DNA of 64,000 bases from Haplodiscus bocki (taxonomy: Eukaryota), in assembly GCA_965655095.1 (NCBI GenBank), contig OZ296650.1, forward strand, positions 1,426,001 to 1,490,000, read 5' to 3'. Below the pieces are notes generated by a model, which was given only the letters and a program-made list of their open reading frames with translations, ran no database searches and was not told the origin of the DNA. Below are positions 1-64,000 of the stretch, piece after piece. Both the position numbers and the translations under genes were made by a program. The stretch's first letter is position 1; every line of letters begins with the position of its first letter.

Positions 1-109
1 GCTGGGTTGATGGTGTAACATGCGAATTCAATCTGGTGAAAAGTCAAAATCTCCTATGTCAAAATCTTCAAACTCAAAATCTTCTGCACTGAAATAATCA
101 AGTGAATTA

Positions 110-625
110 ATTATTACCTCAGTTCCGGCTTCTTGTTATTTTGCGCCATAATCAAAAAATGGAAGCAAAATCTTCCTCTCAAATGGGTGCATTTTTTACC
201 CGATGTTTGACAATTGCGTTCGGCAGTTTGTTCACGTCTGAACTTGAAATTAGTTTTTCACTAAAATGTAGCAAATTTGCCGTAGAATGCGACTGGAAGA
301 ATAATTTTTCTCAAAACGTTGGAAAATTGAACGTTCTGGAAAACTAGATCGTTCTTTTAAAAACCTGGAAATTTTTCAAAAATCGCTAAATGTGGCAAAT
401 TTCTTTAGAATGCATCTCAAATGTTAGTATTTTTTTTAAAATGTCTTTCCACCTTACTTATGAGGTTTTTCCGGCAGAAAATCGGGAAAAATTATTGCTG
501 GAAAAATTAGAAAATATGATGAAGAAACGGAGAGTTTTGGAAAAAAACGCTCTCATCCTTCTAAAAGGCATCTTTAACAAAGTTGGAGGGCGCAAAATAT
601 CCCGGAGGTAGCCGGGTGTCTTGTT
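110..625 (+). mobile_element. Non-autonomous Helentron/HINE-like dispersed repeat nested in the MULE
   Basis: 5' TATTTTGCGCC and 3' GGCGCAAAATA sub-terminal inverted repeat, then hairpin CCCGG-aggtag-CCGGG and TCTTGTT end; 190-320 is reverse-complement similar to 54841-54990. Confidence 0.45.
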
Positions 626-789
626 AAAAGACAAGTAGGAGTAATTTAACTTCACACGCGAAAATTAAAGAAAGCACTATGGGAAAATTAACACCCAACA
701 CGAGTCACACGCTAAAAAAAACGACAAAATGAAGGTGCGAAAGCTGCTGAAATTGCAATCAATCAAATCATTCATTTTACCATCATTTG

Positions 790-1390
790 CGGAAGAAATG
801 AGTTTGAGTACGGTCTTTCCGTCTACGTACTGAAAGCCGCTTACAAGCAGAACCCAGGATTAGCTCTATCTCTCCGAATAGTACCTGCCTTAGTCTTCCT
901 TCCGTATGAAGAAATTGAACCAGCGTTTGACCTGGCTGTCGAAGAAATCACTGAAAACTTTTATCGGTGGAGGAAGATGGGCGGGCAAAAATTGACTTAC
1001 TGACATCTTATCTCAAGAACAGCTATCGAGACTATAGTATTGGAAGCACCAACCGCCCCCAAGTTTTCCACCGTGCAGTTCGCAACCAATTAGACTCGGC
1101 AACAGATGGCCTTGCGCGAACGAATAATGCCACGGAGGGTTGGCAGTTTGGATTGCAAGCGGTTTCAGGGATCTCACCTTAGCAGTTGGACATTTTTTCA
1201 GCAGCTTGAAAAATACGCTTTACTTCATAAATTTAATGCCATTCAAGGACTTGCAGGCGCTGAGAACACCACACGAAAAAAGTACCGTTTGCCAAATAAC
1301 AGTGCAAAATATTTGTCAGGAGTACAAAACTGGAGACAAAATCTTTTCCTTAGAGCTCTCGCCCACTTGCAGGGAAAAGAAACATTTTGA
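790..1390 (+). pseudogene. MULE-type transposase C-terminal remnant (frameshifted)
   Basis: ALVFLPYEEIEPAFD...YLKNSY...ARTNNATEGW..(H)LSSWTFFQQL matches the RTNNxxEGW(H)...HPxxWxFxxxL catalytic-Glu region of MULE transposases. Confidence 0.7.
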
Positions 1391-3474
1391 GATGAAGGAA
1401 AACTTTTTGTTTGCACTTTTATTTTGTTCGATTTCTAGTTTCAATTTTCCGATTTTAATTCAACAAAATTTTTCAGTTGATATTTTCACTAAGTTACAAT
1501 TACCAGGCGCCCAGTTGCGGCCTCCCCCAGGAGCCAAAGGTGCGCATTACCCCTCATTACTGCTCTTTTACGTAGCCATATTTGAACCATGCCCATGAAA
1601 CTACAGAGCGTGACAGCGGAACAGAACAACCTTTTAAAGGAGTAGCACTTGTCTAAATTGTTAAATGCAACTGACGTCAACTTTGGTTTTTGGCTAAATT
1701 TTGAACATGCAATCTAGGTTAAGATTTGTGATAAGTTTTGTCTTGTGATGTTAAAAACTTGGTATGGTATTTGTAAGTTCAAATGAAATCTTCTCTTTGA
1801 TATTTTCACCGCCATTGTAAAATGAGTTCAAATTTTTATTCAAATTCGACTATAGAAACGTTAACAGCGCGCACAACAGCACAAGTCTTTCATTACGTAA
1901 CTTTTGAGCGCACTGCGTTGTCTTGATTCATTTCGCTTTTTTTATTGTTACGCATCAACTACAAGGGTGGCTGTTTTAGAACTACGAACAACTTTCAACT
2001 CTAATAGATAAAGTTGTCTTCCATGAATTTTCGTTAGTTCTTTAATTTAGGAGATTTTGTCTAAAAAGATGTTGGGATAGATTTTGACTGAGGAGATTCT
2101 GACATGTAACCTTCGATCAAAAGTAAGTTGAGCGACAGAAAACATCATGGTGAACAATTTTTACCAACGGCTGAAGTCCATACTCATTTCATTTGACAGA
2201 ATAAAAGTCAACTTTTCTCAACATCGCCCTTTTTTCAAAAACGCAGACCTCGAGATAAGAGTCACAGCTCAACTTATGAAAGATATGCAGTAACTTCAAT
2301 TACATCTCAAAGTGCGGATAATTTTCCCTGGTGAATTAGAGCATCCAGGATAAGAATGTTGTCTAGCTCGACTGACCTGTAGACTTCCTTGCGCCTCCTG
2401 ACAGCATTCTCTTTAACTTCTCTAATGATGTCAGCGAATGTTAACGTCTCCTCACTGAACAAAAACCCAATAAACAGCTTCTGTAGCTGTAAAGCTTTCA
2501 TTTCCACCAATCTCTTCAAAAATTCTCACGTGTGACTTTGCTGCCATTTGTCGCGATAATTAAAAAGGAAACTGTTCGTTTGAATAAGACTAAAATTTGA
2601 ACACTTGTAATTTGACAACATTTTGAATACTAAACATTGATACTTAAGCTTTTAATATGTGATGGTCAAGGATCATCCAGGAACAACTCTCCTCCAAGCA
2701 TTTCATAACTGATCCAATCTCTTTACACTTTTTTATTCCCTTTTTTCCTGTTTTGTTAACAGTGATCGTACAAAAAAGTATTACTCACACAAAATTTAAT
2801 AGCTGTGAGAAGCAAGCAACGATGATACAAGTGAGTATATCTGATTAAGTAGTTGGAGAAAGTGGACGATTTGAATTATGATTGAGCAAAATGATCAAAC
2901 AAAGAAAGGAGACTTAAATGTTACACTTATATTAACATGTAAATTTTCATGTCCAACAGTTCAGTTCACTGGTAACGTCAAATATTCTCTGACAGTAGGA
3001 AGACAAACTTTATATGGTCGATTTGCATGCGAACCATGCTCTGTGGTCCTGTTTTGTGCTGCGACTTTCCAGCCAAGTGTTTAGATCGGAGCCAGTGAGC
3101 AACTAGAGGACTTCGGCCATAAATGCTGAACGGCAGTCTCTCCATTTCATCACTCCCTACAGCAGCCATTGACTGAAACAAAAGCTGACATTGCATCAAC
3201 AATCTCACATGCAAACACCGACAATTCAAAAACACAAAATTCATGTTCACAATCTCTTTACGAAAGTACCGAAGTTACTGATGAGAATATTGCAAAACCA
3301 CGCAAACCATGACCATTACACTAGCAAATAAAATGCATGTTTAACCCCAATCAACCTGGACAATTTTGCGAAATTCGAAAAGTTGGTTCAAAATTATCAA
3401 GAATTTCGCATTTCTGGGAAATGAATAACAGCGCGTTTGAAAGCTGTAATAATGAGCTTTCATTTTGTTCTGGT

Positions 3475-3886
3475 GATCCCTGTCGCCGCGCGCTCCCTTC
3501 CTCAAGAAAGTTAGTTTCTTTTCCTGTACTACCGCTTCGCGGCTATTCCACCCTTCGGGGCTCGCACTAACAACGAACAGTTGTTGGGTTTCAAACACAA
3601 GGCATGGGTATATGGTGTTTCAAGGTTGCCGTCTCTTACCAACAACCATTTTGGAGAAAAATGTCTTTTGCTAAAAAGTGAATTTTCGGGAAAACCGATT
3701 TTTTTGACAAGGAAAACGCGCATTTTTCAACGTCAGACATTGAAGTGTCGCTTCAAACCCTAACGCTGTTCGAGTAGGACATAATTACACCAGAATCAGG
3801 AAAATTTATCACGCTCATGAATACAGGTTTGTGGAAAACTGATTTGGAATTAGAAAAAAGGTTGGCTGCTTTAAAGCATCTCTAGG
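3475..3886 (+). repeat. Dispersed repeat, copy 1 (diverged direct copy at 63536-63950)
   Basis: Shared blocks TGATCCCTG, ACCGCTTCGCGGC, CACAAGGCATGGG, CATTTTGGAGAAAAATGTCTTT, AAAACGCGCATTTTTCAACGTCAGA, AAGTGTCGCTTCAAA, GTTGGCTGCTT in the same order. Confidence 0.85.
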
Positions 3887-5494
3887 TCAATTGGGATTAA
3901 TGAAGTTACAAATCTAAAACTAGGCCCCTGGCGGGAATCGAACATTGGAGCAAAAGTAGAAGAATTCTCTAAATTTGACTCACAATTCAATTAGTTCCGA
4001 AAATGAACATAAGATGGGTTTTTCAAAAAACGGTAATTCCAAACAAACCTCTCCCCTGTTCAAATTAGGTGAAGAAATTCCTAATATATCCTTCTTTATC
4101 CTAATATATACCCGAAAATTAGAAAAACTATTTCGTTGCAAGGGTTTAGTTTGGATTGGTAGCTAGAAAGCTGCTTTCGTGGGCAAAGCAGCAAAAATCA
4201 CCAAACAAAAACAAAATTAGCTAATCTTACCTGATTTCATATATGTAGGGACTTGTGCAAAAAGTTCATATTTTGGCGAAACTTAAAAACTGTGTGTTCC
4301 TCATAGATAGATTTCGACATAATTGCAAGGAAACTAATTTTTAGAGGAAAATTGAAAAATTGCCGCCACAAGTTAGCCAAATTTTCCCACTTTGGAACCT
4401 GGAATAAGTTTTCGCAACGTTTTTCATTTTTCTGCAAAACTAACCAGAAATTACAATTTTATATCACTACATGAAAGAATTTCAGTCAGAAAGCCGGTTT
4501 GATTTGCAGAATGATGAAAGTCCGCCAAAAAATGTTAATGCCCCGAAAAAAACTTAGCTAAATTTCAACTTTCTATGAAATTTGCAAACTTCCACGAAAT
4601 TTACTAGAAGCTTTAATTCGACATCAATACATGCGCGAATAGTTGGGATAAAGCTGTTTTCTAGTTGAAACGACGAAAACTCCCGGAAAAACGCGAATTG
4701 GGTTAATTGTGCTTGCTTTAAAAGCAACTTTTTGGAAAGTGTTCATTATTCCTAGAAATTCACAAGAAAGTGCAATTCATTCTACTACAGTATGAATTGG
4801 ATATTGGAAGCTGAATTCAAGGGCAAAAATCTCCAAAAGGATGCAAAGCTAAAATTTGGCCTGGTTTAAAACAAAAAAAAACCTTGTTTTGTTGCACAGT
4901 TTTTCCAGAATCAGCAACTTTTTGAAACTTTGCATTTTTGTGTCAATTTAGTGTGGATCAAAAACGCGAAACGTGATTTCGTGTACCAAAAAGACGTCCA
5001 AAAAAGCGCAAAATAACATATTTCGCTCAATGAATTGAGGTTTATGCCAAACCGAATACAAGTTTGAATGCAATTAAATGAACACAGGTTTAAAAGCAAT
5101 CAAGTAAACACAAAACACGATTATAACTTCTAATATATATACAATGATAAACGCAGTCAGCTGAACAAAGTGCAGTCGGGTTTTCGGAATTTGACAACTT
5201 TGCCATAATTTGGACGCAACAAATGTCTGCAAAAAGAAGTCAAGAGGTGTGCCTTCCATGTCGAACACCTTCGGCTTCGATATTAACACGCCGCCGGTAA
5301 CAGCCCAATTCGTTGTCACCCGTAGGCCCAAAGTACTCACAGGGCAGGAGCCTCTAAAAAATTCAAACTACCAAAAAAAGGGAAAACCTACAATGAAATT
5401 TCTGTTTTGTGTTGAAAAACGTGGATTGATTCGAAGGAAGCTCAAGTGACTCGAACCTTGGCATAATAGTCGAACACTAACAGAGACGCAATGC

Positions 5495-6125
5495 TCATGA
5501 TACCCCACACCTTCTTTACATATACCAATAAAAGGCACACACCAAAAATTTTTGAGGATTTCCCCCGCTTTGCACATACCAAAATTTCTCGAAAAAAGGA
5601 ATAGCCACAACTTTTGAGATACTACATTCACGTAATTATTTCTCCATTTGCAGAATTTAACAGGCAATGTAAAACGTACAAAAGAGTTTGCCGACCAAAA
5701 TTTTCGTGCCAAAAATTGTGATACCCCTTGCTTTTAATGAATTAAATAGTTTGACCAAACTTACCTTGTAGAAAAACGCGACTTTTTGAAATTATTGCGT
5801 CACTTCAATTACCATTACAAAAAATCGAAATCGCCGGTACTTTTGCTCGACAAATTTTGTTCCAAATTCCGTTTTTTAAAAGCAAACAGCAATTTTTGTG
5901 CTATCCCCCCTTCAACTTTCCAGCCCTATTAAACAGCAAACTCGCGATTGAGGCTCCGCTTTCTCCCAAAAGTTTTCTAACCTTAAAATTTTCCGAACCT
6001 TTGAAAGAGGCATTCATTATACCCCCTTTTACTTGGAATTAACTTTTCCGTAGAAACCTCCTCCATTGTTTAAGATACCCTTTGAACATTTTGACTTTTA
6101 GGGGTAGCGCTAATTTCGGCCGTTC
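5495..6125 (+). repeat. Highly degenerate tandem array resembling the ~120-bp repeat at 55400-56000
   Basis: Recurring TGATACCCC / TGCTATCCCC / AGATACCC motifs with AAAATTTT tracts. Confidence 0.35.
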
Positions 6126-9100
6126 TGAGATGGTTCAAATATCTTTTGGAACTCCGAAACTTCAAAAAGTGAAAAAAATTAGACTGCTGATAATTTTAAA
6201 TAGCATAGAAATTGTGAAACTTTACAAGATTAAATTCTGAGGAACACTAAACCATTTTGAATCAATAACTTGCATTAAGACAGACAAAGGACTGCATGTC
6301 TATATTTGCAATGAGATGTATTGGGAAGTCAACTAGCAGCAATTGCGAGTGAAAATCATCCCGTGTTATTGCAGTCTTCAGGGTAGATTAGAGAGAGCCT
6401 TGACAGCAAAGAGTTTTGGATATTTCAAGGCCCAAAAGGACTTACATAATGGCAACTCTGCAATTCATTAAAGATTCCATTGTATTGAAGAGCGTTCTCG
6501 GTCCAACAAATAACTTGGATTTAATTTGATAAGTGAGATTAATGTTTTCTCATTTTTTGATAGTGATTCAAACGGCCCGCCCGCTTCTATTACTCCTCCA
6601 TGCTATCTATCTTTCGACAAAACCGCCCTCTTGATACATCTATTTTTCGAGAACCAAAAGTTCTTCAGAAAAAATTATTTCCCCAAATTCTTTGACCAAA
6701 ACTCATACCCTTTGGTCTACACTAATTTTTGTACTGGGCAGACGGGGGACAGGAGTGGCTAAGATGTGCTGGGCTAAAAGAAGTCGAAATGTTCTGCGTG
6801 AATAGGAGTGGTTTTAATTTAGCAAGTAGGAAATGCTGAACAGCTGCAGGTAGCGGTATTAGTGGAACCTTGAACGGCGACTTTATTTGGAAATGGGAGA
6901 GTATTTCAATGAATTTATACAATGTGGGGAGAATTAGAAGCCTTTTATTTTGTTTTATTTGCAAAGTAACAGGCATGGCGCAATTGTTGACAATAAACAG
7001 AAAAGATATTGCTTTGCTTTGATTTGCCTTCCATGTAGGTGTGGTGGATCAGCAGTCGGCTTAAATCAGCGCGTAGAAAGGGGTGCCTCGTCCCTCTATG
7101 TACCTCTCGCTAGCCCCATTTCCTACTCCAGCACTACTGCCAACAGTGCCCCCAAAATCATTCTCACTTCTTCCCCCCATAAAATGACGCAACTTCCCAC
7201 CTGACGTCATTGTATGCCCATGTAGTCAAACACATCCAGGTCGCCAACCTTCCCTGCATGCTGCCACCCAACCTCTGGCAGTCACGATCGAGCAGTCCTG
7301 CCCTCCTCCCGCGTACAATAAATAAAAGCAGCACTTTATTATTGATTTGATTTCATTCAATATTGGAGTAGATTGCGATAAAATTTAGTCAGCAGTATCT
7401 TAATTCTCCGACTTGACTTGTTTATCGGTAGTTATTAAAAGTTGCCTTCAGCCGTGGAACTGGAAGAATTTATTAACTGTTGGCTTTTTCATGGGCGCCC
7501 TGCAGGGATTGTTTGGCAAATCTGAAGCCACGACACTGCTAGAATTCTGTTTAGGTTTCAAGATTACTACTATTGAAGAAAGAGAGCAAACATTCAGCTC
7601 ATTTTATTTTAAAAGTCTTGCAGCAACTTTTTGAACTGCTTGATCAGAATGTCAGAATGTTAGCTGACTTAGTAGCCTCCGGTAATCAGTTGCCTGAAGA
7701 TTGCTACTAACTGCATTTTGCTATCTTCTATTTAAAGCTTCTATATTTGTAAGTTTGAAAAAGAAGCTTTAGAAAATGAGATTTAATCAATTCGAAATAA
7801 CACAGACAAATACACACTATGGCAGCATACAGAGACCATTTGCACGGTAGATTCAGCCCAGAGGCAATTTCCATTCACGGCTGCTAAGATTTCCCTTTTA
7901 GACGTTTTCCCCCTTTTAGAATAGATGTTTTTATTCACACCAAAGCATCGATCATTAGCTAACAAAAGAACCACAAGAATGAGATTGAATGCGCCAAAAA
8001 CAAAAGCAGCCACACCAACTTCATCTGTTCACCACGCGCCTTAACAGCTCTCAAATACATTTGCACTATTTCATAAATTTTTCGTTATTGCAACAGTGCA
8101 AGGAGGAATGAAAAGACCAGACAGACCAAAAGTAACTACATATAATATGCAATGCACATCTAGCAGTGCCGTTATCATTTCCATTTTTAGCTGCATTCAT
8201 TTGCTCTTTATTGTTTATGTTCCTTCACAACAAGGCTAACTGCCTACTTACTTAGTAGCACTGTAGCTAGCGACTTAGATGGGATTGTGGTGGAAAAATA
8301 TTGCATTGAAGAAGCCCTTTCTCTACCTAATGTGGCTTCTAATACATGTACATTGAATGCAAGCGGCGGTATTGTGTTGATTGGCTGGCTGAATGTAACA
8401 AAACGAAAGTTGCATAATCACACCCGCTTTAATCCAATGCTGCGTCGTTGTCTATGAAGAGGTGGCGGCAGCGGTTGCATTTTCTACAAGAAGGACAGAG
8501 GTATTCCACGAGAGAATAAGCACCTTGATTTTATAGGAGTAGCCGCAGCAATTCGGGTTTCGTTGCTTCCTTAGTTCAAAGTGCTACTTGCACTTATGTT
8601 TTATTACTGGTTAGAATACCAGTCACTACAGACAACACATTATCGCAGCTCGAGCACAGTTCACTTTAGCTGCCAGTTCGTCCGACCAATTGTTGCTTGG
8701 CTTGTTTTCCATGTCCTATCTTTTGTGCTCAACACTAAACAGCACATCGCACAAGAAACAGCAGCTGCTGTTATTCTGTTGAGAAGCCTTTTCATCAAAA
8801 TTAACAAAAACAACGCTGCAACCACCAGACAAGTAAGCAATAAACAACAGAGTACAGTGACACAAAACAAAGCCATTCCATCACCGCTAAACGCCGAGTC
8901 GTTCGGTGTTGCAATCTTCATTACGTTTCATCGGCAATCCAACGCAAAACATTCGGCATTCACTGTCATCAAAGAAACGCCGCGACACGCAACCGCATGA
9001 ATCGGCGATAGTCGTCACAAACATTACTCAGCCATTGGTTCTAAGTCGCCGGTGGCTACAAATGTAGCAGTTGTCCACTGCCAGAAACATTTTATACTTG

Positions 9101-9912
9101 CTTTGAATCGCTTGCGCTGTGATTTATACTGCAGTGTATGCCGCCGGCCCATTGTGGGTTACCACATAGCGAAACAGTTGCATCAAAAGGAGAAGAACCT
9201 TCATTATTTGCAATAGCACCTACCCGCCTGTTCCTGAAAGCACTGCTGAAGTTTTAGGAATACTTGTGCATTAACTTTATACAACAACATCAACAACAAC
9301 ACGTTTAATTATTCTTTCATTTGACCCAGTTTGTTGTCTAGGCAAGACCCACTAGGTACCTACAATTGGCCAGCATTCGCTGCATCCCATTCAGAAAGGG
9401 TAGCCGGTATACTACCCATTAGATTTCAGCGGGTAGTTCATTTTTATTTGAAATACTTTCTAGACTTGTACTTGATTCAACCGAAGGATCTTAAACAGGC
9501 ACCACCACATCAGCCACTGACAGCCGCCACCGAGGACAGGCCACTATCTAAAGTTAGACTTGTTAAACTTGGACAAAAGCAAATATCTCACTTCTCAGTT
9601 TTATACTGACTGACTAGTTATTTCGTGCTCTAACAACCATCAATCACTGATTCATCAACCTACATACGCAAAACAATTCGATTCAAGTTGTCCTTTATCG
9701 TGTAGCATTTGATTGTTTGTTTCTATTACAAAAATCAACATTGCCATCGCAACATTGGAAGACCAGTTTCATTTTATTGTTTGCGTCTTCAGATTTATCA
9801 CATTTTCAGCTAATTCCGCTCTTTAAATTCTTCTTGACTACGCTAAGAATTCAAAAAATTTTGAACCACTTTCTAAAATTGTTACAGAAGACTGTTGTGC
9901 GAGCCAAAAAAC

Positions 9913-10027
9913 ATGCAGACCTCTAAGTCAAGGCTTTTCGCCTTCCTCGCTTTCGGGCTGATTTTTGCAACACTCTTCGTGACGTCAGAGGCTGTGAAGG
10001 AGAAGCCGAAGGACAAAGACAGCAATG
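9913..10027 (+). CDS. Host gene, first coding exon: signal peptide plus charged pro-region
   Basis: Acceptor ttgttacag at 9887; aaaaacATG at 9913; MQTSKSRLFAFLAFGLIFATLFVTSEA|VKEKPKDKDSN; phase-1 donor G|GTTAGT at 10028. Confidence 0.75.
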
Positions 10028-10273
10028 GTTAGTCGGCTGAGAGCTTTTCAATCCACATTCTATTTCTCCTACCACTCAAAGAACCAGAGCCACCATACGA
10101 ATGCCTCGCCGTCGCTAATTCATCAAATCAATTTTTTCATTCACAGTCAAGAAATAAGTTTAGAAAATTAGAACCTGATATTAGGAGCTGAAAAAATGAA
10201 AAAAAAACTTATTGAAGCTATGTAAGCTCTACTTGTTAATTCAATGTCAACTTCTTTAGTGAGTGAAAACATA

Positions 10274-10369
10274 GGGACCTTTTGTGGGTTGCGACCCCAC
10301 AATCGACTTTTGATTGCAATCGATACTCAGATTGCGCCATATTGCTTTAACCACTGAGCTACCCGGTCC
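10274..10369 (-). pseudogene. tRNA-like sequence (tRNA pseudogene or SINE head) in the host intron
   Basis: Minus strand GACCGGG-TA-GCTCAGTGGTTAAAGC (A-box/D-arm) ... GTGGG-GTCGCAA-CCCAC (T-arm with degenerate loop) ... GGTC; acceptor stem mismatched and anticodon region enlarged. Confidence 0.5.
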
Positions 10370-10596
10370 ACGTCACGGAGAGATTTATTAGCTCTCCTAT
10401 GCTTGAACTTGTAATTCAAGGCTTCTTCGTGATGCCAACCTACCATGTGAGTGACTGCTCTAACAAAACTTCTGTTCATAATTCATTTAAATCAAACTGT
10501 TTGCAGCTAGATTGCACTAGCCTGAACATGAGTTACGGATAGCAAATCATTGCATAGGCGTTTGCTAAAAAAGAGTAATCTGATTTTTGTTGATAG

Positions 10597-10787
10597 TAGA
10601 AGAAGGTGCAAAGAAAGACAACGAGAAGTTCTACAAAAAGCGAGATTTGGAGCGAATAACTCAATTGATGGCGGAGATCAATGAGTTGATCTGTTACCTG
10701 CAGTACGAACAGTCTTTCCTCACAGAACTCCTCGTCAGTTCCTTCTCACTGCCCAAACCAGAAGTGGTCAAAGTGGAAAACTTCAAA
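10597..10787 (+). CDS. Host gene, second coding exon: KKR site and helical putative mature region; 3' end unresolved
   Basis: Acceptor tttttgttgatag; phase 1 matches the previous exon (G+TA = Val); VEEGAKKDNEKFYKKRDLERITQLMAEINELICYLQYEQSFLTELLVSSFSLPKPEVVKVENFK; donor |GTTAGT at 10788 identical to the first donor. Read-through would stop at 10862. Confidence 0.7.
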
Positions 10788-13094
10788 GTTAGTACCCCGT
10801 TCAACAACTCCCTTCTCTATATTCTATGCATGCTACTTTTCATTTATACCAAAGTTCACTGAGGCCCTCGATTAAACGCAAAAACCAAACAAGACGAGTT
10901 GCTCTCATTAATTAATTGCTATACAAAACTCCAACATTCTTGTGAAATTTCAAATTTCAAACATAAACGGGTCTTTTCCGTAATCCCCCTGACCAAATTA
11001 TTATTTCCCTCTAGCTGACACTGAGCTGAACAGTTGTGTTCAAGATTTCTGTTTCCTGTTCCAGTTATTGGAACTGACAGTTTACTTTCACTAGCTTTAG
11101 TAATCAGGCGGCAGTCTCTTTGTTGGAAGGTGCTTGAGATTTGTGTGTAATGTCTGCTGCCTGTGCTGCTGCTGAGAAAACGGAAAAGACCCAAATGAGC
11201 ATTTGCTCGATAGGCGTCATATCTAACTTCCAGAAGGATTCAAGCACTAAAGCCAACTTTCTTTGAACACTTACCACATTTTACATTCATGTTTTTATTT
11301 CACCGGCAAACTTCAATTATCTGCACTTCATACAACGCAATTTTTGACCACCCAATATCTCATATTTTGGTCAGTGTATATTAACTTAAGAGGCGCAGTA
11401 GCGCTGCGATATTTTTCGTCGGCGGTGGGTCAGACATGGCTGAAATTTTCAAGACAAACATAGGTATCCTACGGAGCGGGAAGGCTCGCTCTTGGCTCAG
11501 TTAGTACAATTTTGGACAAAAACTGGTATTCAAGAACTGATTTTCATCTTAAGAGGAACATTTTGAGTGATTTCCCAAAAAATCTGAAAATTTAAGAACA
11601 TTCCGGCTTTGGGCAAAAAAATTTCGGCTGTTTGGCCGGTATTCTCAAAATTGATTTCAACGTGTCCCGCGGAACACTTTGGGGAAATTTTCGAACAGGT
11701 GAACATGTTCACGCGGGATTGGCAAATCACCGGAAAAAAAGGCTACATACTGAGAGAAGGATTTTCCTTTCGTAATATACACTACGACGGAAAATAAAAA
11801 TGCCATCGAACCATCAACTGGATTTGGAATAAATTCAGCAAATTCCAATTTTCATAAAGCTAATCCACAGAAGGTGATCAAAAGTAGACAAGCAGATGAC
11901 ATCAAACACAACTGCACGAACTTCTTGAATGATCTTTGGAACTTCTTCAAATGATCTTTGAAGCAATTCAAGGAAAAATTTAATCACTAAAGGCTTGATT
12001 CTTGCATATGCAATTACTCGATTGCGAATGCAAAAACGGTGCCGTTCAATAAGACGACTGCTCAATTGACCGACTTTGCTATTGAATGAATTAGCATTGC
12101 GCGCATTTGAGTCCCGCTTCGCTCGGATTTGTTACGTTATCGAATCACACTACCTCAGCCAATAAAATTTAGGAAGTCAGCTAAAACGGGCCCATCGAGC
12201 AATCGGTTAACTGAGCAATCAGGGTCAGTTGATACTTCAACGCGGATTAAAGCGTACCTTCGAGCAGTGGCGCAATTTTAATTGTGTCCACGTAAAATTA
12301 GCCAAAATAAATATTAGCTGTGATGAAAAAAAAATGAAACATAAAGCTGTTCAAAAAATGGGACCCTTTAGTTTTCGTTTTATATCTAATGTACGCAAGT
12401 TATCGAGGGTTTAATTGACACAACCTCTTCTCATTGGTTGCCTTTCAAGATTAATGCAAACAAAATTGATCTCAAAAAATTGAAAATCCCAAAATTAGGT
12501 AGTTCATAAACCCCTCTTAAGCTGTTATTTTCGACAATTTTCTTTGAAATCTCACATCTCCTAAAACAAGAAACTATTTTTAATTCTCAATCTGAGCTGA
12601 TATCTTATTATCTTGCCGGCTGGGTTGTATGATTGAATTTTGGAGACTGCTGAAAATTGCAAACGAAATCGACAATTCTCGTGCAAAAAAGCTATACTCT
12701 ATCATAATACATGTAAAAGCAATCTTCTCTGTCTAAACATTTGGTTTTCTTTAGAATAACAGACTTTTATGGGTTAAGATACGCTTTATGGTTTTCAGAA
12801 GTTGAGGGATGTTACGCTCAAGAAGGAAACTTTTGGAAATGGGTTAAAATGCTTTGAATACTTAAAGAATTGTAAGCAAGCCGCGAACGGTCCAAGTCGG
12901 CCCCGCCCGTACGACTCAAAACATCCATGGTGAATCTGTTTTTTGGTATCAAAAATTCGACGATTTATTGATTCATCGTAAAATTGGGGGAAGGGGAAGT
13001 AGGGTGAAAACTAAAGTTGGATTTTTTAAATAGGACTTACCTAGTTTCAAGCCCCTAAGTATGGCTTGAAAACTTCCTGTGCTATTCTCTATAC

Positions 13095-15115
13095 CAACAG
13101 GCCGGGCGGCAGAAAAATCGCTGGCTGATGGAACCACAATCAAAATACAGAAAACAAAAAAATATACCGAAAAAACCGAAATTCAGACGTATTCCCGAAA
13201 ATTCTTCTCGGCGAAATCTAGTCTCGAACCCGTATCTATGGCTTGAGGACCTTTTGTTCTTCCTTCTAGACAACTGGGGCTTTCTGGAGTACCAACCACT
13301 TTGTGTTTTGAAAATTTCGTCGATTCCAGAAGTCTTGAAAAAACAAAAACCACTGTGATAGTCGGGCACTTTTTTTCCAAAAAGCGCCGATTAAAAATGA
13401 GCGATCCAGGAGTAAAATTGCGAATCTCTATCTTCTACATTGATCCATTTTTGGAAACAAAAACTATTATAATCTACGTAAAATTATACGTAAATACGAA
13501 ACTTTTCTTGAAACTTCTTTATACGTTCGGTAGATATTTAGATATTCAGTGGTCCCATTTCTTTATCACTGCACTGTAATAAAGGCAATCAAAGTCAAAT
13601 GCGAACATGTAGATTCTGTTTTGTAAAAGCAAACTAGAAAAAGAGATATTCTTTCGATTCGAATTGACATTAATAGAACAATTCCATGCAGATCTTGCAG
13701 AACTATAGACTCGTAACTGTAGAAACCTAAAAAAAATCGAAACGCCACCATTTTTTCCAAAAACACTGACCTTCAATCTCTCCGAAGTTGCCGATGTTTT
13801 AATGGGGAAGTGTTCACTATGAGTGGAAAAACACCGGAAGATTCTCTACTTTTATGCAATGGCACACCAGTTTTCTCCAATGTGATTTTCATTTTGTCCC
13901 AGCAGCGAAATTTACTACTTTTGAGCAAGCATTCGAATAAACAGTTAGTTTTGTATTGGAACCCCGAAATTCAATAAAATCTGATCAAAAAGTTAACATA
14001 ATTGTTTTATCTACACGCAATTTTTGACACAATTATGTCTTAGATTTTCAAAAAAAACTTTTTTTCCGCATTTTCATGTGAATATCTACGCAATAAAATT
14101 ACACCCCTGTTAATCATCCACTGCATCCTATTTACATGTCCAACAATAATTATAATTGTAATAATCACAAGGCAAACGGCCAACACCAGGATATTTTCCG
14201 CCCTTTAACTTTGTTAAAAACGCGCTTTTCGTAAAAGTTAGGAAATCACATTGGCTAATTTTCCACAATTTTATAAAATTTCCTATGAAAAAGTAAATGG
14301 TACGATGCTCCGATTGTTGATGTGATTTTGAAAATGACAGGTTTTACGGGGATAATAATCAAAACCAAATATTATATCATGATTTGTGCTATCATTTGAT
14401 ATTTGGAACTGCAAATGAGCTCCCTAGTTAAACTCGCATGAGTTTTGTATGCCACCTAACATTTTCAGTATTATTTTACACGTTGAATCGATTTAATCGA
14501 CTCTTTTGATGAATTTTGTAGGATTTGGCGGGGTTTTGTAACTTAGTTTCACAAAGTGATAGACAAAATGGCGGTAATTTCAAGACAACATTTTGTAAAA
14601 TTCTGAAAGTTACGCGTAAACGTTGTCTGCGCTGTCTGTCGCCATCTACGCATTTGCTGCAAATCACAAATGTGATGACTAAAAGGAATTTTTTGAAGCT
14701 AACAAACAGGAAGAATTATTTTTGACTTGTTTTCCAGTTTAGCCATCACAAGACACGCGGCTATCACAGCGATATTTTCCGCCCTCCAACTTTGATACAA
14801 TTGCTTTCCCAAACAATTTTCTTTCTATATGCCTTTTATTTCAAATTGGCTAATTTCTGCAAATGTTAAAATTTCGGATTTTTTCAAAAAGCCTAAATTT
14901 TGGTCACACAGAGACATTTTGAATAAAATGACTATTTTATCTGCATTCTACATTAAACTTGTTTTTTATGAAACCCTACTATTCATTCGCATTCTACGGC
15001 TAGTTTGCCATAATGTGGTCATAAATTTTCAATCTCATAATATCTCATGAAAGCAAGTAGGCGTGAAAAAAACGTGATACATGATTAAAAGATGGCGGAA
15101 AATAATGTGAGCGCT
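13095..15115. mobile_element. Cluster of HINE-family ends and fragments
   Basis: ACAAG..CGGC..ATATTTTCCGCC termini at about 14166-14202 and 14747-14783; related GGCGG(C)AG/AAAA motifs at about 13104 and 15094; same end motif as 586-625, 54551 and 56119. Confidence 0.4.
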
Positions 15116-17199
15116 AGGGGAGAATAACGGAATTTAAATTAAACGGTGGATTTCATTCGCAGTGCACGACGAAAAACGTCAAATTTTGATTGAACTTGCA
15201 TTTACGTGTACATGCAATTTTTTAGCCCTTATATGCAATTGCTGCATCTTACATCCGTGCAGCATTTGCGTGTCAACAAAACAAAGTGCTTTGAAAGTGC
15301 TTTTCGAACATTCATCTCAAAGCGCCCAAACTGAGCGTCTCACAAAATGAGCAGATGTGACGAATTTTGAAGGTATTTTGAAAGCAAAACGCTTTTCAAT
15401 AGCACATCTACAGTGACACATCTACTCTACAAAACAGTTTACGCTGCCAAACCGCAAAGTTTGTGAAATGAAAACACAATTTTGTGCTTTTAAGGAAGCA
15501 GCAAAGAACATAACGAAGACGCTGGACAAATTCTACGCAAGGAACACATTGTCAGGAAGACCATCCAAAATGGTTTTGAAGCACTTAGAGAAACATCCCT
15601 TCCACCTTCCGGACCCGGAAGCACAAGAATAATCCGATCTCATCTCATCTAATCTGATTTGAGCTGATCTCATTCGTCGCAGCACACAGTTCACACAAAG
15701 TGACATTGATAATTTCGGTCAATGACTTTTGCGTAGTTACCTGTGGCTTCCTTCATTGGTGCCGATAACTTCTTTTGTTGTCAAATTTCCCTTTGAAGTA
15801 GTACAAATTTCCCTATGAAGTAGTCGAACAATATCCTTTAAATGTTTGTGCATGGGTAGCTGATGCATTATACATGTATATTACTATAGCCAGTGCATTA
15901 TTTTTACGCCAACCACAAAGACCAAACTAACTCATTCAATATACTTCATCCATGCAACATAATTTGTATATGCCAATAGATACAGTAAAGACAAGACAAG
16001 GAAAAGTTGATATAATTTTCCAAAGTAGCAATTCTGTATTTTCAATACAAAATATGATATATGAACGAATGGCCAGCCCTATAGCGCGAATTTTAACGCC
16101 CATGTTATTTTACGCCAAATGTGTAACAAGAAAATTAAACATTTTTTTACCACTAACAGTTTTGTCCATCCGAGCAGTATTCAGAAGTTGCCGAGACATA
16201 TTTACCCCGGCATTGGCTGCATCCCCTTCACCAGAAAGCTTCGAGGACTCGGTACGTTTTTTGAAAGCGTCGAAGCACTGATTCACATCTATAACATTCA
16301 CAACTCATCAAAGATTCATTTGGTCGAAGTTTCCAGGTTCAATTCAGAACGAACAACTATTAAATTCATTCCGACCAATGATTGATCCCACGTAAATACT
16401 TTTTTCATATTGATAAAAATAAACCGGGAACGCCCCAAATCAGCGCATTCCCCAAGTCTCAAAATGTCGGGGGAAGGAGGGATTTGACGTTTTGGAAATA
16501 TTTGGTTTCCGGGAAAAATCACTGGACGAAAAAAATCGTTTTCCTCATTTTTTATCAAAGCGCCCCAAATTTCCGCAAGTTGACCGTGCAGTGATCTTAC
16601 AATGCCAAACAAATTGGCACCCTTCAGCTCTGGCTTTCAAAAAGCTGGTATACAAAAGTGTGGATATCACATTATTTCGCAAAAATTGTGGTCCTATAGT
16701 ACAGAAAAAACAAAGTTACGTTCGATTTCGTAATTACAACGTCTCTCGTACTGTATACAAACAAGCACTAGGGAAGCATTTTCTAGCAAGCAACCACTGA
16801 GCGCGAACAAATCAAAAGATAATCAAACCTAACGGTTCACACGCTTCGAAAAAAAAGTCAATGTAATAGACGGGCTTGCTTTCACGCGCCGCTTGAAAGC
16901 GGAATTACTCGATGATGTCATTTTAAATAGAGTAACTAGTAGTGTGAGTTAAAATACGGCTTTCCCGGCGGGGGACTCCGGAGGGTTTGGCACCCCGGAG
17001 TCTTCAACAGTTGACACGGAGCACGACGAGGGGAATCCGGATGGCATGGCACCTCGGAGGCCCAAAAGCAAACCCTTCCTGATATCACAATAAGGGACTC
17101 CGGAGGTCGCGGCGCTTAGGAGGCCTCTACTGGTTAGCAGAACTTCGTCGCCCCCTTTGGCCTGTTGAAGTTGAGCTTGAGCAAATAAGATGTGCATGA

Positions 17200-19683
17200 C
17201 TTCAGGAGGTAAAAAAAACCCTCATCAAGTTGACAAATTGCCAACAACGCATCAACTTCCTTTCATCGCGTCTACAAAACGACGCGATACCGAAGTTCCT
17301 GAGCTTCAGGGTTCCGGACAACGGTCGTAGTGACACATCACGGTGCACAACTTTCAGCGGCGCCTCTTCAGAACAGAAATACACTCTGCTTCAGAGTCAT
17401 TGAAAGGAATAAATTCAGATCGAGAGAGAACGTGAGAAAGCTTCCTGCAAAATTCTTGCCGTCATTGATCAGACACCGCCGGATCATAACCAAAACAGTG
17501 CGTAAAGAAAACAAAGAAAGGCATAAAAGGAAGCTGAAATCACTTGCACGACGGCAAAGCAAACCTTTCATTAGCGTCGGTGACACTGTCAAGGTGTTGG
17601 ATGACCTGAAAAATGCCCCAAAAAAGCTGGAATACCTGTTTCTGGGACCGACGCATCCTGTGCTTGACAAGTTTAACGAAATTCAGTTTCTTTCGCAAGT
17701 CAACTCTCCTGCACAACCTGGAAAGCAGTGGAACTCCGAAATAGAAATGGCATGAGGTAAACTCACTGGCACTATGGTACAAAGAGATGAAAAAGCAATG
17801 TTAGAACCATACGTTTAACAGGGTCAAAAAGTTCCCCACTAAAGAGAAAACAGAGGCAGTTCGGTTCAATAAAGGAATCGGATTCTGCAAAACGAAAGAC
17901 CAACCGACAGAAACTCAGACACCTTCGAAGTGCAACAGTTCGAGGAAGTACTAAAAACCGGGAGGAAGAACAACATTCTGGCCATTGAGGGGGAAAAGAG
18001 TGAAAGTCTCAAATGCCTGCTCGAAAACCAAGAAATTGACGATGATCTCAAAAACCTCAAGTGCACTGGAACACAACCAGCCCACTGGTACAGCCTTTCA
18101 AAGGTGCACAAAGCCGATACCCCCTGTGACCTGTTTTGTCTCTTTCAGGAAGTGGGTACGACATGTTGAACAAGTGGCTGACGAAGTTCTTCGACAATGT
18201 TCCTGAGGCCAAAATTGAAACATCAACTGTGAAAATGAAATCCGTTCTCAGCCTAACATCTCTTGAAGAAAATGAGATAGTCCTCTCCGTGGATGTAAAG
18301 GGCTTTTACATCAATGTGCCCGTGATGGACGCCATCGAGCTGGCATGCGAAGCTCTCTTCACATCAGGAAGCCCGCCACCACTGTCAAGTAACTTTCAAG
18401 TCACTCATGGAACTGGCAGTCACAAATGTTTGTTTGGTTCATGAGTAGTTCCTAGTGGTACATCCAGAGAGATGGCGTTGCAATGGGAGCATCTCGAGCT
18501 GTGATAGGTGGCGAACAGCTGGCTGGATGAGAGCATAGCCGCTGAGGAAACGCAGCCAGGCCCACCAAAAAAAGAACGAAAACAAACCCTTCCTCTGTGT
18601 AAAGTTTGAGAAGAATGTATCCCGAGCAGTGTACTCAATCCCTTGCGATGACTGTAAGCGTTGGTTCCACGGAGGATGTGCCGGCTTGTCACTCAAGGAG
18701 ACTGAAAATATGCTTAACCCATCGAATTGGCTTTGAGGGTGTGTACAGGTAAGAAAAAATCTCCTCCCAAATGAAGGCCAGTCTTTGGACGGTATGTGGA
18801 CCACATGCTGAGATCCATGAAAGAGTCGGGAATAGACAGAATGCTCCTGCATAGCAATACCCAACCCCAAATCGTGAAGTGACGAAAGAAACTCTGTTAG
18901 ACGACAGCATGATGTTCCCCGATATCAAGCTAGAGCTGAAGGAAGGGAAAATCAAAAAAAATCTTGGTACCAGAAGCCCACCGACAAATGATCGATCCTT
19001 CAATTCAAAGCTCTAGCCCGCATGGTCTACAAGAAGAACATCATAGAGGGTCATAAAGAGGATCTTCAACTCTACGTCAACCTGGGAGAAATTTGTTGAA
19101 GGGATGGACTCCGCGATGAACATCTGGGAGGCGAATCAGTATTCCCACAGTTCTACCAAGCGTTGATGAGAACAAGATTGGACAAGAGCCTGAATGGTAA
19201 AGCTAAGCCTTTTTCAGAGCAATCAAAGCCCACCAATACCATGAGCACCATGCTTATTCTGCAGTACAGGGGCAACAAGAACGACCACTTCTCGGAGAAA
19301 CTCCGGAAAACGGTCCAATGTCTTCGTGATCTTCACCACTCCAAAGATAAGAAGTGCCCTGCCCTCCCTCAAAATGCCTGTCCCACAAATGTTGCTGAGT
19401 AACGATGTGTACCAAATTAATTGTCCCTGATGTCAGTCCAGCTAAGTTGGGCAAACCACCCGCCACTTGACAAAGAGAATTTAGCACGCTTGGCCGACTA
19501 GCCACGTGGGGGACCCTGAAATCCTGCAACCAGAAGATGAAAGATGCCGAAATTGAAGTCATCGACAGAAGTAACAACCCGATCAAGCTGCTCCCTCTAG
19601 AAACCCTGCACATATCGAGTAGAGCGCCCTCAAAAAATCAAAAAGAGGAGTACAGGGCTCGCGAATTCACCTTCAGAGTGTAA
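17200..19683 (+). pseudogene. PLE RT-(PHD)-GIY-YIG polyprotein with multiple frameshifts and stops
   Basis: INFLSSRLQNDAIPKFL; KVHKADTP; LSVDVKGFYINVPV (motif A); WYIQRDGVAMGAS (B', 18456); FGRYVDH (C, 18784-18804, D to H); WYQKPTD; VYQINCP*CQSS*VGQTTRHLTKRI*H (GIY-YIG, 19407); LETLHI...NQKEEYRAREFT; stop 19681-19683. Confidence 0.9.
18596..18742 (+). other. PHD-finger (C4HC3) coding segment inside the PLE RT
   Basis: One frame reads CVKFEKNVSRAVYSIPCDDCKRWFHGGCAGLSLKETENMLNPSNWL*GC; Cys2 (now TTT) and Cys7 (now TGA) are single-base changes from TGT. Confidence 0.8.
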
Positions 19684-19741
19684 CAAATCATTACCAGCTT
19701 TGTGTCTTCATAAATCTATAAACATAGCTTTGTTTATATCA

Positions 19742-19744
<3 letters not shown>

Positions 19745-19781
<37 letters not shown>
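19745..19781. repeat. (CT)n microsatellite, about 18 units
   Basis: Directly visible. Confidence 0.95.
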
Positions 19782-19784
<3 letters not shown>

Positions 19785-19850
19785 CCTGAAAGTTGCTATG
19801 AATCTAGATAAGATTTCAGATTTTCATTTTTGTTTTGTCATACCTTTTCT

Positions 19851-19893
19851 AGATTCTGATGATGGTCTATAGGACCGAAAACGTTCAAAATAA
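19851..19893 (+). ncRNA. Minimal type-I hammerhead ribozyme motif in the PLE 3' region
   Basis: CTGATGA-t-GGTC-tatag-GACC-GAAA, palindromic AACGTT stem III, then UC cleavage site; stem I is weak. Confidence 0.7.
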
Positions 19894-22339
19894 ACTTCAA
19901 AAATCACAGGTTTTCAAACGGTTTCCTATTGTTAACAGTAACAACCCTGACAGAAAGAACTTTAATCATCAACTGGACCACTCTGGATAACACAGTGCTG
20001 AATCAACAAGTACAACGCAGACTGTCACACGGAATGGAGTGTACGATTGATTATGATGGGCACTACTTGAATGATGAAATTTGCTTGCAATCGCCTGATA
20101 TTGAAAGTCCCGCGTATATACGATTCGGCGCATACAGAGAAAAGCGTTACAAAGCACACAAGTAATAATTGTAAAAAAGAAGAAGATGATCAGTCGATAC
20201 CAATTAGATGGGAAAACTGATTTAACCTGCTCGAAACAAATATCCGAATCCTAGAAAATCAAGATTTGTCTTGTCGGCAAGTACACACCAAAAATTAAGG
20301 CGTGAGATTCCAAAGTTACGTACTAGATCTTTATAGAACAATACTGAATAAGGATGTAATCGAGATGCTGGAAAAAAACATGTCACCTCGATTCCCCTGG
20401 TTGTACAAAAAGTCAAAGATTTATCGGCTGGTTAAAGTTATCAGAGAAGCCATGGTCTGTTGTTAGCACATCATGCATTGATACTCACAGGAATATATAC
20501 ACTACCGACGATTCCGGGGGCACGTTGTAAGTGGACTTGAGGGTAGAAATCTTCACTACCGAATGATGAAAATTCACAGCTGGAAAGCTGAAATCATTTT
20601 CTTCCCTTACTTTAAAATAATGCGACTACGAGGCCTTTTGATACTTTTTGTTACGCTATGCAATTCATCAAACAAAACTGCAACTTTTTTATAACTTACG
20701 AGAGAAGCACAATCACAACGCCGTTTTATTCTGTTTCAACCTCAACAAACATAACTTGCAACGTTTCATTTTTACAAGTCCTGGTGATGACTGTTTTCAA
20801 AAAGTCACAGTAACATCACTGATACATTTCTATTCTGTGACACGTTATGATAACCAGCGATTGCATACTTGTAAGTGATTCGCTTTCACTGGAAGATAAT
20901 GTCGAGTACTATCAACCTTTGCAGAAAAACACCGGCTTTATATGACCGATACCTGTATCGGAAACTATTAGCTTCAGAAGTTCGCGATCAGAGAACTTGT
21001 TTATTCAAGAACACCAAAGTTTACCGATTAGCTTTCTAGGAAAACTGAAGCAGGCACAGCAGGGACTAATCCGCAAAATTATTACTCCCATTTATTGCTC
21101 GGAAATTCAAGCTCTCCTATCCATCATCTATTTATCAGCTTAATATTTGAATCCAGAAGTTGTAGTAGATATGGAGGGATTCAAACGAAAGATTCATGAT
21201 TTCCTTATCAAAGAGATATAAGCGTTCGGGCCGATTTATCAGTAATCTGCTTTTGCAGTTTTCCTTTGATGAAATACTAAATATAAAAGATGGCACGGAA
21301 AACTTCCACTGGGTCTCCAAAGACAGATTGATTAGACTGGAACTCTGGATAGAACGATCATTTCTTCCTATAACACTTTTTCACGAAAAAGGAAATCCGC
21401 TTTTAAAACGCAATTTTCCACGCAAACGTTGAAAAGTGTGCATTGCTATCCACCGATTTTGTTTCAAAAACAGACTTGGAATGAGTCGGATGACCAAAAA
21501 TCTACAACTTTCCTCATTATATCAATGGAATCTCTTACAATCACATCCACCCGGAGCGTTATTTCGAAAACTTCTCAAAAAAAAAGTATTGCAAAACAAT
21601 AGGCTACTCAAAAAATTACATTCCGATGGCCTAGGAGTGCACAACAACCATTAGCAAACAAGTGTAGACTTCACCAAAGAGGAAGTGGTGGAACCCGCAA
21701 ATCATAACGTGCTCAGAGGACTGTAAACGAGCTGACGACGGAAGAATTCGATTGTCTTAATGAGAGCATTCAGGCTGTCAATGATAAATGAAACTATAGT
21801 GCCCATTACAACAAAGAAATTGAATGGAAGAACGGAAAATCTCATCACTTGGACTAAATGTTGGGAAAAAACAACCCACTGAAAAAGATGGCCCATGGCC
21901 AGCCAAAAAAAAAACTTTTCACGAGTACACTAAATTCGAAAAAGTCAGAGAAGGTGTCATGTTTCCTTCATCGAGAAAAAAAATAAAAGTCTTCAATTTT
22001 TTCATCGGCAAATACATCTAACTGAATTTAACTCTCTCGAGTCAACTGATGCTTTTATTAGGTACATATTCTGCACATGTGATAAATCAAGATAAGATTT
22101 TGAAACTTCCGTTCTTTCAAACTAATTTGGTTCGGAACAGAAGATGAAGCAGTTGATTCAGCTGATAACACACCAATTGACAGCATTGTTTTCGACAATG
22201 GTCAAACTGATATAACATTAGAAATACGCTAACCCAATAACAGTATCTTGTTTCGAGGTTCTGTCCTTCACTCAAGCTCTCCTGGCTTTCATCAGTGTGA
22301 TAGCTTGGAATTAACCCCTTGTTTAGATTTTCAGACAAA

Positions 22340-22790
22340 TCAAAAAAAAATTAAAAAAACTCGTGGGAAGTAATGTATTAGGAGCAGGAATTTGAAAAAT
22401 TTGCAGTAGGAGGAGGTTATCAAAAATGATCACCAATATGTTAACCAATTCATCTCATCGACTCAAGTGATTGCGCATGATTCATATCAACACAAATCAT
22501 ATTGTTTTATTTCAAATCTTCATCATACGTTCAACAAATTGATATTTTTGGTTGGCCAATGAACAATACAGAGTTCATCAGAGATCAATACAAGAAGCTA
22601 ATTCAGAACCATACGGTCAGTTAGACATCAACTCCGATCTTACAACAAGCGACGCAATAAAATTTTGCTCCAATATATTGAGTCATTCCCCAACAACATC
22701 CCATTGTCGTTCATCATTAGCCAAAGAGACGCCATTGACAAGTGACCACCAAAATGTTGCATATAGTGAAGAAAGCCTGAACGTGACGGA
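22340..22790 (+). pseudogene. A32-like packaging ATPase, C-terminal half (element A)
   Basis: EQEFEKFAVGGGYQ (AGRH region), INTNHIVLF..VQQIDIFG, EANSEPYGQLDINSDLTTSDAIKFCSNI. Confidence 0.7.
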
Positions 22791-22829
22791 CTTTCAAAAA
22801 ATTTGGATCAGCGTGACAATGCTACGGTC

Positions 22830-23035
22830 CAGTTACTGAGCGAGTGCGCCTTGGCGGTATTCGATAGAAAGACTCGTTTGACCGTGAACGATATAAAACC
22901 CTAAGAACGAGAACTCAAGATTTTGCGTGACTTATCAGTGTCAACAAAGAAGAGGCTTGAAGTCCCATTTAACGTCAGAGGCTCAAAAATATTCGACTAT
23001 CAGCAGCACGAGTTATTGTCATCTCTCCCATGAAG
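22830..23035 (+). pseudogene. Conserved small Polinton protein downstream of the ATPase (element A)
   Basis: LSECALAVF...ELKILRDLSVSTKKR...NVRGSKIF; same position as, and similar to, 49098-49400. Confidence 0.45.
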
Positions 23036-23769
23036 TGTGCAAGTAATTGGTATAATTCCCAAAAGATAGTTATTCGGAGAAGCAACCAGAAACAATGGAT
23101 TTTTTGGACGATCTACTGCGCGAGAAAAATCCAAATTCTCGACAGTTTCGCCACGAAAACCAGAAAAAGCACGAAAACGGAGGAGTGAATGGAAAAATCA
23201 CCCAAAGGGCAAAAACCCGGATAGATTGCAGGCACGCGTCAGAATTCTCTTTATGCACAACCTCGCTCACAAAAAAACGGAACCAAGTCTCAAGAAATTT
23301 TCACAGCTGAAAATGTATCCATCACCGATGAGGGTTTGATCAACTTTGCGGATCGAACATCAAAGGATGCGATTTTTTTGACAACATGCAGCCATGCAGA
23401 ACCAGCTTTCAGATACTGAATACGAAAACATTATCAAAAACCTGAAATTTTGCACCCCAATTGGGTTACAAATTCTGCAGAGAAGCAGATCATTGTACCG
23501 CTCACAAAAACAAAAACAGTCAGGCTCAGATAAACTCCCGGCAGGTCGGTTAAGAGTTCAAGATGGACCAGCAATGTCAAAGATGCTGCAGCAAAAGAAG
23601 GAAAGAAGGGCTGGGAATACGTCAGCTGACAAGCATAAAAAGAATCAGCTTTAAATCGGAGGGGCTCCCACTTCACGTACAAGTTTGCTGGTGTCTATGC
23701 AGTCGATAGGTTTTTCCTGTCATTAAACGAAAACTCTTTCAAGATTGTACAATCTGACTTAACATCCAC

Positions 23770-25162
23770 CTGATACGTAGATGTAACGGTGACTTTTTGA
23801 TGACTGGGATGAGCGTGATCTCGCCGGTCATAGTTAGGTCTCAACACCGGGAAGTCGCCGTCCTCGAAGTTTCCAACATTACGAGTTTCAGCATCTCCTT
23901 CTTCAAGGTTTAAGTCTACTCGGCTAGAAGCCGACGTCAGCGGAGTGTTTTCAGTAATCCCTGTAAAATCTCTTTGATCAGCGTTTTGTACTACGCTATT
24001 AGGTCCTCGCCCTGATGACTCGGTGATTGATCTTGACCCGTTTCAACTCGCAGCATTACTACGTTTGCATTGCCGTCAAAATCGAGTAATGTACTCGATT
24101 TTCGACAGCCATAGCAGCATTATCAACCGCATCTCCAATTTTGTCGTCAATATCCTTTTCAAAGACTTGATCTGGACATGCGCTTTTCTCGCTGACTGTG
24201 GTCTTTCCGAAATTGTTAGAAAGACGGCTAGTTTGAAGTCCTGAGGTCTCATTCCGTACTCCAGTTGCATTGGTATGATTACCGATGACAAAATTGTTCG
24301 AAGTCTCGTTCAACTGACTAAGTTGTCTTTTGTGTTGGTGCTTGTTCTTTAGTGTGGAAATCATTTTGCGTAAATAATTAAATTGAACTCAAAAATGTAA
24401 ATCAACAGAGTACAACGGAACAATCAAAAAATTATCAAAAAACAAATTGATGTGAGTTTTGGGTATGAAAGCCTATTGCTTGGTAAAACCTTTAAATCGA
24501 GTTTTCGATTGATCAGTGGGAGTTTGGTAAATTGTGTTTTTCCTTCCGTTGACTTCGTTCTGTGGAAATCTGAGGGTCATCTCTTCTTGTCGTTATTCAA
24601 TCGGTTTCTCCCCAAGGATTACGTTGCATGCTATATTAAAACAGAAACTACAGCATTAAAGGAACATTACCGCTTAATCATGACATCATATTTGCGTGGA
24701 CATTTATATTCTAAAAATCAATCATTAAACAAGAGAGTACCGCTTTTACATGACATTCAAGAAAAAATACTAGTTGTAATGGTGATAATATGAGTAAACA
24801 AATAAAAATTCATGTAATTTTATAAGCAGAGATAAAATTGTGTCAATGAAATGGCGTCATAAATTACTATAAATGACCTACTAATGACAAAGCATTGAAT
24901 GAGCCTGAGTAGGGGCTTTATTGCTTATGCCAAAAAATAACTAACTTGATGTACTTTTGACGCTAGTCGTCAAATACTTTACATTAATTCTCAGTCATAG
25001 TATAAAGACAAGGAAATGCTTTTACATGATTTTCACAAATAATTTATATGTAATTTCACGTTAGCTCATCGTTGGTAAAAGAATATGATCACTAATGGCT
25101 ACTTTCATGGTACTGGCGTCATATTAAGTTATTCATTTTTACGTCAATTTTGTGACCGTACA
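23770..25162 (-). mobile_element. Probable 5' fragment of an LTR retrotransposon (LTR, PBS-like site, start of first ORF)
   Basis: Minus strand TGTA...CAAC(G) about 540 bp (25162-24622), then TAATCCTTGGG resembling TGGTCCTTCG-type primer sites, then an ATG-initiated ORF at 24364 continuing past a frameshift to about 23770. No pol motifs seen. Confidence 0.35.
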
Positions 25163-25170
25163 CGTGATTT

Positions 25171-25451
25171 TGTAACAAGTTCAGACTGGCAGTGTGGAGG
25201 AGGGAATAAAGGCTTGGCTGCCGTCAGCTACGTCAAGATCACGTCAATAGCACTTCCTCCGACATGATAGAGTGAAAGCGCTTGTTTTTTGTCAATGGTT
25301 GATCAATGTAGCGTTAGCCAATAGGAAGATAACAGAGCAATAAACAAATTGAAAGAAAAATATCTAACTGAACTCGTTTCTTTCTTTGTGCTCAAGTGTG
25401 CTTAATATTACTCAAATTAGTATGACTTTAAATCTGACATAAAATACAACA
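25171..25451 (+). mobile_element. Possible solo LTR
   Basis: TGTAACA...AATAAA...ACAACA, 281 bp; no clean TSD. Confidence 0.3.
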
Positions 25452-25699
25452 TATAATTATCATAGCCTCGTAAAAAATATGGTTTTATGTAAGTATATAG
25501 GAGTGTATAAATGTGCAAAAAATAAATGTGGACATAAATGTATAAATATTTATTTTAGTTTTAGTCTTGGAATAGTGGTAAAAAGTTTCTTTGGGGTTCC
25601 TGGCAAGGGTCTCCATTGTTGATTTGATACATTATGCCGTCACAGGGGGCAGCCTGCGACAATGACCCACTAGGAATATTTACTCATCGTTGCATTTGT

Positions 25700-26350
25700 A
25701 CCTGTTAGAATTTCTTACACAGACTTTTGAATCGAAGATAATTGAAAAACCTCAGCCAGCGGTTATCCTACAATTGCTTGTACTTGAATTATGGCGCGGA
25801 GTTGTTGGTTTGTATGCCCAACGTTTGTTCTTCGGCTATATCTTTCAAGGATGGATCGCACCGCTAAGTCTTCCAAGGTTATATTTTGGTTTACCATTTT
25901 TTAAAATTTTGTCAAAACTCGTAAGAGACCTATAGCCTAAGTTCACTCTTTGTGGGTGAAATAAATCAATTTCACTATAATGGGAAATGGATTGTCAGGC
26001 GAGCCCCTTTCTAATGTATGGAATCCTTTGAGATCACTCGCTTCGATTTGGTTGTTCAACATACTTTGAAAAAACTCAGCAACATTTCGATGGTATGAAT
26101 CATCGGTCTTCAGTGGTTGGTTGCAGACAATTAGGCAATCGTTTGATTGACATCATTCGAACTGCTTAATCATTCTTCTGATTTGTGACATTTCTGATCA
26201 AACACAATTTGATCAATATTTGCACATTTTGGATCATTTCTTCGACGACGGGCATCATAATGTTTTTTTTGTGGGTTAGTCAACACTTTCACTTTCATGC
26301 CGGCTTTCCAACATGGCTTCCATGCCTGCGTGGCTCATTTCTATTTAATA
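25700..26350 (-). pseudogene. LINE ORF1-like (coiled-coil plus RRM-like) remnant
   Basis: SNDCLIVCNQP...VAEFFQSML...SDLKGFHTLERGSPDNPFPIIVKLIYFTHKE resembles the DIxACHxL...PxIIVKF pattern of L1/CR1-type ORF1p. Confidence 0.4.
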
Positions 26351-27099
26351 ACTTTATTACAACAATAATGATATAATACAGGTTGCTATTTTTACTGGAG
26401 TTTTGGGTAAGCATAAGTATCCCCGAGATCGCATAGCGTGCGGAGGATGTGATCCCAAAGTACCATTTTCAATGCCGACAAGCGTTTCAACTGTCGAAGT
26501 TGTTTGACCAAAGTAGATTTTTCACAGGTAAGGACACGAAACGTACACGGAATCACGAATCTCAATATACATACAGAGGAGCTTCCAACAAGTATCTTGC
26601 TTTTCTATCGGTCAGTGAACTAATTAAGTCTTTGGCGCGGTAGTTATTCATTTTAGACCAGAAACGGGACGCGTTTAATCGAACGTTTGTATCGTGAGCT
26701 CCCAAACATGTGCATAACAAAGGAATTTTAAGAACAAAAAAGTTGAAGCATGTTTCAACTTTTGGAGGGAAATATCTGGGTACCTCAAGAGAGGAAGTCA
26801 AAGTCAGTCAGTTAGAAACATGTGAAAATACTGACCAATGCCCTTGGATGTAGTTTTGCTCTCTGAGGTAGTTTGTTCCGGTGCAACAGTTGACATCAGC
26901 TTTTCTGTTTTCCAACTTGATAAAACATTAGGATTGGGCTTCACACCTAAAACAAAGGATTGGAGCATTTTTCATGAGACCGTGCTTGCAGACACATTAA
27001 CACGTTCCCAGTACCTCTAGAATGGCGGTTTTGAAGCGACTCACAAAGATGGAAGTGAAGTCAAGATCAAATTATACCAGACCATTGAAGTTAAACTAT

Positions 27100-27650
27100 G
27101 TAGACACTCTGTCTGTACCTGAACGTAAATCATAGTGAAACGGGCCATATGCTAGGCAAAAAGAAGTTTATTGAAACACATAGGAGTGAAACTGTTCAAA
27201 ATACCTCATATTTGGACGTTATTTAACGTAGAAGTTGTCATATATCAAGCAAAGAGAAGTATATCAAAACACTGGAGTTAAACTGTGAAACACCCTGTAA
27301 TGAACGTAAATCAAAGTATTTATATATCTGGCAAAAGGAAGTTTAATAGAACACAAACGAGTGGAACAATAAAAAGCACCTCATACTCGAACGTTCAATA
27401 ATGTTAAATGTACCATATCGTGAAGGAAAAGAAATACACTGGAACACAGAGAACTATTGAAACACTACATACAAGGGACAGTCACTAACGTTAAAACGTC
27501 CATTTTGCAAGAAAAGAAGTATATGAGACCACATAGAAGAGAAATTATACTCAAAAACCGATGAGCATCGAGGTTGAAAAAGCCATATGGCAAGGAAAAC
27601 AAGTAAACCAAAAAAAAACATAGAACATAGGAGTAAAACAGTTTTAGAAC
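27100..27650 (+). repeat. Degenerate minisatellite, about 85-93 bp unit, about 6 copies
   Basis: CCATAT..GCAAAA(A/G)GAAGT..AACAC..GAGT.AAAC recurs at about 27160, 27253, 27335, 27428, 27513 and 27597. Confidence 0.65.
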
Positions 27651-28751
27651 TGATCAAATTTTCAAAAAAAATTCCGGCAATTTTTGATATTTCAAAGAGT
27701 TCCTCCGCCCATCCTGTAGCCAATGATGTTTTGAATCAAAAGCTAACTTGAAATAGTAGAATTATCGAGCTACCAAAATTGCAACTTTTGAATTTACATG
27801 TTTTAACGAAGGATTTTTGAAATTTGCAAATTAAAAACTTCTTTTTCATATAGAAACACTGTACATAACTTTGATATCAAACGATAACAGTGTCTTACGA
27901 GGATTTTTACGAGATACAAGAATTTTTAGAGCATGAAGAGAATTTTGTAATAATCAAAAATAGGTAGAAGTGCAGAATGAATTAAAATTGTCTCAATGGG
28001 CCAAGTATAGGAACGTTTCTAATTTAACTACCCATTCGATTTCTCAAATTAGGTCAATTTTGACTGCTTCGATGTGTTTGTCTTTTATCACCACTGTAGG
28101 TAAACCATAAAGAACAACGTTACATCCTTTCTATTTGAACCAGTTCTAACAAAATTGTAACCCCCCACCCGGAAGCGCTCTCGCATCTGATTGGCTAAAA
28201 TTTGCTTTCGCGTCAGCCAAAACATTACGTCGTCTAATGTTTTGCATAATCATAATGGTGTGAAAGATTTATTGGGAAAGTTCATGAAAGTGTTAGTGAC
28301 GCCGCCAGTTTAGCTTCAGACCATGAAAGTTGTCTAGAATTAATTCATCGCAAGAATGCTCTTTCATTTCAATTTTTGTATCAAGTTTGACCATTTCGAA
28401 AAAAAGACAAGCAAGACAAGAACTCTGCAGAGTTTTCAAACATTGCTCCTTAATATCATTGTTTTCGATTGATTCAAATGGAAAAGATGCAACATTTTTT
28501 TTATTGGTCACCTGGAGTGGTGATAAAAAACAAACGCATCGAAGCAGTCAAAGGTGACTTAATATGAGCTATGTCATCAGTTAATTAAATTATATACACC
28601 ATATTTGGCCCATGGAGACGATTTTAATTCGTTTTGCACTTCTACTTACTTTTGATTATCGAAAAATTCTCTTCAACTTTTGGCTCAGAAAATCCTTGCA
28701 TCTCCTGAAGCCACTGATACCGTTTGATATCAAGGTTTTGGAGAAGGTTTC

Positions 28752-28912
28752 TATATGAGCAGTGATGAAATGGCAATTATACAAAATATAACTTATATTT
28801 TGTCACAACGCACATCTGTGACAAATTATCCAATCAGTTCGTTCCCGAATATCCGATTGAGGAAATTGGCACTGTTTTATGCATAATTGCCATTTCATCA
28901 GTACTATGTATA
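28752..28912. mobile_element. Small MITE-like element
   Basis: Perfect 18-bp inverted repeat TGATGAAATGGCAATTAT (28763) / ATAATTGCCATTTCATCA (28883), extending imperfectly to TA-rich ends; internal TGTCACA/TGTGACA hairpin. Confidence 0.6.
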
Positions 28913-29329
28913 AAATAACGTATATAGATGCCTACCTGTGATTGTGTTTGGTAAGCAGTATCTAGTTGTGATTGTCTTTTGTAAAAAATAGATCTCTGAT
29001 CAATAAAGGTATTCAAAAAAATGTGTTTTCATAAAATTACTCCAATCGAAGTTTTCCGTAGTGAATGGAACAACAAAATGCAAAGACAAAGAACCTAATG
29101 AAACACTGTGGCGTAAGTGATCGAAATATTCATAGAAGTAGTTTGGCAAACAATTTAAGGACTGATGGGCATTTACTTGAAATTGGTGAAAGAAAAAACT
29201 GTGATTTAATTGTTGAAAAAAGTTAACATGAAGTGAGAAAAAAGTCAATTGTTGAAGCAACTGAACTTGAGAACCATTCATTTATTGATTGGCATATTCT
29301 GAACCGAACAAAAGGTTTAAAGGAAAAAA

Positions 29330-32300
29330 CATGATGTGAAACTTGCAACAAATATATGAATGAAAATCTTCATGAAAATCATTCAGGAACTCAATCTCAC
29401 ATACAATACAATAAGACTAATGTAGAATGCAAAAAGTGTAAAACTAGTAATGTTGATATACGCATTTCTAAATGGGATAAACATATAAAATCCAAAGAGA
29501 AAACTAGTTAAGGTTGGTAACAAAACACAGGATGAGCCAGGAACTCACCTAGAGCCAACACACCAGAAAGATCCACATTATTTAAATAACAGTCTAGATC
29601 AAGCATATACAGTTACACTTGATACTGAGCCACACGATCCCTTTTAGGTGCATAAAAAACAATACTTATAATCAAACCTTCTTTAGATCGAATGAGTTAA
29701 CATCAGATCAATAAAATAACGAAACAGTTAACTCAAATATTTGTTAGATTAAAAAAGCAACCAAATTTCAAATTTTAAGTAAGTTTCTATTGCCATTCAC
29801 AAAAGAGGACTGGTCTAAAATATTAAAAACAAGATATATATGTTGTGTTCAAAATGAAACAAACCAAAATTCAATCAGATTTAGAATCAATGCTTCCAAA
29901 ATAAAAAAAAAAGCAAAAAATGAAGAGGAACAGATGAAAGATTGTAGTTGGATATTTGATAAGATTACATGAATGCAATTAGGAATGTATAAAACCAATA
30001 GTCTAACTGGAGGTAGCTATGTTGAATTACCCTCTGAGAATGAAGCAGTTCTAAACATAAAAAACGTTCATAAGTCTTTTGCCTTGTAGTCGACATTAGC
30101 TTTTCTCTTTCCAACAGAAACAAATAGGGACAGTACAGCTAGTTATAAACATCATTTCAATGATTCAGATATAGATGATATTGATTTCAGTGATTGTTTA
30201 AAAATTGAAGATATACCAAAATTATAATGAAAAAATAATTTGAAAACCAAGGTTTCCAAATTAGGGTTCATTAAGCAAACGAATACCCCATAACTATCTC
30301 CAATATACCTTTCTCAACATCTCACAAAGTCAACAGGATGCAACAATAAACCAATTGATTTATTATGGTATGACAATCACTACTATTTAAAAAAATTGAA
30401 TGTCCTCTTAGGTAATCCTCATCAGACTTATGTTAGTAGAAATTGTTTGTGCTCTGTTCACCAGGAAAAAGCATTTCACAAACATAGAATACTTTCCATG
30501 AATAAACCTTGCTTAAGGAAATTTCCCTTAAATCCCAAAAGCAAATGGGGAAATGATGAACAAAAATTCCAGTTAATTCCAGAACTTACTGACTTTGAAT
30601 GTTTTATTAATACTCAACACGCCTTAGATTCTCACGATTCAATCGAAAAACACAAAAAAAACTGAAAACATATTTCATCCGAAACCAGTTGCAAATTGAT
30701 AATACATAAAATCTGACATTACTGATATGTTAAAAAGAGTATCATAAACGTTTCGATCTTGAATAGTTGAATAGTTTGTTGAGAAAATGATAAAATTTGA
30801 AAGTCAAAAGAGTTATTATTTTCACTCTGGTGAAACTAATATACCTCTTTTAACGCCAGAAAGAGCTGAAAAAAGTTTGCCATGCGAGCACTACAGACTG
30901 TTAGCCTTGTGAACAAACATTCACTCCTTTATCCTAAACAAAAGATTAAAAGGGAATTGTTCAGGGAAAGGTGGGGGATCATCGTCATCTGAAAGGAAAT
31001 ATTAGGGGAGCAGCTCATAGGGAATGTAATCTCAAAGTTAAGGAACCCAAGTTTGTTTCAGTAATATTTAATAATCTTTGCAACTATGACTTTCCTCTCT
31101 TCTCTGATACATTGCATGAAATGAAGAAAAAAATGTCAACTTTGATCTCATTGCAAAGAATGATAAACATTTATCAGCATTAGTTAAGAGTGTTTAAGGT
31201 TTTCTGTTCATATAAGTTTCTACAAGGCAGTCTTGGTGATTTGGGTAAAACTTTGGACTATAAAGATTTCAAAATTAGCCAATCTAACTATTCTGGGCTA
31301 GCGTCGAGGGTTAAAAGACTATTAACGCAATAGTTAGATTATCCATATGAGTATTTTACATGGCCCAAGGATTTTGAGGATCCTGAAATACTAAAAAAAT
31401 CTAAGAAAGAAATCATTCAACACAAACATGGAATACAATTTTAGCAAAAAAGGAAAAGAAAAAGAAGAGATTAGTAGAACCTCCAGGTTAAGCTAAAGAC
31501 CTCAGTATGTTAAATATGAAATCTGATAACGTGATTTTGGCTGATGTATTTGGAGAAATCATGAAAAAAGCTCTCAATGGTTCGAATAAATCCATCATAT
31601 AACGCTAGCTTACCAGGAAGTACTTGGCAAGGTGGATTGACAAAAACTGGTATTAAACTACAAAATATTCAAGATCAAGATTTATTCCTAATAACAGAAA
31701 ACATCATCACAGGAGATAATTCAAGTGTATTCGGTAAAAATAGTTCAAATCAGACGAAGAAACTCCGTGTCTTTACATTGATGCCGACAATCTTTATGAG
31801 TAGGCAACGAGTGAACCTTTGCCCTACAAAGACTTTACCTTTGACATGTCGCAAAGCGACCCTACGACATTAGGAGAAAATGTTCAAATATAGGATCATG
31901 CAGATCCAGGTTACTTTGCCAATGTTGATCTAAAATATTCAGATACAATTAAAGAAAAAACCAAAAACTTTCCCTTCTGTCCTGAAATCTCTTCTGTCAA
32001 TAGAGCCAAAAAAACTATAGACCACAATAAAAAAAATGAAAAGTGATTGGATCAATGAGCGAAATTACTTAGTCCATTAAAGACATTCAGAATTTTTAGT
32101 TACATATGGAATGATCATCACTAAGGTTGGAAGTGTAAATACTTTTAAACAAAAACCCTGGTGTTGGAAACATACATTTCATTTGACACAAAGAAGAGAG
32201 AAGCAACAAAAAATAAGTTGGAACAAGAGTTTAATAAACTATTATACAATGCATTCTCTGGAAAGACAATAGAAAGCGTTAGGAATAGAGTAAAAGTAAA

Positions 32301-33085
32301 AATTCCAAAATCTGGGGCTGACATGCAAGCCCCCCCCCCCACCCAGAAAAAAAACAAACAAGTCAAATGGCATAGTAAAATAGATTTTGATGGAGTAAAG
32401 TCTTCTAATGGTTTTAAAGATATAGATTCAACCCGAAAGAAGTAATATCTGACAAACCTACAAACTTATGTTTTACAGTTTTGGAACCTTTCAAACTTTT
32501 TATGTATGGATAAACCTATTAGGATAAACTACAATTCTTTGGATTGGATAAAGGACAGCTACTACATCTTATGGAATGTGATTCATTTGTGTTGAATATA
32601 AAATCTAACGACCTGGCTGATGACCAAGCTAAATTACGACAAAAAAGGCAATTCTTGATTTCAACAACCTTCAAAAGAAACATCCGTTGTAAAGTTCCAA
32701 AAGTTATCCAAAAATTCAAAATTGAAACACCAGACACTTTAACAAAAAAAGAGTTTGTAGCTTTAAGAGCAAAAACATTCATATACCTGAGATGAATTTG
32801 AAAAGAAGACAAAAAGGCTAAGGGGCAGTGTCAAATAACAGAAGAGAAAATACTTGAAGGTATTTAAAAAGATACAATAGAGTCAATCAGGTTTGACGAG
32901 TATGTAAAATGTTTGAATTGAGACTCCTCGGTCGGTCCGACCGCTGAACAAAATTTAAACGAAAAGAGTCGATTACGTTACGCAAAATAAAACGCATGAA
33001 ACGAATCTACATACAGTTAACACGGTGGCTTTGAATGCTTTCTATGATAATGAAAATACAAGAACAATTGAAAGTCAAGCATGGT
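29330..33085 (+). pseudogene. Protein-primed family-B DNA polymerase (element B), with N-terminal Zn fingers and an endonuclease-VII-like motif
   Basis: SWIFDKI..LTGGSYVELP; DHRHLKGNIRGAAHRECNL..FNNLCNYD; YPYEYF; LADVFG; YIDADNLYE*ATSEPLP; KLLYNAFSGKTIESVRNR; LMECDSF (DTDS); EFVALRAK. Confidence 0.9.
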
Positions 33086-33149
33086 CTTGGCTCTCCCAAA
33101 AGAGACCACTCTGGACTTCTGATGCAACTGTAGTTGAATGTAGTAAATG

Positions 33150-33980
33150 GAAGCAAAATTAAATACATTTACCGAAGAAATTTATTCCAAGCAACCTATG
33201 ATGTAATATGTTACCAACAAAACCGATGTTTATCATATTGATGATACTTGGAGTTTAGATTTAGTAAACTTGAACTATTATGGCCCGGAAACTAAAAAAG
33301 GTTACAGACATATTTTGGTACTGCTTGATAAGTTTTGCAAATTTGTTTGGACAGTTCCCCCAAAAAGAAAAACGCTCCAACCAGAACCAACTCATTTGAA
33401 GTTATCTTTTAAGGTTCCAAGCGAAAACCACAGTTAACTGAGACTGGTGATGGAGAAGAGTTTGTAAACAAAGTTTGTAGTGAAATCCTGAATACTCACA
33501 ATATTAAAAGATATTCTAGATAAACTTTCAAAGGAGCGGTATTTGTCGAATGAGTTAATAGAACCAACAAAAAGCTTCTTAAGAAACCCGTTTTTGAAAA
33601 GGGTGACGCTGATTGAATAGATATCTTACCTACTATGACGAAGAAATACAACAATGCAGTATATTTTACAAATATAGTAAAACTTAAAGTTTCTGTGAAA
33701 AAGAATGAATCTATTGTTGAAGAGAACCAAACAGACAAAAGGGTCCGCGGAAAGCCAAAGTACCAAGTAGGAGACTTCGTTAGAACAGCAGACAGAACAA
33801 AAGTTTTTTCTAAAGGCGATAGAACTAATTTAACATAGAAATTATATACAATTACAGAAAGCGATAATGATACAAATGCCAACTGATCATAAAAACAAGT
33901 TACCTGAGAGATTTAATGAAGTCTCACTGTAAAAGACTATACTAACAATGAAAAAATTGACAAATACTAAGACAATTAGG
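33150..33980 (+). pseudogene. Retroviral-like (rve) integrase (element B)
   Basis: HIDDTWSLDL...GYRHILVLLDKFCKFVWTVP...ETGDGEEF...AVFVE*VNRT...PKYQVGDFVR..FSKGD. Confidence 0.9.
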
Positions 33981-33989
33981 GATCCCAAA

Positions 33990-35224
33990 TTAGGTCATAG
34001 TGCTTTTGCCCATCACTACTAACAGAAATCACTAGTAACAGTGTATTTGTTAACACTAATGCATAAGCACAGACTCTAACAGGAACATCTTCGGAAAACC
34101 GAAACTCAACTTTTATTGTTTGAGCAGCTGTGAATTTTTCTCGATATCGCATATCGGAAACACACAGATTATAACCAACATCATCACCATCGTTAGAGGA
34201 TCCAAAATCGCGATCAGGTTTGTAAAGTTGAAGGATATCATCTTTAGTTAGACTTCTAAAAGCTTCTTAAATTTGGGCGTAGCCTTGAGAATATTCATCA
34301 TCGTAATAATTTAAAAATATACCAACACCAGGGTACTTCTCAGTTCTGATTATAAACTGGGCAGTTGTGACTGGTGGTCTATAAAAGGCGAGTATTGAGC
34401 TCCTGTAAGTTCTGTCGGTCTCTTTGTTGAAAACCTACAACAATCCAGATAGAAACATTGATCCCTTCTTGAGGCCCCAATTCAACGGTCCATAATCTCT
34501 GTGTGTTTACTTCTTTCATGAAAACAGATCTCCAAATAGTCTAACACAAAGTGTGCCTTACTCAAAATATTTTTGGCTATTTAAGCTTGCAACTGAAAAT
34601 TGAGTGTGTAATGTGGAACATACGAACTAATACTTCTAATCACAATTTGGCATTTGTGGTCGCAACAACTCGGTTCAAAACCGCACTATCTTGGTTTCTT
34701 GTTAAAGTGAAAATATATCATTACCATATGAAGCTTTTTCTTGATGCTCCGCAAAGCCAAAAATGTCACGGATCATTATTCTAATATGATATTTTCCTTT
34801 GACAGTTTTGTTGTTGGTTATCTCTGGTTGCTTATTATCCCGACTACGATCGAAGACAAATCATCGGAGCCTCTGGAAGAAGTGATTATTTTTAAAATTA
34901 AACATACATGTGCTTGACTAATATCTCTGTAACCTTTTCCACGACTATTGGTTAAATTAAAACTAAGAAAAAAAGTATTTGGGCCTAAATTAACTAATCT
35001 AATGCGTAACCGTCTACGCACCTGTCATTGGTAACAGCGTGGACTACATCAAAGTTTAAGTGAAGATAACTATCTTCTTTAAATAACTGAATCTTCTCTA
35101 GGTATAATACAATATAATCGAGAATTGGCTGTATTTAATGTACTCATTTCTGATGGTGAATGTCTTATATAATCAAATTTTAGGATTCTCCAATCCATTT
35201 TGTGAGAATCACTTGTTCGAACAT
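33990..35224 (-). pseudogene. Putative major capsid protein (element B)
   Basis: ILKFDYIRHSPS...IPREDS...IRLVNLGP...YSQGYAQI*EAFR...DVGYNL...ALVLTN..SVSSDGQKHYDLI*; about 410 codons at the end of the structural module; homologous to 56658-57200. Confidence 0.65.
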
Positions 35225-35234
35225 TTATTAATTA

Positions 35235-36095
35235 GGAAATTATGCTGTTTTATCGATATAAAATTGTATCTTCATAGTTTATCTGTTATGGCAATAATTC
35301 CTTCGCTACTTATTCCAGAATCATTTTCTGCTTCTGTTTCTTGAAGTAACAACTGAAGTCTCTCACAAAGTTCACTAGAATCGGATGACAACCATCTCGT
35401 TTCAGAATTTTTGGCTCGAGTCTGCGACTTGAACCCAGGGTCCTTTGGAACCCTTGGGTTCCAAAGGGACCCCGCATTAACAGCAGGGGATCTGGGCAAC
35501 CTTGCAAGAGATCTATCTCATTTACTTTTATTACCTCTGAGGATAATATCAGAAAGCATTTCCTGTCCGTAATAATACATTATTTTTTCTCCCAAGAATT
35601 AGAATGTTCAAGGTCGAGATTATAAACAGTCTCAACTCGAGCTGGTTTGCTTGTATCACGGAAAGTTATCAAATTGCTATGAAGAGTAATTGGTATATTG
35701 GTGTTTAATAGAAAATCCATCACTTGATCTGAATCAGAATCATCAAGTAATCTAAATTGGCTTTTAACTTCAGGTTTTGAAAGAGTAGCTAAAGGTCTCG
35801 CTAAATAGGAAGTTATTATACCTTTATCATTCAACAATTCCAACATTTTAACATTTCGTTCCAAAAACTCGAGTCCTTTTTTCTCAATTGCCTTTGTTTT
35901 ACCCCTAACCGTTTCCTTTATTTCTTTAGCAGTCTCCTTAGAAGCGTTAGTAAACGGTTCATACTTTCTTCATATGAAAATGAAAATTCTGTTTTCCTAA
36001 TTCGTCTAGCAACCTTAAACCTTTTAGTTGATTTTCTAATGATACCAACTCATTCAAACTTTCCAAATCATCTTAATTTTTTGTTGAACATAACA
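35235..36095 (-). pseudogene. Conserved hypothetical protein upstream of MCP (element B)
   Basis: DDLESLNELVSL...KKVYEP...LSSDSSELCERLQLLLQE...IIAITDKL; homologous pieces at 53950-54248 and 56160-56650. Confidence 0.55.
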
Positions 36096-36560
36096 GTATC
36101 AAAAGTTTCGTTTCAGGTTTGCATTCAATGTGTTTTTGCTATCGTTTAGGATGGTACATTTTCCTTCATCTTTCATTTCAGATCTGTCAATGTGAACACA
36201 ATTATTGAAATTTTCTTCCCATGCCTTACATTAGATCCTTTAATCCTTTATACCTCATGCCAAATCCTGCAGTATCTAAATATTTTCTAAAACCTTCAAC
36301 CTTTGCTGAAACAACAATATATTGTTTTAGTCACTTCTTATAAGTCTTTTTGGTCAAGCAAAATAGGATTGAGACAAAAAATGAACATCTACAACTCTAG
36401 TCAGGAGATTTAGTTATAATAAAGATAACTCTATCAGTAACTTTTCAAAATATTTTCAAAATACGATAAGTTTTCCCTGAAAAAGATGGGCCCATGAATA
36501 TCTATTACATTCGGGTCTTTCAGACCCTTGAGAATGTTCTCGTTCAATACGGGTACGCAT
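36095..36560 (-). pseudogene. Packaging ATPase with internal deletion (element B)
   Basis: Frameshifted Walker A GPS(F)SGKT at about 36470-36493, IFIITKSP, then SQSYF region, AWEENFN and ECKPETKL; Walker B region missing. Confidence 0.6.
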
Positions 36561-36889
36561 CCGCTTTTTTCGTAAAAGTTTTTTCACACAACAGAAATTC
36601 AATTTTTTAATCAAACAATCTGCACAAATACTTTTACCCTTTCTCTGAAACTTACTAGCTTCTAAATTATTTCAACAATCAGTACAAAAAACCAGAAAAT
36701 AAAAATATAGATTCCACTTCTCCTACGGAGACCCTCACTCTAAAAGTTCTAGGTTCACGATCAGTTCTAGGGCCTCCAAAGGAGACGCAGAGCAACTCAA
36801 GGGGTTGGGTTGCCATGCAACCCTAGGTTTACAAGTATTGTACTGTTAAAAAATATCTTCATATTTTCCGATACCATAATTCTGAAAAA

Positions 36890-37220
36890 TATATTTTCGT
36901 TCAAGTACTCAGTAGAAATATTACATGACAGTCATAATCGTTCATATCAATTAGATTATCTATTCAAGACTTTCTACATAACTATCAAAAGATTTGAGAG
37001 TTTTCCAACTTTCTCATTTTTTGTTGTAATTAATATAATCCTTTCTATATACATTGTATATCACTTTGCTACTTAATTATGAAGCACAAGCACACCAGCG
37101 GAAATAAGTACCACGACCAACCCAACATCGGTAACAGATAATGTTTCAGATGTTGTGGAACCAATGAGATCAATTGCATCGACTGATTCTAATATTGTGG
37201 TTATGGTTTCATATTCCTTT
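36890..37220 (-). pseudogene. Conserved small hydrophobic protein (element B), 5' part displaced by an insertion
   Basis: TILESVDAIDLIGSTTSETLSVTDVGLVVVLISAG; homolog at 52570-52975. Confidence 0.5.
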
Positions 37221-37221
37221 T

Positions 37222-38780
37222 TAGGCAAGCGTAGCGAAGCCTATTCGCACAAAGACACGTCAAAATGCTTTCGTCTTTTCTTTTTTTCTTTTCCGTCCCA
37301 GACATCCCTCTGCGTTTCATCACTTTAAAACTAAAGTTTTCGGCACCTATTGGTCCGATTCATCCAATTTTTGTATAAACGCCACGACGGGTTCACGATC
37401 TATCATATTCCAGAACCGCGGCCGCCGAAGTTTTTTGTCGGCGAGTCATTAGCGAACAAAAATTTCACTTTAGGTTATTCTAGAAGGCAGAGGGTAGATT
37501 TTTGACACTTGACTTTACAAAAACCTTGAACATACAAATGTTTTTGCACTAGCCCATGAAACACCATTCAATTGAGCGGCCCGCAGTAATCCGGTCAGAT
37601 TTCATCAAAAAAAATTGAAAATTTTGAAACAGATTCGATATTCCCCATTGCCTACCGCGTTTTGTAAGTTTGACGCTCATTTTCTGCAAACACATTTACA
37701 GGATCCGTTTGCTTATTGCTTAGCTGCATTGTCAACGTTGTAATTGACCGGGGCAGAAAATTTTCTCTGGACGAAAATTTTTCGCCGGCCAGTTTTTGGC
37801 GGAAACAATAGAAGAGGCAAGTGTTTTCAGATGGCAAGTGTTACTTTGTCACGCTCCACTGGCCTAATTTCCCCTGAAGAGCATCCCAATGCTGGTCAGG
37901 CTATGGATTAACAAGCGTTGATTGCATTCAGTTTTTAGCCGAAAGTTTGATTTTCCAACAAACGTGTTCAGCGTTCTACAAAGTTATGCATATCACCTCA
38001 ATTGCACAGATTAAGCAATGTGTTCAGTAAAGGGTTTTGATGCAACTTGCGATTCGGTACGAATTTTTCTCGTGGATTCATTGCCGGAAATTGTCAAACC
38101 TTAGGTTTCCTTAAGAGAGGTGAAGACTTTCAATCCCGTTATACCAACAATTAAAGTAACCTGGGCTTCTTGACGACCACTGAATTGCCTGCAGAAGTAG
38201 TCGAGAACTTTTTAGGGTACGCTCGGTCGCAGATAGGTGGTCTGGCCACGGTACTCTTCAGATGTTGAACACTTTCTTTAAATTATTTTTGCCCTTGCGA
38301 TTTGACTGCGACTCCAATCACCTTGAAAATGGCCTCGAATGTGTGACTCCTAATAACACTCAGATCTCCTCAGTGTTCATGTGATCTTGGATTTGGAAAA
38401 ATCTTTTAATCGAGTTTTCTGACAAAAATAATCGAGAAAACACGGCTTTTCAGAACATTTTTTGTTTCCACATCTGTATTTCTTCATTTAACACCCTAAG
38501 GGTCGACTTATTGGATCCTGTTGCTCTTAGACGTCATTGTCGAAACACCGGCTGGCTCTTGCTGACTTCTGAGATGACAAAATTTTCCCATCAAGCTAAA
38601 TTTGGTCTAAAATTAGGATAGTTAACTTGAATCTCCGCAATTATTTCTTGTTTGTTCTTTGCCTAATCTCTCCGAATTTTGCTAAATGCTCTCTGGCATT
38701 GTATAAGCATGTGATAAACGATGTAATCGAGAGGTTGAGTACCTTCACCAGCCTTGCGCTGAGCACCTTAGAGCCTATGT
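37222..38780 (+). mobile_element. Non-coding insertion into element B, Helentron/HINE-like
   Basis: Starts in a T-run with hairpin TAGGC-aagcgtagcgaa-GCCTA and ends ...GAGCCTATGTTTT; Polinton-like reading resumes on both sides; no TSD seen. Confidence 0.45.
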
Positions 38781-38820
38781 TTTGATTTAGGATTTTTGTC
38801 GTTGAGTAGTAATCATTTCC

Positions 38821-39535
38821 TTAAAAAAAATATTGGAGTTTAAAAAAAGTACTTACAACATTTACTTTCATTTCCAACCTCTCTGTCAGAATCATTCCAT
38901 CACTATGGGTCTGAAGGTTCTCGGAAAGATCTTCAACTGTGGAAATGCCTGGTGACAATTCATATGTGATAAAACATGGATTATATTTTTTCGAAATCAT
39001 GTTAGGGAAGTCTTTCAGTTCCAGCATAACTTTCAAAGTCTCGGGATACAGATTGAGCTTAACCTTCTGATAAAATTAAACATCCATCTTCGTTCATTCT
39101 TTCAGAATATTTTTCTGTATTTTTTTTAAAAATTTTTTGGTCCTATTGTTTCATCTTGTATACCATTGATTGAAATATCCGAAACCCCAAAGGTTTTCGC
39201 AGCTACATCTTTAAAATCCTTGAAGGAAACATCTGGTAGATTTGATACGGCTCCAAAGGCTTCAGGGGAACGACGAAAATCGAAATTATTATTTTCTTCT
39301 CTTATATTAAAAAAATTGTATGCTCCCAAACTTGTTGATCCAATCATGCAGGCCCTGTTGGGACCTAAAGGGAGTGGAGGTGCAGATGAAAAGGTTTTTC
39401 TTGCTTGGATAAAGCTAAAGTCTAGTTTTTTTGTGGTTTTTTCTAAGCGTTCAATAAGAGTAGCAGTTTTTATGGTTGATGAAAGTTATAGATCTTCAGT
39501 TTCATTTTCCGGAATAAACATAATCAGATTCATTT
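38821..39535 (-). pseudogene. Penton/minor-capsid-like paralog 2 (element B), truncated
   Basis: LDFSFIQARKTFSSAPPL...MIGSTSLGAYNFFNIREENNNF is similar to the N-terminus of 39615-40718. Confidence 0.45.
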
Positions 39536-39614
39536 ACGGTCACTGAGAGTGACACAGAGGACCCGCGAAAAAAAGGATTAAGGTCCTTTGGACCCCTGAT
39601 TGCGACTCCGAAAT

Positions 39615-40718
39615 TAGAATTTGATTAGTCAAGAAGTAAATGTTATCGTTTCTCTATTAAAGTCTACAGGTTGCTGATCATCGTCTTCTTAAAACAAAGA
39701 GATATGAGACAAAACAGGTTTAATTACAATTTATAAAAGTTATTTCTAGGTTCTTTTTACATTTTATTTCCGGTTAGGTTTTTGTAACGCAAAGCTATAC
39801 AAAATAGGTTCCCAAACACCATTTACAGTACTTGCAATGATAAAATCACACATTAAACGATCTTTATCAATTCCAGTAATGTTATTGGGTTTGTCACTTT
39901 TGTGGGTTCCTGCTTCCTTTTGGATAAACCCAATATGGGGTCCTGTTTCAGAGGACCTATAGTTTAAAATGTGCAGAGAATGGAGTTTTTATTACACTTT
40001 AGGCTGGGTTCAATCGGGACCGATGAAGTAGATCTGATGGTTAGGTTGGTCCTCGCTCTAATGTCATCAATTGTCACCTTCACTATTACATCGCCAGGAA
40101 TGATTAACTAACATTAAGTTATTATCACTAATCCCATAAATTCTGTGTGGTAGTGTATAGCGAGTAGTTGTCGCACCAAAAAATTATATGTCAAGTAAAT
40201 ATAAAACTTCGTTATATGTTAAATTCATTGCATAAACCATATCTTCAAGATCATTATAATTATAAATTTTCATTTCTTCAAAGAACGAGACTTTATGTTT
40301 TTCATCATTAAGGTTCGGCGTAAAATGTTCCTCGCTACCTAATTTTATGTGATGATCTCTTTTCATAACTTCTCTCACATGTAAATTCATATCATTCTGG
40401 TCAAGTACTATTATTTACTTAAGCTTTTCAATAGTTTTCTCAGCCCCGTTTGTGGACTCAACTGCCTGGTACAGAAATTTAAAAAGTATTCTCAACAGTT
40501 ATACTAAAAACAGAAATATAGGCCTCAAAAGTTGTTACTGCTAACAACCGATGAGGGGTCGCAGAGTTACACTCAGACAGGTTTATTGATGCATTAAAAG
40601 AGAAAGTATCTGATTGTTTACTTAGTTTGAATCCTAGTGTATCCGGTGGTCTAGTCTTCGTTTGTTCAATAAGATTGTCTGTATGTTCTTTGATTGAAAA
40701 GAACAATTCATTAACCAT
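39615..40718 (-). pseudogene. Penton/minor-capsid-like protein 1 (element B)
   Basis: LLAVTTFEAYISVFSITVEN ... MCDFIIASTVNGVWEPILYSFAL ... EDDDQQPVDFNRETITF, like Polinton penton C-termini. Confidence 0.65.
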
Positions 40719-40915
40719 TTAAAAACTCTGAATCCTTCTGCAGTTATATTTTTAGGAACTTTTCAAGTTTTCGGAACAGGGTGGTTCGCATCCTTCTAGG
40801 AGCGGTCAGCTTTGGAACCTTCGGACACTTTGTGGTTTGGAGGTTGGGACATTTGCATTTGTTTGGGAGCCTTAAATACAATTTACGCTGTTATCAATTG
40901 TAAATTTACGCAACG

Positions 40916-41170
40916 TCATTTAGTTATACTGAATGTCTGGTAGTACAAAGTTAAAACAGCTGACTTAAAATCTATTCCCATTTTTGTCAAGCAAGTTACA
41001 TATAAACAGTAGGCCGCACAAAACGAATCTATTTCGTGCCCTAGACCTTGGAGTTGGTGTTCAGAATATAAACAGAAACATTTCCATTTTATAATAAAAT
41101 TAGACAGTTTCTCAGGTGGTGGACCCCGATATGAATCAAAATAATTATGGTCCATGTAAAGAACCAATCT
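40916..41170 (-). pseudogene. Adenain-like cysteine protease, C-terminal half (element B)
   Basis: YFDSYRGPPP...YSEHQLQ...DSFCAAYCLY; the His-containing N-terminus is lost at the B/C junction. Confidence 0.8.
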
Positions 41171-41179
41171 GGTAAAGTT

Positions 41180-42800
41180 GATATCACCTTATATGGTTAC
41201 CAATATGCACTTGACATCTACAAACAATTCGGGTGAACAAACTTAGGAGATTACCAATTACTATCAAAAACTGATGTGCTTCCTCTAGCTGATAATTTTG
41301 AGAAGTTTAGAAGTGTCTGCATGAGCGCTTACAGAAGCTCGGTCCCGCTCACTTTTACTCTGCTCCATATTTGAGTTGGGAGTCTATGCTAATCTCGACA
41401 AGAGTGAAAATTGGGACTGTTGGAAGATGTTAATATGCTTTTGTTTGAGAGTGGCATTCGGGGTAACATAAATGGAGTTGGCGAGTTGCGCCATTTTACT
41501 GCGAACAACCAAAATCTCAACACAATCTATCCAAGTCAGAAAACTACATTCGGCGCATTTTATGATCTAACATCTATGCCGGAACAAAGCAGAAAATAAT
41601 GCTTCAGGGAAGCTAAGGATGGAACTAAAAAAAAAAAACAATCATTAAATCTTGGAAACTCCTGAAAATTCTGATGAAAGGTAATTTGTCGAAGTGGACC
41701 TCTAGTATTCTCAACATCTCCACGACCTTCACAATGGACTTCCACTTGCTCTTGAGAAGCGAACAATAAGATCCTCATGGCTCTCACCATTTGCAGAGTT
41801 TTTTGGCATGAAACCAAACAAAACTCCCAAGCTGATCGAAACGCTTCTGGATAAAGAAGTATGCGTGTCATTATGAAAATTTAGAGTTCCATAATAGGCA
41901 TGTTCTGGAAGTCGAAGAATTTCTTCGGGTTTGCGCATTCTATTAAAGCAAATGGCTGGCCGTATACATTGAAAAACAACCTGTTATGCGAAAGCAGGCT
42001 ATGAACGATTTTCAAAAGAATTTCTATAAATTGATGAGTAATGCTTCTTTTGGAAAAAAGATGGAAATTGGAGAAAGCGATCAAAAGTAAGGAAAGGGAT
42101 CCGAGCGCCAAATCCTCAACAAGCCGAAGCCTTCGCTCAGAGAGCAACGTTCAAATCTTTCCAAATTAGTTAGTCAAGACTTAGTTAGTTTGTCGTTCAA
42201 AAATTCGTCTGTGGTGTGGATTAAACCAACCCCAGTGAAACCTTCTATTTTCGATTGGTCAAAATAATCACTGTACACCTTCCATTATGAGAAAATGGTA
42301 CCTCGCTACTCGTGCAGTCAATTGAAAAAAGCCGATAAAGACAAGACAAGGATTCCCTCTTACATTTGATTGAAACGCCTGATCTGTAAAATGACATGGC
42401 TTCCTTCAAACACTTGCTGCGCCTTTCGGATTACCCGCGAGAACACTTTCTGCATGATCCAGCTAACAAAAAGTACCGTTATTGATGACAGCGGAGTTTC
42501 AAGGTGAAATTTTGAGTGCAGTCGTTCGTCTACGATGAAAATCCTACAGTAATGATTATGTAGGTGGGAAAAAGCAGAGCGCCGAAAGGGTTCAAAAGTC
42601 AGTCAAAAAAAACTTTGAATCACGACTTATTTAGCAACTGCCTATTCTCATTAAAAAAGATGGCACAACTTTACTCACACTGTCACAAAATAGTGGTTAA
42701 AGAAATTGATAAAGTGGCAAGCAGCTCATTCGACGATAAACGGTTACTGCTAGAAAACGGAGTCTCGTCGCTGCCATATGGGCATTACAAAAATTTTTCA
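41180..42800 (+). pseudogene. Protein-primed DNA polymerase B, C-terminal half (element C)
   Basis: KTDVLPLADNFEKFR; PAHFYSAPYLSWESML; FESGIRG; FYDLTS; FYKLMSNASFGKKME; SSFDDKRLLLENGVSSLPYGHY. Confidence 0.9.
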
Positions 42801-43599
42801 GCTGTTGACAGAACTAGGGATCAAAAACCAGGTTCGTTTCTTTTTTTAACAAAAATTATCTCCCATTTAGGTTTTCTACACTAAAATTTTTTTGAACAAT
42901 TTCACTTTGTTTTCCATCTAGATCTTTCAACTACCAACGCTTCGTCGTCGGTTGGCAAAGGATCGCGCTCGTCTTTCAAGACAACATCTTCCTCTCCCTC
43001 ACTAGCAACTACAAGTTTAGCCTCTGGATCGTCCAAGGGAAGCGATTTAACAAGGCCACCTTGTGGTTTTCTGCTAGCACTCATATTATTGCCTTCATCT
43101 ATTACTAGTTTAGTATAAGAATTTCCTATTCGGAAACTTTCGCCGCAGTAAAGAGTTTCTTCGCTGCGCGCAAAATTTTTCAATCCAAGGAAGCTCAGCA
43201 ATTGTGGATTGTCAAACGTGTTTTAGCCCACTCTGATTCTGGTTATAGCCACTCTCTGCAATCACATGATCAGCTATACAATATTATTGACTGGGATCAC
43301 TTGTCATGTTTGGACGACGATGACTCAGAACCTATCAGTCCCAGCTTTTCATTTCCGTTCATCAACCGGGAAGCGGAAACCAAAGAACGTTTTCTAGATG
43401 GGATGAGCAAAAGTCAGGGCAAAAAAACAGGAAACTACCATACATTAGTGAAGATAGTGACATTGAAGATACTCCCTAAAACTAGCCAACTTCCCTTGTC
43501 GTGTTGAAAACACAGTTTTCACAGAACACTAACTTCTCTGAATCTTTGGAAGTATTACGAGATTTTTCATTCAAACGCCATATTGTTGACATTTCCATT

Positions 43600-44120
43600 G
43601 AAGAAACGAAGTACATCAATTTCAGTTGTTTGCATAAACAAATGATTTGGATTTAACTTAAATATATTGGGAGTTTTTTGACCAAACAACGTACTACATA
43701 CTACAAACAAAAAAAAACAACACAGGTTAAAACGAAACTTTTATAAAGGTAGATTGATAACTTCAACTGCCGCCAGTGCACCGTACAGATTCAACAGTCG
43801 ACTATGAAATTGATCACAGTGGGAGAAAGGCCGGCCGTGACAATGCAACACAAAAATCTGATTTTTTTCCAAACGTCGACTCCACACACAAAATGCAAAA
43901 GCTCACCACTTTTCTTTGAGGGTGAGGAGTTTATAATTTCAAACTTCATCAACAGGCATAAGTGCAAAAAGTCTGATGTTTTATTACACTTTCTTTCGAA
44001 AAATTTTTGATCATGTAACTTGCGTTTAGGAAAAATAGTGGCGGACCAGATCCCTCCAAAGATGTGTCAAGAGCTTGCAAAAATTGTGGCAACCTTTGTG
44101 AGTGTCATGTTATCCAACAA
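43600..44120 (-). pseudogene. Probable adenain-like protease remnant (element C)
   Basis: IFGGIWSA(D)NFP...FEIINSSPSKKSGE(HW) and position directly after MCP. Confidence 0.5.
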
Positions 44121-45413
44121 GTAGGTTGTTTTTGGAAATGTTTCTCGCAGAATCGATTAACCCTTGACTGAACCACTCACCAAAGAGAAATGCTTCAATT
44201 GCGTCGTCAGGTGCTTTGGAGAAGTACAGTTTTTGGGTTTAATTTGACCCGGTGAGCTCGGGTACAATGTCAAGCTTTTACTAGTCTCTTCAGTGGAGGT
44301 CAAATAAAAAACCAAGACAAAAAGCTTGTCTTCAAAATCCTGCAATCTTATTCCATTCACACTTTTGCAGAACCCAAGAACTGTTATTGTATTATAGAAA
44401 AACCTGACATTGTTGCTAGAGTCCAGGGGTGTCCCAGCTAGTGGCATTCTATTACCGCGTTGAATTGCAACCCTCTGAACACCGAATTTTTGGTAAAGAT
44501 TTTTTGGTAAATGGTTCAAGGGTGTACTGCACAAGATGGGGTTTTCGACCATACAAACTTAATCTGCGGATCGGCTCTGATGCAAAAAAAATTCTCTCTG
44601 ACGAAACAGTTTTCACCGGCTTGAATAATGAAGCGTTTGATTAAGCTTTCAATAAAAGGATAAAAGGCGCAACTTTTTGATAAAGCTTTTTCGAAAGACA
44701 AATTCACAGTGTCCATAACCACTTTTCTCATGCAAGAGAAGCTTCCTCAATGGCTACTTGCATTTTGCCATCTAAAGCTTTCGCTTCAGCATCTCCATTC
44801 ATTATCTTTCAATAAAAGCAGTGTATTACCCGGAGATCGGAAAAGACGCAAATGAAAAGTGATTCCGGGTACCAAAAGTTTTTTGCATTGCAAAAAAAAT
44901 CTGCATGTAATGCGCCGTAGATCTCTGTCGTGAACTTTCTTGCGAGCAAAGTCGGCGTACAGTTTATTAAACGCTGGATCCTGCCCTTTTGTTTGTGCCA
45001 AGTAGTTATATCCTTTCTTTACCTTCTGTGTCGGTCGTCAGTTCCGTTTCGATGAATGTCGAAGGTAGGTAGCAGTTGCTGCTGTGTGAGATTAGCTCAC
45101 CGTTCAAATACAATTCACGGTGAGAAAACAAAAGGTGAAACGCGTTCTTTGAAAACAAAACTAAGGGGTGTTCCTTGACTTTGGCTCGAGTTTTGCCATT
45201 CTCGGTATTGATTCCAACTTTTACACTCAAAAGAATACGATTCAAGTCAATCAAGTTTTTTGCCCCTGCCGTGATAAAAAAGTTCAATTGGGGACATCTA
45301 CATCCTACATCAGGAAACATCTCTTGATCGTATGAACCTCCGTAATTGATCAATACGCTTGGTTTCTCAAAAAAGTCCATTGGACTATGCGTGACTGGGC
45401 TCGCAATTTCCAT
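44120..45413 (-). pseudogene. Maverick-type major capsid protein (element C)
   Basis: MDFFEKP...NAFHLLFSHRELYLNGELISHSSNCYLPSTFIETEL...KKLLVPGITFHLRLFRS...MRKV...YQKFGV...FVLVFYLTS. Confidence 0.85.
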
Positions 45414-45419
45414 CGCGTT

Positions 45420-45945
45420 ACTAGAGAATGCTGTTGAAGTAGTTGTTACTAGAGCCACAAGGCTTGTTGTTTTACTGTTGTTGTATTGAACAAAATTACT
45501 TTCAGACAGAATAACCGACCGACTTCTCTCCGGCGGGTTTTCCTTTGAAATTGATTGTCGACGGTGATTTGGACAAAGATGGCGCTGATGATGATGGTGG
45601 TGGAGGAACATTGTTGCGTGTCTTTCGACTTGTGTCGCCCGACCGCGTTTCGGCGACACCAGTCGGCCCGCGCGTCGCCCGGCCGCCCACCGGCGCCCGC
45701 CGCGATGCTCCGCTCGAGAGCACTGAGGGGAAACTTCGAAAACCTGGTCAATTTCAGTTATAGCGGCCTCCAACAAACTTTTCCGAAAGTGTTTGGGAAA
45801 AGGAAGGATGTATTTGCGCACAACTGGAATGACCATTCTTCCCATTCGCATTGCAAACGCACTCAAACGACCCGCGCCTGCTACGCTTTATCTGGCGGGA
45901 CCGCAGAATGTTGCGTCTTTTTAAGCTGTAGGATGATTATGGCTT
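45420..45945 (-). pseudogene. Basic Gly/Arg-rich conserved Polinton protein (possible core protein)
   Basis: FCGPAR*SVAGAGRLSAFAMRMGRMVIPVVRKYILP...SLLEAAITEI, then a GC/Arg-rich tail; directly upstream of MCP. Confidence 0.5.
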
Positions 45946-46189
45946 CTTATTTGGGAATCGTCTTGAGCATCCATCTATATGTCGAGATTGAGAAACAAAT
46001 GAGAATTTGGTGTGCAGGCATAATGATGGTGTGGTGGTGTTGGTTTTCTTTTTCCGTTTGGAAAAGAAACCTTTTAAAACAACTGTTTAGCTCCGACTTT
46101 GTTTTCAAAACGACGAATCAGAAGGACTCAACTTTTGTTTCGGTAGTGTTCCTTCGTCGTTGCTAGTCACTCCGCCGACGCACTTCTGG

Positions 46190-47210
46190 TCAATTGGGTG
46201 TAAGCCTGAGAGCAAAAGTGATGCTTGTGCGACAAAAACTCAGAAAACGCATATTCTGACCCAATTCGTTGGCCAAAGCCAGAGTGATTGACTGTAATTG
46301 TGATTTGTAGGATCTCTTCCAGTACAAATTTGAAAAACTGCAGAGGTTCACCTCTCTTGTATTGGTTCGCTGAAAAAAGGCTGTCGAGGGGAAGGGATCG
46401 CAGCAACGCAGTTTGCGTGTCCCCCAATGTCGCATTCTGAACCAAGTCGCAGGTTAAAAACGTTGTTTGACTTCAGCATTGACGCCAACTGGCCACTGTC
46501 CAAAGTTTCTCACAACTGTAAACTCTGAAATATTTTGTTGATCGTCGTAGAACTTGCCATCAACAATATTTTTTAAAAGTTGTCGCTGCTCAGCGTTTTC
46601 GCAGTCGATGATTGCGATCAAGCCCAGAATGTTTTTCAAGTCTTGTGACATTGCTAGGATCACCAAACCATGTTTTTCCACATTCCCGCAAAACTTGACG
46701 AGAAATTCCTGCGTCGACTTATCAACTTTTCAAGGAAAATTTGATGACGGACTTGGTGCGTCTTTATGTAGCAGAAAATATGGCGGAGAAATTTTTTCCT
46801 TGCTGTTTCCCCTTGCACTTTTCATGATCGCATCCACTATAACATCAATGGATAAAAAGAACCTGCTTCCATGTAACGTAGTTCTGGTGTGCTAAATTTC
46901 GTTGCTGGTTCTTTTCTAAACTGCAGCGTCACTCATTGAGACAGTCCCTGGTCATCCGCTCGGAAAAATTTGGTTATTAGAAAAAAAGACCAGGCCACTC
47001 TGGCCTCGAAAAACTTTTTGAAACCGTAATTATACCCTCAGTCACATTGCAAACCATTGGCGGCCACGAAATTTCCGGCACAGCCACCGCCCAGTCTCCA
47101 GAGCCAGAGACAGTCATGGTGTTGGCAGGAATGTGGTAAAACTATACAAATTATTTCGCGGAAATGTTTCCATGCATGCATTGGAAAGAAGAAAGTACCC
47201 TTCAGACTCA
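46190..47210 (-). pseudogene. Penton/minor capsid protein (element C)
   Basis: SNACMETFPRNNLYSFTTFLP at the N-terminus; CDLVQNATLGDTQTALLRSLPL...QSITLALANELGQNMRF at the C-terminus. Confidence 0.75.
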
Positions 47211-47269
47211 TGGCTGTTGATCAGAAAAAACTGCTCAAACTCGTGCGAAATAAGGTGGCTGTTGTTAAT

Positions 47270-48170
47270 GTGGGACAGAAAAACTTGATCAATTCAGTCT
47301 CATAGGATATACCTTGAATGAGTTCGTCGTTCACGTCCTCGACAACGCATGTTGGCAGATTTTTTGTAGGTAAGTTTGAAATTGTGAAAAGTTCTCCAGT
47401 GAAGTTTACCCCTGTAACCACGATGAAAAGTTTCCTTAGAACGCCAACTCGGTCGCCGACTTTGAACTTTGGTCGCTGTGGTGGCAGAGGATTGCAAAGA
47501 AATACTAAGTAAGGAACATCTTTTTGAGAAACATAATGGAGCCAACTTGGCAATACGATTGAGTCTGTTGTTTATGATTGAAACAAGTTTCTCAATTCGA
47601 TCAATGTATCTATTAGTGTCAAGGTCATGTAGGTATCTGCAAATGATGGATTTCAGTGTTCTATCTCTCCGCCACGGCAGACTTCACGCTTGTGTATAAA
47701 TTTCGAAGCCGTTCATTTTGCAAAGCTGCTAGCAAATTCTTCACCTTGATCACACCAAATCTTTTCGTGAAAACTTTTGGATGGACAAATTTTGGGAAAA
47801 TTGCGTTGCTTAGTGGTTGCAATGATTTTTTTAACGCGTCGGTACAAGCTTTCGAGGTCTTTGATTTGAAACCAATTACCAACAGAAACCGACTCAATCT
47901 GTCCACTGCCACGACGAGAAACCCAACTGCCGAATTTTACGTGGCAAGTTGTTACATGTCAGCCAAATCAAAGAACCAGAACTCATTCAGTCGATAACTC
48001 ACAACTTTGAGTCCCAGTTAACGTTATTTGGTATGTTTGAACTTCGTGCAAGTTTCACCCGAGTTCAAGTCGCGATCAAAAAGCTCGGATGAGCATTTAG
48101 TACCTCTGAGCAAGTTTTCGCGATTATCAACAGCCGTTGAGTTTTCCAGTTTAAGTATGCATTGTGAACT
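47270..48170 (-). pseudogene. rve integrase (element C)
   Basis: NEFWFFDLADM...FLVVAVDRLSRFL...KSAVAER...PKFKVGDRV...ELFTI...IQGISYETEL. Confidence 0.9.
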
Positions 48171-49097
48171 TTAATATACGCAACTGCAAAGGGGTTAGCA
48201 TTTTCAAACAAACGTTACTTTCCGAACATTTTTTACATGAAAAGTTGTCGTGGTAGTCGGATTTGCTCTTTAAACCTGAAATAATGAAGTGAACTCAGCC
48301 ACACAAGTGGCACTTCAAAGGAGGGCCAGTTTTTGATCCTTTACCCAGCAGTTTTTGACAGCATCCCCACAACCATATCCTCGGCACCATTCGTCTAAAA
48401 AGAAACTCAGATTGTGAGCCAACTGTTGGGAGGATCAGTGTCAAGTCTGATACGTTTTCTAGGCCATTTTCCCTGCGCCGACCGGCTCTGAACTCTGCAA
48501 CTCGCCTGTCTGGCGTAAGTGTTTGCCAAGAGATATTGTGATAGTGCAAATATCTCGACAAATATGAGGAATTGCTTGGGCAGATGTTTGGTGTTCACTT
48601 GGAGAGCAGTTAGAAATTTAATTATATTTATTGATGTGTCTTGTTGATCGACAAAAATGTTTTGAATGTTCTCATCAATGCTGACGCGCTCGTTTTTCTG
48701 GACTGACTTCGAGATTTGTCGAGATCGTTCGATTTTGCCTCCTCCTTCCAGACTGAAGTAGGCTGCCTAAAACTTCGTCTGGTGCATTGTTCTGAGGGCG
48801 ATCATTGTTTTCTTGTCAGATGGATGTCTGTGTATGACTTTTTTCTATCTTCAAGCTTTCAATTTAGGTTGCTTGGAGCAAACAGTGCTTGCTCCTGGTC
48901 AATTGTCTGACTCATGACTGCTTCACTCGTTTCTTCTAGAGAAGATGGATACAAGTGATGGATACTTGAGCTAAAATTTGCTGTTTTGTTTTTCGCGGTA
49001 ATCCATACAGTTGCTTTCCTTTTCCGCCAGATTTTTTATGAAGCAGCACTCATCGTTACCTATGAGGATAAACTCTTCAACGCTACCGTTTGATGTC

Positions 49098-49400
49098 CTA
49101 GCAGGATTTCAAATGATTTAACACTGAAGGCAGAATTATTTTTAGTAAACGTAAACCTCGAGAAGCCAGCATATGATGTTTACGTTCGATTGGAAAATTC
49201 CTTTTGGAACAGAAAGCCTCTATATGGCATTTTTCTTCTGCAAAGGCAGCAATTTTTGCTTGCTTTTTTTCCCAATTTAACATTTACCTTTTACAACATT
49301 GAAGAAACAATCACAAAAAAAAATGATTATTCCATCAGAGCAGTTCAAATTGGAGCATCTAAAAAAATAATGGGGAAAATATTATACAAATCAACTAAAT
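49098..49400 (-). pseudogene. Conserved small Polinton protein downstream of the ATPase (element C)
   Basis: ...RKHHMLASRGLRLLKIILPSVLNHL; counterpart of 22830-23035. Confidence 0.45.
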
Positions 49401-49419
49401 AAAAGTTTTGTGAACTCAT

Positions 49420-50075
49420 TGTCTAGATGCAAGCATACTCGATTTGTTGAACAGTAAAAAATGGACAGCACGTCACCGGAACAAAATGAAGATTACCTCA
49501 GGGGTTCACTATTTCTCACGCCGAGGTTAATCATCAAATGACCAGAAGAATTCTGAGTAGTTCTTTTATAGGCGTCTATTGTGCTGTGTCGCTCTCCCAG
49601 CTGACGACCCAGAACACCAATCTGTTCAACCTCGTAGGGCTGTCGAGAAGATTTATCTGTGTGACAATCAAATTGATTAACTTTGAAATTTTTGTCTGTT
49701 GAAATAAATTGTGTTCCAAAACCAATCAGGTGGACGTTGCAATGTCGACCAGCAACTACTGCCAGGAAATTATTTCTTTCTGCAGATTCGTCAAAAAAGC
49801 ATCCAACAGCAACGGAATTCGTTCCTTCTGCGCTTCACCTTATTGCAAAAAGTTCTATTCTAAGCCTTGAATGAATTCAATATAAACAGGTTTGGACTGA
49901 CTGTCCATCAAAATGGTGACGTAACAATGGTGATAGTGTTTATAAAAAGAGATAATTTTGTCGAACCTGGGTGAAAAGACTTTCTCTTGATTGACAATCG
50001 TACGCCCAATCAATCTGGCTTTTCCCGATCCTGCGGGGCCCAAAATAGAATTGAAGCAATGAAGCTGAGTGCTTG
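49420..50075 (-). pseudogene. A32-like packaging ATPase (element C)
   Basis: Walker A GPAGSGK at about 50020-50040; FSPRFDKI; IEFIQGL; FFDESAE (Walker B region); VAGRHCNVH. Confidence 0.85.
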
Positions 50076-52569
50076 TGAGCTAAATCATTATCGTGTCGAT
50101 AAAATATGGCCTAAAAAGGCTGAAAAAAGCGCTAATATGCCTGATGCAGAAGTGTTGTCTGCTTCACAAAGCGTGATAAAAGTTGTACAACAACTAACAA
50201 GCATTACAATAACTAAATGGTGAATCAAAATTGCAAGTAACAACCGATCGAGTTTTATACTGTTAACGAAGCAAAAGTATTGACTAAACCGTGGCCGCTC
50301 GTGGTTAATTTCGTCAAATACCAATCGATCAATATTACATTGAGACAAGTTTGCAAGTCGGGTTCATCCACCATTTGCTGTTCTTGTTTCAGGCAAATGT
50401 CACTGTAATAACTACTAGAACTAGTCGATTCTACGTCGTTCATGGCAAAGGCAGACAGATTTCGGAAACGTGTTGCCTGTGCGGAAGAAACCAGACTGTT
50501 TGTCAAATCAGAAAATTTCAAATCGCTAGAAAGGAAAGTTATCGAAGCGTTGACAATCATCAACGTCCAATATAAAAGACCCGAAAAATGCACCAAGAGC
50601 TTGCTGTTTCTAGAACATTTTTCACCTGCTAATGTATAAAGGTAACCAGGCTCCACATTTTTGTTGTTCATGTAGCCATACGCATCATGAAAAAATTGCA
50701 TGCATAGTAAAAATTTTCGAAAACTACAAGTAATTATGGAGAAGACTGTCGCCTGCTCCAATTTTACCTCCGAATGGTACCCTTGAATTGACTTCATGCA
50801 AGTCCAAAGTCTCATCCATCCAGAAACAGACTTCGAGTGAAGCATCTTCAGAAGTTAAATTTTTTGGAAACCAAAAAGTAACTTTCACAAAGTTTTCGCA
50901 AAAAATCTCTGGAGAAAACATTTTCATTCCCCAATTTTGAAAAGAAGCGAGCGACTGTTTCACAGCGAAACTTTCACAGAAATGTGGTGTCAAGAAGTGT
51001 AACCGAGTCATGAAGAGATAAAAATTGTGGACTATAGTTATTCGATTCTTGGGTTGTCGGACCGATGAGATGAGGTGGATGATTGAGGCATTCAAAAGGC
51101 GTGCATTACTTATTAGTTACACCCAAATCAGTATCCAAGGTACGACTGTGTTCAGACAAGTGAAGTCGCGCTACTCCTTTTTGCAGAAGTTCGATGAAAG
51201 ACATTACGCCGTCTTTCAACGGCGCGTCTGACTTTTCAAGATCAATCGTTGAAAAAGAAACAATGCCTTCTCTAGTATCACCAGACGCTTCCAACGGATT
51301 GTGCTTCTCATACTGCTACGTACAATTGAAGTTGAAACCAGGTCCCTCTGTCGTCTTCTCATTAGGGATTGCATCTTATGACCAGAACGGCAATCGTGTT
51401 TAATTTCTTTGTTTCTGCTCTGAGGCAAATTTCGGGATATGAAACAGCCAGCAATTCAACATAAGCGTTTTGAGCTGTGGATAAAACCTGGATAAAAGTT
51501 TCCTCTAAAAACTTTTCCGCGTTGACACAAGCTGGAATGAATGGCAAAGTATAATGATGATTTCACGGCAGCGTTTGGCTAAATCCGTCCAGGTGCCCAA
51601 AGTTGGCAGCGACTTCCTGATGTTGTCTGCTGACTTATTGATCGTTCTGCGAGCACATTAAGGTCCTAAGAACATTCCACAAACTCGGATGCACTGAGTC
51701 AGGAAATGTTTGTCCCGTAGTTTCAAAAAGATTCTGAACTCTCGTATTTTCATGGGTAAATAGGAGCAACCAAAAGTTCGATGGAACTTCTCTGAAAACA
51801 TTAGTCATTGGTTTCAACTGTCAAAATCAGAAAGCAACTGATTGTGGGCTGAATTTGCGTGAAAATGAGCCGCCCCAGAGTTCTCGTTATTTAACTCGCG
51901 TCAAAGTCTGGAACTTTTGGTCCACTCACTGAGATTTTCCATCAACAGGGAAGAAAAGCAGACTCGGCACAGTCACGATCCCTTATGCAACGCTCCAATC
52001 AGTTGAAATACGGGAGTGTGTTGGGTGTGCTAGCAAAATGTAAAATATTTTCAACACGATACTCCTGGTAACGTTTTCACTAGGTTTCCTCCATTTCCAG
52101 TTGTGACTGAATTTGACAAAAATCAAACGCTTGAGAGAAACGTATTTTACAATGTTACCGCTTCGTGCCTCGAAAGGTGAGTTTTGCCTTGTTAAGTCCT
52201 GAGGCGGTTCTGTGCATTATTTCTACTTTCAAAATCGAAAAATCTCGAAAGTTTGAGGATTTTATATTTTGTAGAACCACTTTCACAATTTCACTGCTGA
52301 ACAAATAAATGTCGAATTATTCGTGGAGGTTTCAAAAAGGACATTTAGTGTACGTGGTCAACAAAACCGAGTTTCAGTTGATTTTTCACTTTACCTGTTT
52401 GACTTGGAAAAATTTTCGGCTCGGGAGTCAAAAATTGCATTTAACCTCCCATCCTTCCAACTGACATATAAACAAAAACGACTCCTTGAAAAATATATCC
52501 TTGTGCACCTCTAGAACCAACTCTACAGATTCAGCAAACACTAGAGGGAAAATTGAAGATCAAAAGCTC

Positions 52570-52975
52570 CATTAACACAATGACATTACAGAAACGACTA
52601 TCACTTCAAAGACGGAAACACAAAACCAAGGAAAATGAAAAACAAGAATGTTGTCCCCAACAAAAAAAATAAAAACACATTAGCATTTATTGCTACAACC
52701 TTTTTTCCCCTTACATTGTCTATCACAGAATTGGGACTGACACTAATACCAATATCAACTGGAACTGCACGTCTACAATCATTAGGAAAGTTTTAGGAGC
52801 TAATTATTATTAAACATAGAACGTAACAGAAATCGAGAGAGCTCAACAAACCCTTGCATCTGTTGATATATGATATAGAAAAACTTTACAAAATATTGTA
52901 ATAGATAAAAAACTATAAGAAACGTCAGGTAAAGTTTCAGTAAAAATGTTGAAGAAAATGAAAATGTTTTTTTAA
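52570..52975 (+). pseudogene. Conserved small hydrophobic protein (element D)
   Basis: FIATTFFPLTLSITELGLTLIPISTGTA aligns with GSTTSETLSVTDVGLVVVLISAG of element B. Confidence 0.5.
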
Positions 52976-53329
52976 AAAAAATTGAAAAAGTATTTATCAT
53001 AATATTTCCAAAAGTATCAAATAAAACTTAAATTTGTATACAGAGAGGTGGCCAGAAAGGCTCTGCGAGAACAATTTCATAGAACTTTTTCCCAGAATAA
53101 GTCTCCGATAGCTCATTTTTCATTACCAAGACAATGACAATCCTTTTTTTGTAAAAGTTTCACTAATATTTCGAAAGATAATGAATTTCATTGCAAGAAA
53201 TATAAATGAAAGGATTGTTTGAAGTAAAATGAAGAGTTCGCCAGAAAAATATTTTAGCTCACAATGGTTACCAAGACATAAATGTGAAAATAGGAAGAAA
53301 GATATCAATAAAAATGGAAAAAAAATAAT

Positions 53330-53940
53330 AGAAAGTTGATTGTTGGAACTTCGTTTTCAAGGAAAACTAATCTCCTATTGGAAAACTAGAAAAATAGGGA
53401 TATTCGTCCGACGAGGGAATCACTTCTCTGAAGCGATAACAACGAAGTTCGTTCCATTCGAAAAAGAAGATAAATCCATAATAACCACATATCCCGAGAA
53501 ATACGAGGATGAAGATGGTTTACGTAAGGCAACTGAAGAAAATTGAGATAGTGAAAAAGTAAAGGAAGTATCGAAGTTTTTGAAGAAAGTGTAGATGCTA
53601 ATCATCAGTCAAATTGACCCATTTTCACAAGAGAAAGACAAAAAAGATATAAGTCTATTGATTATCCTAATCCTATATAGATTGGTCAGAAAGAACTATG
53701 AGAAACACTAGTATAAAAAATATTTATACAGACTCTAAAGGAGAATAAAAGTTTTAGAGAAATCCCACAATTTGATAGAAGTCATGATGAAATCAAGGAT
53801 CTTTGTAGAGAAACATGTAAAGATGAAGATTAAAAGTATCTTCAACTTGATAGATATGAAGAAGTGAACAAAAAACTGTATTTGTAACGAGAACAACTCA
53901 ACATTATTAAATGCATACCACAAACAAGCCATTCCTAAAA
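53330..53940 (+). pseudogene. Packaging ATPase remnant (element D)
   Basis: IITTYPEKY...QIDPF...SYIDWSERTMRN...HDEIKDLCRE..KYLQLDR...ICNEN; collinear with the B ATPase. Confidence 0.55.
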
Positions 53941-54024
53941 TTATGCAATGTACGAGTTCAGCAGAGAAAAAATGATGTGAAGGTATACTAGAAACAAACC
54001 CTTTTTAAAACTGTAAACAAGATG

Positions 54025-54490
54025 AGATATTCTATCAAAAAAAAAACAGAAGAATCAGATGCGTTAATAGAATTCAGTTAAAGGAGCAGTTGAAAAAGTA
54101 CGTTAATGAGAAAAATTAGGTGGACAGGATGTTCATTAATATGCCCAATAAGGTTTCGAAACAATTACCAAAAACAGTTACAGACAGGTGAAAAACTACT
54201 TGTTGGAACTTGTTCTGGAACAAAAGCATTTCAGAAAATGAGAGATATTTTTTTTCCATTGTCAATGAATATATCTCTCATTTCCTGAAATGCTTTTGTT
54301 CCAGAACAAGTTCCAACAAGTAGTTTTTCACCTGTCTGTAACTGTTTTTGGTAATTGTTTCGAAACCTTATTGGGCATCTTAATAAACATCCTGTCCACT
54401 TAATTTTTCTCATTAACGTACTTTTTCAACTGCTCCTTTAACTGAATTCTATTAAAGCATCTGACTCTTGTTTTTTTTGATAGAATATCT
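54025..54490. repeat. Near-perfect long inverted repeat (about 220-bp arms, 22-nt spacer)
   Basis: 54025-54248 is reverse-complementary to 54271-54490; mirrored ORFs 54106(+) and 54413(-) in the track confirm this. Confidence 0.95.
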
Positions 54491-54493
54491 AGT

Positions 54494-54579
54494 TATGCTA
54501 GTGGTAGCCGACCGTTTTTCGTCATTTTTTTTCCATTGTCAAAGAATATAACGAAAAACGGCCGGCTACCACTAGCATA
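54494..54579. repeat. Second hairpin (29-bp arms) with nearly the same spacer as the long palindrome
   Basis: TATGCTAGTGGTAGCCGACCGTTTTTCGT / ACGAAAAACGGCCGGCTACCACTAGCATA around TTTTTTTTCCATTGTCAAAGAATATA. Confidence 0.95.
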
Positions 54580-56156
54580 TTTCCCGCCTTCCCATTTCGG
54601 TAATACTGTTTTTTTGACAGAAAGCGATTTCTTCAAAACACTCTGTTTCTTCAGTTTCTTATTTCTACAACCAAAAAACTTTTGATTTCTAGCCCAAAAC
54701 CGTACAATTAAGGTGGAAGAGACAATTTCAGGAAATAATATCAACTGATACGAATTCTACAAAACATTGCCATATTTAACGATTTCTACAAAAAATTGCC
54801 ATATTTAACGATTTTGAAAGAAAAATTCCTCTCGAAAATACCCAACAACTTTCCTAAAAAATCGTATGATTTCAGTCGCATTCTACGGGAAAATTAGTAC
54901 AATTTGGTGGGAAAAAATCTAGTTCACAAACACGAACGAAAATCATTTACCGTGCGTAAACACAATTGGCAAACAACGGGTAAAAAAACTTTCCAATGGA
55001 GAGGAACTATTTTTCCGATAATTTATAAACACGGCGGAAAATACTTAAGAAAAATGAGCTTTTATTTGAACAAAAACTGCAAATGTAACTGGACTTGTTA
55101 GAAAAAAAGAGTTATTTTGAGAAATATCGTGATGATGGTGGTCAGAGTAAAGACCTTAAGCTAAAAAAATGAAGGTAATGATTGAAGGTTGAAAAACATT
55201 AATTTTTGCAGTACATGTAATATACAAGAAAAATTGTTCATTCAGTAGGGTCGCTTTTCTTTTTTTTCAGTCCGAAACTGCCAACTCTTTTTATTCAAAA
55301 ATAAAAGACAGCAATAGGGTTAGGACAACAGCGTTCTCCAGCAAAAGGTTTGGGGTTCGAGTCTCTCTCGTGCCAAAGAATTTTACGATTTATCCTCAAC
55401 ATTTTTTGATACCGGAAATTAGTGAAACACTAAAGGGTTCCTTTACGAAGTTTTTCGGCACTGTGAGACCAAACTTTTTCGACGGAAAAACGTGATACCC
55501 CCTACTATGCATAGAATTTTTCGATACCCCAAATTTTCTGAAACATTGAAGGGATGCCCACGAAATTTTTCGGGACTGAGACCAAAAATTTTCAACGCAG
55601 AAACGTGATACACCCCTTTTCAACCATGAAACTTTTCGAAACCAGAAATTTTCTCAAAAACAGTAAGATTCCCTTACGAAATTTTTCGGCACTGTGAGAC
55701 AAAAAAAATTCAACGGAGTTTAGTGATATCCCCTTCTTATGCATAAAATTTTGCGATACACGAAACTTTCTGAAACACAGAAGTGTTCCCCAACGAAATT
55801 TTTCGGTACTGTGTGACAAAAAGTTTTCGACGGAGAAACGCGATACTCCCCCCCCCCCCCCCCCACCTCTCATGCATACACTTTCTCGAAACCCGAAGTT
55901 ATCTGATACACCGAAGTGTTCCGCAACGAAATTTTCGGTACTGTGAGACCAAAAATTGTGAACAAAAAGTCGTGATACCCCCCACTCTTTTGCATAAAAT
56001 ATAGAAATCAGTGGTGGAATTGATGTTTGTAGAAAACTTTAACTTTCGCAAACTAGATTTTAAACAGTAGTCTCGTTTTTAACTGTGGGCAAACGTTGAT
56101 CAAAATATTTGTATTCCTGCGAAAAATATGCTGGTGCTAGCCGGCCGTCTTGTATA
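54551..56156. mobile_element. HINE-family composite insertion in element D with an internal tandem array
   Basis: Inverted ends ACGGCCGGCTACCACTAGCATATTTCCCGC and GCGAAAAATATGCTGGTGCTAGCCGGCCGTCTTGT; interrupts the conserved pre-MCP ORF; contains GGTTCGAGTC (B-box-like) at about 55354. Confidence 0.6.
55400..56000 (+). repeat. Tandem repeat, about 116-133 bp unit, about 5 copies
   Basis: TTTTCGG(C/T)ACTGTGAGAC...GTGATACCCC recurs at about 55451, 55566, 55682, 55799 and 55932. Confidence 0.9.
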
Positions 56157-56657
56157 TAATTTTTAGAGATTAGGATAAACCTAAATCTGATTTGAAAAAC
56201 GAGCCTCCTAACTCTAATGAAAAGAAGAGCCATTTTCGATAACAATTTGATCAAAAAAGCAGCCATTCTTATCAAATTATAATATAGAACAGAAGACTGA
56301 TTTTCAAAGGACATAGAATATACATTGGAAATTTGAAATTAGGAATTTGAAAAAAAACGAACCCAAGTATGACTAATCCACATCAGCTTCAACGTTCGCG
56401 AAGCGAACTTTCCGGACCGAACGTGCTCTCTGAGCCATCAAGGCTCTCAGAGCCAGTTCCAAAAATCTTCGTTTCAGAAAATCCAGATAAATTATGCTAT
56501 ACATTACAAATATTATTACACGTAAAGCAAGGTAGCAATGGCTCAAAAAGATTTGATAAAAATGTAGCTCCAATAGATAAAACATTTGAAAACATAGGTA
56601 TTACATCAAATCGGCACAAAAAAGTTTTATCAATTTTCATTCTACAAAAAAATTATC

Positions 56658-57200
56658 ATGTTCAAAATAAACGAAAGTTATAAAAAATATAGATCAATCT
56701 TGAAATTTCATTACATTCGTTACAATCTCCGTCATTATAAAGTATAGCTACACCATACGTTCCAAATTTCATTGATAAAAGAAGACAGTATTTTATTAGA
56801 AAGATAGTTATCTAGAAAATGATTCTGATGTTAAAATGTTGTTCCTCAAAATGGATAAGAAGATGGGGATCTCATAAGGTCAGTTAATTCAGATACTTCT
56901 GCTCATTTAGTGAAAATAAATTGACTACTATTAGTGAAAAACATTGAGAAAGCATTGATATTGCTCATATCATATGTTTAATGTACAAATTTTCAATAAA
57001 TTCTGAAGGTGGAAAAGTTTCAAGTTAGAAATTAGTTGGAAGACGTTTTAGGATTTGCTGAGCATCAGGAAAACGGTACATATGGATCAGGAGAAAATCA
57101 CAAGAAAAGAGTAGTGATTTTGTATCCAGTCATTCATTTGCTCCTGAAATTGCAGTCGGATGCCGCTCATCCCGATTTGTTAAGGCTACATATGCATGAA
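56658..57200 (+). pseudogene. Major capsid protein N-terminal remnant (element D)
   Basis: MFKINESYKKYRSILKFHYIRY...KEDS...DGDLIRSVN...SIDIAHIICLMYK...EDVLGFAEHQENGTYG; homologous to the B MCP. Confidence 0.7.
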
Positions 57201-57249
57201 ACTTATTAGAATGTATTAAAATCAAATATCGGAAATTTCGAATTCCATC

Positions 57250-59870
57250 CTATGGATCGCGACTGATTACTACTGACGTAGCATCAGATTTAGTTTAAAT
57301 TGTATTCAGATCTTTACCCATTTTAATATTTATTTTTTATAATATTTCATTACTTCTAGTTATTTCATCTTTAGGAGGCATCCAACCAGCTAATTTTGGT
57401 TAAAATTCTTTCAATTTTAACATCGTTTCTTGGTTCAGTATAGTCTTCTATTTCACTAAAATTATCATGAAGATATCGTAATCTTTTTTTCATGTATTAG
57501 ATGTAATTTTTCAAAGAACTCTTTTTTCAGTGATTTTGAAGTCTTTTTCATCCAAACATTTTGCTCATCTATTTGAGCTAGAGTCTAAAAATCTCTAAGC
57601 ATCAAAAAAATTGAGCATTCGTAAGTCACAAAAAGTTATCATTAGAAGTAGGAATTAGATTTAATTTTACCCAACTAGGTTTAGTAGTTATTTAAGTTTC
57701 AAAGAATCATATTTACTAAAAATATGGGAAAGTATTGTCAAAAATGAAGATGAAACTTTTTAGCAAATTGAATTATATGCTTTTTGGGCTGTTCCTCTGA
57801 AAATATTTTATTATATGGCAATGATTTTATACTTGTTTAGCCCATGTTGTGAGCTTTACTTCACGTAACCAAAAATTTTTGGATCTATGATATCCTTTTA
57901 CAGCTCTTTTACTCATAATCAACTCCTTATATATTCCATTAAAATATTCACAAACTTAAATTTCTAGTTCTTTCATTTCCTTTTCAAAACAAAGAATAAC
58001 ATCTCCAAAATAAAAATGATAACCAGATCGAATTATTTCAAGTATGTCTGATTGAATGCGATATCTAAAAGAGATAGAATTTTGAAGATTTAAAACATTA
58101 GAGTTTTCCGTTCTTTTCTCTGTACTCTGTTTACACATGGTCTCATTATCTGGATGACATGTAACAGGTAAACTAAACCTTTGATAAAATTTATTGCATG
58201 TAAAAGTTTTCTCTTTGGGAAAATTCATTCAACAATGCTCATTTTTTAAACAAAATCTTTTCTGCTCCAATGAAACAGGTAGGGACGTAAATGCAATCGT
58301 ACAAAGTCCACATGCATGAGTTTTATTATAATAATTAAAAACTTGAGAAAAATAAAACTTTTGAACTAAAGAAATGACCTCTTTATGAACCTGAATTAAC
58401 CGTCTTTTTACATTGTCCTTTATCAGCTTCCTGTTCTAAAGTTGTTCTTCCGATTGTCCTCAATTGTATCTCAAAGACCTACTGGCTTTCGTTATGACTG
58501 TCTTCAAGGTTGGCCTTTTGGTTGTCCTCAATTCTGTTGTTTGATATAGATAATTGTGTGAGTTTTATTATCTTACAAAGCAATAATATATTATATATAC
58601 AGATATATATATATAGAAAAGTTTTAGAGTTCCCCTGAAGCTTCAGTTTCATGAACATTTACTATATAACTGAGATCAATTCCCATTTAATCAAAAAACT
58701 TCTGATGGTTACTCACTCTATTTGAATTTTCTCTTGGTGGATGTAAATGAATTAGTATACTCCATATATCACACATATCATCCTGACTTTCATTATTGAT
58801 TCATTTTCTATGGGTATGATAACATATGATGCAGCTTTATCAACTCTTCCTTTAACTCAAGTTACTCAATAAATTATACTGAATGAATCTCCACTCTAAT
58901 CCGCTAAGTTCAATCTTTTCACTCTGGCTTTGCATTTCTGATTGAATATAAAGATTCATGAATTCCATCAGTTTTTACATATTCAAAAAGAAGACTAATA
59001 TCAAACTATCGCTCATTCCTATTCTCTCTGGAGTAAAACAAAAGTACACATTGAACTGGAAAAAAGTTTCAGCTATTAATTGACAATAACTATAAAATAT
59101 CTAAGACGGTAAATGCAATTGAATTTATTGGAATAGGCTTGGCCATATTTTTTCATTATGATTGAGATTTTTGCTATAACTTACTGTGGTTTAGCAGATT
59201 CCTGACGAGCAGATTGATAGTTCCAAATGCTGCCTCTGGAGGTAAAGCAAAAAAAAATATTTTTATTTATTTCGTTTTTATGAATTTCATGACATGTATT
59301 GGATTTTGAAAACGATGTTCTACATTCCTCAAAAAATCTTTCACTAGCATAACATTTTTCAGTTTTTCTATTTTTAATCCCTCGTTTATGTTTAACTGAA
59401 TTTATATATTTTTCCCAAAAGTTTCGTAAGACTGTTTCATCACATATTTCAAAGGTCCTGTTTTACAATTGCTACGACATTCGTCAAGTTGTAAAGGCTC
59501 ATCTTTTACCGATTTCTAAATGCTTTTTTACCATATTCCACATGCTCTTTTTCCACTTGTAAGTAAATGTCTCTTGGATTTATTATGCGTAAAGTAAGTA
59601 GTTTTTCATAACTCTACTCCGCAAGTCCTGCCAGGTTTATTGTTGTCAACATGTTTTTCCAATTAAAGTGGTTTACATTTATTGAAATTGAAACATATCT
59701 ACTCTGATCACTATCATATAAAAGGTATGATGACGAATTATAAAAAACTGAAATCAGTTTCAAAAAATCTTCACAAAATCCACCAAAAATCACAATTAGC
59801 ATATCCTTTAACATCCATATTAGATCTTACATTACCATATTTGTTTTATACCAATTTCAAGTTAATCGGT
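57250..59870 (-). pseudogene. pPolB N-terminal two-thirds (element D)
   Basis: Zn-finger remnants, AASYVIIPIENESI, FLDA*RFLDSS..KCLDEKDFKI, PPKDEITRSNEIL*KINIKMGKDL...KSD. Confidence 0.65.
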
Positions 59871-59899
59871 AAGTGATTGCAAGCGCTTCTAAGAATTGG

Positions 59900-60480
59900 T
59901 TCTTTCATATTCTCCAGCACAAACAGCAAAATTGAGAACACGATTGTCTGTATTAATTAATTCAACTTTCAATTGTTCTTGTTTCCGGAGTTTGATAATT
60001 GGATAATTTTTTAATATTGCTTCGTTTTATCTTCCCGGAAATGTTTCCAAATGGTAGGATGGAATTGAATCGTCTAAAAACTTTGTAATTCTAGAAAGTT
60101 CATGACTCCAATTTTTTGTATCTCCTCTAGAAAAAGTATAACGTGCATTACTCGTTCTCACTTTATCTTATATTTTAAACATCGGGTTTCTTTCTGACTT
60201 TCGTCTTCATTACTGTTGTATACTTCAGTTTCATTAAGTTTTAAAGTAGCCTGATTGGCGTCATATTTATAGAAGGATGTATACAAAATTACTTTTCAAA
60301 AGATCTAATGTTATTTCATCAGCCCAATTGGCATGTCCTTTTTAATAATTGGCTCCTTAAATAAACTTCGAATACTACTGTTATATCTTCCTACAAAGAG
60401 TGCTCCTTTGAGGTTTTTCGAATATATTTTTCAAAATCTTTATCGTTTAGCAAATCTGTGAAAAATTTGTGTGAAAAATT
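59900..60480 (-). pseudogene. rve integrase C-terminal half (element D)
   Basis: FSHKFFTDLLN...PMFKI*DKVRT...FSRGDTKNWSHELSRITKFLDDSIPSYHL..PGR*NEAILK. Confidence 0.8.
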
Positions 60481-60735
60481 ATGATATATTTGGAACTGTT
60501 TTAAAACATATTGACAACACTTGCACTTTGGATTAAATAGTTAGGAGACATTATGGAACACAAATTATTGCAGCGTAAAGATATATTTTAGTTGTGATCG
60601 ATAGTTGTAGTAAGCATGGATGGCGGATGCCACTGAACAACAAAAGGGCCCAAACAATAAACGACAATCGAAAATATTCTCAATTTCCTTTAAAAAAAAC
60701 CAATCCTAATTGAGGCTGATGATGGAGATCAAATT
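60475..60735 (+). pseudogene. rve integrase N-terminal half (element D), inverted
   Basis: KNYDIFGTVLKHIDNTCTLD...RYILVVIDSCSKHGWRMPLNNKRAQTI...LIEADDGDQ. Confidence 0.8.
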
Positions 60736-63535
60736 GTACACTTCTAAAACTATCAATCATATACAAAATAAACAAAGAAATGAATAAACAAATAGATATT
60801 ATATTCCATAATCTATCATAACTAATGAACCTAAATTTAAGTGTTTTCAATGTTTTTTTCCACTGTATCGTATTTTTTCTCAGCAGGTTTAGAATATATT
60901 GCTTTGATAAATCTAGCAAAAATTCGGAAAAAAAAATAATTTTTATATTGGAAGTGATATCGGATAGATATCGATGGCGATTTATTTACCTGTATTTGAG
61001 GCAGAACTTCCTTTATTAGCAACCTCGTTTTTGCTATTGAACAACGCAACCCCATAACCTTTTCCCTCCGGACATAATTTAGCCTCAGAAACTTGAAAAA
61101 ATGCTCATAAAACCAGACATTTTACTGAATTCCAATACATTCCCACCCATTCTTAAAAAATGATGTTAACATTGAGAAAATAAAAGGGTTTATTTGAGTA
61201 AATGAATGAAAATGAGGGGGAGGGTTGTATAAAAACTTGGAAAAAAGAATGAATTATTTCTGGGAGTGAGTAGGTTATAGGGTATGGTTCCTCAACAGCA
61301 AAACGAGGCCACTGAAGTTTCCATTTAAAATTGGTTTCTGTCTAACTGCAAGGCATTTTTCCCTTAAGCACTGTACCAATAGTTGAAAAAAATCAATGCC
61401 TACAAAAACTTCACACTTTCACTCATTTTCACAGTCTGCGAGTGGCCACATGTTCACTCGGTTACCAGCCCGGATTAGAAGTGAAAAACATTTTACAACA
61501 ATTTCCCGGTCACTCCTACTACCAAGTACTTCCTCCCCAATTCATATACTCAAGCTGGAATATTCTTGCTTCTACAACTTTTCCGATTCCCTTTAATCCC
61601 ACAGTTTGCGAAAAGTACCACTTTTGTGCAGATATTACCGCGCTTCGGAATTAAAGCTTATTCCCCACTTCAACGGCCACTACAACTACTTAGCCTATTC
61701 CCACTGACCCCTACGTAAGTTGGAACAACGCCAAAGCTTCAAGAATGTCTGATCCCCTCCTCTCCAGCAACTTAGGACAAGTACTAGCCTTGCCCGAACA
61801 CTACCCCGGCCTAGAGTCGAAAGCCATTCCCCACTGTAACTTCATCGACCACTCCAGCTACATAGACTTTCTAACTTAACCCATTTATCCTAGTTAAAAT
61901 AATATCGACGTTTTTTAAGACTTCTTTTGACTCTTTTCATTTCCACGCACCAGAAAAGCGAACTACATTGCGCAGTTACTACGCTGGATCAGAATTAGGG
62001 ATTTTTCGGCTTATTTTCGTCCGGCCCTCCCACCACTTAGCCTATTTTTTCTAACTCCAGTATCTATGTTGGAAAAATCTCGAGTAACTATTTTCCTCAT
62101 CACAGCTTGGGAAAGCACCGGCTTTGCCTGAATACTAAACTGATACAGATCTGGTACCTTTTGACCACTTCAGCTCCCCCGGTCCCTCGCATTAGTGGTT
62201 TTTAGTGAAAGAACAGTCAGAGGGATTCAAATAATTTTTTTTAAAAAAAACTTTCTTAATCTAACAGGCTCTATGCTCGCCTATGGCACCCCTTCAACTC
62301 ACATTTCGTTTTCCCGAGATTTGCAATAAATGAAGTCAAAAGTTCTCGTAAAAACATTTTTGTAAGTACATTGACTGGGGAGCAAGAGAAAAGCTGCTAC
62401 TATGATGGTCCATGTAGTCCCCCTGTAATCCCCCCATGCAGAACGTCGCACTTGAAGTCTTATTCGGACAAAGTCATAAAATTGTGTACCAGAATGCGGT
62501 ACAAAACAAAATCCGAATAAGAATACTTTGTAGAATTCAAATTTTCCAAAGTCTCGAAGCGTCAAGATATTTTGCGTGGAACGTTGCTGACGGCACATCC
62601 GGCTTTTCCACAGGCTAAACAGTTTGAGGGATTTCAAAACAGCAATGGATGGCCACAGTCCAACCAGTAGTCCTGAAGTAGAAAACGTTATTGAGTAGTG
62701 GAAGGAGCCAATTTTGTGGAAAGTCCGCGCTGAAGGAATGAAACTTTACTGACGAAAGTCAAAATGTGACAAGAAAATCACAGACGCCCCAGGAGGCCCG
62801 ATATTCACATACTCAGGAAGTATCTTTTTAATTTTGAAAAAGTTAATTCTGAAGTAAAATCAGCTGTATTAGGCTGCATCATCTGTACCATATTAGTTTG
62901 CATTGGTAACAATGTTCACATGGAAGGCTAAAAAGCAAAACGTTTGCAAAAATCGCGAAAATAACTAACTTTGTTCGACCATAAAGCATCAAAAACGCCA
63001 TTTACACCACTGAGAAAGGTTAAATTAAAACGGTTCAATAAATCAGCTGTCTTTTGCCAGCAGAGTCAAGGTGTATTCGTGGTAATAGCTGGAAAGTTGA
63101 AAAAGAAAGCAAAAATGCGAAATCTGACATTAACAAAACCAGCTGTTTTTGGCTGATTCTACAACAATAAAAACGCCATATTTTGGACCACGCTTTCAGA
63201 ATTTGTATTTTTTGATCATTTGTATTGATTCGTGCTCAATGCGTACGTGAAAAAAAAAGAATTCGCACGGGAAAATTCAAAAAAATTCAGACATCCTAAA
63301 CTACAGACCAGAAACTGTTTTTTTCCGGAAAAAAAAATTCTAAAAATGCGTTTGCTTTCTGACAGAGTAATTCTGTGGGAAAAATTATTCAGAACGTAAA
63401 AATATCTCCAACCGGACGATTTTCGGTTTGGAAACTACATCTGCTTTTTGGTCCAATTTTGAGCTTAAATTATCATTTTCCAGTGAGAGGCATCAGAAAA
63501 GATTTTGCTCCAAGAAAAAAAGCTCAATATTGGCT

Positions 63536-63950
63536 TGATCCCTGTTGCCGCGTGCCCTGCTCCGGCGTCAGAATATTAGCTTCTTTTCTTATACCACCGC
63601 TTCGCGGCCATTCCGCCCTTTGGGGCTTGTAAAACTACGGAAGGCCATTGGGTTTGCACGCACAAGGCATGGGAATGTGATAATTCAAGGTTCCCATGTC
63701 ATATGCAGCAAGCATTTTGGAGAAAAATGTCTTTCGCCATAAATAAAATTTTCAAAAAAAAATAAAAATTCTCGCCAAAAAACGCGCATTTTTCAACGTC
63801 AGAGATTAAAGTGTCGCTTCAAATCCTAATGCTGTTCGACTTGGACAAAACGACAACGGAAATGTAAAATTTTAGCGTGTTTGAATAGAGGTTCCTAAAA
63901 ACTGATTCGGTAGTTGAAAAACCAGTTGGCTGCTTCACAGCAGCGCTAGA
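63536..63950 (+). repeat. Dispersed repeat, copy 2 (see 3475-3886)
   Basis: Collinear shared blocks with copy 1. Confidence 0.85.
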
Positions 63951-64000
63951 CTTAGTCGCTTCGGTCGCTAACCTCCTCAAAATACTTTACAATTCTGCTA

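What the first reader, a model, noticed from the sequence alone, without database searches (positions are those of the whole stretch)
18456..18804. Penelope-like reverse transcriptase with a PHD finger inserted inside the catalytic palm
Seen: about 100 codons separate RT motif B' (QRDGVAMGAS) from motif C (RYVD[D>H]). They include a C4HC3 pattern, C-x2-(C)-x12-CDDC-KRWF-H-GG-C-...-W-L-(C)-G-C, flanked by P/K/E-rich linkers; two ligands are single-base decayed like the rest of the element. Established: PLE RTs usually have roughly 30-35 residues here, and PHD fingers often read histone H3 tails; in retroelements they are familiar from CR1-type ORF1 rather than inside RT. Inference: a PLE lineage whose RT carries its own chromatin reader, possibly steering GIY-YIG-primed insertion to a given chromatin state. 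This copy sits at the edge of a dense TE cluster. I do not know of a description of this architecture.
Basis: partly seen in the sequence, partly recalled or inferred. Interest (0 to 1): 0.85.

Follow-up and report, generated by a model that had tools for sequence, protein, structure and literature searches.

The report
PHD finger inside Penelope reverse transcriptase
A dead copy of a Penelope-type jumping gene carries a genuine Pygopus-like PHD zinc finger in a loop in the middle of its reverse transcriptase; a whole lineage of such elements in marine animals keeps this layout under selection, probably to dock the enzyme onto histone H3 tails.

Summary
[quoted passage not shown] About 108 codons lie between RT motif B' (18456) and motif C (18790). 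They hold a C4HC3 finger (18596-18742) that passes Pfam PHD above its cut-off even in this decayed state.

The insert is not specific to this copy:
- Every copy examined, from at least three families in this genome, has it at the same site.
- A younger family reads RT-B' / PHD / RT-C / GIY-YIG in one open frame of up to 775 aa.
- Sixteen carriers from other assemblies, including a RefSeq protein of the acoel Symsagittifera roscoffensis, form one clade (100/100 support) nested among PLEs with the usual 30-49-residue loop.
- dN/dS in the PHD core is about 0.1.

By sequence and by fold the finger is closest to Pygopus PHDs, which read H3K4me. The pocket-dividing Trp and the pocket floor are conserved.

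Reading of histone tails, and any steering of insertion, remain inference.

PHD inserts in PLE proteins are already published for algal Chlamys elements, but at other sites, so this is a new variant of a known kind. The scan had already noted this feature on other pieces of this genome.

The parts
16964..19921 (+). Whole decayed Penelope-like element copy, about 2.96 kb, full length for its family
   Evidence: blastn against 27 other copies: four copies start their similarity exactly at 16964, and similarity ends at about 19920. tblastn with the intact relative L027 ORF covers 17462-19680 in shifting frames.
17865..17885 (+). PLE 'DKG' motif, decayed here to F-N-K-G-I-G-F
   Evidence: Translation. 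Intact relatives read FDKGxGF at this column.
18286..18321 (+). RT motif A (SVDVKGFYINVP)
   Evidence: Translation; aligned to an invariant block in A1.
18456..18531 (+). RT motif B' (WYIQRDGVAMGAS...), continuing after a frameshift as VANSWLDE
   Evidence: 94% identical to the intact relative over 17 aa.
18532..18595 (+). N-side linker of the insert (P/K/E/T-rich)
   Evidence: Translation. This stretch varies in length and sequence among relatives.
18596..18742 (+). PHD finger core, C4HC3 with a C-x-C last pair. Ligand 2 is decayed to TTT (18605-18607) and ligand 7 to TGA (18734-18736).
   Evidence: Pfam PF00628 E=2.5e-6, 27.8 bits against a cut-off of 24. Other copies read Cys at both decayed places. 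Eight ligand columns are conserved in relatives.
18743..18783 (+). C-side linker of the insert
   Evidence: Translation; variable among relatives.
18784..18804 (+). RT motif C (FGRYVDH; the second catalytic Asp is decayed to His)
19407..19683 (+). C-terminal GIY-YIG endonuclease remnant, with C-x2-C between GIY and YIG, running to the stop codon at 19681-19683
   Evidence: Translation. Intact relatives: Pfam GIY-YIG in 6 of 14 members, best E=1e-4; alignment.
19745..19781 (+). (CT)18 microsatellite inside the element's 3' UTR. It is not the insertion target.
   Evidence: TRF. Other copies have only a short ctctctc here, and the homology continues beyond it.
19851..19907 (+). Hammerhead-ribozyme-like core (agatt-CUGAUGA-hairpin-GAAA-...). 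Its 3' part is decayed in this copy.
   Evidence: A patch 90-95% identical between the old and young families, whose remaining DNA is 65-72% identical. RNAalifold gives a three-way junction. Rfam finds no hammerhead.

Best explanation
This is a dead copy of a canonical Penelope-like retrotransposon: RT plus a C-terminal GIY-YIG nuclease, of Penelope/Poseidon type by its motifs. It belongs to a lineage that once acquired a Pygopus-type PHD zinc finger in the surface loop between the motif B' helix and the motif C hairpin of the RT.

Shown:
- The domain is real, in frame, gained once, and kept under purifying selection across a deep clade of elements in marine animals.
- It is held on two variable linkers that the model places with low confidence.
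- The predicted RT fold around it is intact.

Inferred:
- The finger binds the N-terminal tail of histone H3. It would use the conserved pocket-dividing Trp, the Val and small-residue floor, and the beta-strand that pairs with H3 R2-K4.
- This would tether the RT-EN ribonucleoprotein to nucleosomes during target-primed reverse transcription.
- The result would be either a bias of insertion towards a chromatin state or simply better access to chromatin.
- The preferred methylation state is open, because the Asp lip of Pygo is not kept and the second aromatic wall is present in only about 40% of members.
For: Domain identity:
- Pfam PHD is above its cut-off on the decayed window piece and is hit by 10 of 14 homologues. 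Precomputed PHD_Pygo hits are on record for most homologues.
- The best solved relatives are Pygo1/2 PHDs: single sequence E=7.6e-7, profile E=1.5e-12.
- The AF2 model of the 60-aa insert has pLDDT 85. All 50 top Foldseek hits are PHD fingers, Pygo first, with TM 0.59-0.65.

In frame and a feature of the lineage:
- L027:597-2921 is one 775-aa frame reading RT / PHD / RT / GIY-YIG. L022 and L025 are likewise.
- The insert is at the same site in every old-family copy that reaches it (L002-L015) and in a third family, L029.
- 15 of 107 top PLE relatives have the insert; 91 have the short loop.

Single gain: with the insert columns removed, the 16 carriers form one clade with UFBoot/SH-aLRT 100/100, nested in short-loop PLEs (quick tree).

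Selection: dN/dS is 0.10-0.14 over the 49 PHD-core codons (dS about 0.4) and 0.26-0.34 over the whole B'-to-C segment. The eight ligand columns are conserved while the linkers vary.

Placement: in the AF2 model of full-length P0009 (pLDDT 93.8, pTM 0.86), helix 462-480 is followed by a linker (pLDDT 67), the PHD at 494-541 (82-92), a second linker (72) and the hairpin at 553-565. The best fold match for the whole protein is TERT.

H3-pocket residues: the Pygo1 residues named in PMC2726290 were mapped onto 23 inserts. V350 is V in 21 of 23, A356 is S/A/G in 23 of 23, I357 is I/V/F in 21 of 23, and Y341 is Y/F in 10 of 23. The W366-equivalent Trp was required by the pattern used. Independently of that, it is invariant in alignment A3 and at least 90% conserved in A1.
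Against: - There is no direct evidence of histone binding. The only test available, a PHD plus H3-tail complex prediction, gave no verdict.
- Pygo's D352 lip and E360 are not conserved.
- Pygo needs its BCL9 HD1 cofactor for good affinity (PMC2726290), and nothing equivalent is known here.
- The last ligand pair is C-x-C rather than C-x2-C, so the second zinc site may be built differently.
- No data on insertion sites or chromatin were available, so 'steering' is untested.
- No RNA evidence of expression was found.
- The dN/dS value rests on 49 codons and essentially one divergence, since the five pairs share it.
Confidence: 0.55

Rival explanations
1. The PHD is functional but does not read histones. 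It would bind something else: the N-terminus of a host or element protein, the element's own RNA or the target DNA, or a second RT-EN molecule. In that case it would serve RNP assembly or nuclear import or retention rather than choice of chromatin state.
For: Conservation and selection show function but not the ligand. Among the hits in the fold and sequence searches are PHDs with non-histone ligands: PHF2 with the VRK1 N-terminal peptide, and MLL1 PHD3 with Cyp33. Pygo's D352 and E360 are not conserved, and the aromatic wall Y341 is present in only 10 of 23 inserts. The nearest relatives in the same genome are ORF1 PHDs of LINEs, whose ligand is also unknown.
Against: The residues that are conserved are the ones Pygo uses for the H3 tail: the Trp divider, the V350 and A356 floor, and the beta-3 strand. 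All the closest solved relatives read H3K4me.
Confidence: 0.3
2. The insert is only a structural zinc module tolerated in a permissive loop. On this reading it was kept because removing it would misfold the RT, and it has no ligand of its own.
For: The B'-C loop tolerates other insertions: P0016, in the sister group, has an unrelated 225-residue low-complexity insert at the same place. The linkers are flexible and variable.
Against: dN/dS of about 0.1 holds over the whole core, not only at the ligands. Surface pocket residues (W, V, small residue, I) are conserved as well as the zinc ligands. A domain on low-confidence linkers is unlikely to be needed for folding of the palm.
Confidence: 0.1
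3. The feature is an artefact: an insertion specific to this copy, a nested fragment of another element or gene, a chimeric assembly, or an intron that is spliced out.
For: The window copy itself is broken by frameshifts and a stop codon, so on its own it could not decide.
Against: The same insert is at the same site in all copies examined from three families of this genome. It is in one open frame in several copies. It is in independent assemblies and a RefSeq protein. Contigs from other runs span B'-to-PHD and PHD-to-C, and no joint skips the insert.
Confidence: 0.02

Closest known systems
Chlamys Penelope-like elements of Chlamydomonas with PHD insertions (Craig et al. 2021, PMC8557442)
   Same: A PLE whose single ORF carries a PHD finger inserted inside a catalytic domain. 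The authors likewise suggest a chromatin role and cite CR1 and Rehavkus.
   Different: Chlamys elements have an N-terminal GIY-YIG without the CCHH finger, occur in the green lineage, and lack canonical hammerheads. Their PHD sits between RT2a and RT3(A), or between the H and E residues of the EN. Here the EN is C-terminal with CCHH, the hosts are marine animals, and the PHD sits between RT4(B') and RT5(C). The gain is therefore independent.
Canonical C-terminal EN+ PLEs of the Penelope/Poseidon type
   Same: DKG motif, RT motifs, a thumb region, no Cys-rich linker before the EN, GIY-YIG with C-x2-C between GIY and YIG followed by H...H, 5' truncation and tandem copies, and a hammerhead-like 3' motif.
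   Different: The B'-to-C loop is 97-125 residues and holds a folded PHD, against 30-49 residues in 91 of 107 relatives.
Pygopus PHD finger (hPygo1/2, fly Pygo; PDB 2vpe, 2xb1, 3zpv)
   Same: Best sequence and fold match. The C2-to-C3 loop is the same length (12) in 19 of 23 inserts. The equivalents of W366, V350, A356 and I357 are conserved, and a C-terminal helix follows the second strand.
   Different: There is no EVND or D352 lip, and E360 is variable. The last pair is C-x-C. No BCL9 HD1 partner is known. The finger is embedded in an enzyme loop instead of lying at a protein's C-terminus.
PHD finger at the N-terminus of ORF1 of CR1/L2-type non-LTR retrotransposons (Kapitonov & Jurka 2003, as cited in PMC8557442)
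   Same: These are the nearest PHD relatives inside this genome: 41-51% identity and 49-54 bits, against 32 bits for Pygo2. A retroelement-to-retroelement origin is plausible.
   Different: They lie in a separate ORF1 protein, not inside the RT. They end in the canonical W-x-C-x2-C.
Chromatin readers fused to other mobile-element enzymes: the chromovirus integrase chromodomain and the RAG2 PHD (from my own knowledge, not tested here)
   Same: The concept is the same: a histone-mark reader on the integration machinery that biases where DNA is cut or joined.
   Different: Different enzymes (integrase, recombinase) and terminal fusions rather than an insertion in an RT palm loop.

Membership tests
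Penelope-like elements, canonical C-terminal EN+ | RT with PLE signature motifs (DKG, QxDGxAMG in B', RYVDD in C) and TERT as the nearest structural relative | tested here: met
   Alignments. The window copy has these motifs in decayed form. The Foldseek top hit for the full model is Tribolium TERT, 6usr and 3du5.
Penelope-like elements, canonical C-terminal EN+ | C-terminal GIY-YIG endonuclease with a CCHH finger whose two Cys lie between GIY and YIG | tested here: met
   VVYxIxCxGCxxxYVGQT...EH...H is seen in the ORFs. Pfam GIY-YIG matches 6 of 14 members at E<=0.01, best 1e-4, though L027 scores below the curated cut-off. The window remnant is at 19407-19683.
Penelope-like elements, canonical C-terminal EN+ | Hammerhead ribozyme motif in the terminal repeat | tested here: inconclusive
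   A CUGAUGA-hairpin-GAAA core with possible helices I and III is 90-95% conserved between families. Rfam reports no hammerhead at E<=0.1 on six loci, nor at E<=10 on the window's 3' region (19780-19960).
Penelope/Poseidon clade, as opposed to Neptune, Nematis and Hydra | No CX2-5CxxC linker upstream of GIY-YIG, with CCHH present | tested here: met
   There is no Cys in the roughly 60 residues before GIY in L027, L022 and P0001-P0011. The criterion is taken from PMC8557442.
Penelope/Poseidon clade, as opposed to Neptune, Nematis and Hydra | Placement with named reference elements in an RT phylogeny | not tested
PHD finger (PF00628) | Cys4-His-Cys3 ligand pattern with canonical spacing | tested here: met
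   The pattern is C-x2-C-x10-12-C-x2-C-x4-H-x2-C-x14-24-C-x1-2-C/H in 23 distinct inserts. The deviation is that the last pair is C-x-C in 19 of 23.
PHD finger (PF00628) | Profile match above the curated threshold | tested here: met
   27.8 bits against a cut-off of 24 on the window piece. 10 of 14 homologues match, best E=7.6e-8.
PHD finger (PF00628) | PHD fold | tested here: met
   AF2 model with pLDDT 85, holding a two-stranded sheet and a C-terminal helix. All 50 top Foldseek PDB hits are PHD fingers, with TM up to 0.66.
PHD finger (PF00628) | Binds two zinc ions | not testable with these tools
   Needs metal analysis of the expressed domain.
Histone H3K4me-reading PHD fingers (Pygo type) | Conserved K4-pocket and H3-strand residues (Pygo1 W366, Y341, D352, V350, A356, I357, E360) | tested here: inconclusive
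   W, V, the small residue and I are conserved. Y/F is present in 10 of 23, D352 in 2 of 23, and an acidic residue at E360 in 8 of 23.
Histone H3K4me-reading PHD fingers (Pygo type) | Binds the H3 N-terminal tail | not testable with these tools
   The complex prediction gave no verdict. Peptide binding assays are needed.
Chlamys-type PHD-bearing PLEs | N-terminal GIY-YIG lacking CCHH, with the PHD between RT2a and RT3(A) or inside the EN | tested here: not met
   Here the EN is C-terminal with CCHH, and the PHD lies between B' and C (definition).

The most novel reading that the evidence does not exclude
An animal PLE lineage independently captured a retroelement-type PHD, one related to the LINE ORF1 PHD, into the B'-C loop of its RT. 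This would make a reverse transcriptase with a built-in histone H3 tail reader that directs target-primed reverse transcription to nucleosomes of a particular H3K4 state. It would also be a second, convergent case of PLEs recruiting PHD fingers, suggesting that docking onto chromatin is a recurrent need of GIY-YIG/TPRT elements.
Probability: 0.4. Interest if true: 0.7.

Novelty: new variant of a known kind. Interest (0 to 1): 0.55.

Why it matters
Very little is known about how Penelope-like elements choose where to insert, and no PLE RT has a solved structure.

A conserved reader-type domain placed in an RT palm loop gives a concrete, testable handle. Peptide binding, Trp mutants and insertion-site maps can be compared with the PHD-less sister lineage.

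Together with the algal Chlamys elements and the CR1 ORF1 PHDs, it points to repeated recruitment of PHD fingers by retroelements that use target-primed reverse transcription.

It also marks the B'-C loop as a permissive site for engineering RTs.

For annotation, gene models such as XP_063724333.1 ('uncharacterized protein') are PLE ORFs.

Tried and rejected
- **Complex prediction.** The PHD (P0009 486-548) with this genome's own H3 tail (L047, residues 2-36) and two Zn scored 0.00: no verdict, neither for nor against.
- **Rfam search for a hammerhead.** Nothing at E<=0.1 on six loci, and only chance hits at E<=10 on 19780-19960. The motif rests on sequence and RNAalifold only.
- **Microsatellite as target.** I first took the (CT)n at 19745-19781 for the insertion target. 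Comparison of copies shows it is internal to the 3' UTR.
- **Sequencing runs.** No listed holder is on record as RNA. The laid contigs show presence and no skipping joint, but say nothing on expression.
- **Geometry.** The position of the PHD relative to the active site could not be measured, because model coordinates are not exposed. I used only secondary structure and pLDDT.
- **Consensus.** Natural intact relatives served instead.
- **Literature.** Three searches (Penelope-like + PHD; Penelope + plant homeodomain + reverse transcriptase; PHD + GIY-YIG + retrotransposon) returned only Craig et al. 2021 as relevant. The shrimp ASDE paper and the 2026 retrozyme preprint mention 'PhD' only in funding lines. 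Repbase and Dfam could not be searched.
- **Window ORFs.** Pfam on the three longest window ORFs found nothing.
Full report
**Observation.**
Translating window 17150-19720 in three frames shows a decayed Penelope-like element (PLE) ORF.
- Motif B' (WYIQRDGVAMGAS) is at 18456-18494 and motif C (FGRYVDH) at 18784-18804.
- Between them, read across at least three frameshifts, lie about 108 codons.
- These codons include C-V-K-F, x12, CDDC, KRWF, H, GG, C, x17, W-L-stop-G-C at 18596-18742.
- The uninterrupted 65-aa piece 18539-18733 matches Pfam PHD (PF00628) at E=2.5e-6 and 27.8 bits, above the curated 24 bits.
- Other copies of the same family read C-G-K-C and W-H-C-G-C at the two odd places.

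**The element in the window.**
blastn against 27 other copies puts the element at 16964-19921. Four copies begin their similarity exactly at 16964, and others are 5'-truncated. Its parts, in order, are:
- a decayed DKG motif (17865-17885);
- RT motifs A, B' and C;
- a GIY-YIG remnant (19407-19457) with the ORF stop at 19681-19683;
- a 3' UTR holding a (CT)18 run (19745-19781). Other copies have only a short ctctctc there, so the run is internal and not the target site;
- a patch (19846-19888) that is 90-95% identical between two families whose remaining DNA is 65-72% identical. It reads agatt-CUGAUGA-hairpin-GAAA and folds into a three-way junction in RNAalifold, like a hammerhead. Rfam does not report it.

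**Other copies in the same genome.**
The genome has 1.5 Gb.
- About 14 copies are 72-80% identical to 18136-19000, across the insert.
- A younger family (L021-L028, about 90% identical to each other at protein level) has long open frames. L027:597-2921 is one 775-aa frame that reads through motif B', the finger (CGGC, x12, CSTC, RSWFH, RK, then Y where a Cys ligand should be), motif C (RYVDD) and the GIY-YIG. L022 (568 aa) and L025 (525 aa) have all eight ligands.
- A third, more distant family (L029) has the insert too.
- A search with the 126-aa B'-to-C segment gives 83 scored matches out of 704 candidates.

**Outside this genome.**
- Twelve proteins from ENA assemblies match residues 330-520 of the L027 ORF. 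Eleven cover the insert at 40-54% identity and have all or most ligands. The twelfth (P0012, 29% identical overall) is a PLE with the short loop.
- Their precomputed Pfam hits include PHD_Pygo (PF27108) and PHD.
- An exhaustive search finds 16,948 relatives. Of the 107 retrieved proteins (the top 150 representatives plus P0001-P0012) that have both motifs, 91 have 30-49 residues from the Q of B' to the R of RYVDD. Fifteen have 97-125 residues with the Cys-rich insert. One (P0016) has an unrelated 225-residue insert at the same site.
- I cut the insert out and built a tree. The 16 carriers form one clade with ultrafast bootstrap and SH-aLRT of 100/100. All 200 bootstrap trees need a single change. 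The clade is nested inside successive short-loop groups (the quick tree of 87 rows agrees).
- Sources are Tara Oceans marine metagenomes and long-read assemblies.
- One cluster member is RefSeq XP_063724333.1, an 'uncharacterized protein' of the acoel Symsagittifera roscoffensis, which has the insert.
- Coral and coral-reef metagenome runs hold part of the young family, so the host is probably a reef animal. I did not identify it.

**What the insert is.**
- The consensus is C-G-x-C, x12, C-x2-C, x2-W-x-H, x2-C, about 17 residues, W-x-C-G-C. The linkers on both sides vary in length and sequence.
- The last pair is C-x-C in 19 of 23 distinct inserts and C-x2-C/H in four.
- The best solved relatives by sequence are Pygopus PHD fingers: E=7.6e-7 with one sequence and E=1.5e-12 with a profile. 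Next come Alfin-like, BPTF, DIDO, PHF2/8, TAF3 and MLL PHDs, which are mostly H3K4me readers.
- An AF2 model of the 60-aa insert has pLDDT 85. All 50 top Foldseek hits in the PDB are PHD fingers, Pygo1/2 first, with TM 0.59-0.65. E-values are weak, as expected for 60 residues.
- I took the histone-contact residues of hPygo1 from Fiedler et al. 2008 (PMC2726290) and mapped them onto 23 distinct inserts:

| hPygo1 residue | Role in Pygo | In the 23 PLE inserts |
|---|---|---|
| V350 | pocket floor | V in 21 |
| A356 | pocket floor | S, A or G in 23 |
| I357 | T3 pocket | I, V or F in 21 |
| Y341 | aromatic wall | Y or F in 10 |
| D352 | lip that favours K4me2 | D in 2 |
| E360 | contacts R2 and A1 | D in 8 |

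- The pocket divider W366 was fixed to W by the pattern used for this table. Independently, it is invariant in alignment A3 and at least 90% conserved in A1.

**Selection.**
I compared five young-family copies with a relative from another assembly (L045, which encodes P0025). dN/dS is 0.10-0.14 over the 49 PHD-core codons (dN about 0.05, dS about 0.4). It is 0.26-0.34 over the whole 119-codon B'-to-C segment. The five pairs share one divergence and the stretch is short. Even so, the finger is at least as constrained as the RT around it.

**Placement in the enzyme.**
- A full-length AF2 model of P0009 (847 aa, 95-row alignment) has pLDDT 93.8 and pTM 0.86.
- The B' helices (462-473 and 476-480) are followed by a linker (block 481-490, pLDDT 67).
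- Then come the PHD (494-541, pLDDT 82-92, with strands 507-509 and 516-518 and helix 526-535), a second linker (pLDDT 72) and the motif C hairpin (553-565).
- The best fold match of the whole protein is Tribolium TERT, in line with the known sister relation of PLE RTs and TERT (PMC8557442).
- So 'inside the palm' is true of the sequence. Structurally the finger hangs on a loop. That this loop faces away from the active site is my inference from general RT architecture; I could not measure it.

**Possible origin.**
Inside this genome the nearest relatives of the insert outside PLEs are N-terminal PHD fingers of ORF1 in APE+RT non-LTR elements. L033 has an ORF1 with PHD followed by an ORF2 with Exo_endo_phos_2 and RVT_1. 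L038 has a PHD-bearing ORF1 upstream of an RVT_1 ORF, and L032, L037, L040 and L041 carry closely similar PHD fingers. They share 41-51% identity and 49-54 bits with the PLE finger, against about 32 bits for Pygo2. Capture from another retroelement is plausible but not shown.

**Mechanism.**
- Shown: the insert is a folded PHD-type module, gained once, kept in frame and under purifying selection in otherwise complete RT-EN ORFs.
- Inferred: it binds the H3 N-terminal tail and tethers the RT-EN RNP to nucleosomes during target-primed reverse transcription. This would bias or ease insertion into chromatin.
- The methylation state it prefers is open.
- Rivals are a non-histone ligand (0.3), a purely structural module (0.1) and an artefact (0.02, refuted).

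**Comparison with what is known.**
Craig et al. 2021 (PMC8557442) report PHD insertions in five Chlamys PLE families of Chlamydomonas. These lie between RT2a and RT3(A), or between the H and E residues of the EN. The authors cite CR1 ORF1 and Rehavkus PHDs. Their main text has no mention of RT5 and only two of RT4, neither about an insert between RT4(B) and RT5(C). Three literature searches found nothing else relevant. The present case differs in clade (canonical C-terminal EN with CCHH, in animals), in site (the B'-C loop) and in PHD subtype (Pygo-like, with a C-x-C end). I rate it a new variant of a known kind. Repbase and Dfam could not be checked.

**Earlier notes of this scan.**
After my own analysis I found seven notes describing the same feature on other pieces of this genome. 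One follow-up (s1-364293) reached the same reading: a Pygopus-like PHD, conserved under selection in marine invertebrates. My results agree with it, and they were obtained independently of it.

**Limits.**
- The complex prediction gave no verdict.
- The laid runs are contigs and mostly DNA. They span B'-to-PHD and PHD-to-C with no joint that skips the insert, but they say nothing about expression.

Noticed in passing
window 19851-19907; also L021-L028 about 130-190 bp after the ORF stop: A hammerhead-ribozyme-like core (agatt-CUGAUGA-GGUC..GACC-GAAA-hairpin-UC|GAUCU) that is 90-95% identical between two PLE families otherwise 65-72% identical. Rfam does not detect it.
   Followed up: partly
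window 19745-19781: The (CT)18 run is an expansion of a short ctctctc motif inside the element's 3' UTR. It is not a microsatellite target site.
   Followed up: yes
L032-L041 (for example L033:2386-3258:- ORF1 and L033:3-2372:- ORF2): At least two families of repeats carrying an N-terminal PHD finger 41-51% identical to the PLE insert. In L033 and L038 the PHD-bearing ORF1 is followed by a non-LTR RT ORF. They are a possible donor of the domain.
   Followed up: partly
L016-L020 = G000:C2:136755638-136762995: A tandem array, with a period of about 1760 bp, of 3' PLE fragments (part of the PHD, the end of the RT, an internally deleted EN and the UTR). It looks like a PLE-derived satellite or retrozyme-like array.
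   Followed up: no
P0016 (sister group of the PHD clade): An unrelated 225-residue low-complexity insert at the same B'-to-C loop. Either the loop is a permissive hot spot or an intron has been translated through.
   Followed up: no
P0189 = XP_063724333.1, Symsagittifera roscoffensis: A RefSeq 'uncharacterized protein' that is a PLE ORF with the PHD insert. Its motif C reads RYVED. The N-terminal part of the gene model looks scrambled: RT motif A occurs twice.
   Followed up: partly
P0011/P0209/P0211 and P0026/P0170/P0175: Sub-lineages in which the last zinc pair is C-D-R-H or the canonical C-T-H-C instead of C-G-C.
   Followed up: no
G000:C4:15.57-16.31 Mb and contig C37 (L047-L076): A very large tandem array of histone genes with a repeat unit of about 4.6 kb and more than 150 H3 copies scored. 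H3 is L047:1486-1896(-).
   Followed up: no
window 14480-15075: Two short interspersed repeats of about 175-220 bp with hundreds of copies at 73-79% identity (881 first-look candidates). The downstream flank 19950-22450 has only a few old low-copy matches.
   Followed up: no
L002/L006 = G000:C9:32915955-32918368: Two old-family PLE copies in head-to-tail tandem, the arrangement that gives PLEs their pseudo-LTRs.
   Followed up: no
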